DNA of 63,462 bases, the filler included, from Acidimicrobiia bacterium (GTDB lineage: Bacteria > Actinomycetota > Acidimicrobiia > Spongiisociales > SHLN01): assembly GCA_041619515.1 (NCBI GenBank). It is 3 parts of 3 records of this genome, joined end to end, with 100 filler letters (N's around TTAATTAATTAA, not from the genome) between each part and the next. Parts side by side here need not be neighbours in the genome. Positions count along the whole stretch, not along the records: positions 1 to 26,600 come from JBFKDW010000039.1; 2 more parts are not named here. One strand, written 5' to 3'. The notes beneath the pieces were generated by a model, which saw nothing but the letters and a program-made list of their open reading frames with translations, was not told the origin of the DNA and ran no database searches. Positions 1 to 63,462 of this stretch are shown piece after piece. The position numbers and the translations under genes are program-made. Each line of letters starts with the position of its first letter. Within the stretch, counting starts at the first letter, position 1.

Positions 1-69
1 CCAAGGAAGGAACCCGGGCGGTAGGAACCCTCCCACGCCGATCGCCTTCCTGTCTGGAAAGGTGATCTT

Positions 70-273
70 ATGTTTCGAAGGCTTGTCAACGAATGGCACA
101 AACTGCGAGGCCGTCCGGATACGCAACGAGTGGTCGAAGAGATCGACAAACTCCGGGACCGTCCCGACACACAACGACTGGTCGAAGAGATCGACAAACT
201 CCGAGATCGTCCCGACACGCAACGAGTGGTCGAAGATGTCCGCAAACGCGCAAATGGAACGCAGGACGACTAG
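70..273 (+). CDS. Small 67-aa protein built from a 16-aa tandem repeat (RPDTQRVVEEIDKLRD)
   Basis: GAAAGGTGA SD-like sequence before ATG70. Differences between repeat copies are mostly synonymous in this frame. Confidence 0.55.
   Translation: MFRRLVNEWHKLRGRPDTQRVVEEIDKLRDRPDTQRLVEEIDKLRDRPDTQRVVEDVRKRANGTQDD
98..237 (+). repeat. 48-bp tandem repeat, about 2.9 copies
   Basis: CGTCC(G/C)GA recurs at 112, 160 and 208, with no unique spacers. Confidence 0.9.
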
Positions 274-855
274 GGATAGAACTGACAGAGGTTGGTTACA
301 TCGAGGGCTCTGAGGAAGGAGCTCGAGATGAGGCCGACTCCACACGGCGGAGCTACACCGAAGTGATGGGTGATGACGGGCGAGATGCCGAGGCAGCTGT
401 GGAGCATCGACGAAATCTTGTACCAGGTCTCGTCATGTTACGGCCAACCTTCTTCAGCCCGCCCAGATCAGCGGCCTCCTCGAGTGAAACCGGGCACCCT
501 CAAGCGTCCTGGAACCGGCACTATGCGCTACCTGTAACGCTATCTGGAAGGACACTCGCCTAGCCGCTCGCAGGTAGCGCATCTATCAATCTGGGGGTCC
601 TGTAAGGCGCTTGTTGGCGTCCGGGATCCGGCACATCATGCAACAGGGGCTGGGGTGCAAACCCCGGATTGTGGGGCGCGGGTCGTCGGAAAGCACCCTT
701 TCGCCCAATTGGGGGCCCTGGCGCCTGGTGCCAGACTGGTGCCCGACCGCCTGGCATGGGTCGTCACCACCCGTCATCTGTTAGCAGCTGATCCGTGGCG
801 AAGTGACGTAGAGCATCGCTATCCGGCACCTTCGATCGTCCTTTCGGAGCCACTA

Positions 856-904
<49 letters not shown>

Positions 905-909
905 GAACG

Positions 910-940
910 GCGAAAGTCAGGCCATGCCTGGCTTTTGTTG
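910..940 (+). terminator. Hairpin plus T-rich tail after the tRNA fragment
   Basis: AAAGTCAGGC-CAT-GCCTGGCTTT followed by TGTTGTTT. Confidence 0.6.
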
Positions 941-1021
941 TTTCCGATGTGAAATCAGGCCTGGTTCAGCAGCCGGCACGGCGACCTAGATTGAACGTGT
1001 GAGCAGCCGAACGCGCACACC

Positions 1022-1831
1022 ATGGTTCGACGAGTCGTGACCCTCATCGCCCCTTTCGCCGTTCTGGTGCTGGCGGTGGTCGGCCTTTTGTGGGTGTTTC
1101 AACGGAGCCTCATCTATTTCCCGGATGGCACCGTTCCGCCCCTCGCTTCCCTACTTCCGGGTGCAGAGGAAGTCTCGTTCCCCACCGAGGACGGGCTCGA
1201 GCTACACGGGTGGCTAGCCCCGGCCGACGGACCGGAGCGGGCGGCGATCGTCGTCTTCAACGGCAACGCGGGCAACCGTGCTGATCGGGCGGACCTGGCA
1301 CGGTCGTTCAGCTCGCATGGCTTCACCACGCTGCTCTTCGACTACCGAGGCTACGGAAACAACCCCGGCCGTCCTTCTCAGACTGGGCTCATCCGCGATG
1401 GGAAGGCGGCGGCGACCTACCTCGCATCGAAAACGTCGGCTCCGCTCCTCCTATTCGGAGAGTCGCTCGGTGCTGCCGTCGCCACCGAGGTCGCCGCCGC
1501 TCATGCTCCGGCGGCGCTGATCCTCCGTTCCCCCTTTTCGTCGCTCGTGGACGTGGGGCGGGATCACTATTGGCTCCTGCCGGTCGGCTGGCTGCTCAAA
1601 GACCGCTGGCCGACTGCCGACCGGATTCAGGAGGTCGCTGCTCCCGTTCTCGTGGTGGCCAGCCGCAAAGACGAGATCGTCGCTTACCGCCGCAGCGAGG
1701 AAGTGTTCACCGCCGCCCGCGAACCCAAAGAGATGGTGACGTTCGAAGACGCCCGCCACAACGACGTCGAACTGACCAGCGGCTCGAGGCTGATCCGGGC
1801 CGTGGTCGACTTCGTCGATGGAGTGGTGTGA
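1022..1831 (+). CDS. Membrane-anchored alpha/beta hydrolase (ABHD13/BEM46-like)
   Basis: N-terminal TM helix, GNAGN, DYRGYG, GESLG nucleophile elbow, C-terminal Asp and His (DEIV, HND). Confidence 0.9.
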   Translation: MVRRVVTLIAPFAVLVLAVVGLLWVFQRSLIYFPDGTVPPLASLLPGAEEVSFPTEDGLELHGWLAPADGPERAAIVVFNGNAGNRADRADLARSFSSHGFTTLLFDYRGYGNNPGRPSQTGLIRDGKAAATYLASKTSAPLLLFGESLGAAVATEVAAAHAPAALILRSPFSSLVDVGRDHYWLLPVGWLLKDRWPTADRIQEVAAPVLVVASRKDEIVAYRRSEEVFTAAREPKEMVTFEDARHNDVELTSGSRLIRAVVDFVDGVV

Positions 1832-2039
1832 AGAGCAGCGACCCAAGGGCAGCACAGAAGGGTGGACGCGACACGAGGGTGCACGACCGTGAACTCGGCG
1901 GGATGAGCGCAGGCCGTCACCTTTGCGGCGTCGGGACTTTTGCCTCTAGCGACCCGAAGAGGGGGTCCGTCACGATCGGCCCAGCGGCGTCCTCCCGACG
2001 CCGTAGGTGTTGCTCGCTATGCGAATGGAAGGAGACCTG

Positions 2040-2345
2040 ATGCTCGTCCATGCCACCCTCCGACACGACGTCGACAACTGTCCCGGCTTCGACCCCGACC
2101 TGCGGGCGAGGGCGATGGAGGCCTATCCCAAGATTGACGAGGTCGCCGCGAAGTTCGGGGTGACCATTCGCGACCTGTATAACGCTGCACCCGATCATGT
2201 CGAGTACCTGGTCATCGAAACCCCGGACAACATGTCCCTCGCCCTGTTCCTCGGCGAGGCACTGCCCTACAAGGTGGATTACGAGACCCATGTCGTCGCT
2301 GATAGAGCGATGATGCGGGAAATGGTTCTCAACCAGATGCCTTAG
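2040..2345 (+). CDS. Small hypothetical protein (possible dimeric alpha/beta-barrel)
   Basis: GAAGGAGA RBS before ATG2040 and coding-like codon usage. Confidence 0.7.
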   Translation: MLVHATLRHDVDNCPGFDPDLRARAMEAYPKIDEVAAKFGVTIRDLYNAAPDHVEYLVIETPDNMSLALFLGEALPYKVDYETHVVADRAMMREMVLNQMP

Positions 2346-2778
2346 CGCGACAGAGCACTCGGGAGAATGGGGGTTACTCAAAGTCGATTGGAGACAACGG
2401 CCATCCGTTATGGGTGACCTCCTGGAACCATCTCGCCTAGCCACAGCGCGAGATCTCACCGTGGCGAAACCTCTGACATCCCGTGGCGTGACCCTCAATT
2501 GGCGACCAATACTGGGAGACCCAAGCTGGAGAAGCGAATCCACCCGGAAACGATCGCGACGCATCGAACGGGCGCCCCGAGCTACCCCCACCGAGCGGCG
2601 GGCCTGATCCAAGACGCAACGGGTCGCGACCGGGCCGGCGACACCGAAGGTCGCACGTTCACATCCCGACAAGGCCTCACCCGGGGCGATGACGTCACGG
2701 AGTACGCCGTCATCGTGCGACCAAGACGGCTTCTCCCAAACCGCGCGTGAGCGGGTCAGATCCCGCCCCCGCTGCCAA

Positions 2779-5289
2779 TCAGGGAAGCCGGACCACCGGC
2801 TTGACTCGTGGCGTTAGGTCGAGGATCGGCTCGACGTCGGCAGAGAGCGCCGGTCGGGCGTACAGGAAGCCCTGGCCCGTCGCACCGCCCAGCCGGCGAA
2901 GCTCCGCAGCCTGCTGCTCGTTCTCTATCCCTTCGGCAATGGCCTCGATTCCGAGTGCGTCGGTCAAGGCGAACAGGGCGCTGGCCACCGCGGTGGATGT
3001 CGGTTGATCGCTTCGAATGGCGCGGACGAACGACTTGTCGATCTTGATGAAGTCGATGGGAAGCGTCTGCACGAACGTCAACGAAGACGTGCCGGTGCCG
3101 AAGTCGTCGAGGCCCAGCCCCACACCCAGCTCGTGCAGCGCCGAAACCTCCCTGATAGCCGAATGCGACGTCCCGACGAGCGCATTCTCCGTCACCTCCA
3201 ACCGCAGCTGACCCGGCTCGAGACCCGAACTCGCCAGTGCGGAGCGAACCATGTCGGGGAACTCGGCCCGCCCGAGCTGGCGCCCGGAGACGTTGACGGC
3301 CACCCACAACGGCCGCTCGCGACGCCGGTTCCAGCTGGCCATCGTCTTGCACGCCTCACGCAACACCTGGGCACCGATGTCGACGATCACCCCGGACTCC
3401 TCCGCCGTCTCCAGGAACCGTCCCGGCAAGAGCAACCCATTCGTCGGGTGACGCCATCGGACGAGCGCCTCGACCCCCTTGGGACGTTTCGTCCTGAGAT
3501 CGACGATCGGTTGGTAGACGACCTCGAACTGATCGGCGGCGACGGCCTTGCGAAGGTCTACCTCCAGCAAGCGGCGCTTCTCGGCCTTGCCGGAGAGGTT
3601 CTCCGAGTACAGCTCCCAACGCGCCCGGCCCCGTTCCTTGGCGACGAACATGGCGGTGTCTGCATCTCGGAGCACGGCAAGGGGGTTCTCGGTCCTGGCC
3701 TCGGACGGGGAAATCGTGACGATCCCGATCGACACCGACACATGTGCCTGGTCGCCGTCGAGCTCGACCGTCGGCTCGACCACGGCCCGGATATGCTCCG
3801 CCACCGGGATCACCTCCTCGGGACGGGCCAGGCCGCCGGCGATCACGACGAACTCGTCCCCTCCGATGCGGGCAACCGTGTCGACGCCTCGGATTGCACC
3901 GGCGAGACGCCCGGCGATCTCCACGAGCAGCCGATCACCTGCGATGTGGCCGAGGCTGTCGTTGACGATCTTGAACCGATCCAGGTCGCAGAACAGCACG
4001 CCCAGCCAGGTCCCCTCACGGGCAGCCCGGGCGAGCTCGTGCTCCAACCGATCCAGCATCAGCGCCCGATTCGGCAGACCTGTGAGCGGGTCGTGCATCG
4101 CCCGATTGAGCAGCGCCGAGTTGGCCTGCTCGAGCTCCCCGTTGCTTTCCTCGAGGTGCCGGTTGGTGGTCACGAGCTCCGCCGTCATCCGGTTCACCGA
4201 ATGTGCCAGCTCGGCCAGCTCCCGGGGACCGCGTACCGGCGCCCGCCGGTTGCTGTGCCCGCCGGCGACCGCCACCGCCGCGTTCCGCAACGAGCGCAAC
4301 GGGCTCGTCAGGCGTCTGGTCAGCACGTACGTGAGGACTGCCGCTCCCGTCAGCGCCAGCAACACCGAGCCGAGCAGATTTTTCACCAGGCTGGTGATCG
4401 GTGCGAGAGCTTCCGATCGATCGATCTTCACGACCAGGCCGAGGTCGCCCGGCAGCGATCGGGACACGGCGAACACTGGCTCGCCTCGATAATCCACCGC
4501 GTCGGTCATCGTGAGCTCGAGACCGGCGAGCGCATGGTTGATCGGGAGCTTCGTTTCTCTGGCAACCCGGCGTTGGAGGGCGGCCCCGGGGTCGAAGCGG
4601 AGGGGAGTCACGAAGAGCGCGGCGCCGGATGGGTCGAGCTCGGCGATGATGGTCTCACCCGTTTGTCCCATGCCGGTGAAGTCGCCCGTGAGGTCCCACA
4701 GCGGCGCGGTCGAGGCGTCGATCACGAGCGTCGCCGCTTCGCCGTCGATGTGGAGCATGGAGTACACCCGCAGCACCGGCCGGTCATCGCGGCCCATCAC
4801 GACATCTCCAATCAGCTGCTGGACTCCCGTGTCGGAGGCATCGATGTGCTCAATGGAACCGACCCGGGAGGGGTCGTCGGCTGCGATCACGAGGCCGTCG
4901 CTGGTGAGGACGGCGGCTGCCTCGATGATGGGAACGTTGTCCACGGCGTGGCGCAGGCTTTCCGCGATGCCGACCTGTACGGGACCGGCGGGTTCCAAGA
5001 GCGCCGCCGCGCGTTCCTGCAGCTGGTGCCGGCTCACGACCAGTGACGATGCTTCCTGTGCGCGGGCGAGGTAGGCCCGGGCCCGGGCTGCTTGAACATT
5101 GCCGAGGGCCGTCAGCCTGTCGACGGCGTCACGTTTGATCTGGGCGCGTTGTTCGCCGAAGAGCGACACCGCGAACACTCCGCTCGGGACAACCGCCACG
5201 ATGACGAGAGCGGCGGCCAGCACCCAGGCGACTGAGAGCCGCCGGCGGCTGGATAGGGCTTCGCTCTTCCGAACACCGGGGTGTTCCAC
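2779..5289 (-). CDS. Sensor diguanylate cyclase/phosphodiesterase (TM-Cache-like-TM-HAMP-GGDEF-EAL)
   Basis: HDPLTGLPNR, RxxD I-site before an intact GGDEF, EAL and DDFGTG motifs, two TM helices. Start uncertain (ORF open to 5352). Confidence 0.93.
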   Translation of the reverse strand: MEHPGVRKSEALSSRRRLSVAWVLAAALVIVAVVPSGVFAVSLFGEQRAQIKRDAVDRLTALGNVQAARARAYLARAQEASSLVVSRHQLQERAAALLEPAGPVQVGIAESLRHAVDNVPIIEAAAVLTSDGLVIAADDPSRVGSIEHIDASDTGVQQLIGDVVMGRDDRPVLRVYSMLHIDGEAATLVIDASTAPLWDLTGDFTGMGQTGETIIAELDPSGAALFVTPLRFDPGAALQRRVARETKLPINHALAGLELTMTDAVDYRGEPVFAVSRSLPGDLGLVVKIDRSEALAPITSLVKNLLGSVLLALTGAAVLTYVLTRRLTSPLRSLRNAAVAVAGGHSNRRAPVRGPRELAELAHSVNRMTAELVTTNRHLEESNGELEQANSALLNRAMHDPLTGLPNRALMLDRLEHELARAAREGTWLGVLFCDLDRFKIVNDSLGHIAGDRLLVEIAGRLAGAIRGVDTVARIGGDEFVVIAGGLARPEEVIPVAEHIRAVVEPTVELDGDQAHVSVSIGIVTISPSEARTENPLAVLRDADTAMFVAKERGRARWELYSENLSGKAEKRRLLEVDLRKAVAADQFEVVYQPIVDLRTKRPKGVEALVRWRHPTNGLLLPGRFLETAEESGVIVDIGAQVLREACKTMASWNRRRERPLWVAVNVSGRQLGRAEFPDMVRSALASSGLEPGQLRLEVTENALVGTSHSAIREVSALHELGVGLGLDDFGTGTSSLTFVQTLPIDFIKIDKSFVRAIRSDQPTSTAVASALFALTDALGIEAIAEGIENEQQAAELRRLGGATGQGFLYARPALSADVEPILDLTPRVKPVVRLP

Positions 5290-5502
5290 AGGGTTTCCCT
5301 TGTTGGAGGGGCCGCCCAACCCATGCCAGCGCTGCCCTGTCCATCGGCACACGAAAACCGCCGCTCAAGCAATTGTTGGGGCCGGCCGCGGCAAGCATGT
5401 GTCCCGCGTGGTAATCGGGACTGGGGCGGCGTCGATTCCCGGGGCATCTTCTGCCCCGTCACCGGCGCCGCCTACCTGCCCAACGCGGCCGGACCGCGCG
5501 GC

Positions 5503-8052
5503 TCACTCGTAGGCGATGGCGTCGAGCACGTTGAGTTTGGCTGCCTTCCTCGCCGGTGACGTAGCCGCCAGGATCCCGGCGACTCCGGCGATCAGGAACA
5601 CCACCAGGACCGAAGCCAGCGGCACGGCGAACGTGTCGATCCCGATGCCGGCAGACGCCTGCACGACGATCCAGCCGAAGAAGAACCCGACACCGACTCC
5701 GAGGACCGCCCCGAACACGGCGACGATGAGCGCTTCGTAGCGGATCATGCGCCGGACCTGGCGCCGAGTCATGCCGACCGCCCGCAGCAAGCCGATCTCA
5801 CGGGTACGTTCGAGCACCGACAGCGCCAGGGTGTTGGTGATGCCCATGAGGGCAATCAGGATCGCCAACACCAGCAGTACCGTCAGGAAGACCAGCGCCT
5901 GGTCGAGGGACTCCTCGAAACTCGCCTTGTACTCGGCCTGGCTCTGGAACTCGACGTTTGCGTACGCCTCCGAGAGCGGAGCGATCGCAGCCATCCCCTG
6001 CTCGGGGGTGACCCCTTCCGCGAAGTCGGCGAACACCGCCGAGTCGTAGGCCCCGGCGAAATTGGCGTCGAAGGTGACATATCCGAGGTTGTAGTTGCCG
6101 GTGAAGGCCTCCTCCCCCTCGTAGATCCCGACCACCTCGATGGCCTGCATCCCGGTGCGGACGAACTCGACCGGAACGCTGTCGCCCACCGACCAGCCGT
6201 TCTCGTCCGCCCGCTCGGCCCGGACGATCATGGTGCCGGGCTCGGCCAGGCGATCGATGCCGCCGGCGGTGAACTCAACGTTGGCCACCGCCAGAATCCG
6301 CGTCGGGTCGATGCCGTTGACAAACCGGGTCGCTCCGTCGAAGCGGGCCTCTCCGGCGCGGACACCCGTGGCGACCGCCACCTCGGGCAGGGCTTCGAGA
6401 TCGACCGCCAGCTGCGGGCTGATCGGGTTGGGCGGCCCGTCGCCCGGTTCGGCGACGATGACATCGGCGGCGAGCGCCCGGTCGATGGCACCCACGAAGG
6501 ACACCTTGAGCGACTCGTTGAAGATCAGGAAGAAGCTGACGAGCGCTATGCCGATCATCAGCGCCCCGGCGGTCGCCGCGGTACGGACCGGCCGGCGCCC
6601 GGCGTTCTCGCGGGCCAGCTTCCCGGTCATGCCAAACAGCCGGCGGGCCGGGAAACCGATGATGCGGGCCATGCGGCCGGCGATGAGGGGACTCAGCAAC
6701 GCCACCCCGAGGAAGAAGACCAGGGCTCCGGCCCCCACGAACGCCAATTCGAACGGTGGGTCGAAGTACAAGCCGTCCACGAGGAGCACGATCCCAATGA
6801 TGGTGACCAGGCTCCCGGACAGCAGGCGCTGCCGGCTGACCCGTTCGCCATCGTGATGAATGTCTCGCATGGCCGCCACCGGCGGCACCCGCGAGGCCGT
6901 GATGGCCGGGGAGATGGCCGCGGCGGTCGTGACGATGATTCCAACCGACATCCCGACGATCGCCGTTCTGGGCTTGAACACCAGTCCGGCCGACGGCAGG
7001 TCGACCCCGAGGGCGGAGAACGCCCCCGTGAGGCCCATGGCCACCAGGGCACCGGCCCCCACTCCAATGACCGAGGCGATGACGGCGATCACCAGGCTCT
7101 CCAGCAACACCATCCTCTGGACCTGGCCGCCGGTGGCACCCACCGCCCGGTAGAGGGCCATCTCGCGCGTCCGTTGCGCGACGATGATCGAGAAGGTGTT
7201 GGCGATGGTGAAGGCCCCCACGAACAACGCCACGCCGGCGAACACGAGCAGGGCGGTGTTGAAGATGCTGATGGCCGAGTCGGTGAGGTCGGTCTGTTCC
7301 TGAACAAGCGCGTCCTGGCCGATGACCTCGATGTCGTTCGGCAGGATTCGATCGATCGCCCCGATGAGCGCGTCGGCGTCGACCCCGTCGGCGGCGGCCA
7401 CGTTGATCTCGACGAAGCCGGCCACGTTCATCACCCTCTGGGCGGTGGGGACCACCCAGGCAACGTTGGTGGAGCCGAGCAGGTTGTCGACCTCATCGAA
7501 CCCGAAAGTCCCGACCAGCGTGTACTGCTCGGTGCCGCTCTCGGTGATGATGGTGACTCGGTCACCAACCACGAACCCGTTGTCGACGGCGGTGCCGGCA
7601 TCCATCGTCACCTCGTCGGGCGCCTCGGGGGCGCGCCCGGTGCGAAGATCGGCGATGTTGAGCTCCTCCGCCCCCTCCGACCAGCTGAATCCGAGGGTCG
7701 GCGCTTGCGGCTGGATGGCGTTTCCGCTCTTGTCGACGATGATCGCCCAGCCGTACACCGAGCCATCCGCCGCCGCCACCTCGGGCAGTGCTCGGATCTC
7801 GCCGAGCAGCTCAGCCGAAACCGGCTCCCGGCCGCTCGTGAAGCCCTGGTCGGATGTGAACGGAGCCTCGGTGCGGACCTGGGCGTCGATCCCTTCATTC
7901 AGGATTCCGAACAGGTCATCGAAGGACGAGCGCAGCGTGTCGGTGAGAATGAACGTCCCGGCAACGAAGGCCACTCCCGCCACAATGGATAATGCGGTGC
8001 GTATGAGGCGGCCGCGATGGCCGGCCAGCCCCTTCAGTGCTGCCTTGAACAT
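5503..8052 (-). CDS. FtsX/MacB-type ABC transporter permease (duplicated FtsX domains)
   Basis: Two R-T-R-E-x-x-L-x-R-A-V-G motifs, many TM helices, large extracytoplasmic loops. Confidence 0.93.
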   Translation of the reverse strand: MFKAALKGLAGHRGRLIRTALSIVAGVAFVAGTFILTDTLRSSFDDLFGILNEGIDAQVRTEAPFTSDQGFTSGREPVSAELLGEIRALPEVAAADGSVYGWAIIVDKSGNAIQPQAPTLGFSWSEGAEELNIADLRTGRAPEAPDEVTMDAGTAVDNGFVVGDRVTIITESGTEQYTLVGTFGFDEVDNLLGSTNVAWVVPTAQRVMNVAGFVEINVAAADGVDADALIGAIDRILPNDIEVIGQDALVQEQTDLTDSAISIFNTALLVFAGVALFVGAFTIANTFSIIVAQRTREMALYRAVGATGGQVQRMVLLESLVIAVIASVIGVGAGALVAMGLTGAFSALGVDLPSAGLVFKPRTAIVGMSVGIIVTTAAAISPAITASRVPPVAAMRDIHHDGERVSRQRLLSGSLVTIIGIVLLVDGLYFDPPFELAFVGAGALVFFLGVALLSPLIAGRMARIIGFPARRLFGMTGKLARENAGRRPVRTAATAGALMIGIALVSFFLIFNESLKVSFVGAIDRALAADVIVAEPGDGPPNPISPQLAVDLEALPEVAVATGVRAGEARFDGATRFVNGIDPTRILAVANVEFTAGGIDRLAEPGTMIVRAERADENGWSVGDSVPVEFVRTGMQAIEVVGIYEGEEAFTGNYNLGYVTFDANFAGAYDSAVFADFAEGVTPEQGMAAIAPLSEAYANVEFQSQAEYKASFEESLDQALVFLTVLLVLAILIALMGITNTLALSVLERTREIGLLRAVGMTRRQVRRMIRYEALIVAVFGAVLGVGVGFFFGWIVVQASAGIGIDTFAVPLASVLVVFLIAGVAGILAATSPARKAAKLNVLDAIAYE

Positions 8053-8053
8053 C

Positions 8054-8824
8054 TCACGCCTCCATCATCTTCAGGTGATCGAACACCTTGGTGGAGGTCG
8101 GGCTGCGCATCTCGTCTACTGCCCGCCCGTCGGCCAGGAACACCACTCGATCGGCGTAGGCGGCGTCGAGCGGATTGTGGGTGACCATGACAATGGTCTG
8201 GTTGAGATCCGTCACCGCCATTCGCATGAATCCGAGGAGCTCGCTGCCGGACTTGGAATCGAGGTTCCCCGACGGTTCGTCGGCAAAGACGATCTCGGGA
8301 CGAGCGACCAGCGCCCGGGCGGCGGCCACCCGCTGCTGCTGTCCACCAGACAGCTCGGAGGGACGGTGTCGGAGCCGATCGGCCAGTCCCAGGGTTTCGA
8401 TGACCTGCTCGTACCACTCAGGGTTTGGCTTTTCGCCGGCGATGTCTTCGGGAAGCGTGATGTTCTCGGCGGCATTGAGGGTGGGGATGAGATTGAAGGC
8501 CTGGAAGATGAACCCGACCTTCTCCCGACGCAGCAACGTGAGCTCCTTGTCCCGCAACGTGGTCAGATCCACCTCACCGATGAAGGTACGGCCCTCGGTG
8601 AGTGCATCGAGCCCCGCCAGGCAGTGCAGGAGCGTCGACTTGCCCGAGCCCGAAGGGCCCATGATGGCGGTGAACTCCCCGGCCGGGAACTCCAGCGAGA
8701 TGCCGTCGAGGGCCCTCACCTCGGCGGCGCCGGCTCCATACACCTTCACTGCCCCCTCAGCTCGGGCAGCGGCCACTCCTGGAGCCGGAGTGGCTGGGGT
8801 TTTCTCTCGTAACGTGTGCGTCAT
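8054..8824 (-). CDS. ABC transporter ATP-binding protein (LolD/MacB family)
   Basis: GPSGSGKST, LSGGQQQRVA, ADEP and VTH motifs. Confidence 0.95.
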   Translation of the reverse strand: MTHTLREKTPATPAPGVAAARAEGAVKVYGAGAAEVRALDGISLEFPAGEFTAIMGPSGSGKSTLLHCLAGLDALTEGRTFIGEVDLTTLRDKELTLLRREKVGFIFQAFNLIPTLNAAENITLPEDIAGEKPNPEWYEQVIETLGLADRLRHRPSELSGGQQQRVAAARALVARPEIVFADEPSGNLDSKSGSELLGFMRMAVTDLNQTIVMVTHNPLDAAYADRVVFLADGRAVDEMRSPTSTKVFDHLKMMEA

Positions 8825-9145
8825 GGGCCCTCCTCGATCGCAAAGCGTGATGAGCGAGATCGATCGGGTGGCCGAGCAGTCGCCGACCGGATTCCCGACA
8901 GCTCCCCCTCATCTCTCGACCTACGCGGTATCGGTATCCCCCACGAACCGCCAGAGGACAACGGCCCAAAGACCCTGAATCTCCCACCCGAGCCCTGTGC
9001 GTGTGCTGCGTCTTGCCCCGCCGAGCGTCACGAGTGATCTGAAGTCAGCGCAGGCATCACGGCGTGAGACGTTCGTCGGGCGGGCGTCGGCCGACCTCAG
9101 GAAGAGAGCCGTGGCCCGGTGCGGCACAGGACGGCCGAGCGGCTG

Positions 9146-9436
9146 TTACGAATGGTCGAGGCGGGCCGCCACCTCGAAGACCGTCCTGGCAGGTTCGGCA
9201 CCGGCTGCGCGGAACATGAGAACGCCCTCCGGCGTCTCGACCGACGCCAGGTATCCGTCGAGGGCTTCCCGGCTCTCCCACACGGTGACCATCTTCCACA
9301 TATCGGTGTCGGCAGCGCGGAGGAGGGACGATTCGATGATGAATGACGGCAGAGAACCGCCGGCAGCCTGGAACCGGCTGACGAGCCCGTCGGATTGGTC
9401 TTCCTCGACGGGCGCTTCGAGCATTGTGACAATCAT
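9146..9436 (-). CDS. ABM-like (antibiotic biosynthesis monooxygenase fold) small protein
   Basis: VTVWESREAL motif and AGGAGG RBS before ATG9436. Confidence 0.7.
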   Translation of the reverse strand: MIVTMLEAPVEEDQSDGLVSRFQAAGGSLPSFIIESSLLRAADTDMWKMVTVWESREALDGYLASVETPEGVLMFRAAGAEPARTVFEVAARLDHS

Positions 9437-9554
9437 GGTCGACCTCCTAACCAAGCCTTCCCGGGTGTGAGGCGAAGCCTACGCGTCACGCCCCACCGGC
9501 GGCTCGGCCACACCAAGGCTCTAGCATCGGTGGATCATCCTGAGGGGGCGTGCG

Positions 9555-10316
9555 ATTCGCATTCTCGTGACGGGCGGCAAGGGAGACCTTGGCCGCCGGG
9601 TTGTTCCCCGCCTGGTCGACGCAGGCCACGACGTGATGGTGGGAACCCGCTCGCCGCAGCCGCGCCCGGACGGGGCCCGCGAGCAGCCCTACAGCTTGGA
9701 TCCCGGGTTCGAGCTGGAGGGCGTGCTGGCCGGGGTCGAGGGGGTAATCCACCTGGCGACCGATCCGTTCAGGAGCCGCCGGGACGTGGCCGGCACGGCC
9801 GGCTTGCTCGAGGCGGCGGCCGCCTCCGGCACCCGTCACCTGCTGTACGTCTCGATCGTCGGCATCGACGATCATCCGTATCCCTACTACCGGGCGAAAG
9901 CGGCGTGCGAGCAGCTCATCGAGAAGGGGCCGGTGCCGTGGACGATCCTGCGGGCAACACAGTTTCATTCGCTGACGAAGACATTCGCCGATCAGTTTCG
10001 ACGGGCACCCGTCGTCCTGTTCCCATCGGGGATCCCGTTTCAACCCGTCGACGGCGACACCGTTGCCGAGCGGGTGGTCGAGCTGGTCACCGGGTCGCCC
10101 CGGGCCCGGGCCGAGGATGTCGGCGGACCCGACGTGCTCGACCTCAAAACGTCCATCGAGCAGTACCTGCGGGCCACCGGAAGCCGCAAGCCGGTGTGGC
10201 CGCTGCCGGTGTTGGGAGCGTCGATCAGGGCGTTTCGATCCGGGGCCCTCCTCACTCCCAACAAGGCAGGAGGCCGCTCGTTCGCCGAATGGTTGGCAGA
10301 GCTGAGCACCGGGTAG
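9555..10316 (+). CDS. Atypical SDR / NAD(P)H-binding protein (NmrA/epimerase-like)
   Basis: RILVTGGKGDLG Rossmann start, VSIVG, YYRAK, RATQF. The natural start position is ATT9555. Confidence 0.88.
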   Translation: MRILVTGGKGDLGRRVVPRLVDAGHDVMVGTRSPQPRPDGAREQPYSLDPGFELEGVLAGVEGVIHLATDPFRSRRDVAGTAGLLEAAAASGTRHLLYVSIVGIDDHPYPYYRAKAACEQLIEKGPVPWTILRATQFHSLTKTFADQFRRAPVVLFPSGIPFQPVDGDTVAERVVELVTGSPRARAEDVGGPDVLDLKTSIEQYLRATGSRKPVWPLPVLGASIRAFRSGALLTPNKAGGRSFAEWLAELSTG

Positions 10317-10407
10317 GCGGCCGACAGCAACCGGCGAGGCCCGAGAGCTCCGAGGTGCCCTGACCGTCTGGGATCAAGCTTCTGTGCCAGCGGCCGATGG
10401 TTGCCGC

Positions 10408-11193
10408 ATGCGAGCGAGGTGTCTGATGGCGGCGCTGCTGATGGGCGCGTTCGGGCTCTCGGCGGCAGGCCCGGCCCAGGCAGCGGCTCCACTCGACTCG
10501 ATCGGGCTGGTGGATCCCACCAAAGGGGTCTGGTACCTGCGAACCGCCGGCGGCTCGGTGTGGAGCTTCTATTTCGGCGTTCCCGGGGATGTGCCCCTCG
10601 TGGGTGATTGGGACTGTGACGGCGTCGATACCCCGGGGATCTTCCGCCCCGCCACCGGCGCCGCCCACCTGCGCAACTCGGCATCAACCGGCGCCGCCGA
10701 TGTCGTGTTCTCGTTCGGTCTCCCCGGGGATGTCCCGCTGGCAGGCGACTGGGACGGCGACGGATGTGACACCCTCGGGGTGTATCGCAACGGACGGGTG
10801 TTCGTCCGCAACTCACTCGACACGGGCCCGGCCGACGCGTCGTTCTACTTCGGGGCGCCCGGCGATCGGCCCTTCGCCGGTGACTGGGACGGCGACGGGT
10901 CAGACGGCGTCGGGCTCTATCGGGAGGGCGCCTGGCGAGCGTACCTGCGACAGTCGCTCACCACCGGCCTCGCCGATTTCGAGTTCTACTACGGAACGGC
11001 CGGCGACCGGATCGTCGCCGGCGACTGGGACGGTGACGGTGACGACACCGTCGGCGTCTACCGCCGCTCCGCAGGCCGTTTCTACCTCTCCAACGAGAAC
11101 GGGCAACCGGTCGCCGACCTCGTCATCCCGTTCGGCGGTGGGGCGTTCACGCCGGTGGCCGGCGCCTTCTCCCCACCGGCACCGCCGGGCTGA
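10408..11193 (+). CDS. Secreted protein made of GDWDGDG (FG-GAP/VCBS-like) repeats
   Basis: Signal peptide ending AQA and four GDW(D)xDGxD repeats. Confidence 0.85.
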   Translation: MRARCLMAALLMGAFGLSAAGPAQAAAPLDSIGLVDPTKGVWYLRTAGGSVWSFYFGVPGDVPLVGDWDCDGVDTPGIFRPATGAAHLRNSASTGAADVVFSFGLPGDVPLAGDWDGDGCDTLGVYRNGRVFVRNSLDTGPADASFYFGAPGDRPFAGDWDGDGSDGVGLYREGAWRAYLRQSLTTGLADFEFYYGTAGDRIVAGDWDGDGDDTVGVYRRSAGRFYLSNENGQPVADLVIPFGGGAFTPVAGAFSPPAPPG

Positions 11194-11319
11194 GCACCGC
11201 CGGGCCAATGGACAGCCCCGGGCCGGGGCCACTAGCTTCCGGGGCGGGTGCTCCGCCGGCACGTCTCCGGCTGAAGCGACGAGGATCGCCCTGCGGCGTG
11301 ACGATTGGGAGGGACGCAG

Positions 11320-11808
11320 ATGCTGGAAACGACGCTGATCATCGCCACGCTCCTGTGTGGCCTCGTGGCCGGGCTCTTGTCCGGATTCGCAGTGGTGACC
11401 ATGCCCGGGATCAGATCCCTGCCCGACGGCGAGTTCATCAGGGCGTTTCAGGTGATGGACCGGATCATCCAGAACAACCAGCCGCTGTTCATGCTTGCCT
11501 GGATAGGGTCGGTGGTCGCCGTGGTGGCGTCGGCCGCCATCGGTCTCGCCGAGCTCGACGGCGTGGATCTCGGTCTGGTGCTGGCGGCGGCGGTCGTCTA
11601 CCTGATCGGGGTACAGGCCCCGACCGCGGTCGTGAACATTCCGCTCAACAACGCACTGCAGGAGGTGGACACCGGCGCGTCGGATGATCGACAGCTGGCG
11701 GCGGCGCGCGAGCGATTCGAGCGGCGCTGGAACACGTGGAATCGCATCCGATCCGCACTCGCCACCGTCACCACCGCGCTCCTGGCCATCCTGCTGCTGC
11801 GGCTGTGA
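11320..11808 (+). CDS. DUF1772 / anthrone oxygenase family membrane protein
   Basis: Four TM helices, VTMPG, NIPLNNAL, RWNTWNRIRS. Confidence 0.85.
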   Translation: MLETTLIIATLLCGLVAGLLSGFAVVTMPGIRSLPDGEFIRAFQVMDRIIQNNQPLFMLAWIGSVVAVVASAAIGLAELDGVDLGLVLAAAVVYLIGVQAPTAVVNIPLNNALQEVDTGASDDRQLAAARERFERRWNTWNRIRSALATVTTALLAILLLRL

Positions 11809-11832
11809 CTCCCCGGCCGGGTCGGCCACCGA

Positions 11833-13443
11833 TCAGGGCCCGGCGCCGATCTCGATCTCCCGGACCCTCGTCGTCCGCAACTCGCCGAACTCATCGCCGT
11901 CCCAGTAGGTCATGGTTCGCCACACCGTGACGGTGACGATCGGGCCGTTCCCCCGGTAGGGGTCCGGCCGGTAGGTCCACAACTGGGGAGGGGGCTGGAG
12001 GGCGCTCAGGGCGCCACGGTCGGGGTGGTCGTTCCAGTTCGAAACGAAGGTCGTCACGAAGCGGTCGAAGTCGGCCGCCCGCTCCTCGTCGAACAGAACG
12101 GTGCCGAGCTCCGCCTCCACCTGGAGAACCTCGGAGGCCGAGTCCGCATCGTAGAGCTCCTCGAGCAGGTCGCGGGTGCCGACCGCGCCCCAGTAATGGG
12201 GCAGCAGCTTGGTGTCCGCCGACAGATAATCGAACCCCGCCAGTGAGAACTGGTAGTCGAACGGGCGGAAGAAGCCGGGCGCCAGCTCGCCGGTCTGGCC
12301 GGAGGCGTCGGTGGCAACGAACCGGTAGGCGTAGGCGACGGGGGCGTCGAGCCATGCCAGGTTGACCGGCATGGACCACAGCGGCGCCGTCACCACCAGC
12401 CCGGTTCCGATGAGGGCATGAGACCATGTGAAGGTCGGCAGCGATGCGAGCAGCCGGTGGCGGAGCAGAAACGCAAGCAGCGCGACCTCCAGCACGATCC
12501 AGCGCCAGAAGAAGATGCCGGTGAGAGCCATCACGCCGAGGTGGAAGGCGATGAACAGGCCGAGCCAGCCGACGAGATTGCGACGGCTCCACAGGATGAA
12601 CACGGCGCCGAACTCGACGACCGCAGTTCCGATGAGCATCGGCCATGCCAGCGGCCGCAAGAAGCGGCCGACCGAGGAGACGGTGTCGGTCGAGAGCGAG
12701 CCCAGCCAGCCGTAGGCGTAGCTGCTGAACAGGTTCTTCTCGACGTGAGCGCCCACCTGCAGCCATCCCAGCCGGGCCTTGCCGACACCGGGAACCCAGT
12801 ACGCGCCGGCCACCAGGCAGACCAAGACGACGACAAAGTCGGCGTTGCGCCAGCGACCGACGATGAGGCGGATCACCATCAGCGCGATGAACAGCTCGAC
12901 GACCCGCACCAGCTGGTATTGCTCGGCGACCGAGTACCCGCCGATGGGATACTGAAACTGCTGGATGATCGTGGTCACGACCAGCAGCCACGGCACTGCG
13001 AAGACGGGACGCCACAGGGTGAGCGCGCCCAGGAGGATCAACACAAGCCGGTCGAACAGGTGGGCCCGATCGAGAAACAGGTTGTACTCGTAGGTCGAGA
13101 ACCACCAGGTCAGCAGGACGACGGCCGCGCCGACGGGCAGTCGGAACGACCATCCACGCTCGAATCCGGGCCAGCGCAGCCCGAACGATCCGGTGCGCCA
13201 GAGGGCTATTCCCCACAGGGCCAGAAGAACGGGGACGGCCAAGCCCAACCTGGTCATCGACTCGAGGATCAGGCTGGGCCGGGTGTAGCCGGCCTCGCCG
13301 AGATCCGTGATGCGAAGGACGATCTGGTCGATCACCACGAAGATGGCGACCAGGGCGCCGATCGGCCACCCGGTCGACCACAGGGCCTGGAGACCCCGTC
13401 CCGGCCGGTCACGCTGCGTGAGCTCTTGCGACGGCTCCGTCAC
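11833..13443 (-). CDS. Polytopic membrane protein, HTTM-like, with a soluble C-terminal domain
   Basis: About 10 TM segments, Y-W-x-P-G-x-G-K and F-H-x(7)-G-I-F-F-W patterns. Confidence 0.7.
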   Translation of the reverse strand: MTEPSQELTQRDRPGRGLQALWSTGWPIGALVAIFVVIDQIVLRITDLGEAGYTRPSLILESMTRLGLAVPVLLALWGIALWRTGSFGLRWPGFERGWSFRLPVGAAVVLLTWWFSTYEYNLFLDRAHLFDRLVLILLGALTLWRPVFAVPWLLVVTTIIQQFQYPIGGYSVAEQYQLVRVVELFIALMVIRLIVGRWRNADFVVVLVCLVAGAYWVPGVGKARLGWLQVGAHVEKNLFSSYAYGWLGSLSTDTVSSVGRFLRPLAWPMLIGTAVVEFGAVFILWSRRNLVGWLGLFIAFHLGVMALTGIFFWRWIVLEVALLAFLLRHRLLASLPTFTWSHALIGTGLVVTAPLWSMPVNLAWLDAPVAYAYRFVATDASGQTGELAPGFFRPFDYQFSLAGFDYLSADTKLLPHYWGAVGTRDLLEELYDADSASEVLQVEAELGTVLFDEERAADFDRFVTTFVSNWNDHPDRGALSALQPPPQLWTYRPDPYRGNGPIVTVTVWRTMTYWDGDEFGELRTTRVREIEIGAGP

Positions 13444-13710
13444 TGAGACCGCCGGCTCATCGGCAACGAGACGGCTGCAATCGGCGCTGCTGACCTTATC
13501 GAATCACCCCACTGTTCGACGGCGCCCGCGGCAGCCGTGTGCAATCAGTGTAGGAGAGGCCGGTCCGGCCGTGAGATGGGCAATTCGAGAAGGACGGAAT
13601 GGATTCGTGGCATGATCTCTACTCATGTGTGAGCCCTGCCGCCGACCAATCGACAACGGCGCCGGTGCCCCCCGCCCGCCCGAGACCGTGGAGCGGGACG
13701 ATTCGGGCGG

Positions 13711-15105
13711 ATGGGGTTCGCGGTGAAGATCGTCTACATCACGAACGGGATGGCATCCACCCTCAACTCGAGCCTGGAATTGAGCCGCAGGCTGACGGAC
13801 GCGGGGCACGAGGTGATCTACCTGAGCCAGGCCGACGTGTGCCCCAGGGTGCAGGCGGCGGGGTATCGATGCCGCCGGCTGGAAGCCGATCAAGCCTTCC
13901 AGGAGGAAGCTCCCGGGCCGGTGTCGGTCAGGAACCCGATCGGCTGGGCTCGCACGCTGCTCCAGCGCCGGGGGATTCGCCGTCGGTCCGTTCGAAACAC
14001 CGAGATCGAGTCGGCGGTCGCCGAGCTGGATCCTGACCTGCTCCTGATCGACATCGAGATGCACTTTGCGATCATCGCCACCGCTTCGCTCGGCATACCG
14101 ACGCTGCTTCCCATCGTGTGGTTCTCCATCTTCAAACACCCCGCGCTCCCACCCATGCACACCAAGCTGACGCCGCCAGCCACCCCACGGGGGCGGCTCG
14201 CCATTGCGCTGGCCTGGTGGCGGTTGCGGATCCGGGTGATCGGCGGGGATTGGAAGGACCGCCTCAGGCGCACCCTCAGCGGAGACCTGTTCCGCCCCGT
14301 CGCCTACGACACCGTGAACATCGACGACCTGCGGGCGCTGGCAAAGTCGCGAACGTTCAGCTTGCGACGCAACGCCGACCGCTCACACTGGCTCCGCCCG
14401 TACGCGTACACCCGCCTACCCGTCCTCTCGTTCACGGCTCGCGAAATGGAGTTCCCCCATGAGCCCTGGCCGATGCTCCATTACGTCGGCCCAATGGTGC
14501 TCCGCGATCGACCCGAGACCCTCGTCGACGAGGCGGCCTCCGCCGCCTGGCGACGCTTCGCCGCCGACCGCCGGCCGGGGCGGCCCCTCGTCTACTGCTC
14601 GCTGGGAACCTTCTGGTCGATGGATGATGACTTCCTGCGCCGGGTGCTCGACGTCTTCGAGCGCCGCACCGACTGGGACCTCGTGATCGGGCTGGGCGGC
14701 AAGCTCGACCCGGCCCGGTTGGCGCCGATTCCGCCGAACGCGCTCGTCGTCGACTACGCGCCCCAGCTGGAGGTGCTGGCCCAGGCAGACTGCGCCATCA
14801 CCCACGGCGGCATCACAACCATCAACGAGTGCATCGAATTCGAGGTGCCGATGGTGGTGTATTCGACCGAGCATGTCGACCAGGACGGCTGCGCCGCCCG
14901 GGTGGCGTTCCATCGGCTGGGGGTGGTTGCCGACATCGGGGCCGCCGGCGTGGATGCGGTGGAAGGCAATATCGAACGCGCGCTGCAGGATGCGGAGATC
15001 CGGGAGAACGTCGCCGCCATGCGGGCCCACTTCGATGGGTACCGCAGCCCGGATGCCGCCGTCCGGCTGATCGAGTCACTCGGCGGTCCTCCGACCGACA
15101 CCTAG
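13711..15105 (+). CDS. GT1 family glycosyltransferase (MGT/UGT type)
   Basis: YCSLGT and PSPG-like box YAPQLEVLAQADCAITHGGITTINE...DQ. Start may be GTG13723. Confidence 0.9.
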   Translation: MGFAVKIVYITNGMASTLNSSLELSRRLTDAGHEVIYLSQADVCPRVQAAGYRCRRLEADQAFQEEAPGPVSVRNPIGWARTLLQRRGIRRRSVRNTEIESAVAELDPDLLLIDIEMHFAIIATASLGIPTLLPIVWFSIFKHPALPPMHTKLTPPATPRGRLAIALAWWRLRIRVIGGDWKDRLRRTLSGDLFRPVAYDTVNIDDLRALAKSRTFSLRRNADRSHWLRPYAYTRLPVLSFTAREMEFPHEPWPMLHYVGPMVLRDRPETLVDEAASAAWRRFAADRRPGRPLVYCSLGTFWSMDDDFLRRVLDVFERRTDWDLVIGLGGKLDPARLAPIPPNALVVDYAPQLEVLAQADCAITHGGITTINECIEFEVPMVVYSTEHVDQDGCAARVAFHRLGVVADIGAAGVDAVEGNIERALQDAEIRENVAAMRAHFDGYRSPDAAVRLIESLGGPPTDT

Positions 15106-15143
15106 ACCGCCGGCCGGAACGGCGGCGCCTCGAACCATCTCGA

Positions 15144-16397
15144 TCAGCGGTCGTTCGCGGCCGGGCTCGGTGCCGGGCTGTACAGCTGCTTGATCGACCA
15201 CCGGAAGCCGACATAGCGAACGACGGCGAACCCGAGCAGCGAGAGCACGAGGGCGAAGGACTTGGTGACGGGGGCGGTGAAGGCGATGGGGATCTGCACG
15301 AGAGCGGCCACCACGTAGATCTTGAAGATGTCGCGTTCTCTCCGGCCTCCCACCAGCTGGGAATCCTCCGAGAACAGCATGCCCCAGAGGATGTTGTTCA
15401 CGATGGTGAGTGCGGTGAGGAACTCGATCGTGAAGGCCTCCCGGACCAGCCACCGCATCGGATTCCCCGGCCAATCGAACCCCATCCACACCAGGAACAC
15501 GAAGCCGGGAACGAGGACGACGAACTTGGAGATCCGGGCAAGCCGCATCCCCTCGGAGCGATTCCTCTCCCGACCTGCCAGCAGGGAGGGCGGGTTGAGG
15601 ACCGCCGATACCCCACCGACGAACACCAGCAGGGGCCGGGCGGCTATTCGGGCCGCCTCGGCGAAGCCGAGTGCCTCGCTGCCGGCGGTGATGTCGACGA
15701 TCGAGGCGGCCACGAAGGCGGCGCCGAGCTGTATGACGGCGACCCCGGCCAGCCACCGGCCGGGAGCAGCCAGGCTCCGAAGCGAGTAGGGGTCGCCCTC
15801 GGCAGGCACTGCGGTGCCCCGCGCCAGGGCGAAGCCGACCGTCATGGACACGATGTTGGCGGCCACCAGGGCTCCGAACGGGACCCAGGCCGGGTCGAGG
15901 TCGACGAGCACGCCCCCGGTGATGAACACTGCCGCCACCGCCAGCTGGACGACCGAGGTCATCGCAGCGAGCCAGGAACGACCCGCCAGGTGCATGACTC
16001 GTCGAACGTGATCCTGGATCGGGGAGAGGATCGCCGCAATCACCGCAGTGAGCGCGAGGGGGCCGAGCAACGACAACTCAGCATCGCGCGCCGGGATCCA
16101 CGCCAGCAGCACCAGCAAGCTCGAAACCAGCGCCACCGGGACGCCGGTGGGGAGCGTCAGACGGTACCCCGCCAGCTGGCCTTCCTTCGGCTGGCCGAGC
16201 AAGCGAACCTCGCCCGGTAGAAAAGAGAGCGTGAACGGGACGATGGTGGCAACCAGGAAGCTGGCGAAGAACAGTGCATACACGCCCAGCTCCGCCGGGG
16301 CGAGCTTGGCCGCGGCGTACACGCCGGTGCCGAAGGTTGCGAGCGCCGCCGAGCCGGCATCGAGAAGCCCGGCGGGGATCGACTTGGAAAGACGCAT
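15144..16397 (-). CDS. Oligosaccharide flippase-like (Wzx/MATE-like) membrane protein
   Basis: About 12 TM segments and an L-x-P-x-E-L-G-V-Y-A pattern near the N-terminus. Confidence 0.7.
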   Translation of the reverse strand: MRLSKSIPAGLLDAGSAALATFGTGVYAAAKLAPAELGVYALFFASFLVATIVPFTLSFLPGEVRLLGQPKEGQLAGYRLTLPTGVPVALVSSLLVLLAWIPARDAELSLLGPLALTAVIAAILSPIQDHVRRVMHLAGRSWLAAMTSVVQLAVAAVFITGGVLVDLDPAWVPFGALVAANIVSMTVGFALARGTAVPAEGDPYSLRSLAAPGRWLAGVAVIQLGAAFVAASIVDITAGSEALGFAEAARIAARPLLVFVGGVSAVLNPPSLLAGRERNRSEGMRLARISKFVVLVPGFVFLVWMGFDWPGNPMRWLVREAFTIEFLTALTIVNNILWGMLFSEDSQLVGGRRERDIFKIYVVAALVQIPIAFTAPVTKSFALVLSLLGFAVVRYVGFRWSIKQLYSPAPSPAANDR

Positions 16398-16496
16398 CAG
16401 CTGGGGGCCAGACGGTTGCCGGGTCGGTCAGCGTAGCCCGATGCCCATTCGGAGTGCAGCCGGAAACAGGCCCGACGAAGCAGCCGGGTGGAGCCG

Positions 16497-17822
16497 CTAG
16501 CCGACGTGGGGCTCATCAGCCGCCGGCAGCAGGCGCCCCCGATCTCTCTCCAACCAGAGCGTCGCCATCGACACCACGGTGAGGACGACGATCAGGATGA
16601 GCGAGCGGGGCCACAGCACGACGCGATCGACCAGCGCGTCGACATTCAGATCGATGCCGAATGCCCGGTCGAGCGCCCAGCCGGCGGCGATCGCCGCCAG
16701 CACTCCCGAGCCGGCATACATGGCCGGGAGGTAGAAACGGGTCCGGCGCAGCATGAAGAGGCTCGGGAACACCAGCAGGATGATGAGAGCCTGCCCCAGC
16801 TCGATCCCGAGGTTGAAGCCGAGCAGCGAGACGAAGCGCCGTGATTGGGTGAGGCCGAGGTCGCTGAGCAGGCCTGCGAACCCGAAGCCGTGGAACAACC
16901 CGAAGCCGAAGGCGATCAGCCACTCCTTGTTGACGAACAGCGGCCGGATGTTGTGGAGGGCGGCCAGCGCGATCGACAGCGCAATGACGGTTTCGACGAG
17001 GGCAGGCGGCAGCTCGATGATCCCCAGCCCACCCAGCGTCAGGGTGACGGTATGGGCCACGGTGAACATGGTCACGATCTTCAATACCCGCCACAGGCTG
17101 GATCCGAAACTCGGAGCCGCCCGCCAGCCGCCCTCGCGGGAGAACACCAGCACGCTGGGAAGCACGAGCGCGAGGATGAACAGGATGTGATCGGTCCCGA
17201 TCCGAATGTGCTCGACACCCAGGTCGATGACTCCTCCGACGCCTTTCCAGAACGACGTGTCACCAAGGTCGACCTGCTGGGTGGTGGTGCCGGGGGTGAA
17301 GCGCAAGAGCTCGCTGGCCTCGTTGTTGAAGGTCCCCGAGCCCCAGTCGGTGCCGATGATGAGGAGCGCGCTGCGCTCGGACTTGGCGTGAAGAATGCCG
17401 TCGTAGGTTGCCGTGAACCGGCGCGGCACCGGCGAGAACTCCCGGTCGACTGCGAAGTCGAGCACGAGGTACGAGCCGGCCGCACCGATGTCGAGTACCG
17501 AGAACTCTTCGAAGAGGATCGGCCACTCGCCCGTTACGTCGCCGAGCGCCAGGTGAGCAGTCACATAGTCCTCCAGCACCCGGCGGTTCTGCTCCGCAGC
17601 CGCCACAGCATCCTCTTCGTCGAATGGGAGACTGAGCGATAGGACCTCGTTGAGATCACCGATGGGGAACTCGACCCGCCCTTCGATGGTGGAGTCGTAC
17701 AGGTCGAGGTAGACGTAGCTCTCCTCGCCGCTGTGAGCAGAGGCCGCCGACGGCAACGCCAGCAGCACGAACAGCACCGCCAGCACCACCACGCGTCGTT
17801 TCCCGCCACCTGTTGTCAACAC
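16497..17822 (-). CDS. HupE/UreJ family membrane protein with N-terminal extracytoplasmic domain
   Basis: GVEHI-x-x-G-x-DHILF, FTVAHTVTL, FGLFHGFGFA, FNLGIELGQ; signal peptide ending ASA-H. Confidence 0.9.
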   Translation of the reverse strand: MLTTGGGKRRVVVLAVLFVLLALPSAASAHSGEESYVYLDLYDSTIEGRVEFPIGDLNEVLSLSLPFDEEDAVAAAEQNRRVLEDYVTAHLALGDVTGEWPILFEEFSVLDIGAAGSYLVLDFAVDREFSPVPRRFTATYDGILHAKSERSALLIIGTDWGSGTFNNEASELLRFTPGTTTQQVDLGDTSFWKGVGGVIDLGVEHIRIGTDHILFILALVLPSVLVFSREGGWRAAPSFGSSLWRVLKIVTMFTVAHTVTLTLGGLGIIELPPALVETVIALSIALAALHNIRPLFVNKEWLIAFGFGLFHGFGFAGLLSDLGLTQSRRFVSLLGFNLGIELGQALIILLVFPSLFMLRRTRFYLPAMYAGSGVLAAIAAGWALDRAFGIDLNVDALVDRVVLWPRSLILIVVLTVVSMATLWLERDRGRLLPAADEPHVG

Positions 17823-18175
17823 CGTCGTCCGCCTCTCCGCTTCATGCCGGGTATCAACGTACCCCCAATCCGGCAGCTATGTGCTCGGGCCCGGCGGCGG
17901 CTTCCCGGAATGCGGGCGCCCGCCGGCGACGCCAACGCCCGCCGACGACGGGCGGGTGTCCAATTCGGCAACCGCCACCCATTCACGAGCGCCGCCCGCG
18001 AAACCACATATCGTCGTATGCATGACCACTTTGCGTGTTACGATGGCTCAATGGGCCGCCGACATGGCGGTCCATGTCCAGGGGGTGCCGGCTGCGTAGC
18101 GACGGCATTGACGCTATACATACGACCGCGCGGCAACCGCTCGATCATCGGGGCAGGCGGGAAGGGAGAAATCGA

Positions 18176-19303
18176 ATGGATGTCGATCGTAGTTCGTTCG
18201 GTACCACGATCATCGCACGGGATCACATCGCAACCATCGTCAACGCAGTCGGCCTCGACGCGCTCATGGACGAGATGATCGCCTCGCTGACAACGGCCAT
18301 CGAGGACTACGACGAAACCCGCACCCACGTCCGGACCCGGGACGGTTTCCACTATCGCGAGCCCGATGTCGGGCTGCTCGAATGGATGCCGGTGATGCAC
18401 ACGGCGCAGTCGACCACCATCAAGGTCGTCGGGTACCACCCGACCAACCCGACCAAGCGATCGCTCCCCACCATCCTCTCCACCATCAGCGTGTTCGACA
18501 CCGCCACCGGACATATGACGGGCCTGGCAGACGGGACGTTCCTCACGGCGCTTCGAACCGGGGCCGCCTCCGCCATCGCCAGCAAGGTGCTGGCCCGGCC
18601 CGAATCCCATGTTCTCGGCCTGGTCGGGTGCGGAGCACAATCCATCACCCAAATGCACGCCATCGTGCGCAGCTTCCCGATCGACCAGGTCCTCATCGCC
18701 GATGTCGACGAGCACAACGTCGACACGTTCGCCGGGCGAGCCGCCGAGATCCTGCCGCTGTCGGTTGAGATCAAGCCGACACCGGTGGATCTGCTCATGG
18801 CGTGGAGCGACATCGTCTGCACCTCGACATCCGTCGGCATCGGAGAGGGGCCTCTCTTCGCCGACCTGACCACCAAGCCGTGGCTCCACATCAACGCGGT
18901 CGGGTCGGACTTCCCCGGCAAGGTTGAGCTCCCGCTCTCGCTGCTCCGCCGCAGCCTCGTGTGCCCCGACGTGCCCGAACAGGCGGTCAAAGAAGGCGAG
19001 TGCCAGCAGCTCACCGCCGAGGAGATCGGCCCGCACCTGGCCAAGATCGTCGCCCGGCCCGACGAGTTCGCGCCCGCCCGGGACCGGCTAACCGTGTTCG
19101 ACTCGACCGGCTGGGCGCTGGGCGATCAGGTTGCCATGCAACTGCTGCTGCGCCACGCCGCCAACCTCGGAGTCGGGATCGAGATCAATCTCGAGGACAT
19201 TGGAGAGGACCCGCTCGACCCCTATCACCTCGGCCGGGAGCGCACCGGTGGCGGCTCCGGCACAGCTGCGATAGAGCAGGGCTCTCTCAACGCGGAGGGC
19301 TGA
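18176..19303 (+). CDS. Lysine/ornithine cyclodeaminase (RapL/PipA-like, probably L-pipecolate forming)
   Basis: LEWMP, LPTIL, LTALRTGAASA, HINAVG, EGECQQL, FDSTG and the C-terminal LDPY tail of the RapL subgroup. Confidence 0.88.
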   Translation: MDVDRSSFGTTIIARDHIATIVNAVGLDALMDEMIASLTTAIEDYDETRTHVRTRDGFHYREPDVGLLEWMPVMHTAQSTTIKVVGYHPTNPTKRSLPTILSTISVFDTATGHMTGLADGTFLTALRTGAASAIASKVLARPESHVLGLVGCGAQSITQMHAIVRSFPIDQVLIADVDEHNVDTFAGRAAEILPLSVEIKPTPVDLLMAWSDIVCTSTSVGIGEGPLFADLTTKPWLHINAVGSDFPGKVELPLSLLRRSLVCPDVPEQAVKEGECQQLTAEEIGPHLAKIVARPDEFAPARDRLTVFDSTGWALGDQVAMQLLLRHAANLGVGIEINLEDIGEDPLDPYHLGRERTGGGSGTAAIEQGSLNAEG

Positions 19304-20445
19304 TGGAGTTCGGCTTCACAGAGGACCAGGAGGCACTGCGGGCCGAGACGCTGGAATTCACCGCCTCCCTCGGCGGCGAGCCGGGCACCGGCGATGCAGG
19401 CGAGGGATTCGATCACAAGCTGTGGGCTCGCTGCGCCCAGTTCGGCATCCTCGGCGCGTTCGTTCCCGAGCAGTACGGAGGCCGCGGCCTCGACCTGGTA
19501 TCGGCCATGGTGATGATGGAGGCGCTCGGCTACGGATGCCGGAACAACGGCCTCACCCTCGCCCTCAACGGCCACATGTGGGCGGTCCAGGAGCCAATCC
19601 TGCGCTTCGGGACCGAAGCTCAAAAGCAGCGGTTCCTTCCCGGCATGGTCTCGGGGGCGCTGCTGGGCGCCGACGCGGTAACCGAGGCCGGCGCCGGCTC
19701 GGACGTCAACAGCATGCAAACCACCGCACACGAGCGGGACGGTGGGTACGTGCTGAACGGCCACAAGTCCTACATAGGGCTGGCACCGGTGTGCGACCTC
19801 GCGCTCGTGTTCGCCACCAGCGACCCGGCCCTCGGCCAGTGGGGCATCAACGCCTTCATCGTCCCGGCCGACAGCCCCGGGTTCCATCGGGGAGAGCCTC
19901 GCCCCAAGATGGGCCTGGACGGCAGCCCGCTGGGAGACATCGTGCTGGAGGACGTCTTCGTGCCGTCGGAGCTGCGGCTCGGCCCCAGGGGTGCCGGAGC
20001 AAGCATCTTCAATCACTCCCTGGATTGGGAACGCAGTTTCATCTTCGCCAGCCACGTCGGGTCGATGGATCGCCAGCTGGAGGAGAACATCGAATACGCC
20101 AGGAGCCGCCGCCAGTTCGGCGAGCCGATCGGACATTTCCAGTCGGTGGCCAATCGGATCGCCGACATGAAGCTGCGACTGGAGACGGCGCGCCTCCTCC
20201 TGTACAAGGCCGCCTGGATGATGGATCGCGGCGAGCCGGTCCAGATGGCGTCCGCCCTCGCCAAGCTCCACATCGCCGAGTCGTTCGTCAGCTCCAGCAT
20301 GGACTCGGTACGCAACCACGGCGCTCGCGGCTATCTGAGGGAGTTCGGACTGGAGCAGGATCTGCGCGACGCCGTGGGGGGAGTCATCTACGGTGGGACC
20401 TCCGATATCCAGAGGCGGGCCATCGCCCGCCTGCTCGGCTTGTGA
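19303..20445 (+). CDS. Acyl-CoA dehydrogenase family, aminoacyl-PCP dehydrogenase (PltE/RedW/AnaB-like)
   Basis: TEAGAGSD, LDWER (candidate catalytic Glu), RRQFG, IYGGTSDIQR. TGATG coupling to the upstream gene. Confidence 0.9.
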   Translation: MEFGFTEDQEALRAETLEFTASLGGEPGTGDAGEGFDHKLWARCAQFGILGAFVPEQYGGRGLDLVSAMVMMEALGYGCRNNGLTLALNGHMWAVQEPILRFGTEAQKQRFLPGMVSGALLGADAVTEAGAGSDVNSMQTTAHERDGGYVLNGHKSYIGLAPVCDLALVFATSDPALGQWGINAFIVPADSPGFHRGEPRPKMGLDGSPLGDIVLEDVFVPSELRLGPRGAGASIFNHSLDWERSFIFASHVGSMDRQLEENIEYARSRRQFGEPIGHFQSVANRIADMKLRLETARLLLYKAAWMMDRGEPVQMASALAKLHIAESFVSSSMDSVRNHGARGYLREFGLEQDLRDAVGGVIYGGTSDIQRRAIARLLGL

Positions 20446-20458
20446 CGGGAGAGCGGCG

Positions 20459-22057
20459 GTGATGCCTCCACACGTGTACTTGCTGCCGCAGCTGGTCGAA
20501 CGGGCGGCCGAGACCCGTCCCGACGGCGACGCCCTGCGCTGTCGCGGACAAGCGCTGACCTACTCACAGTTGTACGAGCGGGCATCTGCGCTGGCCAACG
20601 GCCTCGTAGAGAGCGGAATGCAACCCGGGGACAGAGTCGGCATCCTGCTCAACAAGGGCCTCGAGAGCGCCGTCGCCCTCTACGGCATCATGCTGGCCGG
20701 CGGGGTGTACGTGCCGCTCGACCCGTTTGCACCCTCCGCCCGCACCGAGTTCGTCATCCGGGACTGCGGGATTCGGCGCCTGGTGGCCGGCCCCCGCACC
20801 ACGCCGGCACTGGAAGCCCTCGCGCGAGCAGGTGTCGAGATCGAAACCGTGTTCGGGCTCGCCGACCACGAATCACTCCCCTTCCCGCTGGTGGGGTGGG
20901 ATGCCATCGGGGCGCTCCCGCCGGTTCCCCCGACCGTAGCGACCACCGAGCTGGATCTTTGCTACATCCTCTACACGAGTGGCTCGACCGGTACCCCCAA
21001 GGGCATCATGCACACGCACCGCAGCGCGCTGGCGTGGGCAGAGGTGTCGGCGGCAGCCTACGACCTCGGTCCGGCCGATGTCATCAGCAATTACGCCCCG
21101 CTGCATTTCGATCTCTCCACCCTCGACTACTTCGCAGGGGCGAAAGCAGGCGCGACCACCACCATCATTCCCGAGGAGATAACCAAGTTCCCCGCCAGCC
21201 TGGCGAGCCTGCTGGCGGACGAGCGGCTGACGGTGTTCTACACGGTGCCGATGGCGTTGATTCAGCTTGCCCAGCCCGGGATTCTCGACGAGCACGACCT
21301 CGACGCGCTGCGACTCGTCCTGTTCGGGGGCGAGCCGATGCCACTCAAGCACTTGCGGCGCATCATGGAACGGATCCCCCACGCCGAATTCGTCAACGTA
21401 TACGGGCCCACCGAGGTGAACGGCTGCACCCACCACCGGATCGACGCAATCCCGGCGGAGGACGACGAGCCTCTCCCGATCGGCCATCCCTATCCGAACG
21501 TCGAGGCACTGGTGGTCGACGAGCGCTCCGAGCCGGTGCCGGACGGGGAACCCGGTGAGCTGCTGATCCGGACACCGACGATGATGCGGGGATACTGGGC
21601 CCGCCAGGACCTCAACGAGGGGGCGTTCTACGAGCGAACCCCCTTTGGAGGGCTGCCTGAGGTCTTTCATCGCACCGGCGACCTGGTCCGGACCGGCGCC
21701 GACGGGGCGCTCCGGTTCCTGGGGAGAAAGGACCGGCAGATCAAGTCACGGGGCTATCGGGTCGAGCTGGACGAGGTGGAAGCGGTCCTGCTGTCCCATC
21801 CCGCCGTGCACGAGGCTGCGGTATACGCGATGCCGGATGCCGAAGGCTCGCTGGAGATTCGCGCCGAAGCGATCCCGGTCTCCGGAGACGTCGACTCGGC
21901 CGAGCTGGTCGGGCACCTGCGGCGGTCGCTTCCCTCCTACGCGGTTCCCGCTGCGGTGAGGCTGCGGGAGTCGTTCCCGCGTACCTCGTCGGGCAAGATA
22001 GACCGGCTGGCCATGCAGGCCGACTCGGTCGAGGCGCCGGCGGCGGTAAGGGGGTAG
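20459..22057 (+). CDS. Stand-alone amino-acid adenylation enzyme (PltF/RedM-like; proline/pipecolate)
   Basis: YTSGSTGTPKG, FDLS, YGPTE, RTGDL, PRTSSGKIDR; no T or C domain. Confidence 0.92.
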   Translation: MMPPHVYLLPQLVERAAETRPDGDALRCRGQALTYSQLYERASALANGLVESGMQPGDRVGILLNKGLESAVALYGIMLAGGVYVPLDPFAPSARTEFVIRDCGIRRLVAGPRTTPALEALARAGVEIETVFGLADHESLPFPLVGWDAIGALPPVPPTVATTELDLCYILYTSGSTGTPKGIMHTHRSALAWAEVSAAAYDLGPADVISNYAPLHFDLSTLDYFAGAKAGATTTIIPEEITKFPASLASLLADERLTVFYTVPMALIQLAQPGILDEHDLDALRLVLFGGEPMPLKHLRRIMERIPHAEFVNVYGPTEVNGCTHHRIDAIPAEDDEPLPIGHPYPNVEALVVDERSEPVPDGEPGELLIRTPTMMRGYWARQDLNEGAFYERTPFGGLPEVFHRTGDLVRTGADGALRFLGRKDRQIKSRGYRVELDEVEAVLLSHPAVHEAAVYAMPDAEGSLEIRAEAIPVSGDVDSAELVGHLRRSLPSYAVPAAVRLRESFPRTSSGKIDRLAMQADSVEAPAAVRG

Positions 22058-22059
22058 CG

Positions 22060-22320
22060 GTGGAATCGACACAAGCGGCACTGCTGCGATTCGTGAACGA
22101 GGATCTGCTCGGCGGGACCGGCGGCGCTGCCGGAAGCGACGACGAGATCGTCCTCGACGGCACGGTGGATTCGCTCGGGGTGGCCCGCCTGATCGGCTTC
22201 ATGGAGAGCGAGTTCGACGTGGCCGTCCCGGCCGAGGACGTGACGATCGAGAACTTCCGGTCGATCACCACCATGGCTGCCTACCTCCACCAGCGCGTCG
22301 AGTCGAAGGCCGCGTCGTGA
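22060..22320 (+). CDS. Stand-alone acyl/peptidyl carrier protein
   Basis: 86 aa, acidic, G-x-V-D-S-L-G phosphopantetheine site. Confidence 0.92.
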   Translation: MESTQAALLRFVNEDLLGGTGGAAGSDDEIVLDGTVDSLGVARLIGFMESEFDVAVPAEDVTIENFRSITTMAAYLHQRVESKAAS

Positions 22321-25300
22321 GCTCAGCCGAGGGCAACGGCCGGCCGGCGGGATGGCTGCCCCTGACGAATGCGCAACAGTTGATCTGGGCGAGCCAGCAG
22401 CTCCACCCCGACGCGCCGCTCTACAACATGGCGTTCATCTTCGAGATCTCCGGCGAGGTGGAGCCGGCTGCATTCACCGAAGCGTTCCGCAGGTTGATGG
22501 ATCAGTGCGACGCACTGCGAACCGTCCTCGACAGCGCAGACGGCGTCCCCCGCCAGCGAGTCCTCGACACCCTTGAATTCGATCTCCCGATCGTCGATGT
22601 CGGCGCCTCCCCCGACCCGGCGGCGGCGGCCCGGGAATGGGCGCAACAGCAATGCGAGGCCCCGTTTCGCCTCGACCACCGGCTCTTCGACACGGCGCTC
22701 CTCCGGCTGGGTGCCGGCCACTGGGCCTGGTATTTCAACCAGCATCATCTCGTCACCGACGCCTGGTCGTCTGCGGTCATCTACGAGCGGATGGAGAGTC
22801 TGTACCGGAGCATCCGGCGCGGAACCGAAGGTCCCGACGGACCGCTCCCCCCGTTTGCGGAGTATCTCCCCTTCGAGCGGGCGAGCGCCGCCGAGGCCGG
22901 CCTCTCCGACGGCGCCGGGGCGGCACCCGGCACCTCGCTCTCCCTGTACGGCCGGCGGGCCCGGCCGGCCGGGACCCGCAACACCCGCCTCACCCACCAA
23001 CTGTCGGAAACCCAGACGGAACAGCTCGCCGATCTGGCACTGGCTCCGAAGTTCCGGGCGCTCACCCCGGACCTGACCCGCTTCCGGCTGATCGCAACCG
23101 CCCTGTTCGCTTATTTGCATCGTGTCGGCGGACAGCCGCGCCTCACGATCGGCGCTCCGGCCCACAACCGGGCCACATCCGAATTCCGCCAAAGCGCCGG
23201 GCTGTTCATGGAGATGTTCCCTCTCGACGTCGAAATCGAGCCGGGTGAGACCTTCGCCTCACTGCACACGAAGGTGGCGGCCGCGGCCGACGCCTTCATC
23301 CGGAGCGCACGGCCCGGCGGCAGCACGGCCCAGATGAACCGCACCATCAACGCCGTCCTCAACGTCATCCGCGGCGAGTTCTCCGACTTCGACGGGGCGC
23401 CGGTGCATGCCGAATGGCTCCACCCCGGGCACGTCGACGCAGAGCATCATCTGCGCCTCCAGGTCCATGATTTCAACGCCACCGGCCGGCTCACCCTGCT
23501 GTTCGACTGCAGCCGCGATTTGCTGGACGAGGACCTCCTGCCCGAGGTCCCTGAGCACTTCCTCCGCGTCTTCGATGCCATGCTCGCCGACGTCGAGCAG
23601 CCCATCGCCGAGGTCGATCTCTTGTCGGCCGACCAGCGCCGGGCGGTGCTCGACGCCGTCAACGGCACCACCCTCCAAGGCGCCGGCTGGGCCTCGGTGG
23701 TGCAACGGTTCGAGAACTGGGTCCGGGCCGATCCCGGCGCGGTTGCGCTGGCCGATCAGGCACGGCGCTGGAGCTACGCCGAGCTGGATGCCGCTACCTC
23801 CCGCATCGCAGCCGGCATCAGCCCGGGGTCGGTGGTCGGTGTCTGTCTCGGGCGATCACCCGAGGCCGTCATCACCATGCTGGGCGTGCTGAGGGCCGGA
23901 GCAGCCTACGTTCCGATCGACCCCGGCTGGCCGCTCAGCCGCATCGAATACGTAGTGAGCGACGCCGGGTGCTCGCTCCTCGTCTCCGACCGGCCGCTCC
24001 CGATCGCCTCCGTTGCCTTCGCCGACCTCCTGGCATCGGAGCCGCAGGCCGAGCCGGTCAGGATCGCCGACCACGATCTCGCCTACGTCCTCTACACCTC
24101 GGGGTCCACCGGCCGGCCGAAGGGCGTGATGATCGAGCACGGGTCGCTTGCCAACTACGTGAGCTGGGCAAGTGATTTCTACGACTCCGGAAGACGCTTG
24201 TCGTTCCCGCTGTTCACCCCACTCACGTTCGACCTCACCGTCACCTCGGTGTTCGTCCCACTCACATCGGGCGGCTCGATCGTCGTCTACCCGGAGGCGG
24301 AAGGGCCGGCGGACACCGCCGTGCAGCAGGTGTTCGAAGACGGAGCCGTCGACATCGTCAAGCTCACCCCGTCCCACCTGGCCCTGCTACCCGATCGCGA
24401 CTACTCATCGTCGAACATCCGCCAGTTGATCCTCGGCGGGGAGGACCTGACGGCGGCCGCCGCCCGCCGGGTGCACGACCGCTTCTCGGGCAACCTGCGG
24501 ATTCACAACGAATACGGCCCGACCGAAGCCACCGTCGGCTGCATCGTCCACACCTACGAGGCGTCCCGGGATGGCTCCGGCAGCGTCCCGATCGGAACTC
24601 CGATCCGGAACATGCGGGCCTACGTGCTCGATGAGGGCGGCAGACCCGTCCCGTTCGGCGTTCCCGGAGAGCTCTGGCTCGCCGGCGCCGGGCTGGCCCG
24701 CGGCTATGCCGGTGCACCCGACCTGACCGCCGACCGGTTCTTCGGAAACACGCACGTCGACGAGGAGCGCCTCTACCGGACCGGCGACCTGGCACGGGTC
24801 CGCACCACCGGCACCATCGAATACCTCGGCCGGCAGGACGACCAGGTCAAGGTCCGGGGCGCCAGGCTCGAGCTGGGAGAGGTCGAGGCTGCCCTGGCCA
24901 CCCATCCCCTGATCACCGCCACCGCCGCCCGGGTGTGGGAACGGGAACGCCCGGCCGCCCCCGAAGAGCTGGTCTATTGCGCACGATGCGGCCTCGCCTC
25001 CGACTACCCGGACGTCGAGTTCGACGCCGGGCGCGTGTGCAATCACTGCCGCTCCTTCGAAACCTACCGGGACAAGGCCCAGGTGTACTTCAAGCCGATG
25101 GCAGAGCTGGCCGCAGTGTTCCAGTCAGACCGCCCCGGCCCCGCGCCCGAATACGATTGCATCGCCCTCCTCAGCGGAGGCAAGGACAGCACCTACGCCC
25201 TGTGCCGGCTGGTCGACATGGGCCTGCGGGTGCTGGCCTTCACACTCGACAACGGGTACATCTCCAACGACGCCAAGGCGAACATCCGCCGGGTGGTGAC

Positions 25301-26600
25301 GGCGCTCGGCGTGGACCATGTGTTTGCCTCGACCCCGGCGATGAACGAGATCTTCGTCGACAGCCTGCAGCGCCACGGGAACGTCTGCAACGGCTGTTTC
25401 AAGACCATCTACACGCTGAGCCTCGAAACCGCCCGGGAGAAGAAGATCCCCTTCATCGTCACCGGGCTGTCGCGTGGACAGTTCTTCGAGACCCGGCTCA
25501 CCGAGGAGCTGTTCACCGAGCTGACCGTCAGCTCCGACCAGATCGACGCCAACGTCCTCGAGGCCCGCAAGGCCTACCACCAGGTTGACGACGCCGTACA
25601 CCGGCTGCTCGATGTTTCGATCTTCGACGGCGACGCCATCTTCGACGACGTGCAATTCGTCGATTTCTACCGGTATTGCGACGTCGACCTCGACGAGCTC
25701 ATGGCCTACCTGGACGAGCGGGTCCCGTGGGTGCGGCCGAGCGACACCGGTCGCTCCACCAACTGCCGAATCAACGACGTCGGGATCTACTTCCACAGGC
25801 AGACCCGCGGCTTTCACAATTACTCCCTCCCCTACAGCTGGGACGTCCGCATGGGACACAAGACCCGGGAGGCGGCTCTCGATGAGCTCGACGATGACAT
25901 CGACGTTGCCGAAGTGCAGCGGATTCTCGCCGAGATCGGGTTCCCGGAGGACGTCGCCGACCTCGAAACCGGCCGCCGTCTGGTCGCCTACTACGTCGCC
26001 CCCGAGGACATCTCGGCCTCCGAGCTGCGCCTGCACGTCGGCGAGGCGCTACCCGAGCAGATGGTGCCCTCGCTGTTCGTCCGGCTCGACGCCATCCCGC
26101 TGTCGGCGAATGGCAAGGTGGACCGGGAGGCGCTCCCCGAGCCCGGGAAAGGCCGGCCCCAGGTGGATTCGGTGTTCCTGGCCCCCCGCACCGAAGCCGA
26201 AATCACGCTGAGCACCATCTGGCAGGACGTCCTCGGGATCGACGGGATCGGCGTACGCGACAGCTTCTTCGACCTCGGCGGCGACTCCATCATGGCCATC
26301 CAGATCGTGGCCAGAGCCCACCGCGCCGGGCTGAACATCACCCTCCAGCAACTGTTCAACGCCCTCACGGTGGAACGCCTTGCCCAGTCGGCAGGCGGCG
26401 TCCATCAGATCGCTGCCGAGCGGGTCGTCGGCCCCGTCGGGATGACGCCGATCCAGCGGTGGTTCCTCGAGGAACACGGCAACGAGGGGCACTTCCACCA
26501 GGTGCTGCACCTGGACGTGCCAGAAGGGCTCGACCGAGGGCTCTTGGCCGAATGCCTCACGGCATTGGCAGGCCATCACGACGCGCTCAGACAGAGCTTC
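22317..26600 (+). CDS. NRPS, 3'-truncated: starter C - A(Asn) interrupted by AMDH-like domain - T - start of E domain
   Basis: HHLVTDA, A-domain core motifs, hand-extracted code DLTKIGEVGK, SGGKDS insert, LGGDSI T domain, TPIQRWF...HHDALR. Runs into the gap. Confidence 0.95.
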
Positions 26601-26700
26601 NNNNNNNNNNNNNNNNNNNNNNNNNNNNNNNNNNNNNNNNNNNNTTAATTAATTAANNNNNNNNNNNNNNNNNNNNNNNNNNNNNNNNNNNNNNNNNNNN
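26601..26700. other. Artificial contig linker
   Basis: N runs flanking TTAATTAATTAA (stops in all six frames). Confidence 0.97.
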
Positions 26701-27177
26701 CACTGTGCCGTTCTCATATCGAATGGCACCGTTGAAGGCGGGCTCCCGGATCCCTTCGGCTTCCCACCCGTCGATGAGCTGCATGACGGCGGTCGTGCTC
26801 AGGCGGCCGGTCGGCTCGATCTCGTATCGTCGGGAGGTGACCCAGTCGGCGAACTGCTGAAAGCCGGACCGGCGGCCGGCGTCGAAGGCGGCGTCCACGA
26901 TCGCCCCGGTGTCGAGAGTGAACTCGACCTGGGCGGGATCAAGCGGAAAGCTGGTCCCCTCGATGACAACGGCGGCCGCCGACGTGGTGAGATCGTCTTC
27001 GATGGCCAAGACCGCCTGGGTGGCGTGCTCACGCCCGAGTCGGCCGAGGTCGACACCGGCAACGGACACGCCCGGCAGCACTTCGCCATCGCGCACGATC
27101 GACCGGACCGTGAATACAGCGCCGACGAGGACCGCGGCCGCGAACAGCCCCACCAGAAGTTTTCGCGGTCTGCTCAT
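26701..27177 (-). CDS. VanW-type / peptidoglycan-binding domain protein, N-terminal part (truncated at gap)
   Basis: TM anchor then VLPGVSVAGVDLG, typical of VanW/PG_binding_4 proteins. Confidence 0.7.
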
Positions 27178-27240
27178 CGGCGATGAGCGTACCGGCTGTC
27201 GGTGCGTAAATCCGTCATCGGTGTCCAATACGATGGCGTA

Positions 27241-28020
27241 GTGATTTCATTTCCAGCCGTGCCGCCTGGTGAGCGGATCGTGGTGTCGGCGTCGGCATTC
27301 GTGGCGTTTGAGCGGTGCCCCGAGAGCGCCAACGCCCGCTACCGCCAAGAATTCGGCCCCCCCTCTCGACCCAGCTTCGTCGGCGGTCTCGCCCATCGAG
27401 TCTTTGCCCGCCACCTGCAACAGGGCCCGATCTCCGCCGACACCTTCGAGCAGGCGTGCAAAGAAGAAATCGGGGGCACGCCGGCCTTGAATCTGCGGAT
27501 GGGTGAGCTCGGTCTCAAGCCGAGCCACATCCCGGGTCTGGTGGCAGAAACGAGGGCCCTGTACGACAGATTCGTGAAATTCCCCATCGACGGGTTCCAG
27601 GGAGCCGAGGTGTCGCTGGAGGTCGAGCCCGCCCCGGACGTGGTGCTGCAAGGAAGAGTTGATGCGGTATTCGAGTTCGATGGAGGGGTGCGCTTGGTCG
27701 ATTGGAAAACGGGAGCGGTCGGCGATGTAGACGATCAACTCGGCTTCTATGCGCTGCTGTGGGCGCTGCACCGGCGGGAACTTCCCGGCGAGGTCGAGGC
27801 GGTATCGGTCAAGACCGGTGAGCGGCAGCGGTCCATCCCGACGCTGGAGGCTGTCACGGCCCTCGCCGGCCGCGTCGCCGCCATGGTCGCCACTGTTCGC
27901 GCCGGCTGGGTCGAGGGCACCGGCCTCGCCCGGGTGGGTGGCCCCTGGTGCCGATTCTGTCCGCTCCTCGAGGGATGCTCGGAGGGCCGGGCCGCCACCG
28001 CCGTCATGGCGCATGGCTGA
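27241..28020 (+). CDS. PD-(D/E)XK RecB/Cas4-like nuclease with probable Fe-S staple
   Basis: FERCP, GRVD...VDWKTG, QLGFYA, CRFCPLLEGC. Confidence 0.88.
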   Translation: MISFPAVPPGERIVVSASAFVAFERCPESANARYRQEFGPPSRPSFVGGLAHRVFARHLQQGPISADTFEQACKEEIGGTPALNLRMGELGLKPSHIPGLVAETRALYDRFVKFPIDGFQGAEVSLEVEPAPDVVLQGRVDAVFEFDGGVRLVDWKTGAVGDVDDQLGFYALLWALHRRELPGEVEAVSVKTGERQRSIPTLEAVTALAGRVAAMVATVRAGWVEGTGLARVGGPWCRFCPLLEGCSEGRAATAVMAHG

Positions 28021-28049
28021 CCCGGCCCCAACCGGCCGGTGCGCTCTTC

Positions 28050-28766
28050 CTAGGAGAGTCCAAACGTGACCTGGATCGTCACACTGACATCCAACTCCCC
28101 TGCCTGAATGGGCGTCGAGGAGAAGCCGGCCCCGTCTTCGGCATAGGCATAGCGTTGCACGGGGGGAGCTGCCGAGAACGACTCGCTGATCGCGGTCGGC
28201 GTACCCAGCGTGACCCCGGCCAGGCTGGCGAGTTGCTCGGCCTTGCCCTTGGCGTCGTTCCAGGCGGCGTCCCGGGCTGCGATCACGAGCAGGTCGTTGT
28301 CCTCCAGGCTGAAGCTCACACCCTGGACCACGACCTCGTTGCCGCCCTCAGCGCTGGCGGCGTCGATGATCTCCCCGGCCCGATCGAGGTCGCGGATCTT
28401 CACCCGGACTTCGTTGGAAACCTGATATCCGATGAGGCGCCGGTTCTCGTTCTGGTAGTCGTAGACGGGATAGATCGAGTAGTTGGCGGTTTGAATGTCG
28501 GCCTCGTCGATGCCCTCTGCTTTGAGAGCGTCTATCAGGCCGGTGGCAAGCCGGGCGGCGTCCTCAGTGGCGGCCGCCACGGTGTCGCGCTCCAGGCTGA
28601 TCCCGATGTTGAGGGTGAGCGTGTCCGGCGTTCCCGAAACACGGCCCTCCCCGCTGACTGTGATTCCCACTGAATCCCCTTCTCCTGAGACGAGCACATC
28701 GGTTCCTTCCCCACAGGCTGCCAGGATGAGCGCCAGCCCGGCAATCAATATCAACATGCGTTTCAT
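28050..28766 (-). CDS. SIMPL (DUF541) domain lipoprotein
   Basis: Lipobox LAAC, VSGEG...PD, DIQT, A-x-x-K-A-x-x-L-A. Confidence 0.92.
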   Translation of the reverse strand: MKRMLILIAGLALILAACGEGTDVLVSGEGDSVGITVSGEGRVSGTPDTLTLNIGISLERDTVAAATEDAARLATGLIDALKAEGIDEADIQTANYSIYPVYDYQNENRRLIGYQVSNEVRVKIRDLDRAGEIIDAASAEGGNEVVVQGVSFSLEDNDLLVIAARDAAWNDAKGKAEQLASLAGVTLGTPTAISESFSAAPPVQRYAYAEDGAGFSSTPIQAGELDVSVTIQVTFGLS

Positions 28767-28802
28767 GACTCACTCCGTTGGTTGTCTTCGTCCGTCACGC
28801 GT

Positions 28803-28830
28803 TAGACGACGGAGCCGTCGGCCCGGTTCC
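28803..28830 (-). promoter_or_regulatory. ECF-type promoter for the SIMPL gene
   Basis: GGAACC-N16-CGTCTA on the minus strand, about 37 nt upstream of ATG28766. Confidence 0.6.
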
Positions 28831-28853
28831 GGCCTGTGGGATACTGCCGAACC

Positions 28854-29696
28854 ATGCACCATCGCCTGCTCGCGATTCACGCCCACCCCGACGACGAGAG
28901 CTCCAAGGGCGCAGGGACCGTCGTCCACTACGCCGACCGCGGAGTCCGCTGCACGCTCATGGTGGCGACCGGAGGCGAGGAGGGCGACATCCTCAATCCG
29001 GCCATGGATCGCCCCGAGGTGGCCGAGAACCTGGCGGCGATCCGGTCCGCGGAGCTGGAGGCAGCTGCTGCCATCCTCGGCTTCAGCCACATCTACCGGC
29101 TCGGCTACCGGGATTCGGGCATGCCCGACTCTGCTGCCAACGCGCACGCCGATGCATTCACCAATGCAGACGAGGAGTCGGCGCTCGAGGCCATGGTCAC
29201 GGTGATCCGCCGCGAACGGCCCCAGGTGATCCTGGGGTATGACGACCACGAGTACTACCCGCACCCGGACCATTTGCGGGTGCACGACCTGGCCGTGAAG
29301 GCCTTCTGGGCGGCCGCCGACCGGGATCGGTTTCCCGGATCGGGTGAGGCGTGGGAGCCCGCACGGCTGTACGCGCCGGTCTTCTCACGCCGGCGAATCG
29401 TGTTGCTGCACGAGGCGATGCTGGGCCGCGGCCTCGAATCCCCGCTCGAGCGCTGGCTCGAGCGGATCCCCGACGGCGAGGACACCCGGGTCGACGTGCA
29501 GGTTCCCATCGACTCCACGATCGGGAGAGCGCGCGATGCCCTGCGAGCCCACGCCACCCAGGTGGACCCGGACGGGTTCTGGTTCCAAATCCCCGAGCAG
29601 GTGGTCATCGAGGTGTACCCGTGGGAGGATTTCGGCCTGCTCGCAAGCCGCGACGGTGGCTCGAACAACCCCCATGATCTATTCGGCGGGCTCTAG
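28854..29696 (+). CDS. mca: Mycothiol conjugate amidase (PIG-L family)
   Basis: AIHAHPDDESSKGA, TGGEEG, GYRDSG, YPHPDH, AHATQVDPDGFWF. Confidence 0.82.
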   Translation: MHHRLLAIHAHPDDESSKGAGTVVHYADRGVRCTLMVATGGEEGDILNPAMDRPEVAENLAAIRSAELEAAAAILGFSHIYRLGYRDSGMPDSAANAHADAFTNADEESALEAMVTVIRRERPQVILGYDDHEYYPHPDHLRVHDLAVKAFWAAADRDRFPGSGEAWEPARLYAPVFSRRRIVLLHEAMLGRGLESPLERWLERIPDGEDTRVDVQVPIDSTIGRARDALRAHATQVDPDGFWFQIPEQVVIEVYPWEDFGLLASRDGGSNNPHDLFGGL

Positions 29697-30913
29697 CCGC
29701 CCCGGGAGCGCACCTCGAACGCGGCGGCATCGGCGAGCTCGATGAGCTCGGAGCGGAGCACGTCCAGGCCATCCTTGGCCAGGTCGATTCCGTTCTGCGC
29801 CTCGGTGAGGGTTCGCTTCGAGGATGTGAACCGCTTGGCGAGCTTGTGGATGCGGTCGAGGTGATCAAGGAGAGCGGCTCGATCGATGGAGTCCCCGTCA
29901 CCCGGTGGGGCGGTCGTCAGCAACAGGTGGCCGATGCGCAATGCCACATCGAGCAGTGTTTCGGTGCCGTCGTCGACCACCAGAATCCGGTTCCCATACA
30001 AACCGAATGTCCCCACTTCGGCAGGGAACGCCTCCTGGGCGCTCACACAGATGCCAATCTCGGCCTGGCGGTTGGTCATCGCCCGATCGAGCTCCGACAG
30101 GATGCCGTCGGGCCCGGTGAGGGTGACACGACCGGCGTGCTTGGCCTCGATCACCGCCCTCCCCCCCTCCGGAAAGGCGACCACGAGATCGCCGACCAGC
30201 ACGTCGCGGCCCAGCGCCCCTCCGTGCGTCGACGTGCGTTCTACGACGCAGCCACCGACTCCCGCCGCCCAGGCACGGGCCCGTTCCTCGATCGTGTCTT
30301 CGAAGACGAAGCCTTTCTTCGTTCCCTGTTGCGCCTCGGCTTTGCGCCCTCGTTCGGCGTGGACGGCATCGCGCACTTCCCGGATCTCTGCCAGGACGTC
30401 GTCGCGAAGTCTGGCAAGCCCCGATCCGTCTGCTGCGGGGTCGAGAGCCGCTGCCAGCTGGGCCTCGAGGGTTCCCCCGGCTCCCACAAGGCCTTCGAGG
30501 CGGGCGACCAGCCGTCCGCCGAAGCTGCCGGCCTGGTCGACGTCCATACCGGTGAAGAATGCTTCCTGCCAGCGATGAAACTCGCGCAGCGACCTCGAGA
30601 GCAGGGAGGATCGAACATCGGGGTCGAGCTGGGTTTCGTACGCTTGCTGGGCGGCTGTGAGCATCTCCCCAACCCGGGCTTCGGCGAGCCCGGTGGCCTG
30701 CTCCACCTGGCGCCGGACCTCGTCGCGCACCGTGTCGAGCCCCACATCGAGGCCCATGCTCATCAGCCCGTGGGCGCCTACCGACAGGGCCCGGTCTACC
30801 ACTGCGGGCCACTCCGCCTCGTCGGTGGCAGCGAGCAGGGTTGCCAGCGCCCGGTCCTCGGTCACGAGCCCGTCGATCTTGCTGATACTTCCATCGGTGC
30901 TGATCTGTGCCAT
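29693..30913 (-). CDS. Coiled-coil protein with restriction-endonuclease-like PD-(D/E)XK domain (RmuC-like)
   Basis: Helical N-terminus, K-G-x-x-F-E ... G-D-L-V-V ... V-I-E-A-K core, C-terminal coiled coil. Confidence 0.7.
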   Translation of the reverse strand: MAQISTDGSISKIDGLVTEDRALATLLAATDEAEWPAVVDRALSVGAHGLMSMGLDVGLDTVRDEVRRQVEQATGLAEARVGEMLTAAQQAYETQLDPDVRSSLLSRSLREFHRWQEAFFTGMDVDQAGSFGGRLVARLEGLVGAGGTLEAQLAAALDPAADGSGLARLRDDVLAEIREVRDAVHAERGRKAEAQQGTKKGFVFEDTIEERARAWAAGVGGCVVERTSTHGGALGRDVLVGDLVVAFPEGGRAVIEAKHAGRVTLTGPDGILSELDRAMTNRQAEIGICVSAQEAFPAEVGTFGLYGNRILVVDDGTETLLDVALRIGHLLLTTAPPGDGDSIDRAALLDHLDRIHKLAKRFTSSKRTLTEAQNGIDLAKDGLDVLRSELIELADAAAFEVRSRGG

Positions 30914-30975
30914 ATCACCGAATGTAGGGATTGACTGTGACAGAAAGGGCCGCAACTGCGACAATCGGCCACCAC

Positions 30976-32481
30976 ATGAGTGTTGCCGACGATCTCCGCC
31001 AGTCTCTCGAGGATCTCGCGGGCGAATTGGAGAGCTTCCAATTTCGCGTGCCGGGGCCCGACCAGTCGGCGCGGGAACGCGCCCGAACCGAGCTGGTTCG
31101 TTCCATCCGGGAGTACTTGCTGCCCCGTCTCGAGGACCCCGACGCGCCGGTGGTCGCCGTCCTGGTCGGGCCGACCGGGAGCGGCAAGTCGGTAATGCTG
31201 AACTCGCTCGCAGGCGAGAAGGCAAGCGCTCCCGGGGCGCTGCGCCCCACCACGCGGTCACCGGTGGTGTGGGCGAACCGTCGCCACGTGCGGCGGTACG
31301 AACGGCTGCTCGGCGGCCTGATCGGCGGCGATGCCGCCGGCATCGTCGCAGGGGCCGACCCGATAACCGAGCAGCTCACCGTGGTCGATGCGCCCGATTT
31401 CGACTCGGTCTACGCCGACAGCCGGGTCATCGGCGAGCAGGTGCTGGCGGTCGCCGACCTGTGCATCTTCGTCGCCAGCGCCCTCCGGTACGCCGACGCG
31501 GCCGCCTGGCAATTCCTCGACCAGATCCGCACACGCGGGCTGCCGATACTCTTCGTTCTCAACCGGCTCGGTCCGGACCCGGAAACCCGCAAACTGATCT
31601 TGGCGGATTTCGCCGCGCTGCTGAAAGAACGCGATCTGCTCCTGGAGGCCGACGCGTCATTGATATTCGACGTCTCCGAACAGCTCATCTATCCGCGCCA
31701 TGGCGGGCTGCATGCTGATGCAGTAGCGGCGATCCGCCAGGAGCTCGCTCTCATCTCGGACCCGGCTCTGCGCCGGGCGGTGGTTCGTCAATCCACCGAG
31801 GGAGCGGTGGCAGAGGTGATCGACAAAGTGGGGAGCATCGCCCAGGGCATCGCGACCGACCGTTCGGTGGTGGCCACCCTCCACACGCTGGCCGAGGAGG
31901 CCTACGCCTCTGAGCTCACCATCTCCAAACAGCTCGTGACTTCCCGGGATTTGGTCGCACTCGGCTCGTTGGGCGATCGGGACGCCATCGCCCGGGAGCT
32001 CGCCTCGGCCATCTCGCGCCGGGCGGGGGTGGCCGCCCGCGATGCCGCCGATGCCTGGGACTCGACCGAGGAAGGCCACGCGTTGCTGACCGAGGCTGAG
32101 GAGCTGTGGCGGCACGGCGCCGAGACGCCCGAGGTCGCCGAGCGGGAGGTGAGCGCATGGCTCGACGTCGTGGACGCGGCGCTGGCCCCGGCCGTGCGCC
32201 GTCCACGGGCCAGGCGAAAGGCGGCAACCTCGCTGGCGCGAGCGCTGCTGACGGGCTCGGGTGAGGCCGTCTCCGGCCGTGCAGGCGAGCTGGCCAACGA
32301 CGAGGGGTGGCAGGGCGGGCTTCTCGCCGATCTCGAAGACCGGATTGCCATCGTGCTGGCGCAGGATGCCGATCGGTTCCTCGCCTTGACCGGCGAGATC
32401 GGCATCGCTGAAGGCCTGGCCGAGACCATTCGCAGCATGGCGGCCGCCGTGTCCGAGCGGGCAGGTGAGTTCTACCGGTGA
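30976..32481 (+). CDS. Dynamin-like GTPase 1
   Basis: GPTGSGKS, RPTT, DAPDFDS, RYAD, VLNR, long helical C-terminus. Confidence 0.85.
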   Translation: MSVADDLRQSLEDLAGELESFQFRVPGPDQSARERARTELVRSIREYLLPRLEDPDAPVVAVLVGPTGSGKSVMLNSLAGEKASAPGALRPTTRSPVVWANRRHVRRYERLLGGLIGGDAAGIVAGADPITEQLTVVDAPDFDSVYADSRVIGEQVLAVADLCIFVASALRYADAAAWQFLDQIRTRGLPILFVLNRLGPDPETRKLILADFAALLKERDLLLEADASLIFDVSEQLIYPRHGGLHADAVAAIRQELALISDPALRRAVVRQSTEGAVAEVIDKVGSIAQGIATDRSVVATLHTLAEEAYASELTISKQLVTSRDLVALGSLGDRDAIARELASAISRRAGVAARDAADAWDSTEEGHALLTEAEELWRHGAETPEVAEREVSAWLDVVDAALAPAVRRPRARRKAATSLARALLTGSGEAVSGRAGELANDEGWQGGLLADLEDRIAIVLAQDADRFLALTGEIGIAEGLAETIRSMAAAVSERAGEFYR

Positions 32482-33725
32482 GCGACGTGATCAGTGCCCT
32501 CGACCTCCTCGATCTCGCCATCGGCCGGTCGGAGCGAATAGTCACCGATGATGAGGCCAAAGCCGCCCGGGATGCCGCCGCCCGTATCCGCGATCGGCGC
32601 GGGTTCCTGGGCGAAACCCTGGTGATTGCCATCGCAGGCGGAACCGGGTCGGGAAAGTCGAGCCTGCTCAACGCAGTTGCCGGGCGCCGTATCGCCGAGA
32701 CCGGTGTGCTGCGGCCCACGACCGAACAGGCGCTGGCGTGGATCCCGACGGAGCCGGAGACCGGCCTCGTAGAGCTGCTGGATCGGCTGGAGATCGAGGG
32801 TCGCTACGAGCAGGATGTGCTCCCGAAGCTGGCGATCATCGACCTCCCCGACCACGACAGCATCGTTCTTCGTCACCATCAGATTGTCGAGCGGCTCCTG
32901 CCGGAAGTGGACGCCGTCGTCTGGGTGTTCGATCCCCAGAAATACCGGGATCCGTTGATCCATGAGGAGTACATTGCCCGGCTGCTCGAATACCAGGACC
33001 AGTTCCTGTTCGTCCTCAATCAAATCGATCTGCTCGGCCAGCACGACCTCACGGCACTGCGAGACGACCTGATCAAGTCTCTCGAAGAGGATGGCATCGG
33101 GGCACCCCGTGTCTTCGAGCTGGCGGCAGATCCTCCAGGAGTGGAACCGGTCAATGTCGATCCGTTCAGGGACTATCTTCGGGATCAGTTGGACGCCAAG
33201 GCGGTGGCGGCGGGGAAGCTGCTGGGGGACATTCGCCGCGTCGGCAAGCAGCTGAGGGCACAGGCCGGCCTGGATGCCGGTGCCGGGGTGGGATTCGAAG
33301 CACGCTGGCCCTCGGTGCGTGCCTCGGTGGTGCAGGCGATCACCGACGGGCTGGGCTTCGACGACGCGGTGTGCCGGATCGGTGATTTTGTGACCGCCCT
33401 GTCGGTGGAGACGGGCGGCCGCTTTGGCGCCCAGCTGCGAGAAGCTTTTTCGGACGGGCGCATCGAGGATGAGCTGTCGCAGGCCCTCGCCGAATCCGGT
33501 GTGAAGCCGGCCCCCCCGGTCAACCGCAGTCGAATCGGGTCCGCCCTGCACACATTCTGGTTCGGCGAGGACCGGCCCTCCGATCCGGAAGCTGTCGCGG
33601 CCTTCGCCCGTCAGCTGGAGTCCCGGTTCGGGCACAGTCTCTTCGAGATGCTGTGGGAGCGGAGCGTGCTCGGGGCCACGCTCATCCAGGTCGAAATCGA
33701 AGCCCGGCTGGCGGAAAACCGCTAG
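32478..33725 (+). CDS. Dynamin-like GTPase 2 (YfjP/IniC-like)
   Basis: GGTGSGKSS, RPTT, DLPDHDS, DPQKY, LNQID; GTGA overlap with the upstream gene. Confidence 0.85.
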   Translation: MSDVISALDLLDLAIGRSERIVTDDEAKAARDAAARIRDRRGFLGETLVIAIAGGTGSGKSSLLNAVAGRRIAETGVLRPTTEQALAWIPTEPETGLVELLDRLEIEGRYEQDVLPKLAIIDLPDHDSIVLRHHQIVERLLPEVDAVVWVFDPQKYRDPLIHEEYIARLLEYQDQFLFVLNQIDLLGQHDLTALRDDLIKSLEEDGIGAPRVFELAADPPGVEPVNVDPFRDYLRDQLDAKAVAAGKLLGDIRRVGKQLRAQAGLDAGAGVGFEARWPSVRASVVQAITDGLGFDDAVCRIGDFVTALSVETGGRFGAQLREAFSDGRIEDELSQALAESGVKPAPPVNRSRIGSALHTFWFGEDRPSDPEAVAAFARQLESRFGHSLFEMLWERSVLGATLIQVEIEARLAENR

Positions 33726-33783
33726 CCGGGTGGCAGGCGACCGGCTTCCATCGTGGGTCGGGTCGCGCTCCTAACCTTCCAAT

Positions 33784-35937
33784 ATGGAAGCCATCGCCCG
33801 GGCCATAGTCCAGCATGGGCGGCGCGTCCTCGCGATCACGGCGGTTTTGACCCTTGCCGCCGCCTCGATGCTGTTCCGGATGGACTTCAATGCCGACGTC
33901 GCATCGTTCGTGCTCGAGGGGAACGAGACGGGGGAGACGTTTCAGGCGTTGCAGGACAAGTACGCCACAGCCGACCCCATCAATGTCGTGGCTTCGTTGC
34001 CGGCGGGCCAGACCTTCGCCAGCCCCGACAACCTCGGCCGGCTCATCGAGTTGCGCGACCTGCTGGGCCGGATCGACGGCGTGGAGGAGGTCGCGTCGAT
34101 CGTTCCAGAGGTCAATCCGCTCAGCGGTCAGCGGATAACGGCAGCCGATCTCGCCTCCGCCGGCGAGGCGGGGATCGCCGCGCTCCTGGCTCAGAATCCG
34201 TTCTCTGAGCTGCTGTTGGCCGAGAGCGGCTCCGACACCATGCTGATAGTGGTGCCGGGGGACGACGGCCTGGCGGTGGCCCAGGACGTGGCCGACGTAG
34301 CAGCGCCCGAAGGGCTCGAGCTGACACTGTCCGGCAACCCGGTCGTCTTCTCGTCGGTTATCGACATTCTGTCGTTCTTCTTGTTCCTGATCCCGCCCGT
34401 CGTCTTCATCCTGCTGGTGGCGGTGTTCTATGCCACGATCGGAGACCGCCGGCTCTCGGTTTTGGCGATGCTGCCAGCCGTCCTCGGCTCGGTGTGGACC
34501 TTCGGCCTGATCTTCGCCCTCGGCCGCGAGGTCGATATCGTCACCGTGATCGTTCCGATCTTCGTGATCGTCATGGGCTCGGCCGACGGCCTCCATTTCG
34601 TGACGCACTTTCAGGAGCCGGCGGACGCTTCGGAGGATCGGGTGAACCGTGTCCACTCAGCACTGTCGCATGTGGGCGTGCCGATGATCCTGACGACGAT
34701 CAGCACTGCCGCCGGATTCTTCTCCCTGACCTTTACAAACGTTCAGCCCATCCAACAGCTCGGCTTGTTCACCGCCATCGGAATCGTGTTCGCGGGATTC
34801 ATCTCTTTCTTCTCATTGCCGGCCTTGCTCAGTCGGCTCACAGTCGAGCCGCGTCATCACGATGCCCTCATCGGGCCCCGGGTGACTGCCGGATTGAAGA
34901 AGTTGGTGAAGACCCGCATCCCGGCCCTGGTGCTCAGCGTTGGCTTGCTCGGTTTCGCCGCCGTCTCGATCCCTCGCCTGGAAGTGAACCCAGATCAGCT
35001 GTTCTTCTTCAAAGACAACGACCCGGTGCGGCTGGCCTTTGAGAAGACTGAGGAACTGTTCGGAGGTGCCACTCCGTTGATCGGCGAGTTCGCATTCGAT
35101 CCGGCGGACGGCCCGTCTGCCCTGGCGACTGCGACTGCGGTGTCGTCGGAGCTCGAAGCCTTGCCCGGTGTCCGCAACGTCTTCTCAATAGCGAATCTGG
35201 CGGCCGCCGTGCCGCCGCAACAGCTGCAGGCGGTTCTCGCCGGAGCGGTCGAACTGCCGCTCGGGGACATGGTCTCCGAGGACGGCCTGCGCTTCATGTT
35301 GCTGCCCTCCGACTTCACCACCGAAGACCTGCAGGCGTGGCTCGACTTCGCCGAGGCCCGCGACGAGGTTTCAGTCCTCACCGGCATGCCCGTCGTGTGG
35401 GACGAGATCGCCCGGCTGGTCCTGCAGGCACAAGTGATCTCGCTGATCGTCGCGTTCGTCCTGGTTGCAGTCATGCTCACGCTGGCGTACCGCCGGTTGC
35501 GGCAAACCCTGGTCGCCCTGGGGCCGGTAGCGCTGACCGTGGCGACCCTGCTCGGGTTCATCGCCGCATCGGGCATACAACTCAACCTGCTGACGGCGGT
35601 GATCTCGGGGATAGTGATCGGAGTTGGCATCGACTATTCGATCCACTTCGTCGCCGCTATCGACAATGCCAGGCGCGATGGCCCCGGTTACGTCCTGCGC
35701 GCCATCGACCGGGCCGGCAGGCCCATCGTCGCCAACGGCCTCGGCATTGCGGTTGCCCTGACCGCACTGTGGCTCTCGCCGCTCAAGATCCATTCCCAGG
35801 TCTCGATGATCATGTGGGTGGCGATGATCACCGCCGCTCTGACGGCGATCGTGGTGGTTCCGGCCCTGCTGCCGCGGGAAGGAGTCGACGCCCAGCCGGA
35901 GCCGGTGCGCTCGGCGGGTGGCGGAGCATTGTCCTAG
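33784..35937 (+). CDS. MMPL/RND family transporter
   Basis: Two 1+5 TM repeats with GSADGLH and GVGIDYSIH motifs. Confidence 0.9.
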   Translation: MEAIARAIVQHGRRVLAITAVLTLAAASMLFRMDFNADVASFVLEGNETGETFQALQDKYATADPINVVASLPAGQTFASPDNLGRLIELRDLLGRIDGVEEVASIVPEVNPLSGQRITAADLASAGEAGIAALLAQNPFSELLLAESGSDTMLIVVPGDDGLAVAQDVADVAAPEGLELTLSGNPVVFSSVIDILSFFLFLIPPVVFILLVAVFYATIGDRRLSVLAMLPAVLGSVWTFGLIFALGREVDIVTVIVPIFVIVMGSADGLHFVTHFQEPADASEDRVNRVHSALSHVGVPMILTTISTAAGFFSLTFTNVQPIQQLGLFTAIGIVFAGFISFFSLPALLSRLTVEPRHHDALIGPRVTAGLKKLVKTRIPALVLSVGLLGFAAVSIPRLEVNPDQLFFFKDNDPVRLAFEKTEELFGGATPLIGEFAFDPADGPSALATATAVSSELEALPGVRNVFSIANLAAAVPPQQLQAVLAGAVELPLGDMVSEDGLRFMLLPSDFTTEDLQAWLDFAEARDEVSVLTGMPVVWDEIARLVLQAQVISLIVAFVLVAVMLTLAYRRLRQTLVALGPVALTVATLLGFIAASGIQLNLLTAVISGIVIGVGIDYSIHFVAAIDNARRDGPGYVLRAIDRAGRPIVANGLGIAVALTALWLSPLKIHSQVSMIMWVAMITAALTAIVVVPALLPREGVDAQPEPVRSAGGGALS

Positions 35938-36034
35938 TCCCGTCCGATACCGCGGTCGGTCGGCGGGGTGGGCGTTCTACCCGCTCGCGGTGCGAAACCG
36001 CGCCGGCGTCACCAGAACCGAGCTCTCGCTCTCA

Positions 36035-36955
36035 CTACCTCGGCGCCGCCACCGCCAATGCGTCCGGGGCGAAGCGAAGGTGCAGCTCGGTCAGCTGGCC
36101 GAGCAGCTCGCCGTCGGCCTGAAACCAGGCGGGCGGGTCGGCGCTCACGACGAGCTCCTCGATGCCCGCCCACACGGCCATCCCGGGTATGCGCTCCAAT
36201 CCGCGTCCGGCAACGGCCGTCGCTGCCAGGCCGACCGCCCTGGCGGGCGGCACCTTCTCGACGATCAATGAGCTCAGCCCCGTGATGGGGCGGGGCGTGA
36301 CGCGCAGCGGGGTGCGGCCGAAGTAGGTGTACGGCCAGTGCACCTGCGTGATCACCGCCACCGCATCTGCCTTGCGCTCTCCGCTCGAGGCCCGCATGGT
36401 CGGGAGGCGCTTGCGAAACTTGCTCAGAAACATCCAGCCTGCCGAACGGGCATAGTGGAGGCCGCCGAACCACACCTTCTTGTGGGGCCTGGCTTCGGCC
36501 TGGCGGACAACTTCGGCGTCGAGGCCGAGCCCGGCTGCAAAGACGGCATAACCCGAGAGCGGTCCCTGCGGACCGGTGGCGTCGATGCGGCCGAGGGCAA
36601 TGCGATGGTGCGGGGGATTGGTGGCGAGAAAGCGGGCGGCCGGAACCGGTTTGGCCGGCGTGCCGAGGATCCGGCCGAGCACATTGGTCGTCCCGGCCGG
36701 GATGATGCCGAGGGCGGTGTCGGAGTGGGCGATACCGTTTGCGACGTGGTGGACGACCCCGTCGCCTCCCATGGCCGCTACCACGTCGACGCCGTCGGCC
36801 GCTGCCTTGGCGCTGGCCTCCTGCGATTCGGTCGGGTTGTTCGGCCAGATCGAGTGAGCGTCGTACGAGCCCGACAGGATCTCCATGACCTCGCGGTGCA
36901 TGGCCCCCGTGAAGCCCGAGGCGAGCGGATTGGCGATGAGCAGCAGCCTGGGCAT
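36035..36955 (-). CDS. Diacylglycerol/lipid kinase family protein (YegS/BmrU-like)
   Basis: NPLAS, GGDG, IPAGTTN, QADGE. Confidence 0.9.
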   Translation of the reverse strand: MPRLLLIANPLASGFTGAMHREVMEILSGSYDAHSIWPNNPTESQEASAKAAADGVDVVAAMGGDGVVHHVANGIAHSDTALGIIPAGTTNVLGRILGTPAKPVPAARFLATNPPHHRIALGRIDATGPQGPLSGYAVFAAGLGLDAEVVRQAEARPHKKVWFGGLHYARSAGWMFLSKFRKRLPTMRASSGERKADAVAVITQVHWPYTYFGRTPLRVTPRPITGLSSLIVEKVPPARAVGLAATAVAGRGLERIPGMAVWAGIEELVVSADPPAWFQADGELLGQLTELHLRFAPDALAVAAPR

Positions 36956-37104
36956 TGCGGCGAGGATAGTGGCGCCGGGCCGATTCTCTGGTTGCCCCGT
37001 CTGAAATCGAGAGCGCGAAAAACATTCCTGGTATTCCAGCTTCGCAAGCGAGATGATTTTGCCCAGAGCGGGAAGTGTTCCCGCAGCGATACCAAGGGGG
37101 TGTC

Positions 37105-37533
37105 ATGACGGAAGTAGAGCTCCGAAAGCTGGACGACGAGATGGTCGGCGCGTTCATGGAGCACAACGTCGACCTGATTCTCAGCCATGTGTCGGACGAT
37201 GTGTTGATTCAGGACTTCGGGCAAGCACCCGTCCACGGGAAGGAGGCGGCCCGCACGTACCTGGAAGACCAGTTCGCGGTGTTCTCCAACGAGAGGTCTA
37301 CGCCCATCAAGCGGATCATCGGCGACAACGAGGTCTTCGCCGAACTGGAGTGGACGGGTACGAACACTGGAGACATTCCGCTGCCGGACGGCTCCCACCT
37401 ACCGGCAACCGGAAAGTCCTTTGCCAGTCGCCTTGCCTATTACGCCCGCGTCAATGACGAGGGTGAGGTGGTCGAGATGCGCGGCTACCCGGACGTGACC
37501 GACATCATGGGACAGTTGGGGGCGATGGGCTAG
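37105..37533 (+). CDS. SnoaL-like / NTF2 ester cyclase family protein
   Basis: WTGTNTG...PATGKSF and AAGGGGG RBS. Confidence 0.85.
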   Translation: MTEVELRKLDDEMVGAFMEHNVDLILSHVSDDVLIQDFGQAPVHGKEAARTYLEDQFAVFSNERSTPIKRIIGDNEVFAELEWTGTNTGDIPLPDGSHLPATGKSFASRLAYYARVNDEGEVVEMRGYPDVTDIMGQLGAMG

Positions 37534-38768
37534 AGGCCTGACTCGGTCGCCCACTCCCGCTCCTCGTCATCGACTCTGCTCAGCACGACGCGGGCGATGA
37601 CGAGGAACCCGAACAGCGTGGCCATGGCGGTCACTCGACCCCAGCCGGCGTAGTCGACGATGAGAGCCCACAGAAGCGGCCCGAGGATGGTGGCGAACCG
37701 ACCCACCGTGGCGTAGAGGCCGTAGAACTCGGCGTACCGGTGGGGCGGGGTGATGCGCGCCATGTAGGTGCGGTCGGCGCTCCAGGTGGTTCCAAGGGCG
37801 AACCCACCCACGATGACGAGCACCACTCCGAGGGGCTTGGTGTCGGTCGCCGCCGCCAACAACCCGAAGATCCAGGCCGTCATCCAGATATAGAGCGCCA
37901 GGTTGAGGGTGCGGCGCGGGCCGATGCGCTCGGTAATGCGCCCGCCTCCCAGCCCGCCGAAGATGGAAGCGAGAATGCCGAAGGCGAGCACGATCTCCAG
38001 CTCGTCGCGGGTGAAACCCACTTCTTCGAGAGCGAAGATGGTGAGAAAGCCGCCGATGACCGTATTGATGGCGTCGCTGTACAGGAAGCGGCCGATCAGG
38101 AACGGCACCACCCCCCGATAGGTGGCCGCTTCACGCCACGATCTCCGCACCTGTGCCAGCGCTTGCGCCGGCGATGGTGCGGCCCCCGGTTGCGGCCGGC
38201 GAGGGCGCTCTTTGATGAAGAAGAAGGCCGGTAACGCGAAGACGAGGAACAGCAAAGCCAGCGCCCGAAACACCACCGCATGGCCGTAGGTGTCGATGAG
38301 CAGCCGGCCGACCAGCACGGCGATGAACGAGCCGATGTAGCCGACGCCGACGCCGATGCCCGAGACCCGGCCGCGGTTCGACTCCACGGACACGTCGACC
38401 AGTAGAGAGTCGTAGAACAGAGATCCAATGTGGAATCCCACCAGCGCCAGCGAGAACAGCGCCAGCGAGGGTCCCGGCCCGGCGGTGCCGATCAACAGGG
38501 TTGCCGTGACCGAGACGCAGGTGGCGGCCACCAGGTACGGGCGGCGGCTGCCCCGGTGATCGCTGCGGGCCCCCAGCCACGGGGCGAGGATGATGATGAC
38601 GATCATGGCGGCGTTGATGGCGAATGCCAGGTCGCGATCCCGATACCCCTGGATGTCGACCAGCCACTCGGGGAAGTAGAGACCGGCGACACCGAGCGCA
38701 AACACGGTGTTGGCCAGGTCGTAGGTGGCCCATGCCGCCACGCTGCGACGCTCAGGATGCCAGGTCAT
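37530..38768 (-). CDS. MFS transporter, UMF1/Atg22 family
   Basis: WATYDLAN, FYDSLL, GRVSG-x-G-x-x-x-GY, AEFYGLY; 12 TM segments. Confidence 0.9.
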   Translation of the reverse strand: MTWHPERRSVAAWATYDLANTVFALGVAGLYFPEWLVDIQGYRDRDLAFAINAAMIVIIILAPWLGARSDHRGSRRPYLVAATCVSVTATLLIGTAGPGPSLALFSLALVGFHIGSLFYDSLLVDVSVESNRGRVSGIGVGVGYIGSFIAVLVGRLLIDTYGHAVVFRALALLFLVFALPAFFFIKERPRRPQPGAAPSPAQALAQVRRSWREAATYRGVVPFLIGRFLYSDAINTVIGGFLTIFALEEVGFTRDELEIVLAFGILASIFGGLGGGRITERIGPRRTLNLALYIWMTAWIFGLLAAATDTKPLGVVLVIVGGFALGTTWSADRTYMARITPPHRYAEFYGLYATVGRFATILGPLLWALIVDYAGWGRVTAMATLFGFLVIARVVLSRVDDEEREWATESGL

Positions 38769-39512
38769 GGTCTTCTCCGACGGGAGGCAGCAGGTGCCGG
38801 GGGCGAAACCGCAGGGGCACCCGGGAAGAAGCTAGGGGAGATCGATAGCGTACACCCCGGCCGGCGGCCGAAACACCCTCCGGTTCATCGGCGACAGGTA
38901 GGCCCCGGGGTGGACGACGGGAACGACCGCTCCGGTGGCTCTCCAGCTCACGGCCGCAAACCGGCGGTGTGTCCATACGACGGCGGCATCGCGGGCCACT
39001 CCGGGAAGGAGCAACACGTCCGCCCCGGCCGGATCGGCCAGCTTGATCGGCAGGCGCAGATAGCCGAGGCCGCGGGCAACCGCCCGGCGGTCGGTGAGGA
39101 GCATGGCGTCGGTTGCTCCGAGCAGGGCTGCGCTCTCCAGTGCCCACAACGACTCGTGATGCAGCGAGAGCACCCCGATGGTGGTGGCCTCCGAGATCTC
39201 CAGGCCGAGGTTGCCGGCCCAGGATTGGTCGCCGAGCGTGGCAAGCACTGCGGCGAGGCCGAGCGATGCCCGGAACGGATCGGGGTCGAGTGCCGGCTCG
39301 GTCACCGCCAGCATGAGCGGCAGGTCGGGCCGGCGGCGGCGGAGCCGGCGGGTGGCGTCGAGTCCCTCTCCCACCCAGTTCCCCTGGGTCAGTTCGAGCA
39401 GTCCCTCCCCGGCCAGGCGCGCCAGCGTGATGGGATCTGACCACTCGTCGCGAGTAGCGCTATCCAGTAACTCGAGAGGTAACGTGTTTCCCGCCTATGC
39501 CGCTGCAATCAC
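38752..39512 (-). pseudogene. Hypothetical gene, possibly disrupted (in-frame TAG at codon 6, ambiguous 3' end)
   Basis: GTG39512 directly follows the response regulator stop, reads MIAAA* and the same frame then stays open to 38832. A plausible C-terminus lies in another frame to 38752. Confidence 0.4.
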
Positions 39513-39513
39513 G

Positions 39514-39906
39514 TTATCCGGTTCTGGGGATTTCCGCACTTCGACCCATCTGAGCGAGGATCTCTTCGCGCAGGTTTCCGGGACGGAACGGCTTGGTGAT
39601 GAAGCCGTCTGCGCCCCTCCGCTCGGCGGCTGCCGCCACCTCGGGCTGGGCGTGAGCGGTGACGATGATCACCGCGATGTCGGCGGTGGCGGGGTCGGCG
39701 CGGAGCTCCCGGAGCACTTCCCACCCATCGATGCCGGGAAGCCCGATGTCGAGGAGTATGACGTCGGGCATCTCGGCGCGTGCGGTGGCCAGCCCGCCGA
39801 TCCCGTCCTCGGCGGAGATGATTCTCACGCCGAGAGGTCGTACGCTCACTTCGATCAAGCGGCGCACGGCCGGCGAATCTTCAACGATCAGGACGGTAGC
39901 GTCCAT
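39514..39906 (-). CDS. Single-domain response regulator (CheY-like)
   Basis: LIVED, LLDIGLPGIDG, TA, ITKPF; AGGAG RBS. Confidence 0.93.
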   Translation of the reverse strand: MDATVLIVEDSPAVRRLIEVSVRPLGVRIISAEDGIGGLATARAEMPDVILLDIGLPGIDGWEVLRELRADPATADIAVIIVTAHAQPEVAAAAERRGADGFITKPFRPGNLREEILAQMGRSAEIPRTG

Positions 39907-39952
39907 CCGCGCTCCTAAGGTCTACCAGTTTGTCGGCACAGAATCCCCGGCC

Positions 39953-40759
39953 CTATAGCCAAAAGGCATACCGGTCGGCCACGTTCCCGGATGGATCGAG
40001 CAGATAGGCGGTGTCTCCGCCGTTGTTCCATACCGGGTCTGCGTCGCACCAGAAGAGCCGATCGTCGGAGGCAGTGCCGCATCCGCTGGCGATCCGCACC
40101 CGCTCTCCCGGGCCGAGCGTGAAGCCGTCGGGAAATCGGAAGCGATGGGACGAGGACTCGTCCTGAACCGCCCAGCCGGTGAGTGATACCACGTCGGAGC
40201 CGCGATTGAGAATGTCGATCCACTCACCGTTGGCGTTTTGCGCGTCGTCTCCGGGAGCGTCGTAGGTGAGGTCGCTGATCTCGAGCTCGGCACCGGCAGC
40301 AGGGCCGCACGCGTCGGCTTGCCATCGCCCAACCCTGGCCTGGAACGCCTTCGCCTCAGCGGCCTTGAAATCGTCCAGCAGGGTGTGGTCGGCGGTGAGC
40401 GCCAGGGCGAGGCCGGCGGCTACCAGTTCTTGATTGATGAGCGTGCCATCCTCCGCGTAGGCGTAGCGAAGGAGCCGACCGAAGCGGTCCTCGCTCTCAC
40501 CGGCCAGTCGAACACCGTCCGCAGCCAGCCGGGCGGTCTCGGCCCTGGCCTGCTCGTCGTAGCACTCGCCCCGCTCAGGGGCGTTGATGCCGAGCAGCCT
40601 GACCTCGGCCTCGGCGCCGTCGACCTGTACCAGAAGGGAGTCGCCGTCCAGCACCCTGAGAACCGGCACCGTGGCGTCGACAGGGCGGGCAGGGCCGGCA
40701 GCTCCTCCGCAGGCGGACGTGGCCGCCGCGAGCGCAATGGCGAGGCACCTCTGTTTCAC
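39953..40759 (-). CDS. Thermonuclease (SNase) plus lamin-tail domain lipoprotein
   Basis: TSAC lipobox, VLDGDS, RLLGINAPE, DRFGRLL, EWIDILN...LTGW, VWNNGGD. Confidence 0.9.
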   Translation of the reverse strand: MKQRCLAIALAAATSACGGAAGPARPVDATVPVLRVLDGDSLLVQVDGAEAEVRLLGINAPERGECYDEQARAETARLAADGVRLAGESEDRFGRLLRYAYAEDGTLINQELVAAGLALALTADHTLLDDFKAAEAKAFQARVGRWQADACGPAAGAELEISDLTYDAPGDDAQNANGEWIDILNRGSDVVSLTGWAVQDESSSHRFRFPDGFTLGPGERVRIASGCGTASDDRLFWCDADPVWNNGGDTAYLLDPSGNVADRYAFWL

Positions 40760-40779
40760 ACCGGGACGATATCGCCCGG

Positions 40780-42498
40780 CTAGGGGATCGCCCACACCCC
40801 GATGACCGGGTTGTGGTCGTTGCCCCACGCGTAGGAGAGGTCCTTCGGTCCACCCAGCGTGTTCGAGTACCAGCTGACGCCATCGAGGTGATAGCCGATG
40901 GTATCGGTGCCGTCCCCGTCCCAATCGCCAACGAACACGGCACCATTGGCCGGGACGTGGGGCTCGAGGATGTGGGTGGCCGGAGACCAGGAGGGATCGT
41001 TGCTTGCCCGGGTGATCAACTCGCCGCTCGAAGGCCGGAAGACCGCCGGGGTGTCGATCCCATCACCGTTCCAGTCACCCGAGAGCGGTATGTCGCCGTA
41101 GGTGCCGAACGGGAACGTGACGTCCGCGAACCCGAAGCTGTTGCTGTTGCGGAGGTAGAAGGTTGCCTCAGAAGGACGATAGATCCCGATGGTCTGGACG
41201 CCGTCTCCGTTCCAGTCGCCACATACCGGGAGGTCTTCCGGGACCCCGTAGTAGATGGAGATATCGGCGTACCCGAAGGTGTTGGTGAGGCGCAGGTATA
41301 GGAATCCGCTGCTCTGGCGGTAGAGGCCGGGAGTTGAGATACCGTTGCCGTCCCAGTCACACGACATGGGCAGATCCGCCGGTATGCCGTAGTAGAAGCC
41401 GCGTCCGTCATCGAGCGTCCAGTATCCGGAGCGGGGATTCTGCATTCCGAATCCGTCCGGGGCCACCGGTTCGAGCGCCAGCTGGTAGCCGCTGCCGGCG
41501 GGCCCGGTCACCTCCAGCCGGACTCCTCCCACGATCTTCACCTCTCCGACGGTGAGCACGTGGGAGTACCCCGAGCTCTCGGCCCGGCCCGGGATCTGCA
41601 AGCGCTCGGTGCCTGCGCAGAAGAACGTCGACTCGCAGTCGTGGCGCACCTCGTGGACGGTGACCCCATGGGCGGCGGCCCGCCCGTCGTATTCGTGGGG
41701 AGCCCGGACGTCGGCAACGAAGAAATCGCCCGTTTCCTCGCCGGGAATCACCAGCAGCTGGCTGCCCGTCACGCCGACTGGATGCAGCCGGACGGTGGCC
41801 GGAGTGTCGTCGTAGACGATCACGTCGCCTGGATCTATCCACCCTGCGGCGTAGCGATTGATGCCGAGAGTGCCGTAGGCGCCAAAGCCGCCGCTCATCA
41901 CGTCGATCGGGTTGTCGTATTCGGTGGGGCCCGTGAACGAGTGCGGCCAGTAGATGGCATGCCCCAGCTCGTGGGCCGTGATTGTGATCGAATAGCTGAA
42001 GACACCGTTGTAGCTGACGAGTGCGAACCGCCGGTTGGCTGGTGAGAGGTCGAGGCTGGTGAAGCCCGGGCTGGCGACCCCGGTCCACCCCGACTCGTCG
42101 GTGATGATGAACACGCCCCTGGCCGCGGAGGGGGTGGAGGCGGCCATCACCGCATCCACGCAATCGTTGCGGTCCTCCGAACCGACCGTGACGGTGCCTC
42201 CCGGCTCGAACTGGAGATCGTAATGCCCGGTCGACGACCAATCGAACACCGGCGAGATGTCGCTGGAGAGGATGTCGACGGCTTCGCCCACGTCGCCGAC
42301 CGGCCCGCCGAGTGCGGTGTCGCACACCCACACTCTCCACAGGTCGGTTCCGGTGCTGTAGCGGGAGACGTCGTCGTAGTGGTTGATGAGCCCGAGGGGA
42401 TCGGCGTCGTAGTCGTCGGCGGCAAAGGCGGCGGGGGCGGCGAGCACGAGCCCGGAGGCAACCATCAGTATCACGGTTAGGGCTCTGCGCATCCTCAT
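40780..42498 (-). CDS. Secreted zincin metallopeptidase (M6-like) with C-terminal GDWDGDG repeats
   Basis: Signal peptide, AHELGHAIYWPH, DVMS Met-turn, four repeats. Confidence 0.85.
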   Translation of the reverse strand: MRMRRALTVILMVASGLVLAAPAAFAADDYDADPLGLINHYDDVSRYSTGTDLWRVWVCDTALGGPVGDVGEAVDILSSDISPVFDWSSTGHYDLQFEPGGTVTVGSEDRNDCVDAVMAASTPSAARGVFIITDESGWTGVASPGFTSLDLSPANRRFALVSYNGVFSYSITITAHELGHAIYWPHSFTGPTEYDNPIDVMSGGFGAYGTLGINRYAAGWIDPGDVIVYDDTPATVRLHPVGVTGSQLLVIPGEETGDFFVADVRAPHEYDGRAAAHGVTVHEVRHDCESTFFCAGTERLQIPGRAESSGYSHVLTVGEVKIVGGVRLEVTGPAGSGYQLALEPVAPDGFGMQNPRSGYWTLDDGRGFYYGIPADLPMSCDWDGNGISTPGLYRQSSGFLYLRLTNTFGYADISIYYGVPEDLPVCGDWNGDGVQTIGIYRPSEATFYLRNSNSFGFADVTFPFGTYGDIPLSGDWNGDGIDTPAVFRPSSGELITRASNDPSWSPATHILEPHVPANGAVFVGDWDGDGTDTIGYHLDGVSWYSNTLGGPKDLSYAWGNDHNPVIGVWAIP

Positions 42499-42604
42499 CT
42501 CGATCGATTCGGCGCTCGACACGATATCCCGAGGAGGGTTGCGGGCATCGTCAAGCGGACTAGTCAGGTGCAGCTAACCGGTTCGGGATCAATAGTCTTG
42601 GCCG

Positions 42605-44356
42605 ATGTCCACCGGCTTGCGCAGTCCCGAAGTCCGTTCCGGGCTGGGACTGATTGGCCGCACGCTTGCCGGATACCGGGCGGTCTCGGCCTTCGCGATT
42701 GCCGGCGCCCTGCTGTGGATGGCATCACTGGTGGCGATTCCGTACCTGGTGGGAATGGTCATCGACGACGCGATCTCGGCAGGGAATCGGGATCGGATCG
42801 TCCCGCTGGTGGGCTGGCTGGTCCTGGCCGGCGCCGTCCAGGGTCTCGGCATCGGGATCAGGCGCTACTTCGGTTTCAAGCTGTCGTATCGGGCCGAGAC
42901 CGATCTTCGCAATCGAATCTTCGAGCATTTGCAGCGGCTGGCCTTCAGCTTCCACGACCAGACCAGCACCGGCCAGCTCATGGCCAGGGCTTCGAGCGAC
43001 CTCTCGCAGGTCCGGCTGGTGTTTGCGATGCTGCCGATCACCGTCGCCAATCTGGCCATGCTGGCAATCGTCGTGACCGTCCTGGTTGCCATCGACCCGG
43101 TGGTGGGAGTCGTCGCCTCTCTGGCGGTTCCCGCCCTCTTCTCATCTGCCAACCGGTTCGCCGGGAAGGTGATCCAGATCTCGTTCCGGGTGCAGGAGAA
43201 ACTGGCCGACCTGAGCGAGGTCGTCGAGGAGGCGGTCGGGGGCATCCAGGTGGTCAAGGCCTTCGGTCAGGAGGAGCAGGAAGCGGGCCGGCTCGAGGCG
43301 ACCGCCGGCGAGATCTACGACGAGAGCATGCTGCTGGTGCGGCTCCGATCCAAGTTCGCACCCCTGTTTGAGCTCATCCCTTCGATCGCCACCGTCGGTG
43401 TGCTGTGGCTGGGTGGGATCAGAGTGGTCGACGGCGCCATCACGATCGGCGAGTTCGTGGCGTTCACCCAATACCTGACGGTGCTGGTGTTTCCGCTCCG
43501 GCTGACGGGTTGGTTCTTCGCGCAGTTGCCGCGGGCGGCGGCAGCCGCAACCCGGATTCAACTGCTGCTGCGGGAGGCGCCGGAGATAGCCAACAGCCCC
43601 CGGCCGCGTGCCCTCCCCGACGGGAGCGGTGAGGTGACCTTTGCCGCCACCGGCTTCGCCTACCCCGGAGGTCCGCCGGTGCTCCACCACGTTGATCTCG
43701 TCATCCCCGGCGGGACCTCAGCGGCCCTCGTCGGGTCCACCGGCTCGGGGAAGACCACCCTCGCCCACCTCATCCCCCGCTTCTACGACGTCACCTCCGG
43801 GAGCGTCTCGCTCGACGGCGTGGACGTCCGCCACGTGGCGCTCGACGAGCTGCGCAGCCAGGTGGCACTGGTCTTTCAGGAGACATTCTTGTTCTCGGCC
43901 TCGGTACGGGACAACATCGCGTTTGGCAACCCGTCGGCAACCGACGATCAAGTGCGGCTGGCGGCCCGGCTCGCCCAAGCCCACCGGTTCATCAGCGACC
44001 TGCCGGATGGCTACGACACCGTCGTGGGGGAGCGGGGTTACTCGCTGTCGGGCGGCCAGCGGCAGCGAGTCGCCCTCGCCCGGGCCGTCCTGCGCGATCC
44101 GCGGGTCCTGATCCTCGACGATGCCACCTCCTCGGTCGATGCCATCGTGGAGGCGGAGATGCTGGCAGCACTCGAGCATGTCATGGACGGCCGCACCACC
44201 ATCATCATCGCCCATCGCACGTCGACGCTGAGCCTGGTGGACAGGGTGGTGTTCCTCGACGAGGGCGATGTTGTGGCCGTCGGGCGCCACGATGAGCTGA
44301 TGCGCTCGGTTCCGCGCTATGCGGAGGTGCTGGCGCAGGAGGAGGTCCTCGGATGA
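42605..44356 (+). CDS. Heterodimeric ABC exporter subunit 1 (TMD-NBD)
   Basis: GSTGSGKTT, LSGGQRQR, degenerate Walker B ILDDATS. Confidence 0.95.
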   Translation: MSTGLRSPEVRSGLGLIGRTLAGYRAVSAFAIAGALLWMASLVAIPYLVGMVIDDAISAGNRDRIVPLVGWLVLAGAVQGLGIGIRRYFGFKLSYRAETDLRNRIFEHLQRLAFSFHDQTSTGQLMARASSDLSQVRLVFAMLPITVANLAMLAIVVTVLVAIDPVVGVVASLAVPALFSSANRFAGKVIQISFRVQEKLADLSEVVEEAVGGIQVVKAFGQEEQEAGRLEATAGEIYDESMLLVRLRSKFAPLFELIPSIATVGVLWLGGIRVVDGAITIGEFVAFTQYLTVLVFPLRLTGWFFAQLPRAAAAATRIQLLLREAPEIANSPRPRALPDGSGEVTFAATGFAYPGGPPVLHHVDLVIPGGTSAALVGSTGSGKTTLAHLIPRFYDVTSGSVSLDGVDVRHVALDELRSQVALVFQETFLFSASVRDNIAFGNPSATDDQVRLAARLAQAHRFISDLPDGYDTVVGERGYSLSGGQRQRVALARAVLRDPRVLILDDATSSVDAIVEAEMLAALEHVMDGRTTIIIAHRTSTLSLVDRVVFLDEGDVVAVGRHDELMRSVPRYAEVLAQEEVLG

Positions 44357-46113
44357 GCGCTCCCGGCGGAGACACAACGCTGCTGCGCCGGGCAGCAGTG
44401 CTCGGGCGCGACCTCAAGCTTCCGGCCACCGGGGCGGTGGCGGCGGCGGTGCTGGCAACCGTCGCCCGACTGCTTGGTCCGCTGGCGGTCCGCAGTGGCA
44501 TCGACGACGGCATCTCCGCAGGCGACAAGGGGGTGATCAGCGCCGCCGCCCTGGTGTTTCTCGGCCTGCTGGCCGTTCAGTACTTCGCCCAGCGCCTGGC
44601 GCAATTCTCGGTCGCCTGGCTGGGGGAGCGCTTCCTGCTGCTGCTGCGCACCCGCCTGTTCCGGCATCTCATATCACTCGACATGGGGTTCTTCTCGCGC
44701 TCCAAGGCGGGCGTGCTCGTGAGCAGGATGACCAACGACATCGAGTCGCTCACCGAGTTCGTGGAGGAAGGGGCGGTGACGTTCGTGACCAGCCTGCTCA
44801 CGGTGGTCGGGGTAGCGGCGGTGATGGTGGCGGTGGACTGGCGACTGGCTGTGGTGGTGTTCGTCATCATCCTGGTGGTGCTCGGCACCAGCGTGGTGTT
44901 TCAACGGTTTGCCGGCCGCGCCTACCGGGAGGTGCGGGAGACGATTGGGCGGGTGCTCGGCAATCTCCAGGAAGGCATCACCGGGGTCCGCGTGGTCCAG
45001 GCCTTCACGCAGGAGGGTGAGCAGGCCGGTGCGTTCGGTCGGGTCAACGAGGATTACTACGACGCCAACATGCGGGCTGCCAAGGCGATTGCCTGGTATT
45101 TCCCCGGGGTTGCCTTTCTCCGCACCGTGGCCATCGGGGCAGTGCTGCTGTTCGGCGGGCGCCGGGTACTGGACGGCGACCTCACGTTCGGATCGCTTGT
45201 GGCGTTCCTCTTCTACCTCGATTGGTTCTTCCAGCCGATCATCAACCTCTCACACATCTACAACCAGATCCAGTCGGCCGTCGCCGCGCTCGGCAAGGTG
45301 TTCCGGTTGTTCGACACCGTCCCCTCGATTCTCGAGTCGCCCCGGCCGGTGGAGGCGGCCCGAGTGGCCGGCACCGTTGCCTTCGACGGAGTGGGGTTCG
45401 AATACGTGCCGGGCGTGCCGGTCATCGAAGGCATCGACTTGTCGGTGGCCGCCGGGGAACGGGTGGCGGTGGTGGGTGAGACCGGCGCCGGGAAGACGAC
45501 CATAGCCAAGCTCCTGCTGCGGTTCTACGACCCGACCAGGGGCGCGGTCACGGTCGACGGTCACGACCTGCGCGACCTGACCTTTGCCTCCCGGGCCCGC
45601 ACCATCGGTCTCATACCGCAGGAGGGGTTTCTCTTCAACACCACCTTGCGCGACAACCTCCGCTACGCCCGGCCCGCAGCCGACGATCGGCAGATCCGGG
45701 CAGTGTGCATCGAGATGGGCATCGACGATTGGGTGGACTCACTGCCGGACGGCCTCGACACAGCGGTGCGGGAACGGGGCGGGCGCTTCTCCGCCGGTGA
45801 GCGCCAGCTGGTGGCGCTCGCTCGTGCCTTCCTGGCCGACCCGGCGGTAATCGTCCTCGATGAGGCCACCTCCAACCTGGACCCCGAGACCGAAGCCAAG
45901 GTTGAGCGGGCGCTCAGCGTGCTGTTGAATTCCCGCACCGCCATCGTCATCGCGCACCGGCTCAACACGGCCGAGCGCGCCGATCGAGTGGTGATGATCG
46001 ACCAGGGACGGATCATCGCCGACGGCACCCACGCCGATCTGGTAGCCGAGGGCGGGCCGTACACACGGCTCGTCGAAGTCTGGTCGCGCGGCAGCGGCCT
46101 CGACCTCGGCTGA
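44353..46113 (+). CDS. Heterodimeric ABC exporter subunit 2 (TMD-NBD)
   Basis: GETGAGKTT, degenerate signature FSAGERQ, VLDEATS; ATGA overlap. Confidence 0.95.
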   Translation: MSAPGGDTTLLRRAAVLGRDLKLPATGAVAAAVLATVARLLGPLAVRSGIDDGISAGDKGVISAAALVFLGLLAVQYFAQRLAQFSVAWLGERFLLLLRTRLFRHLISLDMGFFSRSKAGVLVSRMTNDIESLTEFVEEGAVTFVTSLLTVVGVAAVMVAVDWRLAVVVFVIILVVLGTSVVFQRFAGRAYREVRETIGRVLGNLQEGITGVRVVQAFTQEGEQAGAFGRVNEDYYDANMRAAKAIAWYFPGVAFLRTVAIGAVLLFGGRRVLDGDLTFGSLVAFLFYLDWFFQPIINLSHIYNQIQSAVAALGKVFRLFDTVPSILESPRPVEAARVAGTVAFDGVGFEYVPGVPVIEGIDLSVAAGERVAVVGETGAGKTTIAKLLLRFYDPTRGAVTVDGHDLRDLTFASRARTIGLIPQEGFLFNTTLRDNLRYARPAADDRQIRAVCIEMGIDDWVDSLPDGLDTAVRERGGRFSAGERQLVALARAFLADPAVIVLDEATSNLDPETEAKVERALSVLLNSRTAIVIAHRLNTAERADRVVMIDQGRIIADGTHADLVAEGGPYTRLVEVWSRGSGLDLG

Positions 46114-46168
46114 CTCAGGTTCCGGTGATGCGGACTCCGGTCAAGCCGGTGACCGTCTCCAGCTGAGG

Positions 46169-46475
46169 GTGGGTGACGCCGATGTGGCGGCACCCGGCGG
46201 CGACGGCCCCACCGGCGATCCGTACACCACCATCCTGTCGACCTTCCCCGGCAACGTGTGGGGGGCGATCCAGGGCACCTCCATGGCCACGCCGCACGCT
46301 GCCGGAGTGGCAGCGCTCATCGTGAGCGAGTTCGGATCGGTGGGAGACGATGGTGACATCGAACTCGAGCCAAATGACGTGGAGAGGAGGCTCACCAAGA
46401 GTGCCACACGCATCGGCCTCAAGGCGTTCTACGGCGCCGGCCTGGTCGATGCCTACGGTGCAGTCACATACCAGA
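46169..46475 (+). pseudogene. C-terminal remnant of an S8 subtilase
   Basis: DVAAPG, ILST, GTSMATPHAAGVAAL, YGAGLVDA. Catalytic Asp/His regions and signal peptide are missing. Confidence 0.8.
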
Positions 46476-46493
46476 AATCGTGGGCGGCTTCCG

Positions 46494-47744
46494 TCAGGAT
46501 CCGGTCGACACGACCACGGACTCGAACCTGCCGACCCACAGCGAGTATTCACTCGGCCCGGAGTTGTTCTCCATGTTCACGATCAGGTAGCGGCTCGACG
46601 GGCGGTACACCGCGACGGTGTCGTCGCCGTCACCGTCCCAGTCGCCTGCCACGATCCGGTCGCCGGGGGCGCCGAAGAAGAACTGCCGATCTTCGAGGCC
46701 GGAGGTATGCGAGTTGCGGTAGTAGACCAGCGCATTGCGCGGCCGGTACATTCCGATGGTGTCGATGCCGTCACCGTCGAAATCACCGGCGAACGGCCTG
46801 TCGCCGGCTGCTCCGAAGGTGTAGCTGAAGTCGGCGAACCCGGTTCCGAGGGTATTGCGCACATAGACCTTCCCTTCACCGGGCCGGTAGATGGCCAGGG
46901 TGTCGCATCCGTCGCCGTCCCAGTCGCCTGCCACCGGCGCGTCACCGGGATTGCCGTAGTAGAACTCGAGCTCGGCGAGGCCCTGCTGGTTGGAATTGGT
47001 CAGATACACGAACCCGTTGGAGGGCCGGTACATCGCCGGGGTCTTGACGCCGTCGCAGTCCCAATCCCCCATGAGCGGGATGTCCTCCGGAATCCCGAAG
47101 TAGAACTCATCGGCCGGTCCGCCGAGCACGGTCGGCCGGTGGAAGCGAGAGCCGGTGTCGACATATGCAGCAACGTCCCTGCCTTCCGCTGCCCCCTGGG
47201 CCACCAGCAGATGCTCGTAGGAGCTGATCGGTCCGATCCCGGGGGCATGCAGCTCGAAATGGAGGTGCGATGAGGTCCATTCGGCGTTCCCCGAGTCTCC
47301 CACCCAGCCGATCAGCTGTCCCGCCTCGACATGGACCCCCCGCTCGAGCCCTGGCATGATGCCCCAGCCGAGACCGTCGTCTGTGCCCGGGGTGTCGTTG
47401 TTCAGGTGGATGTACATGCTCGCCCAGCCGTCGTCGTGATCGATCTTCAGAGAACAGCACGTGCTCGAGACCCAGCCGATGGTTCCGGCGGCGGCCGCCA
47501 CGACGGGAACCATCTTGTCGGCGAGCATGTCGGTGCCCTCGTGGGTCCGGTTGCCGGACCGCGGCGCACCGAACGTGTTCGTGTAGTGGGTGTCGCCGCC
47601 GACCGGGAACACCATCGGATAGATGCCGTCGACGGCCGGAGGGGGCAATTCCGGGTCGGCGGCGTCTGAGGGGGAAGCGGCTATGACGAGGGCGAACGCG
47701 CCGAGAGCCGCGACAAGGCGAAGCATGCGGGCAAGAGTACGCAT
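46494..47744 (-). CDS. Secreted M23 peptidase with C-terminal GDWDGDG repeats
   Basis: HEGTD, YIHL, VGDSGNA, HLHFE; signal peptide. Confidence 0.92.
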   Translation of the reverse strand: MRTLARMLRLVAALGAFALVIAASPSDAADPELPPPAVDGIYPMVFPVGGDTHYTNTFGAPRSGNRTHEGTDMLADKMVPVVAAAAGTIGWVSSTCCSLKIDHDDGWASMYIHLNNDTPGTDDGLGWGIMPGLERGVHVEAGQLIGWVGDSGNAEWTSSHLHFELHAPGIGPISSYEHLLVAQGAAEGRDVAAYVDTGSRFHRPTVLGGPADEFYFGIPEDIPLMGDWDCDGVKTPAMYRPSNGFVYLTNSNQQGLAELEFYYGNPGDAPVAGDWDGDGCDTLAIYRPGEGKVYVRNTLGTGFADFSYTFGAAGDRPFAGDFDGDGIDTIGMYRPRNALVYYRNSHTSGLEDRQFFFGAPGDRIVAGDWDGDGDDTVAVYRPSSRYLIVNMENNSGPSEYSLWVGRFESVVVSTGS

Positions 47745-47816
47745 AGTGGTGGTCTCGGCCCAAACCGGATTTGCCCAATGGGCCGCCGGGCCCAGTCCGG
47801 GACGACGCTGCCGGCC

Positions 47817-48776
47817 CTACTCGGCCATGACCGGATCGCCGTCGCGGGCGGGGTCCTCGCCGACTCCGCCACCGGGGGTGACCCGCCCACCCTGGAGAGC
47901 CGCTGCGAAGCTGCTGGTGGCCTGCAGCGCCACGATGTCGGACGGCATCTCGATACCTTCCTCGTCGAGCGCAACCTTGACGGCCTCGATGGCACGGTCC
48001 TGAACCACGAGAGCGTCATGCTGCGACGGGTCGCACCAGAACCGCGCCTCGTAATTCACCGTGGCAGCACCGAGCTCGGTGATGAACGCCTCCGGCTGCG
48101 GGTCCGTCCGGACACCCCGTGTGCTGCGCAGCGCATCTTCGATGACGTCCCGTGATTTGGTGAGGTCGGCTTCGTAGGCGACACCGACGACGAACGCCAG
48201 CCTTCGTTCCTCGAACGCGGTCTGAACCCGGATGGCGTTCTTGTACACATCGGCGTTCGGGACGAGCACTCGCTGGCCGTCGAAGGTGCGGAGCCGGGTC
48301 TCCCGGATGGTGATTCGCTCGACGGTCCCGAGGTGACCGTTGACCTCGACCTGGTCTCCGGCATGGAACGGCTCGCGGAACAAAAGCAGCACACCGGCCA
48401 GCAGGTTCTCGAGAATATCCTGGAACGCAAACCCGATCGCGACGGAGAAGAACCCGAGGCCGGCCAGGAGGTCGACCGGGGCGATCGACGGGAACGCCAC
48501 CGTCACTCCGAACAGCACGAACACCCCGAGCACGACCCATCCGGCGAGTTTGCTCATGACTGTGGAGAAGCTGTCTGTGTGGCGGCGGGCAAGGATGCGG
48601 CTGAGGCTGTGACGGATGAGGCGGCCGATCAGCCAACCGACGGCGACTACCCCGAAAGCGATACCGATCCTCGGGAGCGATTCGAGGAAACCCTCCCACA
48701 TCGAGCCCGCCGATTCGGTGACCGTGCTGATCGAATCGTCGGTCGAGCCCTGGGCTGAGATGAACGCGCCTCTCAT
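47817..48776 (-). CDS. mscS: Small-conductance mechanosensitive channel
   Basis: IGFAFQDILEN, PFHAGD, T-x-DGQ-x-V-x-VPN, VGVAY. Confidence 0.9.
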   Translation of the reverse strand: MRGAFISAQGSTDDSISTVTESAGSMWEGFLESLPRIGIAFGVVAVGWLIGRLIRHSLSRILARRHTDSFSTVMSKLAGWVVLGVFVLFGVTVAFPSIAPVDLLAGLGFFSVAIGFAFQDILENLLAGVLLLFREPFHAGDQVEVNGHLGTVERITIRETRLRTFDGQRVLVPNADVYKNAIRVQTAFEERRLAFVVGVAYEADLTKSRDVIEDALRSTRGVRTDPQPEAFITELGAATVNYEARFWCDPSQHDALVVQDRAIEAVKVALDEEGIEMPSDIVALQATSSFAAALQGGRVTPGGGVGEDPARDGDPVMAE

Positions 48777-48893
48777 GCTGCTGATCCCTTCTCCGTGAAT
48801 AGCGATATCTCGATCGCCCGCTGCTTACCCGATGCCCGGCGTGGCCAAACAACCGGTGCGGCCTACCTGCCCGGCAGCCGTAGCCTGTTGGGT

Positions 48894-49673
48894 ATGCCGA
48901 CGGTGCAAGTGAACGGAAAAGAGCTCCACTTTGCAGAAGCAGGGGAGGGCCCGCTGGCCGTCTTGATCCACGGCTATCCGCTCGATCACACGCTGTGGTT
49001 GGAGCAGATCGCCGGCCTCTCCGACATCAGGCGGGTGGTGGCAGTCGATCTTCCCGGCTACGGGATGTCGGAGCGGGTCACCGGCGCCCCACTCACCATG
49101 GAGGCTCTCGCAAACGACGTGGCCGGCCTCATCCACGCGCTCGAATACGAGCAGGCCGATATCGTCGGGTTGTCGATGGGCGGATACGTGGCGCTGGCGA
49201 TGTGGGAGGAGTACCCGGCAGTCGTGCGTTCCCTAGCGCTCGTCAGCACCCGGGCCGGAGCGGACTCGGAGGAGGGCAGGGCCTCCCGGGAGACCCAGGC
49301 TCAGGCGGTCGTGGCCGAAGGTCGCGCCCCGCTTGCCGCCAAGCTGGTGACGGCGTTGCTCGCCCCTGCCCACGATCTCACGGCGGCTGCCCGCCTCCGG
49401 ACGATGGTCGAGTCGTCCCCGGTCGAGACGATCGTCGGATCGCTACGCGGCATGGCAAACCGGCCCGATCGCACCGAGCTGCTTGCGGCCATAGATGTCC
49501 CCACGCTCGTGATGGCGGGCGAGGAGGACACACTCATTCCGCCCCTCGACTCCCATGAGATGTCCTCGGCGATTCCCGGCTCAACCTTCCTCGTCATCCC
49601 GGGCGCCGGTCACCTCGGTCCCATCGAGCGCCCGGATGCGTTTACGGAAGCCCTCCGCAGCTTCTGGCAGTGA
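48894..49673 (+). CDS. Alpha/beta hydrolase (enol-lactone hydrolase-like)
   Basis: HGYP, DLPGYG, GLSMGG, GEED, AGH. Confidence 0.92.
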   Translation: MPTVQVNGKELHFAEAGEGPLAVLIHGYPLDHTLWLEQIAGLSDIRRVVAVDLPGYGMSERVTGAPLTMEALANDVAGLIHALEYEQADIVGLSMGGYVALAMWEEYPAVVRSLALVSTRAGADSEEGRASRETQAQAVVAEGRAPLAAKLVTALLAPAHDLTAAARLRTMVESSPVETIVGSLRGMANRPDRTELLAAIDVPTLVMAGEEDTLIPPLDSHEMSSAIPGSTFLVIPGAGHLGPIERPDAFTEALRSFWQ

Positions 49674-51749
49674 TTGGGGCCGTCCGTAGTCGGCAAGGCC
49701 GCCCTCCACGTGGCGTGGATAGCTGAGCGCAGTGCGGTCGTGAAAGGCGGCGACCATGCGACCCTGCGTCACGTCGACCCGGGCGAGCAGGGCACCACCC
49801 GCGACGAAGAGCACGGCCAGGCTCGCCACCGCCGGCCGGCTGTTGCCGAAGATGGCTACGGCGGCGGCGAAGAGCAGCGGCCCGATGATCGCTCCCAGCC
49901 GGGCGACGGCGGTGAAGAAGCCGAAGAACTCGCCGCTCTGTGAGGCCGGAGCGATGTTCGCATACAGGCTGCGGCTCAGTGCCTGGCTCCCGCCCTGGAC
50001 GATGGCAACTGCCCAGGCGAGGAACCAGAACTCGATGACCGTATCCAGGAAGTAGCCCCAGATGACGATGCCGGTGTACACACCGAGGGTGAAGAGGATC
50101 GTGCGCTTGGTGTCGAGCCGCTCTGCCAGTCTCTGAACCCGACCCCCGAACATGAGAGCGGCCACCAGTGAGGCGGCCAGCACGGCACCCAGCAAGCCCA
50201 GGATCACTCCGAGGTCGGCGGCCCGCACCGGCGGTGATACCTCGATCCGCCCGATGGCGATGACCGAGCCGATGGCGGCAGGGTCCCCGTCCGCCAGACT
50301 GATGAGGCTCAAGGTGTGGGTACCTTCCTCCCCGGCCTCGAACTCCTCCGGAACCTCGAAACGGACGGTGGGACGGAACGCATCGATCACGACCGGCTCA
50401 CCGTCCTCGAGCAGGGGAGCGCCGTCCAGGAGCACCTCCCAGGTCCCGTGGTCGGCGCCCTCCGAATGGGTGAGCCGTATGCGCTGGCCGTTGAATGGGA
50501 TGTCGATGCGGGATCCGGCGGTGCTCGCAGCCACGTAGTCCGAACGTGCTCCGGCCGGCAGCGCGTCTTTGCCGATGACCTGCCAGTCCCCGGTGCGGGT
50601 GAATGCGTCGGAGCCGGAGTCGTATTCGCCCTCACCGATGAAGGGCCCCACCGCTTCGAAAGGCGGATCGGGCCGGCCGACCGTGTCGCGGTCCAGCGTA
50701 TGGGCGGCGGCGATGCCGATGGCGGGCACCGCAATGATATTGACGGCCAGCAATGTCGCGATGCGTCCCCGCCGGCGCGACTGGGGGTCGGTTATGGCCC
50801 CGAACATGAGCGTGAACGGTGTGCCGACGAACTGTACGAGCACAAGCGCGCCGACGAGCTCCAGCGTCCCGAACCCGAGCTCGGAGCCGTAGACCACCGC
50901 CAGTGCGATCACGGTTCCGATGCCGTTGTCGTAGAGAAGGAATGCAAAGAGAAACTTGGTCAGCTCGCGGTAGGTGCGGATGCTGTTGAAGGTGGTGCGG
51001 AGACGGCCGAAACTGGTCCGCACCACCGAGGCGCCCCTGGCCAGCTTGGCGGCCGCCGCCGGTGGCTCGGGAAGACGGCGGAGGATGGGAATGGAGAACA
51101 CCGCCCACCACACGGCCACTGCGATGAACGACACCCGGACCCCGAGGTTGTCCTCGTCGGGAAGCAGCAGGATGAGAGCCACTGCGATCACCAGCAGAAT
51201 GCCGCCCCCGAGGTAGCCGTAGGCGTAGCCGCGGCTGGAGACCCGATCCTGATCCTCCTCGACCGCGACATGCGGCAGCAGGCTGTCGTAGAACACGTTG
51301 GCGAGACCGAAGCCGAGGCGGCCGACGATGAACAATGCCCCGGCGAGCTGCCAATCGCCGGTGCTGACGAAGAAGAGGCTCCCGGTGGCTCCGACTCCCA
51401 GCAGGGTGAAGAAGGCGAGGAGGTATTTCTTGCCCCGAACCACGTCGCTCATCGTTCCGACGACCGGAGCGAGCACGGCGACCAGAGCCAGGCTGATGGC
51501 GATGATGACCGCCCAGTAGGCGGCGGCGGTCGCCGGGCTGTCGAGGCTGGTGCCGGCTACATCGACGAAATAGGTGGGCAGCACGGCCGCCAGCACCACC
51601 ACGGCGAAGGCCGAGTTGGCCCAGTCGTACAGGGACCAGGCGCGCACCCTCCGGTTGTATTCAGCTCGCTTGAGCCCAGCAGTTCTCCGCCCCATGAGGC
51701 CCTTTAGGTCGGCTCCGTGTTCGGTGTCCACGTCACGCTCCGTGTCCAC
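49581..51749 (-). CDS. UMF1/Atg22-family MFS transporter with inserted TM-beta-sandwich-TM module
   Basis: WSLYDWANSAF, FYDSLLP, QGGSQALSRSLY, GEFFGFF; insertion of about 200 aa. Confidence 0.9.
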   Translation of the reverse strand: MDTERDVDTEHGADLKGLMGRRTAGLKRAEYNRRVRAWSLYDWANSAFAVVVLAAVLPTYFVDVAGTSLDSPATAAAYWAVIIAISLALVAVLAPVVGTMSDVVRGKKYLLAFFTLLGVGATGSLFFVSTGDWQLAGALFIVGRLGFGLANVFYDSLLPHVAVEEDQDRVSSRGYAYGYLGGGILLVIAVALILLLPDEDNLGVRVSFIAVAVWWAVFSIPILRRLPEPPAAAAKLARGASVVRTSFGRLRTTFNSIRTYRELTKFLFAFLLYDNGIGTVIALAVVYGSELGFGTLELVGALVLVQFVGTPFTLMFGAITDPQSRRRGRIATLLAVNIIAVPAIGIAAAHTLDRDTVGRPDPPFEAVGPFIGEGEYDSGSDAFTRTGDWQVIGKDALPAGARSDYVAASTAGSRIDIPFNGQRIRLTHSEGADHGTWEVLLDGAPLLEDGEPVVIDAFRPTVRFEVPEEFEAGEEGTHTLSLISLADGDPAAIGSVIAIGRIEVSPPVRAADLGVILGLLGAVLAASLVAALMFGGRVQRLAERLDTKRTILFTLGVYTGIVIWGYFLDTVIEFWFLAWAVAIVQGGSQALSRSLYANIAPASQSGEFFGFFTAVARLGAIIGPLLFAAAVAIFGNSRPAVASLAVLFVAGGALLARVDVTQGRMVAAFHDRTALSYPRHVEGGLADYGRPQSLPEAAEGFRKRIRALDGTEVTGARDDEEG

Positions 51750-51788
51750 CGGCCCGAGAGCCGCAGTGTACCCGCCCTGCCGGGGGCC

Positions 51789-52934
51789 TCAGCCGTCGAG
51801 GGATCCGGTGTCCGAGGCTCGCGCCACGCGGCGGCCCTCGTCGACGTCTACCCGGCGCAGCAGCAGGCCTCCCGCGATGAAGAACACGATGATGGCGAGC
51901 ACTGCCGGCCGGCTGGACCCGAAGGCCTGGACGGCCATGAAGAAGACGAGCGGTCCGATGAGGGCGGAGAATTTCGACATGATGGAGAAGAATCCGAAGA
52001 ACTCTCCGCTCTGGGAGGCGGGAGACATGGAGGCGTAGAGGCTGCGACTCAGCGCCTGACTGCCTCCCTGCACGGTCGCCACCATGAAGGCGAGGAACCA
52101 GAACTCGATGACGGCATTGAGGATGAAGCCCCACACTGCGATCACCGAATACACGAGCAGGGACAGGAGGATGGTGTGCTTGGTGTCGAACCGATCGACG
52201 AGGCCGCTCATGAGTCGCTTGCCGGGCCCGGCGGCAAAGCCGAGGCCGAGCAACTGGAGGGCAGCCAGCAGGCCGAGGATGGTCCCGAGGCTGGAGGTCC
52301 GGGTGGGGTCGAGCACCTCGATGCGGCCGACCGCCATGACGGTTCCACTCCGCTCCCGATCGAGGTTGCGGAGGTTGATGAGCACCAGCTCGTGTTCGCC
52401 GGGGCTTCCCACGTCGACTCGGGCTACCTCCTCGAATCGTTCGGTGCTGTTGTAGGCATCGATGGTGAGGCCGTCTTCGCCGGTCGGCTCGCTGATGTCG
52501 GGTGAGAAGCCGTCGATGGTGAAGCCGTCGATGTCGATCGGTTCCAAGCCGTCCACGAGCACTGCGTAGCTGGCTCCGTCGGGCCCGCTTCGATACGTGA
52601 TCTCGATCTCCCGCCCGGTGAAGAAGAACCTGAGCTGGGCGCCGGTTGAATCGGTGAAGGCGTAATCGCGGCGAGCGCCGGTGCCGAGCTCGTCCTCGGT
52701 TCGGAGCTCCCAGGCCCCGGTGGGAGGGAGCACTGCGAAGCTATCCAGCCCGTATTCGCCCTCGCCGAGAAACTGGCCCGAGGTCTCGAAGGGGGCTCCG
52801 GGCCGTCCGACGGTGTCGGCGTCGAGTACCCGGGCGCCGACGATGCCGACCAGCGGGAGCGCCAGCAGGTTGAACACGATGAAGGCGAGAAAGGCCCGCC
52901 GGCGTTCCTCAGTGGGATCGGGTATTCGCCCGAA
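51789..52934 (-). CDS. Tandem paralog of the insertion-bearing MFS transporter (5'-truncated at gap)
   Basis: Same insert and the QGGSQALSRSLY/GEFFGFF motifs; frame open to the gap. Confidence 0.9.
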   Translation of the reverse strand, partial: FGRIPDPTEERRRAFLAFIVFNLLALPLVGIVGARVLDADTVGRPGAPFETSGQFLGEGEYGLDSFAVLPPTGAWELRTEDELGTGARRDYAFTDSTGAQLRFFFTGREIEITYRSGPDGASYAVLVDGLEPIDIDGFTIDGFSPDISEPTGEDGLTIDAYNSTERFEEVARVDVGSPGEHELVLINLRNLDRERSGTVMAVGRIEVLDPTRTSSLGTILGLLAALQLLGLGFAAGPGKRLMSGLVDRFDTKHTILLSLLVYSVIAVWGFILNAVIEFWFLAFMVATVQGGSQALSRSLYASMSPASQSGEFFGFFSIMSKFSALIGPLVFFMAVQAFGSSRPAVLAIIVFFIAGGLLLRRVDVDEGRRVARASDTGSLDG

Positions 52935-53034
52935 NNNNNNNNNNNNNNNNNNNNNNNNNNNNNNNNNNNNNNNNNNNNTTAATTAATTAANNNNNNNNNN
53001 NNNNNNNNNNNNNNNNNNNNNNNNNNNNNNNNNN
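52935..53034. other. Artificial contig linker
   Basis: N runs flanking TTAATTAATTAA. Confidence 0.97.
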
Positions 53035-53109
53035 AGGCTCGCCGAACCAGGGGGTCGGGTCGGTGGCGGCGTCTCCCAGAGCCTGTAGGCAGCTCACTAG
53101 CCTCGCGGC

Positions 53110-54375
53110 ATGGATCATTTCGAGAATCTGACCGCCGACCGCCCTACGTTCGTCACACATCTGGAGTGCAGCGCGACCGGCACTCGCTACGAGCCGGACC
53201 GCTTGTACGGACTGTCGGAGGCGGGCAAGCCGCTGCTGGTGCGCTACGACCTGGACGGCATCGCCGCAGCCATCGACAAGGAAACCCTCGCAGCACGACC
53301 GCCGGACATGTGGCGCTACCGCGAGTTCCTCCCCGTCCGGTCGAGCGACAGCATCATCTCCCTGGGAGAAGTCATGACACCCCTGGTGCCGCTTGCCCAT
53401 ACCGAGCGGCGCACCGGGGCGACCTCGGTGATCGTGAAGGACGAATCGCGGCTCCCGACCGCCTCATTCAAGGCGCGGGGACTTGCCATGGCCGTTGCGA
53501 TGGCCAACGAGCTGGGGGTGAAGCGCCTGGCGATGCCGACCAACGGCAACGCGGGAGCCGCCCTCGCCGCCTATGGAAGCCGGGCCGGCATGGAGGTGTA
53601 CGTCTTCTGTCCGGCCGACACCCCTGAAGTCAACGTCCGGGAGATCGCTCTCCAGGGCGCCCAGGTGTGGCGGGTCAACGGGCTCATCAACGACTGCGGC
53701 AAGATCGTCGCCGGGGGGAAGGACGAGATGGACTGGTTCGACTTCTCCACGCTCAAGGAGCCCTACCGCATCGAGGGCAAGAAGACCATGGGGCTCGAGC
53801 TGGCCGAGCAGCTCGACTGGGATCTCCCTGACGTCATCTTCTATCCGACCGGAGGCGGCACCGGGATCATCGGCATGTGGAAGGCCTTCAACGAGCTGGA
53901 AGCGATGGGTTGGATCTCCAAGAAGCCGCGTATGGTGGCGGTCCAGGCCGAAGGGTGCGCCCCGATCGTGAAGGCGTACGACTCGGGAGCCGACCACGCC
54001 GAGCTGTGGCAGGACGCGGCCACCGTCGCCGCCGGAATACGCGTCCCGGCCGCCATCGGAGACTTCCTCATCCTCGAAGCGGTCCGGGAGAGCGGGGGCT
54101 TCGCAATCGCCGTATCCGACGAGTCGATCCTGGACGCGCAGGTGACGGCGGCCCAGCGCGACGGCGTGCTGATGAGCCCGGAGGGGGCGGCCACCATGGC
54201 TGGCTTCGAGCAGGCGCTGGCGACCGGCCGCATCGAGGCCGGCGAGCGGGTGCTGCTGTTCAATTGCGGACACGGGCTGAAATACCCGATGCCGCCCTCC
54301 GATCAGGCCCTCGACCACACCCGGCCGATCGACTATGCGGCTCTGGCTGCGGCCGCCCGGGGTTCGAGCATCTGA
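53110..54375 (+). CDS. Threonine synthase-family PLP enzyme (fold type II); context suggests sulfonate metabolism
   Basis: MWRY, PTASFKARG (PLP Lys), TNGNAG, EGKKT, PTGGGTG. Confidence 0.9.
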   Translation: MDHFENLTADRPTFVTHLECSATGTRYEPDRLYGLSEAGKPLLVRYDLDGIAAAIDKETLAARPPDMWRYREFLPVRSSDSIISLGEVMTPLVPLAHTERRTGATSVIVKDESRLPTASFKARGLAMAVAMANELGVKRLAMPTNGNAGAALAAYGSRAGMEVYVFCPADTPEVNVREIALQGAQVWRVNGLINDCGKIVAGGKDEMDWFDFSTLKEPYRIEGKKTMGLELAEQLDWDLPDVIFYPTGGGTGIIGMWKAFNELEAMGWISKKPRMVAVQAEGCAPIVKAYDSGADHAELWQDAATVAAGIRVPAAIGDFLILEAVRESGGFAIAVSDESILDAQVTAAQRDGVLMSPEGAATMAGFEQALATGRIEAGERVLLFNCGHGLKYPMPPSDQALDHTRPIDYAALAAAARGSSI

Positions 54376-54376
54376 C

Positions 54377-55309
54377 GTGGCCGAGATCGTGATCACCGAG
54401 TTCATGGACGAGGACGGAGTGGCGGCACTGGCCGCCGACTTCGACGTCCACTACGACCCCGGCCTGGTCGACGACCCGGCAAAAGTGGTAAGCCTGCTGG
54501 CCGCAGCCCGGGCCCTCGTCGTCCGCAACCGCACGCAGGTCGGCCTCGACCTCCTGGAGGCCGCCCCCCATCTGGAGGTCGTGGGACGGCTCGGAGTGGG
54601 GCTCGACAACATCGACGTCGACGCCTGCCGTGAGCGGGGAGTGGCGGTGCGAGCGGCGGGGGCAGCCAACGCCAACGCCGTGGCCGAGTACGTGATCGGG
54701 GCCGCCCTCAGCCTGGTCCGGCCGGCTCTTCGACAATCCGGTCGGGTGATTGCCGGGGAGTGGCCTCGCCAGGAGCTCGTGGGGGCGGAACTTGCCGGAC
54801 GGCGGCTCGGCCTGATCGGCCTCGGAGCCATTGCCCGCCTGGTGGCACGCAAGGCTGCCGCGCTCGAGATGGTGGTCACCGCCCACGACCCGGTGCTCGA
54901 TCCCTCCGATCCGGCCTGGCAGCTGGCGGAGCGAAGCGACCTGGCCGCCCTGCTTGCCGGAGCCGATGTCATCAGCCTTCACGTTCCGCTTCTCGAATCC
55001 ACCCGGTACCTGATCGACGCCCCAGCCGTTGCCGCGATGAAGGACGACGCGGTGCTCATCAACACCGCGCGGGGCGGGATCGTCGACGAAGAGGCGGTTC
55101 TCGCGGCGCTGCGGGCTGGCACCCTGGGCGGGGCCGCCCTCGACGTGTTCGAAACCGAACCGGTCGGCCCCGATCAACACGCCCGGTTTGCCGGCGTACC
55201 CAATCTGATCCTGACTCCGCACATTGCCGGGCTCACCGAGGAGGCGCAGCGGCGGGTGGGCGAGGTCACCGTCGAGAACGTGCGCACCGTGCTGGCAGGG
55301 GGACACTGA
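54377..55309 (+). CDS. slcC: D-2-hydroxyacid dehydrogenase, (S)-sulfolactate dehydrogenase-like
   Basis: ITEFMD, VRNRT, GRLGVGLDNID, AGEWPRQ, NTARG, TPHIAG. The N-terminal motifs match my recollection of SlcC. Confidence 0.75.
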   Translation: MAEIVITEFMDEDGVAALAADFDVHYDPGLVDDPAKVVSLLAAARALVVRNRTQVGLDLLEAAPHLEVVGRLGVGLDNIDVDACRERGVAVRAAGAANANAVAEYVIGAALSLVRPALRQSGRVIAGEWPRQELVGAELAGRRLGLIGLGAIARLVARKAAALEMVVTAHDPVLDPSDPAWQLAERSDLAALLAGADVISLHVPLLESTRYLIDAPAVAAMKDDAVLINTARGGIVDEEAVLAALRAGTLGGAALDVFETEPVGPDQHARFAGVPNLILTPHIAGLTEEAQRRVGEVTVENVRTVLAGGH

Positions 55310-56208
55310 TGGCGACCGTCGTGTGCGTCGGCATCGCCGTGCTCGACTTGTTGTTCCAGATGGATGAGCTGCCGGCCGGTGGCGGCAAGTATTACGCCAC
55401 CGGGTATCGGGAAGTGGGTGGTGGCGTCGCCGCCAACGCCGCGGTGGCGGTTGCCGCCCTCGGTGGAAACTCCCGCTATGTCGGACGGGTCGGGGCCGAC
55501 CCCGTTGGGTCCCGAATCGTCGCCGGCCTCGCCGCCAGTCACGTCGACGTGAGCGGCGTCGAGATCCGCCGCGGCGTCGGCTCCCCGCTGTCGGCTGTGC
55601 TGGTCGACGCGGCGGGGGAGCGGATCATCATCAACCACACGAGTGACGACCTATTCGCCGGAGACGACCCGGGAACCGCCGGTGACATTGAGGGTGCCGA
55701 CGCAGTGCTCGTCGATGTGCGCTGGCCGGTGGGGGCGGTGACGGCCTTGCAGGCCGCGGCGAGTGTCGGCATCCCCGCAGTGTTCGACTTCGACCGTCCG
55801 ATGGCCGACGGAGGGGCGAATCTGCTCGACCGGGCTACCCATGTCGTGTGCTCGCAAGCTGCGCTGGCGGCGACGACCGGGACCGACGATCCCGAAGCGG
55901 GCTTGCGGGAGCTTGGGGAAAGAACGACCGCGTGGCTGGCGGTGACCGCTGGAGGCGCCGGCATGTGGTGGCTCGACGGGGGCGACGTCCATCATCTCCC
56001 GGCATTTCCGGTGGATGTGGTCGACACCGTCGGCGCCGGCGACGTCTTCCACGGCGCGTTCGCGCTGGCCCTGGCCGAGGGAAGTGCCGCTCCCGAGGCG
56101 GCGCGCTTCGCCTCAGCCGCCGCCGCCCTCAAGTGCTCCCGACCCGGGGGCCGGGAAGGGACACCAGGACGCCACGAGGTCGAAGCGCTCCTGAAGGGCC
56201 GGGGCTGA
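55309..56208 (+). CDS. PfkB kinase, sulfofructose kinase (YihV)-like
   Basis: VVCVGIAVLD, GGGVAANAA, DVRW, DTVGAGDVFHGAFA, AALKC; TGATG coupling. Confidence 0.85.
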   Translation: MATVVCVGIAVLDLLFQMDELPAGGGKYYATGYREVGGGVAANAAVAVAALGGNSRYVGRVGADPVGSRIVAGLAASHVDVSGVEIRRGVGSPLSAVLVDAAGERIIINHTSDDLFAGDDPGTAGDIEGADAVLVDVRWPVGAVTALQAAASVGIPAVFDFDRPMADGGANLLDRATHVVCSQAALAATTGTDDPEAGLRELGERTTAWLAVTAGGAGMWWLDGGDVHHLPAFPVDVVDTVGAGDVFHGAFALALAEGSAAPEAARFASAAAALKCSRPGGREGTPGRHEVEALLKGRG

Positions 56209-57248
56209 TGGAGGCCGGCAAGCTGTGGGGAATGCGGCGCTTGGCCGATGCGGCGGGACGGTTCAAGATGCTGGCGGTTGATCAGCGCCCGCCGATCGAG
56301 AACCTGATCGCCGAACGACGCGGCCTGGATTCGGCACCCTACGAGGATGTATGCGCCTTCAAGGCGCTGCTCGTCGAAGAGCTGGCTCCGCTCGCCTCCG
56401 CCTCGCTGCTCGATCCCCATTTTGCGTATCCGGCAGCCGTGCACCTGGTCCCTCCTTCCGGCGGCCTGCTGTTGACGCTGGAGGACTCCATCTTCGAGGA
56501 CACGGCGGAGGGGCGGCGGTCATCCGAGATCGACAACTGGAGCGTCGAGCAGATAAAACGCGCCGGCGGAGACGCCGTCAAAGTGCTCGCCTGGTACCGG
56601 CCCGACGCCGGTGAGGGGGTGCGGGAGCATCAGCACGAGCTCGTACAACGCATCGGCGACGCCTGCCGTCGTTACGACCTGCCCTTTGTTTTCGAGCTGC
56701 TGGTCTACCCCTTCCTCGGTCGGCCCGCGCATACCGTCGACTATGTCGAAGACGTCGCCAAGCGAGCAGAGGACGTCGTGGCCAGCGTCGAAGCCTTCGC
56801 CGGTCCCGAATACGGCGTCGACCTCTTCAAGCTCGAGAGCCCACTCCCGGCCCCGGCGGTGCCCGACCGGGCAGCCGACGACGGCTCCGTCCAGGCGGCC
56901 TTCGACGCTGTGGGCAGGGCAGCCGGGCGGCCGTGGGTGATGCTGTCGGCCGGAGCCACCAAGGAGGCATTCGGCCGGGTGCTCGAGTATGCCTACGCGG
57001 CCGGCGCCAGCGGATACCTGGCCGGCCGGGCCATCTGGTGGGATGCCTGCCAGGTGTTCCCGGACCTGGAGGCCATGCGGGGCCGCCTGAAGGTGGAGTC
57101 GGTCCCGTACATGGAGCAGCTCAATCGGCTGACAGATGCCGCCGCCATCCCCTGGACCGAGCAGGCCGGCGTGCTCGGCACTCCAACGCTGGACCGAGCC
57201 GGGCCTGGTTTCCGGGCGGGATACGCCGGATTTGGGAGCGGCCGATGA
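56208..57248 (+). CDS. Class I tagatose-bisphosphate/sulfofructosephosphate aldolase (LacD/YihT family)
   Basis: MLAVDQR, LLDP, DAVK, DLFKLE, WVMLSAG, GYLAGRAIW. Confidence 0.88.
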   Translation: MEAGKLWGMRRLADAAGRFKMLAVDQRPPIENLIAERRGLDSAPYEDVCAFKALLVEELAPLASASLLDPHFAYPAAVHLVPPSGGLLLTLEDSIFEDTAEGRRSSEIDNWSVEQIKRAGGDAVKVLAWYRPDAGEGVREHQHELVQRIGDACRRYDLPFVFELLVYPFLGRPAHTVDYVEDVAKRAEDVVASVEAFAGPEYGVDLFKLESPLPAPAVPDRAADDGSVQAAFDAVGRAAGRPWVMLSAGATKEAFGRVLEYAYAAGASGYLAGRAIWWDACQVFPDLEAMRGRLKVESVPYMEQLNRLTDAAAIPWTEQAGVLGTPTLDRAGPGFRAGYAGFGSGR

Positions 57249-58651
57249 CGGTCGGTGCCATCGCCCTGGGCCGCCCCACCTTCGACGTCGATTACGCCGA
57301 GACGGTGGCGGAAGCCGGCTTCGGTGTCCTGTCCGAGATTGCCCCCGGCTTCGTCGGCGGCCGTGATGTGTTGTTCGACGCAGCCAGCACGGCTCAGGCG
57401 ATCCGTGACCTCGAGTCGGCCGATCTGTCTGCTCTGGTCGTGCTGCAGGTGACGTTCACGGACGCAACGATGACCAGGGAGCTGGCTGCCGCCATCGAGG
57501 CCCCCCTGATCCTGTGGGCCTTCCCGGAGGATCGGACCGGCGAGCGGCTCCGGCTCAACGCCCTGTGCGGCATCAACCTGGCCGCCCATGCGCTGAGGAG
57601 GATGGGCCGGGACTTCTCGTACCTGTACCTGCGGGCCGATGACCGCCGCGCTCCGGCCGAGTTGCAGCGGCTGCTCGCAGGAGGTGTGAACCTCGATTCG
57701 GCGGTCCGCATCATCCCGGGTGCCGATGAGCTCTCCAGCAGCGCGGTGGAGGCCGCCGAACGGGTCGAGGAAGCGCTCGACGGGCTTCGCACCGGCCTGG
57801 TGGGTGATTACCCCGATGGGTTCGATCCGTGCCGCTACGACGCCGAAGTCGTCAAGCAACTCACCGGGGTGACGGTCGATCGCATCGAGCTGGCCGACCT
57901 GTTTGCCGCCGCCGATCGCACCGACGCCGCAACCCTCATCGAGACCCGGGCGAGGGCCGAGGTGGCCCTCGGCCCGCTCGACGGTTTCGATCAGGAAGCA
58001 CTCGATCACAGCCTCAGGATCTACGGCGGATTGCGTGATCTGGCCGCCGCCCGGGAATGGTCGGGGGTGGCTACCCGCTGCTGGCCGGAGTGCTTCACCG
58101 AGTACGGAGGGGCAGCGTGCGCTCCGCAGGCCATGCTCACCGATGACGGTGTTCCCGGCATGTGTGAGGCCGACGTCTACGGCAACCTCACCAGCCTCAT
58201 TCTGCAGGAGCTGGCAGGGGAGGCTCCGTTTGTGGCGGATCTGGTCGATATCGACACCGCCGACGGAAGCGGGGTCTTCTGGCATTGCGGCCTGGCTCCC
58301 CTCAGCATGGCGGACCCCGCCTCCGACGTGACCGCCGCGGTGCACTCCAATCGGCGGATGCCGCTGCTCCACGAGTTCCCGCTCAAGCCGGGACGGGTCA
58401 CCATTGCCAGGCTCAGCCAGGCAGGTGATGTCCACAAGCTGGTCGTGGGCGGCGGTGAGATGCTGGCCGAGCCGCTGCCGTTCTCTGGGACGGCAGGCAC
58501 GGTGAGGTTCGACAAGCCGGCGGCCGACGTCCTGGCGACGATAATGACCGAAGGCCTCGAGCACCATTACGGCCTGGTCTACGGCGAGTACGAGGAGGAG
58601 CTCCTCGCCCTTGCCGCCCGCTGGGACCTGCCCATTGTGAGCCTGACCTAG
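57245..58651 (+). CDS. L-fucose/L-arabinose isomerase-family protein (candidate sulfoquinovose isomerase, SqvD/SftI-like)
   Basis: RLNALCG, RCWPE, CEADVYG, WHCG, KPGRVT-x-ARL, GLEHH; ATGA coupling. Confidence 0.82.
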   Translation: MTVGAIALGRPTFDVDYAETVAEAGFGVLSEIAPGFVGGRDVLFDAASTAQAIRDLESADLSALVVLQVTFTDATMTRELAAAIEAPLILWAFPEDRTGERLRLNALCGINLAAHALRRMGRDFSYLYLRADDRRAPAELQRLLAGGVNLDSAVRIIPGADELSSSAVEAAERVEEALDGLRTGLVGDYPDGFDPCRYDAEVVKQLTGVTVDRIELADLFAAADRTDAATLIETRARAEVALGPLDGFDQEALDHSLRIYGGLRDLAAAREWSGVATRCWPECFTEYGGAACAPQAMLTDDGVPGMCEADVYGNLTSLILQELAGEAPFVADLVDIDTADGSGVFWHCGLAPLSMADPASDVTAAVHSNRRMPLLHEFPLKPGRVTIARLSQAGDVHKLVVGGGEMLAEPLPFSGTAGTVRFDKPAADVLATIMTEGLEHHYGLVYGEYEEELLALAARWDLPIVSLT

Positions 58652-58691
58652 TGCCGCCGGTGTGGCAGGACTCCCGCGAAAGGAACCACTG

Positions 58692-59801
58692 GTGACCGAG
58701 CAGATACGGTACGGAATCATCGGTGCCGGCATCATGGGCATCGAACACATCCAGAACGTGAACAACCTGGAAGACGCCCGGGTGGTAGCGATCGCCGATC
58801 CCGCCGAGAGCTCGCGAGCCTGGGGGACGGCCGAGTCGGCCGGTGAGGTTGAGCTCTTCGAGGACTATCGGGATCTGCTGGCAGCGGATCTGGTCGATGC
58901 CGTCGTGGTTGCCACCCCCAACATGACCCACGCCGACGTCATGGCCGACGTGCTCGAGGTCGACGGGCTCCACGTCATGGTCGAGAAGCCGCTGGCAACC
59001 TCGGTCGCCGACTGCCGCCGGATCATCTCGGCGGCTGAAGGGCGCACGGGCGTCGTCTGGGTCGGCCTGGAGTACCGCTACATGCCGGCGGCGGCGCGTC
59101 TCCTCACTGAGGTGGCGGAGGGAGCGGCCGGCAGGGTTCGGCAGGTGGCGATTCGAGAGCACCGCTTCCCGTTCCTACCCAAGATCGGGGACTGGAACCG
59201 CTTCAATCGCAACACCGGCGGGACCATGGTCGAGAAGTGCTGCCATTTCTTCGACCTCATGAACCTGATCACCCGAGCTCAGCCGGTCAGGGTCATGGCA
59301 AGTGGGGGCCAGGACTTCAACCACCTCGACGAGGTGTACGAGGGAGAGGTGCCCGATATTCTCGATGCCGCTCTCGTGATCTTCGAGTACGAGAACGGAG
59401 CCAGAGCGATGCTCGATTTGTGCATGTACGCCGAGGCGACGAAGCATCAGGAGGAGATCGCAGTTGTCGGCGATGCCGGCAAAGTTGAGGCTCTCACTCC
59501 CGGCCCGGTGCTGCGTGGCGGCGATCCGCGCCAGATCGTGCGAGTCGGCAACCGCGCTCGCTCGACCGTCGAGGAATTCGAGGTCACCGACGAGCGGATC
59601 CGATGGCAGGGCGGGCACCACGGAGCCAGCTACATCGAGCACCTCGAGTTCATCAATGCCATCCGGACCGGAACCCCCGCCGTGGTGGGTCTCGAGGAAG
59701 GCTTGCTGTCGGTAGCGATGGGGATCGCTGCCCAACACGCCATCGCCGAGCGGCGGGTCGTGGAGATGGAAGAAGTGCTCGGGCTCCGGGATCGCGTGTA
59801 G
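58692..59801 (+). CDS. sqgA: Gfo/Idh/MocA-fold enzyme, NAD+-dependent sulfoquinovosidase (GH188)-like
   Basis: EKP, LEYRY, EHRFPFLPK, WNRF, EKCCHFFDL, HHGASY. Confidence 0.75.
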   Translation: MTEQIRYGIIGAGIMGIEHIQNVNNLEDARVVAIADPAESSRAWGTAESAGEVELFEDYRDLLAADLVDAVVVATPNMTHADVMADVLEVDGLHVMVEKPLATSVADCRRIISAAEGRTGVVWVGLEYRYMPAAARLLTEVAEGAAGRVRQVAIREHRFPFLPKIGDWNRFNRNTGGTMVEKCCHFFDLMNLITRAQPVRVMASGGQDFNHLDEVYEGEVPDILDAALVIFEYENGARAMLDLCMYAEATKHQEEIAVVGDAGKVEALTPGPVLRGGDPRQIVRVGNRARSTVEEFEVTDERIRWQGGHHGASYIEHLEFINAIRTGTPAVVGLEEGLLSVAMGIAAQHAIAERRVVEMEEVLGLRDRV

Positions 59802-59868
59802 CGGCTCGTCGAACCTGACTCGCGCGCTGGTTGACCGGACCGGTCCTCCAAGCAAAGCTGGGCGGGGA

Positions 59869-59892
59869 GGGGCCCCGGCCACCCGGGGCCCC
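59869..59892. terminator. GC-rich hairpin between convergent genes
   Basis: Perfect 10-bp stem GGGGCCCCGG-CCAC-CCGGGGCCCC; no U tract. Confidence 0.6.
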
Positions 59893-59911
59893 CCGGCGCC
59901 TCAGTGCGGGC

Positions 59912-60397
59912 TCAGGACAGGTCGGCGCAGGCGATCTTGGGTGCCGGCGAGCCCTCCAGGACATGGACGACCACCGAGACCGCGTCCGGTCCTGCCGAGT
60001 AGTCGGCGGTGGCCTTGACGTTGGCTACTCCGGCCGCATTCGGGCTGAACGGTCCGCCCCCGGGCCAGATCTCGTTCGGCGGCGTGTCGCCGCCGCTCGG
60101 AACCTGCTGGAAGTGGCCACCGGCGTCACCGTCACCGCACGCTTGCTTGTGCACGTGCGATGCGTATTGCTTGGCCGGGTCGAGGCCTTTGATGTGGAGC
60201 TGCACCTTGGTAGTACCGTTGGCGCGCCGCACCATCGTGGCGTGACCGCTGATGTCATAGCCCAGGTCGATTCCGGCGGCGAACGTCGCCAGATCTCCCC
60301 GGCTCACCTCGGAGCTGCGCCCCAGTGCCGGCACCGTCAGCGCTGCCACCAGCGCCACCACCGCCACCATCAGGCTCCATCGCACCGATACAGACAT
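59912..60397 (-). CDS. Secreted Cu/Zn superoxide dismutase-fold protein
   Basis: Signal peptide, HVH-x3-C, GGHF, SVVVH, IACAD; AAGGAG RBS. Confidence 0.78.
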   Translation of the reverse strand: MSVSVRWSLMVAVVALVAALTVPALGRSSEVSRGDLATFAAGIDLGYDISGHATMVRRANGTTKVQLHIKGLDPAKQYASHVHKQACGDGDAGGHFQQVPSGGDTPPNEIWPGGGPFSPNAAGVANVKATADYSAGPDAVSVVVHVLEGSPAPKIACADLS

Positions 60398-60439
60398 GAT
60401 CACTCTCTCCTTCTTGGCCGCACGCTGCAGCCGTACTGA

Positions 60440-60471
60440 GACAGACGATCGCCTTCGAGACATGGGTGACA
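60440..60471 (-). promoter_or_regulatory. ECF-type promoter for the SOD-like gene
   Basis: TGTCACCC-N16-CGTCTGTC on the minus strand. Confidence 0.75.
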
Positions 60472-60501
60472 ACGTTGTGAAGCTTCGCCGGCCAAATCTC
60501 G

Positions 60502-60533
60502 TGTCACCCGGGCGCCGGTCTCGCTCGTCTGTC
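60502..60533 (+). promoter_or_regulatory. ECF-type (probably autoregulatory) promoter for the sigma operon
   Basis: TGTCACCC-N16-CGTCTGTC on the plus strand, boxes identical to the divergent copy. Confidence 0.75.
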
Positions 60534-60560
60534 ATGATGAGCCGTCGAAAGGAGCCTCAC

Positions 60561-60959
60561 ATGGACTGGTGGATTCTCGAGATCATCGTGACGGTCCTGC
60601 TGGTGGCCGCGGTCTTGATCCTGGGGCCGCTCATCAAGCGTTTTGGGAAGAGCTACGCCGCCGACGTATTCCGGGCAAACCCGCGCACCGGCAAGAGCTA
60701 TTTGGTGCTGATGGATGTGGCGTACTACCTGATCTTCTCCGCCTTCATCCTCTTCACGATCAGCTTTGCCCGCGACGGTGGCTGGACGGCCACCGTGGGA
60801 GCCGAGCAGCTCGAAGGCGAGGCGGTCCGGGTCGGAGGCATGCTGCTGCTGATGGGCATATTGCACGGCCTCAACGTGCTGAGCCTGCCGATAGTCGGCC
60901 GGCTGCTTGGGCTGGGACGCGTGCTCGACGAGGACACGCCCAGGCCACAAGCAGCCTGA
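60561..60959 (+). CDS. Small 3-TM membrane protein, paralog of the downstream anti-sigma membrane domain
   Basis: AAGGAG RBS; GPLIKRFG, DVF, DVAYYL, GGMLLLMGILH. Confidence 0.85.
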   Translation: MDWWILEIIVTVLLVAAVLILGPLIKRFGKSYAADVFRANPRTGKSYLVLMDVAYYLIFSAFILFTISFARDGGWTATVGAEQLEGEAVRVGGMLLLMGILHGLNVLSLPIVGRLLGLGRVLDEDTPRPQAA

Positions 60960-60974
60960 GCACTGGGCGCCGGT

Positions 60975-61514
60975 GTGGATGGTCTCGCGGTCGACGCGAG
61001 GGTTGGAACGGCCGGGCTCGACCGGGGCGCCCTCGTCGCAACGCTCTTTCGACAGGAGGGGGTTGCACTGGTCCGCCTGGCGCGATTCTTCACCGACGAC
61101 CGGAACGCCGCAGAAGATCTCGTGCAGGAGGCCTTCGTCAGGCTGTACCGGTCGGCCCACCGAATCGAAGATCCAGAAAAGGCCGCGCCGTACTTGCGGT
61201 CGATCCTGCTCAACTTGGCCCGCGACCACAATCGGCGGGGGTTGATGTCGCTGCGCCACGTCGAGGCTATGGCTCCCTCGGAGCCCCCGGCTGCTGCCGA
61301 CGACCAGATGGTTCTCGACGAGCAAAAGGCGGAGGTGGTGGCGGCTCTCGAATCACTCCCGATCCGCCAGCGCGACTGCCTGTTGCTGCGCTTCTACTTC
61401 GACCTGAGCGAGCGCGACATCGGTGCCACCCTCGACATCTCACCGAACTCGGTCAAGACCCACTGCCGGCGCGGGATGGCATCGCTGCGCAAGATCCTGG
61501 GAGAGCAACCATGA
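60975..61514 (+). CDS. ECF RNA polymerase sigma factor
   Basis: AEDLVQEAF (region 2); LP-x-RQR...DLSE...SVKTH (region 4). Confidence 0.93.
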   Translation: MDGLAVDARVGTAGLDRGALVATLFRQEGVALVRLARFFTDDRNAAEDLVQEAFVRLYRSAHRIEDPEKAAPYLRSILLNLARDHNRRGLMSLRHVEAMAPSEPPAAADDQMVLDEQKAEVVAALESLPIRQRDCLLLRFYFDLSERDIGATLDISPNSVKTHCRRGMASLRKILGEQP

Positions 61515-62242
61515 CCGTCGAGCAACGCCTGGCAGAGACCCTGCGCAGCAACGATCAGTACGCCCCCAGCGCCGATCTGTTCGCCAAGGTGACGCGGTCG
61601 ATTTCGGAGGACATTGCGCACCGGCGCCGGATCCGACGCCTGGTCGGTGCCATCATCGCCGCCATCGCGGCTGTCGCCGTCTACGTGGTGGCGTTTCTCG
61701 AGGTCGGCGACGGACGGGCCGAAATGCCGTGGTGGGCCCTGGAGGTGCTGGCGGGCATCGTGATGGTCGTGCTGGTAGGGAGCATGGGGCCGCTCATTCG
61801 CCGATTTGGGTCCACCTACGTGGGCGACGTGTTCCGCTCCCATCCCGCCACCGGTGGCCACTTCTTGAGACTGCTCGACATCGCCTACTACCTGGTGTTC
61901 TCGGCCTACATCCTGATGACGTCCACGTTTTCTCCCCCCACCGGGTGGGCCCGGCTCGCTGAGCAGCTCGAATTCGAGATGGCCCGCATCGGGGGCCTGC
62001 TGCTCCTGATGGGAGTCCTGCACGTGGCGACGGTCGGCGCGCTCACCGTGGTCGGTCTGGTGTTCGCCGCCAATCAGCGCCGGGCGTTTCGAGCAGCGGT
62101 CCCCGGCGTCGATGCTCCGAATCCCATCGCAGAGCGAATCGACCGCGTCCTCACCATCCTGGTATGGGGTGCCACGCTCCTCCTGGTCGGCGGCGTTTTG
62201 CTCATCGTGGTGCTTGCCTTGATCGGGCTCGGTGGCAGCTAG
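61511..62242 (+). CDS. Putative membrane anti-sigma factor
   Basis: ATGA overlap with the sigma gene; short cytoplasmic N-terminus ending RRRIRR, then about 5 TM segments. Confidence 0.78.
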   Translation: MTVEQRLAETLRSNDQYAPSADLFAKVTRSISEDIAHRRRIRRLVGAIIAAIAAVAVYVVAFLEVGDGRAEMPWWALEVLAGIVMVVLVGSMGPLIRRFGSTYVGDVFRSHPATGGHFLRLLDIAYYLVFSAYILMTSTFSPPTGWARLAEQLEFEMARIGGLLLLMGVLHVATVGALTVVGLVFAANQRRAFRAAVPGVDAPNPIAERIDRVLTILVWGATLLLVGGVLLIVVLALIGLGGS

Positions 62243-62311
62243 GGGCAGGGTGTCCAGCCGGTTCCCCCCGGCCAAAGATCTCCAATTCTGCCCCTGTCTA
62301 GGCTGAACCCC

Positions 62312-63091
62312 GTGCGCCATTGCTTTGTCGTGAGGGTCTTCACCATTTCCGGGTCCGGAGGAAATGCGCTCGGTGTGATCCCCGATGCGACCGATCTCGA
62401 TGCCGGCGATATGCAGCGAATTGCCCACGAGCTCGGGTATTCCGAGACCGTCTTCATCGATTGGCCCGCCGGTGGCGTGCCCGGGCTGCGGATCTTCACC
62501 CCTGCCACCGAGCTGCCCTTCGCAGGACATCCGCTGGTGGGGACCGCCTGGGTGCTCAACCACATGGGCCCCGGCGTCGACCGTATGTCGATCCAGATCG
62601 GTGAGGTCGGGGTGCGCCTCTCGCGGGACATGGTGTGGGTGGCGCCGCCTGCCATCGAACTGCCGGTTCGAGAAGCCGGAGTCGACGAGGCGGACCCGCT
62701 CGGGATCACGGCGAGCCGGGCGTGGCGAGTCGAGGTTCCTTCCGACTATCTCGTCCTCGAGGTGGCATCCGAGGCCGATCTCAACGACGCCGCCCCCGAT
62801 CTAACTGCCGTGGCTTCCTCCGCAGACGGCGTCTACCTCGTCACGGGCGACGATCCCGTCCGTTCCCGGTTCTTCGCCCCCCGGATGGGAGTAGCCGAAG
62901 ATCCGGCGACCGGGTCGGCGGCGGTGGGGCTGAGCGCCGTCCGGCGAGCGCTCGGCACCCAATCGGGAACGTTACGCATTCTGCAGGGTCTTCCGGAGGC
63001 CCTCTCTGAGATTCGCGTCGTGTGGGACGGCTCAGCGGTGGAGCTGGGCGGGGCGGTGGTCAGAGACGAGGTACGTCTGCTGGACGATTGA
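62312..63091 (+). CDS. PhzF family isomerase/epimerase
   Basis: GN-x-L-G-V, SETVF, FTP-x-x-ELPFAGHP, EDPATGSA. Confidence 0.92.
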   Translation: MRHCFVVRVFTISGSGGNALGVIPDATDLDAGDMQRIAHELGYSETVFIDWPAGGVPGLRIFTPATELPFAGHPLVGTAWVLNHMGPGVDRMSIQIGEVGVRLSRDMVWVAPPAIELPVREAGVDEADPLGITASRAWRVEVPSDYLVLEVASEADLNDAAPDLTAVASSADGVYLVTGDDPVRSRFFAPRMGVAEDPATGSAAVGLSAVRRALGTQSGTLRILQGLPEALSEIRVVWDGSAVELGGAVVRDEVRLLDD

Positions 63092-63275
63092 ACCGCTCCC
63101 GGGCGTCATGGTCGGGGCGACATCGGACGGCGCCCAGCGGGGCGGCCATCGGCCTCTGGGGCGTGATCGGTCGCCGAAGAGCGACGCACGGCCGTTGCCT
63201 CAACGGGCAGTAGTCGTTGCTTCTGTCAATCCGATACGGTCGGCCCGTGAGGGGTGAGCTGCTGCTGGGGTGGTG

Positions 63276-63462
63276 TCATCCGACATCGGTGATGGTTACG
63301 GTCACGTCGTCGATGGGGATTCCCTGCCAGGGTGGGTCGCCGCCGGTGACGGTAGCCGACACGACGCAGGTCTGGGTGCCGTCCACGACTCCGTCATCGA
63401 CGCCGTTGATGGGGATGGTGGCCGGTGTGGTGTCGGTGAGGGTCACCGATTCGGTCACGGTG
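63276..63462 (-). CDS. C-terminal end of a probable surface protein (Calx-beta/Ig-like), partial
   Basis: DDGVVDGTQT...VTVTITD pattern; frame open to the window edge. Confidence 0.6.
   Translation of the reverse strand, partial: TVTESVTLTDTTPATIPINGVDDGVVDGTQTCVVSATVTGGDPPWQGIPIDDVTVTITDVG

Follow-up and report, generated by a model that had tools for sequence, protein, structure and literature searches.

The four-gene cassette at positions 18176–22320 of the window, a stretch of 63,462 nucleotides from an Acidimicrobiia bacterium (GCA_041619515.1), is probably a new, ring-enlarged variant of the type II NRPS ring oxidation that takes proline to pyrrole, and it is known from its genes, domains, specificity codes and synteny. 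It encodes a predicted lysine cyclodeaminase, an ACAD-fold flavin oxidase, a stand-alone adenylation (A) enzyme and a stand-alone carrier protein, which together would probably convert lysine to pipecolate, load it onto the carrier and desaturate the ring there. To our knowledge, oxidation of a carrier-bound ring is known only for proline-type five-membered rings. If true, the pipecolate version extends the set of building-block routes and might offer a new means of making pyridines. It stands at the head of an orphan cluster family whose predicted product is a small, capped peptide containing His.

Gene layout and enzymes of the cassette

The window is composed of three contigs joined by N spacers, which the preliminary description did not mention. 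The contig carrying the cluster (G000:C39) ends at 26600 within the first NRPS gene (NRPS1) and is followed by an N spacer at its boundary (26601–26700); therefore, the window sequence beyond 26700 is unrelated to the cluster. All four cassette genes are intact, lie on the plus strand in high-GC3 frames and are located where they had been placed. The cyclodeaminase and ACAD genes share a TGATG overlap, the ACAD and A genes are separated by 16 nt and the A and carrier genes by 2 nt, and the carrier gene runs into NRPS1 through a GTGA overlap. The genes, frames and junctions confirm the preliminary description of a tightly coupled run overlapping an NRPS that begins with a C domain, and the synteny that it proposed to search for is conserved among 26 cyclodeaminase loci of other genomes. 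No promoter or terminator match was found upstream of the cassette.

The first gene (18176–19303, plus strand) encodes a 375-aa protein (PF02423) of the OCD/mu-crystallin fold. Its best PDB matches are the lysine cyclodeaminase entries 5gzi/5yu0 (309 bits, E 3e-91), compared to 126 bits (E 1e-35) for ornithine cyclodeaminase 1u7h, and bit scores and tree both place it nearer to SpLCD than to OCD. In the tree, computed with FastTree, streptogramin-cluster cyclodeaminases group with the cassette enzyme and canonical OCD falls far outside; identity to Streptomyces plasmid cyclodeaminases, three of them in streptogramin-type clusters, is 46–48%. The equivalents of R49, E63, K77, V79, R121, D236, K240, S301 and T302 are kept and the A235 position is Ser. 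Residues E63/W64/K77/G80/Y81/R121 are kept in 32/32 distinct family members, and a canonical OCD (L188) has L/N/G/V at 64/80/81/302, where the cassette enzyme differs. Identity as an ornithine cyclodeaminase was rejected on the NCBIfam OCD score (164.6 against a cut-off of 350 bits) and the position outside the OCD branch, and identity as SbnB of diaminopropionate biosynthesis on the TIGR03944 score (55.7 against 326.9 bits). A single-sequence AlphaFold model was unusable (pLDDT 33.8). By sequence, the enzyme is a member of the lysine-cyclodeaminase clade, RapL/PipA-type and not ornithine-type. RapL, FkbL, PipA and VisC share its clade and active site; those systems pass free pipecolate to modular NRPS domains or P450 oxidation (PMC9854754), whereas here the cyclodeaminase is linked to a trio of stand-alone A enzyme, carrier and ACAD.

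The next gene (19303–20445, plus strand) encodes a 380-aa flavin-dependent ACAD-fold oxidase of the prolyl-carrier type (AnaB/PigA/Bmp3-like). Its PDB matches are 4irn (360 bits), 5zw0 (299) and 6cxt (294), against at most 231 bits for ordinary ACADs, and it scores under the NCBIfam equivalog cut-offs for PigA (395.6/500) and RedW (376.8/650). The Plt, Red, Pig, Bmp and Ana gene names attached to PDB codes are in part those that we take the entries to carry. Glu243 aligns with the catalytic Glu of prolyl-carrier oxidases, which is Ala in the 6af6 variant, and Tyr363-Gly364 stands where AnaB/PigA/Bmp3-type enzymes have Tyr/Phe-Ser.

The third gene (20462–22057, plus strand) encodes a 531-aa stand-alone (type II) A enzyme with a cyclic-imino-acid pocket that is PltF-like, its pocket region being nearest to the L-proline–carrier ligases 6o6e and 7thn. 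The code reads DLLYLGVGC, compared to DLLYLALVC (6o6e) and DLFYIAWVC (7thn), and three residues are smaller (Ala301Gly, Leu322Val, Val330Gly), so that by sequence the pocket, with Gly301, Val322 and Gly330, is enlarged relative to PltF/PigI. The Ala301 and Val330 of the Plt/Red/Pig/Ana proline code are not present, and the three positions are near-invariant in proline trios. The literature searched yielded no pipecolate code derived from a characterised A domain. The last gene (22060–22320, plus strand) encodes an 86-aa carrier protein (PF00550, 21.3 bits, cut-off 20.8) with a DSL motif (Ser38), and this gene keeps its place in relatives.

The combination of a stand-alone A enzyme, a carrier and an ACAD-fold oxidase is also found in PltF/PltL/PltE, RedM/O/W, PigI/G/A, Bmp4/1/3 and AnaC/D/B, and the catalytic Glu of the oxidase is shared. 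The cassette differs from these in its added lysine cyclodeaminase, its G/V/G rather than A/L/V pocket, the replacement of Ser by Gly in the C-terminal loop of the ACAD and the hand-over to an NRPS C domain.

Pocket code and cyclodeaminase across genomes

Within the fetched flanks of the 26 cyclodeaminase loci, an ACAD is present in 19/26 (locus L026, beyond these, has one further downstream), an A domain in 21/26 and the AMDH-type insert described below in 13/26, and several of the missing genes belong to loci that end at a contig edge. All 20 readable cyclodeaminase-anchored loci have the Gly301 code, which also occurs in 103 of the 120 nearest A homologues. In a class sample of 401 genomes (30/32 matches fetched), the cyclodeaminase lies beside 6/10 Gly301 loci versus 0/20 Ala301 loci, 19 of the latter in genomes where no cyclodeaminase was found. 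In a metagenome sample it was found in 4/9 Gly301 loci (4/5 of those with enough flank) and in 0/71 Ala301 loci on the fetched DNA, 23 of which have at least 4 kb upstream. Pocket enlargement and cyclodeaminase occur together, though these counts are not independent events because the Gly301 A domains form essentially one clade in a FastTree phylogeny (30/33 tips, support 0.988). Two separate events agree with the co-occurrence: in G038, with code Ala301, a hydrolase abuts the ACAD in the position that the cyclodeaminase occupies in sister clusters; in G239, a member of the same genus, the NRPS genes are shared, the A domain is of the proline-trio type with Ala301, and neither a cyclodeaminase nor an AnaB-type ACAD was found. 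The ACAD C-terminal loop follows a similar division, with Gly/Ala after the Tyr in 19/20 ACADs of Gly301, mostly cyclodeaminase-linked, loci and Ser in 17/19 proline-type ACADs; this difference may reflect ancestry, given the single Gly301 clade.

A simple equation of Gly301 with pipecolate is weakened by Gly301 forms without a linked cyclodeaminase. Four of these (G240, G336-C6, G104-C3 and L110) each occur with a PhyH dioxygenase and have a distinct DQF code, G240 encoding a canonical OCD only, and one on a Pseudohalocynthiibacter plasmid occurs with a methyltransferase. Because the enlarged pocket is also seen beside such a hydroxylase or methyltransferase, it denotes a substrate larger than proline and the code is not pipecolate-specific. 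If true, Gly301/Val322/Gly-or-Gln330 is a sequence rule for recognising type II A domains for enlarged rings, which annotation would assign to proline. The cassette recurs across many uncultured bacteria, and its cluster family occurs in Acidimicrobiia, cyanobacteria, Rhodothermales, Phycisphaerales and proteobacteria. Natural pairs that have or lack the cyclodeaminase allow direct comparison, and versions are present in two named strains, Leptolyngbya cf. ectocarpi LEGE 11479 (cyclodeaminase present) and Pseudohalocynthiibacter aestuariivivens RR4-35 (cyclodeaminase absent).

Proposed route and alternative explanations

In the proposed route, the NAD+-dependent cyclodeaminase would convert L-lysine to L-pipecolate, judging from its clade and active-site residues, and the A enzyme, its pocket widened by the three substitutions, would adenylate pipecolate and load the carrier. 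The AnaB/PltE-type flavoenzyme would then desaturate the tethered ring, Glu243 taking the alpha proton, to give a piperideine at least and possibly a dihydropyridine or picolinyl group. The clade, the enlarged pocket and its co-occurrence with the cyclodeaminase make it highly likely that pipecolate is made and loaded, and the lysine to pipecolyl-carrier part of the preliminary description is well supported in sequence. Oxidation on the carrier is likely; that it proceeds as far as picolinyl is a tentative suggestion and rather unlikely; if true, it would mean that a pyridine can be built while bound to a carrier. The caerulomycin/collismycin (CaeP1/CaeP2/CaeA1) and streptogramin 3-hydroxypicolinate (HpaA/VisA) systems also use a lysine-derived six-membered N-ring as carrier-bound starter, but there the free acid is formed by an aminotransferase and an oxidase before loading (PMC8149447, PMC9854754). 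A scan of C39 genes surrounding the cassette and of the two NRPS genes of contig C45 found no lysine aminotransferase or oxidase gene. Searches of open-licence literature found no description of the cassette or its route, in line with the statement in the preliminary description that no characterised example was known.

Pipecolate might instead be loaded and passed on unoxidised, the ACAD being either vestigial or directed at a different tethered residue, Asn or His. CaeB1 (PMC8149447) is a precedent for ACAD-fold flavoproteins that work in trans on elongation residues, and the AnaB-type ACAD is absent between the cyclodeaminase and the A gene in G115, G203 and L016. The inference of an unoxidised cap in G115 and G203 is, however, weakened by a different ACAD directly after the last NRPS gene, so that two of the three ACAD-less versions have another at the cluster end. 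The cassette ACAD is itself intact, translationally coupled, nearest to prolyl-carrier oxidases and retained in most fetched loci, which makes this explanation improbable. An ordinary pyrrolyl or pyrrolinyl cassette, with ornithine cyclised to proline and the trio acting as in PltF/L/E or AnaC/D/B, would fit the A and ACAD enzymes, which are nearest to proline-pathway enzymes, and lysine cyclodeaminases also cyclise ornithine, as does that of S. pristinaespiralis (PMC5935100). The proline-code version of the same cluster in G239 adds to this, so that a five-membered ring is evidently acceptable to C domains of the downstream family. Against it stand the three altered pocket positions, the low OCD score and separate branch of the cyclodeaminase, and the absence of a cyclodeaminase from all 91 Ala301 loci (71 metagenome and 20 genome, scored on fetched DNA only, many short). 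This explanation is improbable, and the pairing of an ornithine enzyme with a proline-code A domain, named in the preliminary description as the case against its proposal, does not match the sequences.

The substrate could also be another enlarged imino acid: proline or pipecolate bearing a substituent, or a ring built from a non-lysine precursor. Genes for PhyH, a methyltransferase or a halogenase do accompany some Gly301 versions, and in showdomycin biosynthesis (PMC8724604) a dedicated cyclase similarly feeds a stand-alone A enzyme and carrier (SdmE/SdmC/SdmD) with on-carrier oxidation, although that ring is glutamine-derived, five-membered and released for C-glycosylation. This is likewise improbable here: orthologues of the PhyH, methyltransferase, sulfotransferase and hydrolase queries were not found in the source genome (95.65% complete), the PhyH-linked forms have their distinct code, and the lysine-cyclodeaminase active site is kept.

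Downstream NRPS and neighbouring genes

The pipecolyl-derived cap would be handed to NRPS1 (22317–26600, plus strand), which by Pfam comprises C-A(Asn)-T and the first part of an E/C domain, where the contig stops; in the complete orthologue L005 it continues into a second condensation-family domain. The A-domain code DLTKIGEVG reads as Asn and is listed as compatible with cyanoalanine (PMC12283262). This A domain holds an AMDH-like PP-loop insert (24975–25913, plus strand) with SGGKD at aa 953 and Cys motifs, matched by TIGR03573 over aa 887–1199 (111.5 bits, below cut-off); no solved structure was found for it. Going by the published description (PMC7966384), CysH of cystobactamid and AlbIV of albicidin resemble it in having an SGGKD insert of about 335–340 aa in an Asn-coded A domain, but the module here is in-line (C-A-T), placed between a ring acyl starter and a His-type module. 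The code and insert support the modified Asn that the preliminary description gave as the partner of the cap.

Contig C45 (A-T-E, then C-T-TE) very probably carries the continuation of the cluster, the physical join being deduced, and the C45 genes are 50–65% identical to NRPS2 and NRPS3 of complete relatives. Contigs C51/C115 were rejected as the continuation; they encode a different NRPS-PKS, 36–39% identical to the cluster modules, with a code that is presumably Ser-like. By code reading, the downstream modules are predicted to specify Asn, with the AMDH-like insert, and then His. The first C domain of NRPS1 would couple the acyl cap to Asn, the insert probably turning it into cyanoalanine or isoasparagine; NRPS2 would add His and the C-T-TE protein would free a capped dipeptide, which may be glycosylated.

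A membrane protein of the HupE/UreJ_2 type (16497–17822, minus strand; PF13795, E 1e-45) is divergently transcribed from the cassette and is the most constant companion gene, found by tblastn in 15/26 cyclodeaminase loci. A TonB receptor is present in two metagenome loci. To these two proteins is tied the metallophore part of a wider reading, speculative and unlikely as a whole, in which a six-electron oxidation by the ACAD would turn pipecolyl into picolinyl, with air possibly responsible for the last step; the cluster would make a picolinoyl-(modified Asn)-His metallophore for Ni, Cu or Co working with the HupE/UreJ protein; and caps would be varied as clusters gain or lose the cyclodeaminase, the ACAD, the hydroxylase, the methyltransferase and the halogenase. 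The Asn would perhaps be closed to a pyrimidinone, by analogy with the pyrimidinone in the metal-binding head of bleomycin.

Further upstream, the ORF at 15144–16397 (minus strand) encodes a membrane protein without a family match (Pfam search negative), which we take to be flippase-like from its appearance; its homologues adjoin the cluster in L005, L015, L016, G239 and G203. The GT1/MGT-like glycosyltransferase at 13711–15105 (plus strand; Pfam EryCIII-like_C/UDPGT) is probably a tailoring enzyme and has homologues in the related clusters L005, G239, G203, L124 and L158. An uncharacterised membrane protein (11833–13443, minus strand) has no Pfam or NCBIfam match; its top Atlas matches are hypothetical clusters, and homologues at 27–38% identity lie inside clusters L011, L091, L099 and L124.

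Gene order and ring supply of the cassette

The cassette is located on contig C39 (window positions 1–26600) of a 3.1 Mb genome that is 95.65% complete, and its closest named relatives are Acidimicrobiia MAGs. It is composed of four genes on the forward strand encoding a cyclodeaminase (18176–19303), an ACAD (19303–20445), a stand-alone adenylation (A) enzyme (20462–22057) and a carrier protein (22060–22320). The next gene, NRPS1 (from 22317, forward strand), is interrupted by the end of C39. The junctions consist of two overlaps and gaps of 16 and 2 nt, and the coupled gene run previously described is confirmed. The N spacers with a short linker at 26601–26700 and 52935–53034 join unrelated contigs (C39, C40 and C91), and apparent neighbours across them are artefacts. 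Contig C40 encodes two overlapping dynamin-like GTPases followed by an MMPL transporter (30931–33725, forward strand).

The best solved relatives of the cyclodeaminase are lysine cyclodeaminase structures from S. pristinaespiralis (309 bits, E 3e-91), compared to 126 bits for ornithine cyclodeaminase (OCD). The lysine-cyclodeaminase residues named in PMC5935100 are kept except for A235, which is Ser, and E63, W64, K77, G80, Y81 and R121 are invariant in 32/32 distinct family members. The canonical OCD of genome G240 differs at residues 64, 80, 81 and 302 and forms a long outer branch in the tree, and three cyclodeaminases of streptogramin-type clusters group with the window family (support 0.84). 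Scores, residues and tree place the enzyme in the RapL/PipA-type family and support the lysine-to-pipecolate step of the preliminary description. Belonging to this family does not by itself settle which product is made, because enzymes of this type also cyclise ornithine according to PMC5935100. One cyclodeaminase in genome G336 (contig C12) stands outside any such cassette.

The cassette shares its working logic with PltF/L/E and AnaC/D/B, but its A enzyme lacks their proline code and its ring supply belongs to the RapL family. Caerulomycin- and streptogramin-type picolinate arises by an aminotransferase route (PMC8149447 and PMC9854754), from which the cassette differs, in line with the distinction drawn earlier for caerulomycin/collismycin. 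Showdomycin (PMC8724604) is closest in logic. No description of a six-membered-ring cassette was found in searches of open-licence papers, in agreement with the earlier remark that no characterised example of this route is known, and PMC12426817 and PMC7723355 added nothing further on pipecolate cassettes.

Adenylation pocket and its association with the cyclodeaminase

The pocket region of the A enzyme most resembles that of two proline-carrier ligases, 6o6e and 7thn. Pocket alignment gave the codes DLLYLALVC and DLFYIAWVC for these two and DLLYLGVGC for the window enzyme, whose residues at GrsA positions 301, 322 and 330 are smaller, and so the pocket should have space for one extra methylene. 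A similar Ala-to-Gly shift separates proline from pipecolate codes in modular A domains; a literature search found no paper on this shift.

Among the best 120 of 5531 A homologues, residue 301 is Gly in 103 and the proline-type Ala in 17, and all 20 readable A codes from the 26 loci found by cyclodeaminase have Gly301. A class sample of 401 genomes gave A matches in 29 and cyclodeaminase matches in 8 (30/32 A matches retrieved). The cyclodeaminase adjoins none of its 20 Ala301 genes, 19 of which are in genomes where no cyclodeaminase was found, and for the ten Gly301 genes (own genome counted) a cyclodeaminase lies within approximately 6 kb of six, a contig edge cuts off one and three have none nearby. 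The metagenome sample (best 80 of 646 loci) contains a cyclodeaminase in 0/71 Ala301 loci, only 23 of which have at least 4 kb upstream, and in four of nine Gly301 loci, with four too short and one lacking it. These counts are not independent, since 30 Gly301 tips fall inside one clade of 33 in a tree built without the code columns.

Greater weight falls on two individual events. In genome G038, a hydrolase gene abuts the ACAD gene, whereas the cyclodeaminase sits between the two in sister clusters, and the A domain is nested in the Gly301 clade and has the code DLFYVAIGC. Genome G239, from the genus of the window genome, has the same NRPS genes (NRPS1 59% identical) preceded by an A domain of the proline-trio branch (DLLYLALVC); a search of this 94% complete genome found neither a cyclodeaminase of RapL type nor an ACAD of AnaB type.

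Gly301 loci without a linked cyclodeaminase also exist. Four of them (G240, G336-C6, G104-C3 and L110) encode a PhyH dioxygenase and have the A sub-code DQF, and a Pseudohalocynthiibacter plasmid combines Gly301 with a methyltransferase. Genomes G104 and G336 carry a cyclodeaminase elsewhere, and only an OCD was found in G240. Gly301 therefore marks a substrate larger than proline and is not a strict pipecolate rule. Pipecolate is the likely substrate here given the cyclodeaminase beside the A gene, and the earlier proposal of pipecolate loading keeps the enlarged code and this linkage in its favour. The DQF sub-code accompanies PhyH in six loci. Trios of proline-code A, ACAD and carrier are encoded in many Acidimicrobiia (L050–L072), and neither an NRPS C domain nor a PKS match lies within 1.5 kb of them.

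Predicted oxidation of the loaded ring

The ACAD matches three prolyl-carrier oxidases best (4irn, 5zw0 and 6cxt), far above ordinary ACADs. It scores under the PigA and RedW cut-offs. Its Glu243 aligns with the Glu replaced by Ala in variant 6af6; according to PMC10849742, this catalytic Glu serves as the base for C2 deprotonation. The residue following the C-terminal Tyr is Gly in the window ACAD and Ser in prolyl-carrier oxidases; it is Gly/Ala in 19/20 ACADs of Gly301 loci, mostly cyclodeaminase-linked, and Ser in 17/19 of proline type. We take this position to line the substrate site, as in MCAD, although ancestry could explain the pattern.

AnaB, the closest structure and presumably a two-electron enzyme, mildly favours piperideine over further oxidation, and repeated desaturation with air oxidation could yield picolinyl. 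Given pipecolyl loading, a piperideine is a credible if tentative outcome and a picolinyl group an equally tentative one, while an unoxidised ring is unlikely and a dihydropyridine more doubtful still. Three relatives (G115, G203 and L016) lack the AnaB-type ACAD in the cassette. In the first two, the last NRPS gene is immediately followed by a gene for a different, non-orthologous ACAD (L038:5399–6541 and L098:5264–6424; 29–33% identity, 72% to each other, Glu at the same place). It is a possible replacement, so these two clusters give no evidence that the cassette can do without oxidation.

Downstream assembly line and companion genes

The code of NRPS1 is DLTKIGEVG, and its SGGKD-bearing insert (aa 887–1199) fits an AMDH-type domain as in CysH/AlbIV, supporting at the sequence level the modified Asn suggested earlier. 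The AMDH domain of CysH/AlbIV dehydrates or isomerises Asn and has numerous orphan homologues, as noted in PMC7966384. In complete relatives, NRPS1 is followed by C-A-T(-E) and C-T-TE genes, the second module having the code DSALIAEVW or near, a type listed as His in PMC12283262. Matching A-T-E and C-T-TE genes (DSVCIAEVW, 50–65% identity to relatives) lie at the end of contig C45 of the same genome, from which we infer that the cluster continues from C39 to C45. One Acidimicrobiia subgroup (L031:2016–6053 and L007–L014) carries an additional C-A-T gene upstream, which is Asn-coded and extended at the C-terminus. The subgroup also has an alpha/beta hydrolase, and its A code contains Asn at position 278.

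Companion genes encode HupE/UreJ (15/26 cyclodeaminase loci), a GT1 glycosyltransferase and membrane proteins, and the clusters of some relatives also include genes for a sulfotransferase, methyltransferase, halogenase, TonB receptor or capsule. A predicted His-containing, ring-capped peptide beside HupE/UreJ suggests a possible role in metal binding. A surface role is an alternative, as the cassette of locus L158 continues into the capsule genes Wza/Wzc/NeuB/NeuC (L158:7646–21526).

TonB-dependent receptors are encoded inside clusters L124 (6571–8817) and L158. Starter genes of the AMDH-NRPS family are interchangeable (L082–L084, L085, L087, L089, L093, L110 and L199): the cyclodeaminase and ACAD are present or absent, and a PhyH dioxygenase, a methyltransferase or a halogenase is added. 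A 536-aa membrane protein of no family (11833–13443, reverse strand) recurs in these clusters and has no more than a weak MauE/DoxX lead (Atlas score 0.88). The gene at 15144–16397 (reverse strand) has no Pfam family and two paralogues elsewhere in the genome (contigs C64 and C6, 66–70% identity). The same genome encodes a second, separate hybrid cluster split over contigs C51 and C115 (L002:1–5768 and L003:2907–6356), in which a C-A-T NRPS is followed by a KS-AT-KR-T-C PKS near sugar-nucleotide-like genes.

Follow-up and report, generated by a model that had tools for sequence, protein, structure and literature searches.

Why an asparagine-coded adenylation (A) domain should hold a PP-loop domain within its own fold, and what that domain may do to the loaded residue, is the question raised by an NRPS (non-ribosomal peptide synthetase) gene of an Acidimicrobiia bacterium. 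The window, by which we mean the whole stretch of 63,462 nucleotides analysed, joins three contigs via N44-TTAATTAATTAA-N44 linkers (N runs 26601-26644, 26657-26700, 52935-52978 and 52991-53034) and derives from a fragmented, metagenome-type assembly of 146 contigs. Because the window consists of joined contigs, the NRPS gene, whose translation is free of stops over 22317..26600 (+), is truncated at 26600, some 57 residues into the domain that follows thiolation (T). Its features are:

22317..26600, +, NRPS gene C-A(AMDH)-T-E(start), 1428 aa retained, 3' end lost at the contig boundary
22356..23645, +, condensation (C) domain, aa 14-443 (Pfam PF00668, 5.8e-56)
23709..24926, +, adenylation core A1-A8, aa 465-870, code DLTKIGEVGK (Asn / Cya-3) (Pfam PF00501, 4.4e-77)
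24948..25979, +, AMDH-type PP-loop domain, aa 878-1221, ~344 aa, in the A-subdomain hairpin (WbuX profile, AF2)
24978..25049, +, tetracysteine ribbon CARC (888-891)...CNHC (908-911), with C888, C891, C908 and C911 (alignment of 39 sequences)
25173..25190, +, PP-loop SGGKDS, aa 953-958, ATP pyrophosphatase signature, invariant in the alignment
25386..25397, +, CNGC, aa 1024-1027, with C1024 and C1027 the first two cysteines of a CXXC...C triad, invariant
25755..25766, +, STNC, aa 1147-1150, with C1150 the third triad cysteine, inside an invariant DTGRSTNC
25980..26186, +, rest of the A subdomain, A9 (LPEQMVP) and A10 (NGKVDR, K1267) (Pfam AMP-binding_C, 1214-1267)
26208..26387, +, T (carrier) domain, GGDSI aa 1321-1325 (Pfam PF00550, 5.6e-14)
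26430..26600, +, start of an epimerisation (E)-type domain, ~57 residues, PIQRWF aa 1378-1383, truncated (PRK05691 alignment)
26601..26700, no strand, artificial contig joiner, beyond which lies DNA of another contig

The insert and its host module

An earlier note on this DNA had described an insert of about 345 aa between motifs A8 and A9. The insert is real, with 344 aa and every motif named for it; the coordinates given, 24940-25975, were off by no more than a few bases but did not respect the reading frame, the insert occupying 24948-25979. Motif A8 (GRQDDQVKVRG) lies at aa 838-848, A9 at 1245-1251 and A10 at 1265-1270, which leaves 396 aa between A8 and A9, and the insert lies in the mobile C-terminal subdomain of the A domain, where it parts the strands of a hairpin (at 9-17 and 360-368 in an AF2 model of a 381-aa piece; pLDDT 88, pTM 0.84). 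Pfam places AMP-binding at 465-797, AMP-binding_C at 1214-1267, PP-binding at 1298-1357 and a weak QueC match at 948-1020. The protein is colinear with independent assemblies, with 71% identity over residues 7-1426 to a 1816-aa relative (L001).

The 57-residue E-type piece aligns to PRK05691 2787-2847, the stretch matched by the complete C-terminal domains of L001 and two further relatives (L012 and L017), of which L012 and L017 score 128 and 143 bits against TIGR01720 and L001, the closest relative, scores 53.9, below the cutoff of 74.2. A search of the genome did not find the remainder of this domain, the best matches being domains of other modules at 31-37% identity. Of the C-A-T-E order read earlier, the C, A and T domains (the last by Pfam PP-binding) and the E start are thus present, but the contig end cuts the E domain, so that for this gene we infer the full order.

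The code DLTKIGEVGK, previously extracted by hand, was reproduced from the A domain, with positions mapped by what we take to be GrsA numbering. It recurs in 61 of 69 homologous modules (the window and 68 loci with a full A region, out of 80 loci), the other eight differing at one position each, and all 69 conform to DLTK[IVL]GE[VI]GK. The host A domain is predicted to be Asn-specific. In the relevant part of a 2025 survey (PMC12283262), the identical signature is given for AlbIV and its beta-cyanoalanine (Cya-3) unit in albicidin.

Judged by position, size, SGGKD loop, Asn code and literature, the insert fits an AMDH domain of the CysH/AlbIV type, and the earlier reading is supported that it belongs to the PP-loop (adenine-nucleotide-alpha-hydrolase) domains and occupies the AlbIV/CysH position of an Asn-coded A domain. 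In the passages of Gross et al. 2021 (PMC7966384) used here, the AMDH of CysH and AlbIV is likewise a PP-loop domain of ~340 aa (38 kDa) in an Asn-coded A domain, and the corresponding part of the survey puts the AlbIV insertion at 342 aa, against 344 aa here (PMC12283262). The former passages define AMDH core region 1 as the ATP-binding SGGKD, alongside six further core regions; the insert carries core region 1 in its SGGKDS at 953-958. The settings differ. CysH (cystobactamid, Cystobacter velatus) and AlbIV (albicidin, Xanthomonas albilineans) are stand-alone A-T proteins that feed PABA-oligomer lines in trans, whereas the window domain is part of an elongation module, C-A-T-E(start), of an Acidimicrobiia-like genome, with a putative proline-derived starter before it and a His-coded module after it.

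By fold, the best match of the insert is the N-acetyl sugar amidotransferase (NASAT) 8WEX (E 2.5e-12, TM 0.52), followed by the Fe-S PP-loop enzymes TtuA, LarE and NcsA. A single-domain sequence search of the PDB gave weak matches only, and the ESM Atlas gave only leads below 0.9, to sugar amidotransferase clusters. With NASATs (WbuX/WbpG, TIGR03573; LpNASAT, PDB 8WEX, PMC10607449) the insert shares the tetracysteine ribbon and SGGKDS, and activation of an amide oxygen by ATP is presumably common to both. The ribbon agrees with the Zn-binding CXXC...CXXC motif of NASATs (PMC10607449): C29, C32 and C52 are invariant and C49 is at least 90% conserved among 39 sequences, and the [GN] position of CXXCXn[GN]XCXXC is occupied by R in this protein and by G in the majority of homologues. 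Against the WbuX family profile TIGR03573, by contrast, the insert scores 115.9 bits (profile 3-320 of 344), below the cutoff of 203.2, and partial-length alignments give it only 29-33% identity with two named, free-standing NASATs, both of which lack the CXXC...C triad. NASATs are free-standing and turn sugar substrates into amidines, while the window domain is embedded in an NRPS, as in 80 of 80 loci.

The triad links the insert to a second group. SGGXDS together with CXXC-C is the tri-Cys cluster signature of LarE/TtuA, sulfur-inserting PP-loop enzymes (PMC9283937), and the insert matches this definition, with C1024, C1027 and C1150 invariant; its CNGC aligns with the CxxC of [4Fe-4S] LarE (8CNZ). 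The tri-Cys [4Fe-4S] enzymes TtuA, NcsA, LarE (T. maritima / M. maripaludis, 8CNZ) and CtaC (closthioamide) share SGGxDS, CXXC and the distal Cys, and CtaC also tailors a non-ribosomal peptide, much like the role proposed for AMDH. These enzymes insert sulfur, whereas the characterised AMDH reactions are sulfur-free, and metal binding by the window triad is putative. The triad is also present in a free-standing Bacillus thuringiensis plasmid homologue, inside a carrier-protein-rich cluster. From motif and alignment, we consider the triad, which lies beside the PP-loop, a probable binding site for an active-site metal or Fe-S centre; CysH protein is described as dark brown in the part of PMC7966384 concerned.

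Integrity and distribution of the module

Could the junctions be chimeric, an NRPS gene having been fused during assembly to one for a sugar amidotransferase? The source is fragmented and metagenome-type, and in three runs the Logan contigs have breaks around 25330-25364, but contigs of public runs from three studies, one of which may be the source sample, bridge both insert junctions (24300-25364 in runs X1 and X2; 25335-26292, 25826-26600, 25770-26270 and 25847-26600 in runs X1, X2, X5 and X6), and Logan contigs extend 3.0-3.6 kb past 26600. The same in-frame, NRPS-embedded architecture is shared by 80 of 80 loci and, among 350 candidate stretches of species-level genomes, by 300. With junction-bridging contigs and colinear independent assemblies in hand, the chimera reading is refuted, its residual probability being negligible. 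The sequencing runs listed for the locus included no RNA dataset.

AMDH homologues occur in 300 species-level genomes that span eight phyla or more, and the majority lie within full C-A-T or C-A-T-E modules; among the best 120 listed, 58 proteins measure 1700-1999 aa and 55 measure 1250-1549 aa. SGGKDS is present in all 261 homologues retrieved, and our alignment shows many invariant blocks. Across the eight or more phyla, AMDH identity is 54-80% with ~90 invariant columns, SGGKDS included, and all seven cysteines are conserved, making it the best-conserved part of the protein (C domains of the same proteins, 31-65%). The insert does not group with free-standing sugar amidotransferases, a grouping that the earlier note had set as a refutation: 54-80% identity to NRPS-embedded copies stands against 29-33% over partial length. 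A 60% identical protein (P0331) is named 'albIV' by its NCBI source. No Xanthomonas or Cystobacter protein is among the best 120 homologues listed, and a cluster look-up of ten A-T-sized candidates returned only metagenome proteins without names or with a generic name.

Two expectations were not supported. The full-module setting, put forward as new, is the common form among the best 120 listed proteins, and Gross et al. already mention, in the passage concerned, numerous BLAST homologues of AMDH, all within Asn-specific A domains of gene clusters of unknown function (PMC7966384). Nor is the host unexpected, since 5 of 40 related Acidimicrobiia searched carry the domain (3 of 7 within the genus itself). 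The insert is an already described AMDH type within a very widespread gene cluster, and not a new kind of domain.

The upstream cassette and the rest of the cluster

Upstream of the NRPS gene lie a conserved cassette, the last four genes below, and two genes near it:

13711..15105, +, macrolide-type glycosyltransferase, near the cassette in 15 of 51 loci
16497..17822, -, HupE/UreJ_2 membrane protein, conserved beside the cassette (Pfam PF13795, 1.3e-45)
18035..19303, +, ornithine cyclodeaminase / mu-crystallin family (Pfam PF02423, 2.7e-52)
19303..20445, +, prolyl-carrier-protein dehydrogenase-like flavoenzyme (PDB 4IRN, prolyl-ACP dehydrogenase, 1.8e-106)
20393..22057, +, stand-alone adenylation enzyme, probably proline-specific (TIGR01733, 369 bits; code ~DLLYLGVGCK)
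22060..22320, +, small stand-alone carrier protein of 86 aa with DSLG (PP-binding in Pfam at 21.3 bits against a cutoff of 20.8)

Adenylation enzyme, carrier protein and dehydrogenase form the same set as the type II loading cassettes that turn proline into pyrrole or pyrroline (PltF/PltL/PltE, RedM/RedO/RedW and AnaC/AnaD/AnaB), placed here directly upstream of the NRPS. The best single-domain PDB match of the adenylation enzyme is 6O6E, an L-proline-[carrier protein] ligase (264 bits), and carrier-protein homologues at other loci score 22.7-35.3 bits. The dehydrogenase stays below both equivalog cutoffs (PigA 395.6 against 500, RedW 376.8 against 650), and both an AnaB-like stop at pyrroline and oxidation on to pyrrole may be considered for its product. 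The ornithine cyclodeaminase-family protein (164 bits in NCBIfam, below the cutoff of 350) would supply proline, and the stand-alone carrier protein would pass its acyl group to the C domain. A HupE/UreJ_2 homologue is found in 38 of the 51 loci with at least 7 kb upstream. Three further proteins, at 11833-13443 (-), 15144-16397 (-) and 10384-11193 (+), had no Pfam match at E<=1, and the first had no PDB match either. The literature searched gave no example of a proline cassette paired with both an AMDH module and an ornithine cyclodeaminase.

The rest of the cluster lies on contig C45 (A-T-C, C-T-TE and an ABC ATPase), and a His-coded module follows the AMDH module on a contig other than its own. 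In contrast to the CysH pathway, partners of the CysJ (hydroxylase), CysQ (O-methyltransferase) and CysB types were not found on the two contigs holding the cluster, and no hydroxylase or methyltransferase Pfam match was obtained on C45; a hydroxylase could lie in an unassembled gap or elsewhere in the genome.

Proposed chemistry and its alternatives

We consider it probable that the insert is an AMDH-family, NASAT-like PP-loop ATP pyrophosphatase acting on the Asn loaded by its host A domain. By analogy with CysH, where carrier-bound Asn yields a nitrile or isoasparagine, the domain most likely would use ATP to convert bound Asn to beta-cyanoalanine or isoasparagine. The A domain, as its code suggests, would load L-Asn on the adjacent T domain; the PP-loop domain with ATP would then, as its fold and motif suggest, activate the carboxamide oxygen of the tethered residue, and loss of this oxygen would give beta-cyano-alanyl-S-T, or rearrangement isoasparaginyl-S-T, outcomes taken from CysH. 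Because CysJ/CysQ-type enzymes were not found on the cluster contigs, and given the CysH precedent, we lean slightly towards the nitrile. The C domain would join the residue to a pyrrole-2-carboxyl or pyrroline-5-carboxyl starter from the upstream cassette, the E-type domain would probably invert it, making a D-configured cyanoalanine plausible, and the His-coded module would extend the chain. The cited passages of Gross et al. call the AMDH mechanism unknown (PMC7966384), and our literature search for newer papers on the AMDH/AlbIV mechanism yielded nothing relevant beyond PMC7966384 and PMC12283262 (PMC10212144 merely cites the albicidin paper).

An outcome other than nitrile or isoasparagine is conceivable because the nearest solved fold converts amide to amidine and, in other proteins, the CXXC-C triad typically marks enzymes that insert sulfur. 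The domain would then transfer a nucleophile instead of dehydrating, giving a thioamide (thio-Asn) or an amidine on tethered Asn or on the nascent peptide; in the thioamide variant, sulfide would be held on the tri-Cys Fe-S cluster, as in CtaC, TtuA and [4Fe-4S] LarE. Beyond the amidine-forming 8WEX as top fold match and the invariant triad near SGGKDS that aligns with the LarE ligands and is the signature of sulfur-inserting PP-loop enzymes (PMC9283937), this reading draws on the brown colour of CysH, the triad's absence from two free NASATs and presence in the B. thuringiensis homologue, and an Fe-S AANH enzyme that thioamidates a non-ribosomal peptide backbone in closthioamide, as a passage of PMC6772006 reports. 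CysH, the only member tested, nevertheless gave -18 Da in vitro, and deletion of its AMDH abolished the nitrile and isoasparagine products in vivo (PMC7966384, in part); albicidin contains cyanoalanine (same passages, and PMC12283262); and no glutaminase (HisH/WbuY-like), sulfur-carrier or cysteine-desulfurase Pfam families occur among the genes scanned on C39 and C45. We regard nucleophile transfer as unlikely. Far less likely still is a catalytically silent insert, serving only as a scaffold or docking surface while the module incorporates D- or L-Asn: Gross et al. take the loss of O-methylation upon AMDH deletion to suggest an additional role of the domain in protein-protein contacts (PMC7966384, in the passage concerned), but here the catalytic signatures are all intact, and conservation above that of any other part of the protein is unexpected for a relic.

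Dehydration or rearrangement of tethered Asn thus remains our preferred chemistry. As to the product, one improbable idea is that the Acidimicrobiia-type cluster makes an N-capped X-X-His metallophore with an ATCUN-like Ni/Cu/Co site. A pyrroline or pyrrole cap would be followed by D-configured, AMDH-modified Asn and then His; four nitrogens (ring N, two backbone amides and imidazole) would form a square-planar site; handling of the metal or its complex would fall to the conserved HupE/UreJ-type membrane protein; and the tri-Cys Fe-S centre of AMDH would act as a non-redox Lewis acid on the way to nitrile or isoamide. If true, this would define small metallophores of a new class with a very wide phylogenetic spread.

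AMDH has so far been tied to just two pathways, both for PABA antibiotics. The locus described here shows the domain where it most commonly occurs in nature, in a full module with a proline-derived starter, and the cassette is conserved in Acidimicrobiia and as far afield as Bacteroidota, cyanobacteria, Planctomycetota and Roseobacteraceae. Because several carriers are in culture, direct tests of what the product is and of what the invariant Cys triad does are possible.

Architecture of the NRPS gene

The NRPS gene (22317-26600, +) is still open at the end of its contig, C39, which alone makes up window positions 1-26600 and belongs to a genome of 3.1 Mb (146 contigs, 95.65% complete). Because the window consists of three stitched contigs, joined by linkers with stops in all six frames (N44-TTAATTAATTAA-N44 at 26601-26700 and 52935-53034), genes across a linker are not genomic neighbours.

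Features of the NRPS protein, all on the + strand (domains from Pfam, motifs from a motif search of the protein)
aa 14-443, +, Condensation
aa 465-797, +, AMP-binding
aa 838-848, +, A8 motif
aa 878-1221 (nt 24948-25979), +, foreign insert of ~344 residues, in the A-subdomain hairpin
aa 888, +, CARC
aa 908, +, CNHC
aa 948-1020, +, QueC (Pfam), weak match
aa 953, +, SGGKDS
aa 1024, +, CNGC
aa 1147, +, STNC
aa 1214-1267, +, AMP-binding_C
aa 1245, +, A9 motif
aa 1265, +, A10 motif
aa 1298-1357, +, PP-binding
aa 1321, +, GGDSI
aa 1378, +, PIQRWF

Every motif listed in the earlier note is present in the protein, and its hand-read code, DLTKIGEVGK, was reproduced; its coordinates for the insert (24940..25975) fall within a few bases of ours but are out of frame. 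In an AlphaFold model of a 381-residue piece, strands 9-17 and 360-368 flank a compact domain (pLDDT 88, pTM 0.84). Both insert junctions are spanned by public-run contigs from three studies (one possibly the source sample), and the protein is colinear with independent assemblies. The junctions are genuine, and the chimeric assembly considered in the earlier note was not seen. In the stretch 25301-25377, three public runs have contigs that all end near 25330-25364, and summed depth peaks there, consistent with a stretch conserved enough to be shared by several organisms in the same metagenomes.

Of the C-A-T-E module proposed from the sequence, C, A and T are present, followed by the first part of a probable E domain; public-run contigs continue for 3.0-3.6 kb past 26600. 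A 71-residue piece including the start of the post-T domain aligns to PRK05691 positions 2787-2847, which is where the match begins for relatives whose C-terminal domains are complete. On those domains the E-associated model TIGR01720 scores 128 and 143 bits at two related loci (L012 and L017); at the closest relative (L001) it reaches 53.9 bits, under its cutoff of 74.2. Judged by these relatives, the post-T domain is likely an E domain.

An AMDH-type domain with a conserved cysteine triad

Asparagine aminomutase/dehydratase (AMDH) domains are described by Gross et al. 2021 (PMC7966384) as having the core motif SGGKD and a mechanism that is unknown. There, CysH was loaded with Asn and underwent a shift of -18 Da upon incubation, which was not the case with AMDH deleted, and the deletion abolished all isoasparagine and cyanoalanine cystobactamids; many orphan homologues were already presented. 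In a 2025 survey (PMC12283262), the AlbIV insertion measures 342 aa and DLTKIGEVGK is the signature listed for the cyanoalanine unit, an exact match to the code of the window A domain. The insert shares with CysH and AlbIV its A-domain position, ~340-aa size, SGGKD loop and Asn code. Since position, size, PP-loop and host-domain specificity all agree, it fits an AMDH of known kind, as the earlier note proposed, the likeness being drawn from published descriptions. P0331 ('albIV' per its NCBI source) is 60% identical.

The Asn code is a property of the whole group: among 81 modules (the window and 80 loci), all 69 with a complete A region carry DLTK[IVL]GE[VI]GK, and 61 of the 69 have the identical code DLTKIGEVGK, with code columns that we take to follow GrsA numbering. 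An exhaustive, profile-free search over representative proteins returned 3093 matches at E<=1e-3, of which 1429 reach <=1e-10 and 591 reach <=1e-30; the top 150 of the 3093 each show at least 51% identity. A relative is encoded in 300 of 350 candidate stretches (one-genome-per-species contigs), and SGGKDS occurs in all 261 homologues retrieved. Two size classes dominate the 120 nearest proteins, 1700-1999 aa (C-A-T with one further domain, 58/120) and 1250-1549 aa (C-A-T, 55/120), and stand-alone A-T forms of 960-990 aa occur as well, e.g., in Microvirga. Five of 40 host relatives searched, including three of seven in the same genus, carry the domain, and the closest named matches among those listed are Acidimicrobiia MAGs. 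Neither the full-module arrangement in cis nor the host is as unusual as the earlier note supposed; from the size classes and the carriage by relatives, AMDH in cis within a full module is the rule in this host group.

The fold class is that of N-acetyl sugar amidotransferases (NASAT) and other PP-loop enzymes. NCBIfam TIGR03573 (NASAT) aligns over profile positions 3-320 of 344 at 115.9 bits, below its cutoff of 203.2, and the top structural match is LpNASAT (8WEX; E 2.5e-12, TM 0.52), followed by the PP-loop enzymes YcfA, TtuA, LarE, NcsA and asparagine synthetase. Both NASAT signatures given in PMC10607449, an SGGxDS loop and a tetracysteine motif that binds Zn, are present in the insert. 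Grouping with free-standing sugar amidotransferases, the outcome that would have told against the AMDH reading, was not seen: NRPS-embedded copies form a tight group of their own, 54-80% identical to the insert, versus at most 29-33%, over part of the length only, for named free-standing amidotransferases. The embedded copies span Acidimicrobiia, Planctomycetota, cyanobacteria, Bacteroidota, Chloroflexota, Acidobacteriota, Calditrichota and Proteobacteria, and an alignment of 39 of them has ~90 invariant columns.

C1024, C1027 and C1150 are invariant in embedded copies and absent from the two free NASATs compared; a split form from Streptomyces and a free-standing homologue on a B. thuringiensis plasmid also have the triad. 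The CxxC of the insert aligned with that of [4Fe-4S] LarE (8CNZ), and tri-Cys Fe-S PP-loop enzymes are characterized by SGGXDS plus CXXC-C (PMC9283937). The triad hints that the active site holds a metal or Fe-S centre. Such a centre would account for the dark brown colour of CysH protein, which Gross et al. left open, having sought only a radical-SAM motif (PMC7966384).

The split form (Streptomyces sp. NBC_01216 plasmid, L090 10062-14112) has its A core in a gene of its own; the gene that follows, annotated 'condensation domain-containing protein', opens with the AMDH-like domain, which is 39% identical to that of the window; asnB, amino-acid racemase and tyrosine 2,3-aminomutase genes adjoin. 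The B. thuringiensis HD1002 homologue (L091 5004-5975), a 323-aa PP-loop protein annotated QueC, is 30% identical to the insert and has the CXXC...C triad in common with it. Genes for acyl carrier proteins, adenylate-forming enzymes and a ketosynthase surround this homologue, which may modify amides in a carrier-protein-dependent manner.

Flanking genes

Genes upstream of the NRPS gene
16497-17822, -, HupE/UreJ_2 membrane protein, precedes the cassette
18035-19303, +, ornithine cyclodeaminase-family gene, same strand as the NRPS
19303-20445, +, acyl-CoA-dehydrogenase-like gene (top PDB match 4IRN, prolyl-ACP dehydrogenase, 1.8e-106)
20393-22057, +, stand-alone A enzyme (top single-domain PDB match 6O6E, proline-carrier ligase)
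22060-22320, +, carrier protein, 86 aa, directly 5' of the NRPS gene

The dehydrogenase-like gene matches the PigA and RedW models, both below cutoff, and the stand-alone A enzyme has a code of approximately DLLYLGVGCK, which presumably resembles those of pyrrole-type Pro enzymes. We take the four-gene set to read as a proline-to-pyrrole or proline-to-pyrroline starter cassette, which is what these putative assignments look like.

In the 51 loci that have 7 kb or more of upstream sequence, the AMDH module is accompanied by a stand-alone A enzyme in 45, a HupE-like protein in 38, the dehydrogenase in 36 and the cyclodeaminase in 28, and a Roseovarius pelagicus plasmid has the NRPS flanked by the same gene set. 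The HupE-to-carrier cassette (16497-22320) is conserved across phyla. Cultured organisms that carry it include Flavilitoribacter nigricans DSM 23189, Pricia antarctica DSM 23421, Leptobacterium flavescens KCTC 22160, Maribacter algarum RZ26 and Roseovarius pelagicus HL-MP18. A 536-aa protein at 11833-13443 (-) has no Pfam or PDB match; its weak homologues (25-35% identity) adjoin the cassette in 8 of the 51 loci. In Flavilitoribacter nigricans (L058 11560-19998) and on the R. pelagicus plasmid (L089 1-307 and 17547-21527), the cassette borders polysaccharide-export, Wzz/tyrosine-kinase, NeuB, UDP-GlcNAc 2-epimerase and CMP-nonulosonate genes; the nearest free-standing relatives of the insert likewise function in nonulosonic-acid and O-antigen loci.

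The remaining cluster lies at the end of another contig of the genome, C45 (L094 14959-20000, -), and comprises a partial A-T-C followed by C-T-TE and, after these, a DrrA-like ABC ATPase. There the A domain has the code DSV[C/L]IAEVWK, which is putatively His-like: DS[AV]L[IV]AEVWK stands immediately downstream of the AMDH module in 13 related loci, and the 2025 survey reports DSALIAEVWK for His (PMC12283262). No scanned C39 or C45 gene had a Pfam match to a TauD/SyrP-type hydroxylase or an O-methyltransferase. In one locus of Pirellulaceae (L012 12965-18530) and one of Pyrinomonadaceae (L044 13463-19131), the post-AMDH module is spread over three ORFs: C-A, then a 262-aa ORF that weakly resembles methyltransferases, and finally T-C. 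Either frame shifts or an interruption of the A domain may account for this.

Proposed biosynthetic route

Architecture, motifs, fold class and conservation were observed for the window locus itself; Asn loading, dehydration that yields the nitrile, and the dependence of isoasparagine formation on AMDH are demonstrated only for CysH (PMC7966384). By analogy, Asn would be loaded onto T and its side-chain amide oxygen activated by the PP-loop domain with ATP, whereupon elimination would give beta-cyanoalanyl-S-T, or rearrangement isoasparaginyl-S-T. The nitrile is somewhat more likely by CysH precedent, because no CysJ-like hydroxylase was seen on the scanned contigs. The Cys triad also leaves room for an alternative, in which some members would instead transfer sulfur or nitrogen; CtaC does so in closthioamide (PMC6772006). 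On the nitrile or isoasparagine route, the C domain would attach the proline-derived cap, and the E-type domain would invert the residue before His is added.

Two features retain interest: the orphan cassette shared across phyla and the candidate Fe-S-type Cys triad. With the cap first, then modified Asn, then His, the order would amount to an X-X-His (ATCUN-like) arrangement, encoded beside a HupE/UreJ-type gene.

Follow-up and report, generated by a model that had tools for sequence, protein, structure and literature searches.

A threonine synthase-like PLP enzyme paired with a SerA/SlcC-like dehydrogenase in a sulfoquinovose gene cluster, a candidate for L-cysteate cleavage

Layout of the locus

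The window analysed here, a stretch of 63,462 nucleotides from an Acidimicrobiia bacterium (GCA_041619515.1), is a composite of three contigs (C39, C40 and C91), with N runs and TTAATTAATTAA linkers between them. The genes described below lie on C91, a 10.4-kb contig that begins at 53035, 75 bp 5′ of the ATG of its first gene (Table 1). The product of this gene, P0001, belongs to a clade of threonine synthase (ThrC)-like PLP enzymes to which the label ThrCL is given here. A single base separates its TGA stop (54373-54375) from the GTG at 54377 with which a dehydrogenase gene starts; that gene could also start from an in-frame ATG at 54335. The first-pass annotation had placed a ThrC-like PLP enzyme 1 nt before an SlcC-like dehydrogenase, and both reading frames are indeed real: P0001 is a fold-type II PLP protein by its match to PF00291 (223.8 bits), and its neighbour carries the domains PF02826/PF00389. 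In relatives, the spacing of the two genes ranges from -4 to +96 nt. Further downstream, the starts of the kinase, aldolase and isomerase genes overlap the preceding stops by 1-4 nt.

Table 1. Features of the locus and artificial joints in the window
Feature	Position	Strand	Description
Artificial joint	26601-26700		N run, TTAATTAATTAA, N run
Artificial joint C40/C91	52935..53034	.	N run, TTAATTAATTAA, N run; sequence before 53035 is another contig
ThrCL (P0001)	53110..54375	+	ThrC-like PLP enzyme, 421 aa; candidate L-cysteate sulfo-lyase
2-Hydroxyacid dehydrogenase	54377..55309	+	Short SerA-clade D-2-hydroxyacid dehydrogenase without ACT domain, 310 aa; candidate SlcC-like (S)-sulfolactate dehydrogenase
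Kinase	55309..56208	+	PfkB family (PF00294), 299 aa; candidate sulfofructose kinase; ATG overlaps dehydrogenase stop by 1 nt
Aldolase	56208..57248	+	LacD/DeoC-type class I, 346 aa; candidate sulfofructose-1-phosphate aldolase
Isomerase	57245..58651	+	SftI-like sulfoquinovose isomerase, 468 aa; ATGA overlap with aldolase stop
Sulfoquinovosidase	58662..59801	+	GFO/IDH/MocA, 379 aa; SqgA-type, NAD-dependent, GH188; starts 10 nt past isomerase

The claim that the operon starts with the PLP enzyme gene is unsupported. Because the window joins three contigs and C91 begins so close to the gene, an operon start at ThrCL cannot be shown. In G006 and G003, the nearest relatives with longer contigs, ThrCL is preceded, at a distance of 69-106 nt and in the same orientation, by a conserved gene of 310-314 aa whose family is unknown. 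Its ortholog in the present genome is located at the end of contig C131. No exact overlap of 11-60 nt was found between the ends of C131 and C91; by synteny, the two contigs are likely adjacent. In another genome, G036, ThrCL does lead its operon and is divergent from an ABC-transporter operon.

A threonine synthase homolog with replaced signature motifs

The family models disagree on whether P0001 is a threonine synthase. Its score with the 'threonine synthase' equivalog NF006050 (PRK08197), 633.6 bits, exceeds the cut-off of 303, and its top NCBIfam matches are all threonine synthase models, with no ACC-deaminase or D-cysteine-desulfhydrase model among the best 25 of 32 matches. It falls below the cut-offs of the thrC model TIGR00260 (158.3 vs. 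167.1 bits) and the cysteate synthase model TIGR03844 (59.1 vs. 324.9 bits). At least 8000 homologous proteins were found at E ≤ 1e-20, and the ESM Atlas returned 'putative threonine synthase' clusters only. Among solved structures, threonine synthases come closest (sequence E 1e-46; Foldseek E 1e-27, target-normalised TM about 0.84-0.86). Foldseek also matched 9K3C with a TM of 0.80, an entry known by its title alone, 'CapA2 from Alistipes finegoldii'; a literature search for CapA2 found no paper naming the protein.

The fold and the context of the Schiff-base lysine are common to ThrCL and the short bacterial threonine synthases (EC 4.2.3.1; 2ZSJ, 1UIM/1V7C, 2D1F, 6CGQ/6NMX), with which it shares about 30-34% identity (phmmer E 6e-46 to 4e-42), whereas about 60 extra N-terminal residues set ThrCL apart. 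Lys121 of P0001 lies in SFKARG, in agreement with the S-F-K-x-R-G context, and its counterpart in the alignment with the Thermus enzyme is Lys61. The motifs were compared residue by residue with three solved threonine synthases, those of Aquifex, Thermus and M. tuberculosis. STGNT, NSxNPxR, GNAGN and TGxGLKDP are kept in all three and in the canonical ThrC of G036 (L126); from the Thermus structure papers, we take these motifs to hold the carboxylate and phosphate of the substrate together with the phosphate and ring nitrogen of PLP. In ThrCL, they are replaced by TNGNA, STLKEPYR, GGGTG and NCGxGLKYP, respectively. The corresponding segments of P0001 are TNGNAG (144-149), STLKEPYR (213-220), GGGTG (248-252) and FNCG (384-387), and only the Arg of NPxR survives from the ThrC signatures in P0001 and its clade. 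The C-terminal FNCG in place of TG, already pointed out in the first-pass annotation, is borne out by the alignment of 'LLFNCGHGLKYP' with 'TGxGLKDP' of the three solved enzymes.

The replaced motifs are themselves fixed. All 84 distinct sequences of the clade carry [PA]TNGNAG, STL[KR]EPYR, PTGGGTG and LFNC[GA]xGLKY, and they form a tight group with 66-87% identity across Acidimicrobiia, Planctomycetota, Verrucomicrobiota and Proteobacteria. ThrCL thereby stands apart as a clade that is strongly conserved and has spread horizontally. Three deeper tiers of the NF006050 family lie at 52-55%, 42-48% and 35-37% identity.

Threonine synthesis elsewhere in the genome and distribution of ThrCL

The gene at 53110-54375 is not the threonine synthase of the cell. 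A search for a separate thrC, which had been suggested as a check, found a canonical ThrC of 468 aa on contig C77, directly after hom and near rho, which scores above the TIGR00260 cut-off (238.4 vs. 167.1 bits); thrB is on contig C80. Since this canonical ThrC exists separately, ThrCL is redundant for threonine synthesis. It is true that hom and thrB do not occur on the contig of ThrCL, as had been noted, but this carries little weight for a contig of 10.4 kb. Class II ThrC is present in 13/13 other genomes of the same family, and each of five tested genomes of other phyla has a higher-scoring thrC (217-271 bits) in addition to ThrCL (152-176 bits). A genome's thrC usually lies with hom or thrB; ThrCL is not next to either and is always accompanied, in the genomes checked, by a canonical ThrC.

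The distribution of ThrCL is that of an accessory gene. Among 151 evenly sampled genomes of the class, ThrCL was found in three and the sulfoquinovose isomerase in five; two genomes have both, and there the genes are adjacent. Orthologs with 72-84% identity occur in the relatives G004, G007, G009, G011 and G018, in which no sulfoquinovose isomerase was found. In G004, ThrCL is split over two contig ends and PhzF follows downstream as in C91, without sulfoquinovose genes; ThrCL and PhzF are the only genes common to this G004 locus and C91, a pattern that fits insertion as well as deletion.

The partner dehydrogenase and the predicted sulfo-EMP2 genes

The best NCBIfam match of the dehydrogenase is the phosphoglycerate dehydrogenase model TIGR01327 (267.6 bits, below the cut-off of 454), and its best structure match is the phosphoglycerate dehydrogenase 1WWK (199 bits). 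In the available part of its source, SlcC falls within the 2-hydroxyacid dehydrogenase clade of SerA or is placed as its sister (PMC6303947), and the product of 54377-55309 is likewise a short-form D-2-hydroxyacid dehydrogenase of the SerA clade. Another SerA-like gene of this genome is contained in a long open frame on contig C42.

Among the downstream products, the aldolase scores 338.7 bits against NF009498 (cut-off 184) and 342 bits against 8TNF. The isomerase is called only isomerase-like, because its score to NF048012 (285.9 bits) is under the cut-off of 700. The SqgA-type protein matches Arthrobacter SqgA (8QC3) with 338 bits (E 4.6e-100) and Flavobacterium SqgA (8QC2) with 326 bits. 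Judged from these gene families, the isomerase, PfkB kinase, class I LacD-type aldolase and sulfoquinovosidase together make up a predicted sulfo-EMP2 sulfoquinovose cluster.

Gene neighbourhoods of related loci

Genes at related loci were called by our own ORF/GC3 heuristic, which is imperfect; the dehydrogenase of L071, for example, was missed and was recovered by tblastn and Pfam. Counts over related genomes are, in addition, not independent of one another. The dehydrogenase is directly downstream of ThrCL in 24/80 related loci, and sulfoglycolysis-type genes occur within about three genes of ThrCL in 17/80. These 17 comprise eight loci with sulfo-EMP2 genes, six with TAL_FSA transaldolase and/or an SftI-like isomerase, two with the order ALDH-TAL-ThrCL and one with ALDH-ThrCL-HADH. 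The clustered aldehyde dehydrogenases are of the succinate-semialdehyde (SSADH) type. Eight Gimesia-type loci have the order MFS>ThrCL>HADH>MFS>TauE, in which TauE is a sulfite exporter, and an Opitutaceae locus (L091) encodes a sulfite dehydrogenase resembling SorA as well as a putative sulfate exporter of the YeiH family. The co-occurrence of homologs with sulfonate genes, which the first-pass annotation had proposed to look for, is therefore found: the pair of ThrCL and dehydrogenase appears in sulfo-EMP2, sulfo-transaldolase, SSADH, TauE and SorA/YeiH settings in four phyla.

Neither the dehydrogenase nor any sulfonate gene is nearby in 51 of the 80 loci. These include 33 gammaproteobacterial loci that form one clade, mostly with a common neighbourhood of amidohydrolases, peptidase M13, cytochrome b561 and GST. 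No aminotransferase was found among the Pfam-annotated neighbours of ThrCL loci, and no other gene that could lead from sulfopyruvate to an amino acid, with one exception: at L042, a truncated gene of the ornithine-cyclodeaminase/alanine-dehydrogenase family lies upstream, which occurs in no other locus examined.

Other sulfonate and sulfite genes of the genome

The genome is 95.65% complete; sequencing runs were listed for six DNA holders in three studies and for no RNA holder. The genome has no match to PF04412, which we take to be the SuyB family, and no Xsc above the cut-off of that model. Of its eight PALP-family matches, two are ThrCL and the canonical ThrC, and no CuyA-type protein is found among the other six. 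As had been observed, no sulfolactaldehyde dehydrogenase or aminotransferase is encoded on C91, and no sulfite exporter is either. A candidate aldehyde dehydrogenase on contig C2 shares 59% identity with the clustered enzyme of L056; it is surrounded by transporter genes for branched-chain amino acids and by genes for a LacI regulator and RidA, with no sulfonate genes. TauE-family and Oxidored_molyb genes are also present in the genome; they are generic and unlinked to the locus.

A possible route from sulfoquinovose to sulfite

We propose that ThrCL and the SerA/SlcC-like dehydrogenase may form a two-gene add-on to sulfoglycolysis in which L-cysteate would be split by ThrCL, a reading for and against which we hold the chances to be even. 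Going by the gene families, the downstream sulfo-EMP2 enzymes would convert sulfoquinovose into DHAP and sulfolactaldehyde. The latter would be oxidised to (S)-sulfolactate by an aldehyde dehydrogenase, which is clustered in other lineages and for which the gene on C2 is the candidate here. By analogy with SlcC, the 2-hydroxyacid dehydrogenase would then produce 3-sulfopyruvate, and a putative housekeeping aminotransferase would convert this into L-cysteate. At the core of the proposal, ThrCL would release sulfite, pyruvate and ammonia from L-cysteate via a PLP-aminoacrylate; if water adds back at this step, serine may be formed instead of pyruvate and ammonia. The sulfite would be exported or oxidised, as the TauE, YeiH-family and SorA-like genes in clusters of other lineages suggest. 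Sulfoquinovose would in this way be mineralised completely within one cell, and sulfolactate would not be excreted. ThrCL is a good candidate for the enzyme that would split sulfite off the last three-carbon sulfonate. The support for this reading is comparative, and several observations speak against it: no clustered aminotransferase was found, C91 encodes neither a sulfolactaldehyde dehydrogenase nor a sulfite exporter, 51 of 80 loci are devoid of the dehydrogenase and of sulfonate genes, orthologs occur in relatives in which the isomerase was not found, P0001 passes NF006050, and a Bilophila protein annotated as threonine synthase was inactive on cysteate (see below).

A broader proposal is more tentative, and we lean slightly towards doubting it as a whole. 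The pair may be a portable cassette for sulfolactate mineralisation that has repeatedly been attached to sulfo-EMP2 and sulfo-transaldolase pathways in marine Acidimicrobiia, Planctomycetota and Verrucomicrobiota. In this case, the enzyme would be a new family derived from threonine synthase that cleaves the C-S bond of L-cysteate without a racemase, and would allow non-oxygenolytic mineralisation of sulfoquinovose in one cell. The current picture is that of a relay, in which sulfolactate or DHPS passes from the primary degraders, which excrete it, to other bacteria, which free the sulfite. According to the part consulted of a 2026 review, only oxygenolytic pathways have so far been demonstrated to mineralise sulfoquinovose completely in a single cell (PMC13436972). 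If the proposal is true, the assignment of sulfur and carbon fluxes from metagenomes would change, as common marine lineages could finish the process alone. Metagenomes now read these genes as 'threonine synthase' and 'phosphoglycerate dehydrogenase'. A new family of PLP-dependent C-S lyases would also be added and a widespread misannotation corrected.

Relation to known systems

In the literature on sulfoquinovose, cysteate, sulfo-lyases and threonine synthase homologs, no description of a ThrCL enzyme was found. CuyA belongs, like ThrCL, to the PLP superfamily PF00291, and the net reaction proposed here for ThrCL, from cysteate to pyruvate, ammonia and sulfite, would be the same. However, CuyA is in the ACC-deaminase/D-cysteine-desulfhydrase branch of fold type II, and ThrCL is in a different branch. 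CuyA prefers D-cysteate and needs the racemase CuyB, as stated in the portion of the source at hand (PMC11193023). Transamination yields the L-isomer, which a ThrC-type enzyme would be expected to accept, so that no racemase would be needed. The same portion of that source mentions, as 'data not shown', that a Bilophila protein annotated as threonine synthase had no cysteate sulfo-lyase activity (PMC11193023); it is likened to ThrCL by annotation alone. Cysteate synthase of methanogens (TIGR03844) is derived from ThrC and handles the cysteate/sulfite pair, so that the scaffold is capable of such chemistry, but the direction proposed for ThrCL is the opposite one, and its setting is one of catabolism, not of coenzyme M biosynthesis.

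Mineralisation modules for C3-sulfonates with an SlcC-type dehydrogenase on sulfoglycolysis have a precedent in Paracoccus wurundjeri, in which one organism likewise frees sulfite through SlcC/ComC-SuyAB. There, in the sections of the report available, racemisation by SlcC and ComC comes first, and SuyAB, a lyase without PLP, then cuts the C-S bond (PMC12421959), whereas in the present genome a PLP enzyme is in the position of the candidate lyase and PF04412 has no match. Arthrobacter sp. AK01 has the same downstream sulfo-EMP2 set of isomerase, PfkB kinase, class I aldolase and SqgA-type sulfoquinovosidase, and it is reported, in the main text of its description, to produce only sulfolactate (PMC10755693). 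The word 'synthase' has no occurrence in that main text.

Alternative explanations

The evidence from gene context would serve equally well for a sulfonate-related PLP enzyme that is not a cysteate lyase, but acts on another amino-sulfonate, catalyses a beta-replacement such as the hydrolytic desulfonation of cysteate to serine, or uses a common marine metabolite. Because 51/80 loci are without the dehydrogenase, ThrCL must be useful without it, and a common marine metabolite as the true substrate would explain the stand-alone gammaproteobacterial copies. In addition, the last step of the threonine synthase reaction is the addition of water. We nevertheless consider this explanation unlikely: nothing indicates one specific alternative substrate, and the order aldehyde dehydrogenase > ThrCL > 2-hydroxyacid dehydrogenase best suits the series of sulfolactaldehyde, sulfolactate and sulfopyruvate. 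It is quite improbable, in our view, that the reaction runs in the direction of synthesis, with ThrCL joining sulfite to O-phosphoserine, the neighbour being a real phosphoglycerate dehydrogenase and the pair trapping or assimilating sulfite. The dehydrogenase does have phosphoglycerate dehydrogenases as its best family and structure matches (TIGR01327, 1WWK), cysteate synthase is a ThrC homolog whose model TIGR03844 matches P0001 weakly, and CapA2, known by title alone, is a Foldseek match; TauE and SorA neighbours would suit any sulfite-handling role, and the unclustered aminotransferase would be needed here too. However, the TIGR03844 score is far under its cut-off, the ThrC motifs that we take to hold the substrate phosphate are all replaced, and the sulfo-EMP2 and sulfo-TAL clusters themselves release no sulfite. 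Moreover, the clustered aldehyde dehydrogenases would make sulfolactate, the natural substrate of an SlcC-like enzyme, and the genome has the second SerA-like gene on C42.

ThrCL could also be a paralog of threonine synthase, ordinary or kept as a back-up, with no functional meaning in its position next to sulfonate genes. This would agree with its NF006050 score, with threonine synthases as its closest solved structures and with the many members of the family in unrelated neighbourhoods. We regard this as very improbable, for all genomes checked have a canonical ThrC, and the four signature motifs of ThrC have been changed and then frozen across four phyla. ThrCL is also rare and patchy in its own class (3/151), and it is linked, in separate clades of the tree, with the same dehydrogenase and two different sulfoglycolysis pathways.

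Sulfoquinovose Cluster on Contig C91

ThrCL, a threonine synthase (ThrC)-like PLP enzyme (protein P0001), is encoded with five co-directional genes on contig C91, in the order ThrCL-HADH-kinase-aldolase-isomerase-GFO/IDH/MocA, where HADH is a 2-hydroxyacid dehydrogenase. The GFO/IDH/MocA protein matches crystal structures of the NAD-dependent sulfoquinovosidase SqgA, with 338 bits to ArSqgA (8QC3) and 326 bits to FlSqgA (8QC2). This match and the gene set therefore point to a sulfoquinovose cluster of the sulfo-EMP2 type, as in Arthrobacter, carrying two extra genes in front.

The source is a metagenome-assembled genome of 146 contigs (95.65% complete), three of which, C39 (26,600 bp), C40 (26,234 bp) and C91 (10,428 bp), are joined artificially in the window. 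Neighbourhoods across these joints must not be read as gene order, and the left-hand genes, for example the ATG22-like transporters, are uninformative on the ThrCL locus because they lie on another contig. The first-pass annotation held that ThrCL starts the operon. This is not borne out, since ThrCL lies at the extreme left end of C91 with only 75 bp before its ATG; the rest of that observation is judged real. In the closest relatives, a conserved 310-314-aa gene without a Pfam family (P0122/P0123) shares the strand of ThrCL and lies 69-106 nt upstream of it. Its ortholog in this genome, 78% identical, lies at the end of contig C131. The operon may really begin with this gene. C40 has two neighbouring transporter ORFs of the ATG22/MFS type, 722 aa and 362 aa long. 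The shorter one matches the ATG22 profile over its C-terminal portion alone; the two could have arisen by duplication or by splitting of one gene, and are not connected with ThrCL.

Coordinates of features in the window and at related loci
Feature	Position	Remark
Artificial joint, N runs + TTAATTAATTAA linker	26601-26700	joins C39, C40
ATG22/MFS-type ORF, 722 aa	49581-51749 (-)	C40
ATG22/MFS-type ORF, 362 aa	51789-52877 (-)	C40
Artificial joint, N runs + TTAATTAATTAA linker	52935-53034	joins C40, C91
ThrCL (P0001), ThrC-like PLP enzyme	53110-54375	first of the six co-directional genes
HADH, 2-hydroxyacid dehydrogenase	GTG start 54377	1 nt past ThrCL stop
PfkB kinase	55309-56208	1-nt overlap with HADH stop
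LacD-type class I aldolase	56208-57248	1-nt overlap with kinase stop
SftI-like sulfoquinovose isomerase	57245-58651	ATGA overlap with aldolase stop
GFO/IDH/MocA protein	58662-59801	10 nt beyond isomerase stop
ECF sigma factor	60975-61514	3' of cluster, outside it
PhzF-family gene	62312-63091	3' of cluster, outside it
Upstream gene in relatives	L037:5669-6613	G006
Upstream gene in relatives	L039:8962-9894	G003
Upstream gene, own-genome ortholog	G000:C131:2740-3675	end of C131
Opitutaceae locus	L091:5888-13466	chromosome
Pirellulaceae/Planctomycetota locus	L084:3170-8825
Pirellulaceae/Planctomycetota locus	L115:7782-13321
Split ThrCL in G004 (L028/L029)	C11:1-546, C18:1-807	two contig ends
Acidimicrobiales MAG locus	L041:10001-12429	700-kb contig

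ThrCL and the Threonine Synthase of the Cell

ThrCL is not the threonine synthase of this cell. A search for a separate thrC, proposed earlier as a check, led to a canonical gene on contig C77, where a class II ThrC of 468 aa (238.4 bits on TIGR00260, over the cut-off of 167.1) comes right after homoserine dehydrogenase, with rho alongside; the homoserine kinase gene sits on C80. The search also recovered this canonical ThrC from each of the 13 other genomes in the family. Five genomes of other phyla (Pseudohongiella, two Opitutales, Gimesia and Parasphingorhabdus) all have a higher-scoring thrC beside ThrCL, at 217-271 bits against 152-176 for ThrCL.

Among solved proteins, P0001 comes closest to the short bacterial threonine synthases, both in sequence (~30-34% identity) and in predicted fold. 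The AlphaFold2 model of P0001 has a mean pLDDT of 91.3, and Foldseek matches it to threonine synthases with E ~1e-27 and a target-normalised TM of 0.84-0.86. All signature stretches of these enzymes are altered in ThrCL: TNGNA replaces STGNT, STLKEPYR replaces NSxNPxR with the Arg alone retained, GGGTG replaces GNAGN, and NCGHGLKYP replaces TGxGLKDP, the last being the FNCG in place of TG already noticed in the first-pass annotation. In the Thermus threonine synthase structures, these signature stretches bind the substrate through its carboxylate and phosphate groups, and PLP through its phosphate and ring nitrogen. Serine and threonine dehydratases typically have Cys or Ser at the last motif position. 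When 110 ThrC-like sequences from the collected loci were aligned, the new motifs occurred in 84 of 84 distinct ThrCL-clade sequences, which are 66-100% identical to P0001; FastTree support for the clade is 99. Acidimicrobiia also have three deeper tiers at 52-55%, 42-48% and 35-37% identity to P0001, and the ThrC motifs vary differently in each; the deeper-tier loci (L022-L027, L031-L036 and L117-L125) are annotated 'threonine synthase', and L126 is a true class I ThrC with canonical signatures. Two loci of the 42-48% tier, L032 and L033, come from genomes flagged unpublished (G028 and G017), and the claims on the ThrCL clade are independent of both.

Gene Context in Relatives

The six-gene block is kept in G006 and G003, partly in G001, where the contig ends, and also in G036 of a different family, in which ThrCL (70% identical) heads the operon, divergent from an ABC transporter. 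Among 80 related loci surveyed, HADH lies directly downstream of ThrCL in 24 (spacing -4 to +96 nt), and sulfoglycolysis-type genes are found within about three genes of ThrCL in 17, so the expected association of homologues with sulfonate genes is seen. Eight loci have sulfo-EMP2 genes (L037, L038, L039, L041, L053, L054, L056, L066), and six (L042, L074, L075, L091, L099, L107) show the hallmark genes of the sulfo-transaldolase pathway, encoding an FSA-type transaldolase of 220 aa, an SftI-like isomerase, or both. The order is aldehyde dehydrogenase, transaldolase, ThrCL in L049 and L051, and aldehyde dehydrogenase, ThrCL, HADH in L071. Eight Gimesia-type loci read MFS, ThrCL, HADH, MFS, TauE (PF01925), as assigned by Pfam on L045 and by blastp clustering on the other seven. 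Among the loci examined, L091 has the fullest gene set for a 'sulfoquinovose to sulfate' conversion. Next to ThrCL and HADH it encodes a SorA-like sulfite dehydrogenase (Oxidored_molyb and Mo-co_dimer; 226.6 bits, under the cut-off), an SftI-like isomerase, a regulator of the ROK family and a putative sulfate exporter of the YeiH family; L074 and L107 have YeiH-family genes as well. HADH has other neighbours in four more loci (L040, L084, L115, L096). L040, L084 and L115 share the order amidohydrolase, lactonase, ThrCL, HADH. L084 and L115, in which these first two genes are Amidohydro_2 and a 7-bladed lactonase and sulfatases lie close by, may represent another route, not yet described, that supplies the ThrCL-HADH module from a sulfosugar or a sugar acid; a GFO/IDH/MocA gene follows HADH in L115, and the L084 contig stops inside HADH.

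On the ThrCL tree, sulfoquinovose-linked members are dispersed over actinobacterial, planctomycete and verrucomicrobial sub-clades, and the link requires 11 changes, where shuffling gives 18.6 on average. Thus, it is not one inherited accident. Neither HADH nor the sulfonate-type neighbours of the other loci were found in 51 of the 80 loci, which include several very short contigs and a 33-locus gammaproteobacterial clade, mostly with one common neighbourhood.

Proposed Pathway and Alternatives

The proposal builds on what is directly seen, namely gene families, tight spacing (a gap of 1 nt, after which starts and stops overlap), altered motifs, contexts and the presence of a separate thrC. 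Sulfo-EMP2 would yield sulfolactaldehyde, which an SSADH-type aldehyde dehydrogenase could convert into sulfolactate. Such an enzyme is clustered in L051, L056, L071 and L075, and a candidate on contig C2 of this genome is 59% identical to that of L056. HADH would then produce sulfopyruvate, as SlcC does; a published phylogeny puts SlcC in or beside the SerA clade (PMC6303947). A general aminotransferase would produce L-cysteate. From this, ThrCL is proposed to eliminate sulfite, leaving aminoacrylate to become pyruvate and ammonia; the sulfite may exit via TauE or YeiH-type exporters, or be oxidised. PF04412, the SuyB family, has no match in this genome (95.65% complete), and no Xsc over the cut-off was found in it (best 340 vs 676). 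Of its eight PALP-family matches, two are ThrCL and canonical ThrC themselves, and the remaining six include no CuyA-type protein. Judged from sequence, no known desulfonation route appears to compete here.

ThrCL as a cysteate sulfo-lyase, put forward in the first-pass annotation next to cysteate synthesis, is the best-supported reading, with roughly an even chance of being right. An aminotransferase was not found clustered with ThrCL in any locus examined, and stand-alone ThrCL copies need a substrate not supplied by HADH. One Bilophila 'threonine synthase', which may or may not belong to the ThrCL clade, is described as inactive on cysteate ('data not shown'; PMC11193023). That ThrCL carries out another sulfonate reaction is unlikely but deserves some weight. 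Rather improbable is cysteate synthesis, with the ThrCL-HADH pair reversed so that 3-phosphoglycerate would give O-phosphoserine and sulfite addition would then give cysteate; P0001 scores 59.1 on the cysteate synthase model against a cut-off of 324.9. A plain threonine synthase paralog is very improbable. Among the family models, P0001 passes the NCBIfam model NF006050 'threonine synthase' (633.6 vs cut-off 303) and falls under the TIGR00260 equivalog cut-off (158.3 vs 167.1).

The sulfo-lyase reading shares its proposed net reaction with CuyA, but the two enzymes sit on separate branches of the PLP superfamily, and ThrCL would probably use the L-isomer. Roseovarius reportedly has a sulfolactate branch via sulfopyruvate and cysteate, a pathway logic like that proposed for ThrCL-HADH. 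The tandem sulfofucose/SuyAB pathway of Paracoccus wurundjeri has a similar logic (PMC12421959). According to a 2026 review, complete catabolism of sulfoquinovose by a single organism is undemonstrated outside oxygenolytic routes (PMC13436972). Searches of the body text of open-access papers found no account of ThrC-like enzymes in clusters for sulfoquinovose or sulfolactate. If true, the sulfo-lyase reading would assign a known reaction to a new family of enzymes and give sulfoglycolysis a new and portable way to completion.

Distribution

ThrCL occurs at 66-87% identity in several phyla, including Acidimicrobiia, Planctomycetota (Gimesia, Fuerstiella, Blastopirellula, Pirellulaceae), Verrucomicrobiota (Opitutales, Akkermansiaceae), Gammaproteobacteria (Pseudohongiella, SAR86) and Sphingomonadaceae. 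In its own class it is rare: among 151 evenly sampled genomes (completeness at least 80%), three have ThrCL, five have the isomerase and two have both, with the genes adjacent in those two. Such a distribution is that of an accessory gene which has spread horizontally and is strongly constrained; a housekeeping enzyme would not show it. Against the link with sulfoquinovose, the isomerase was not found in G004, G007, G009, G011 and G018 (72-97% complete) despite ThrCL orthologs of 72-84% identity. Sulfoquinovose clusters without ThrCL occur in G013, G027, G072 and G132; in G027, a homologue of the 46% tier is convergent to an HADH-kinase-aldolase-isomerase-SqgA operon. The stretch was present at more than a trace in sequencing runs of five marine metagenomes and one soil metagenome.

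In G004, of the same genus, ThrCL is split over two contig ends, and a PhzF gene like that of C91 follows about 4.4 kb after it, with the five sulfoquinovose genes absent; no sulfoquinovose isomerase was found in this genome (94% complete). In L041, ThrCL is followed by a short HADH remnant detected by tblastn (52%), a PfkB kinase and then unrelated genes, and this cluster looks decayed.
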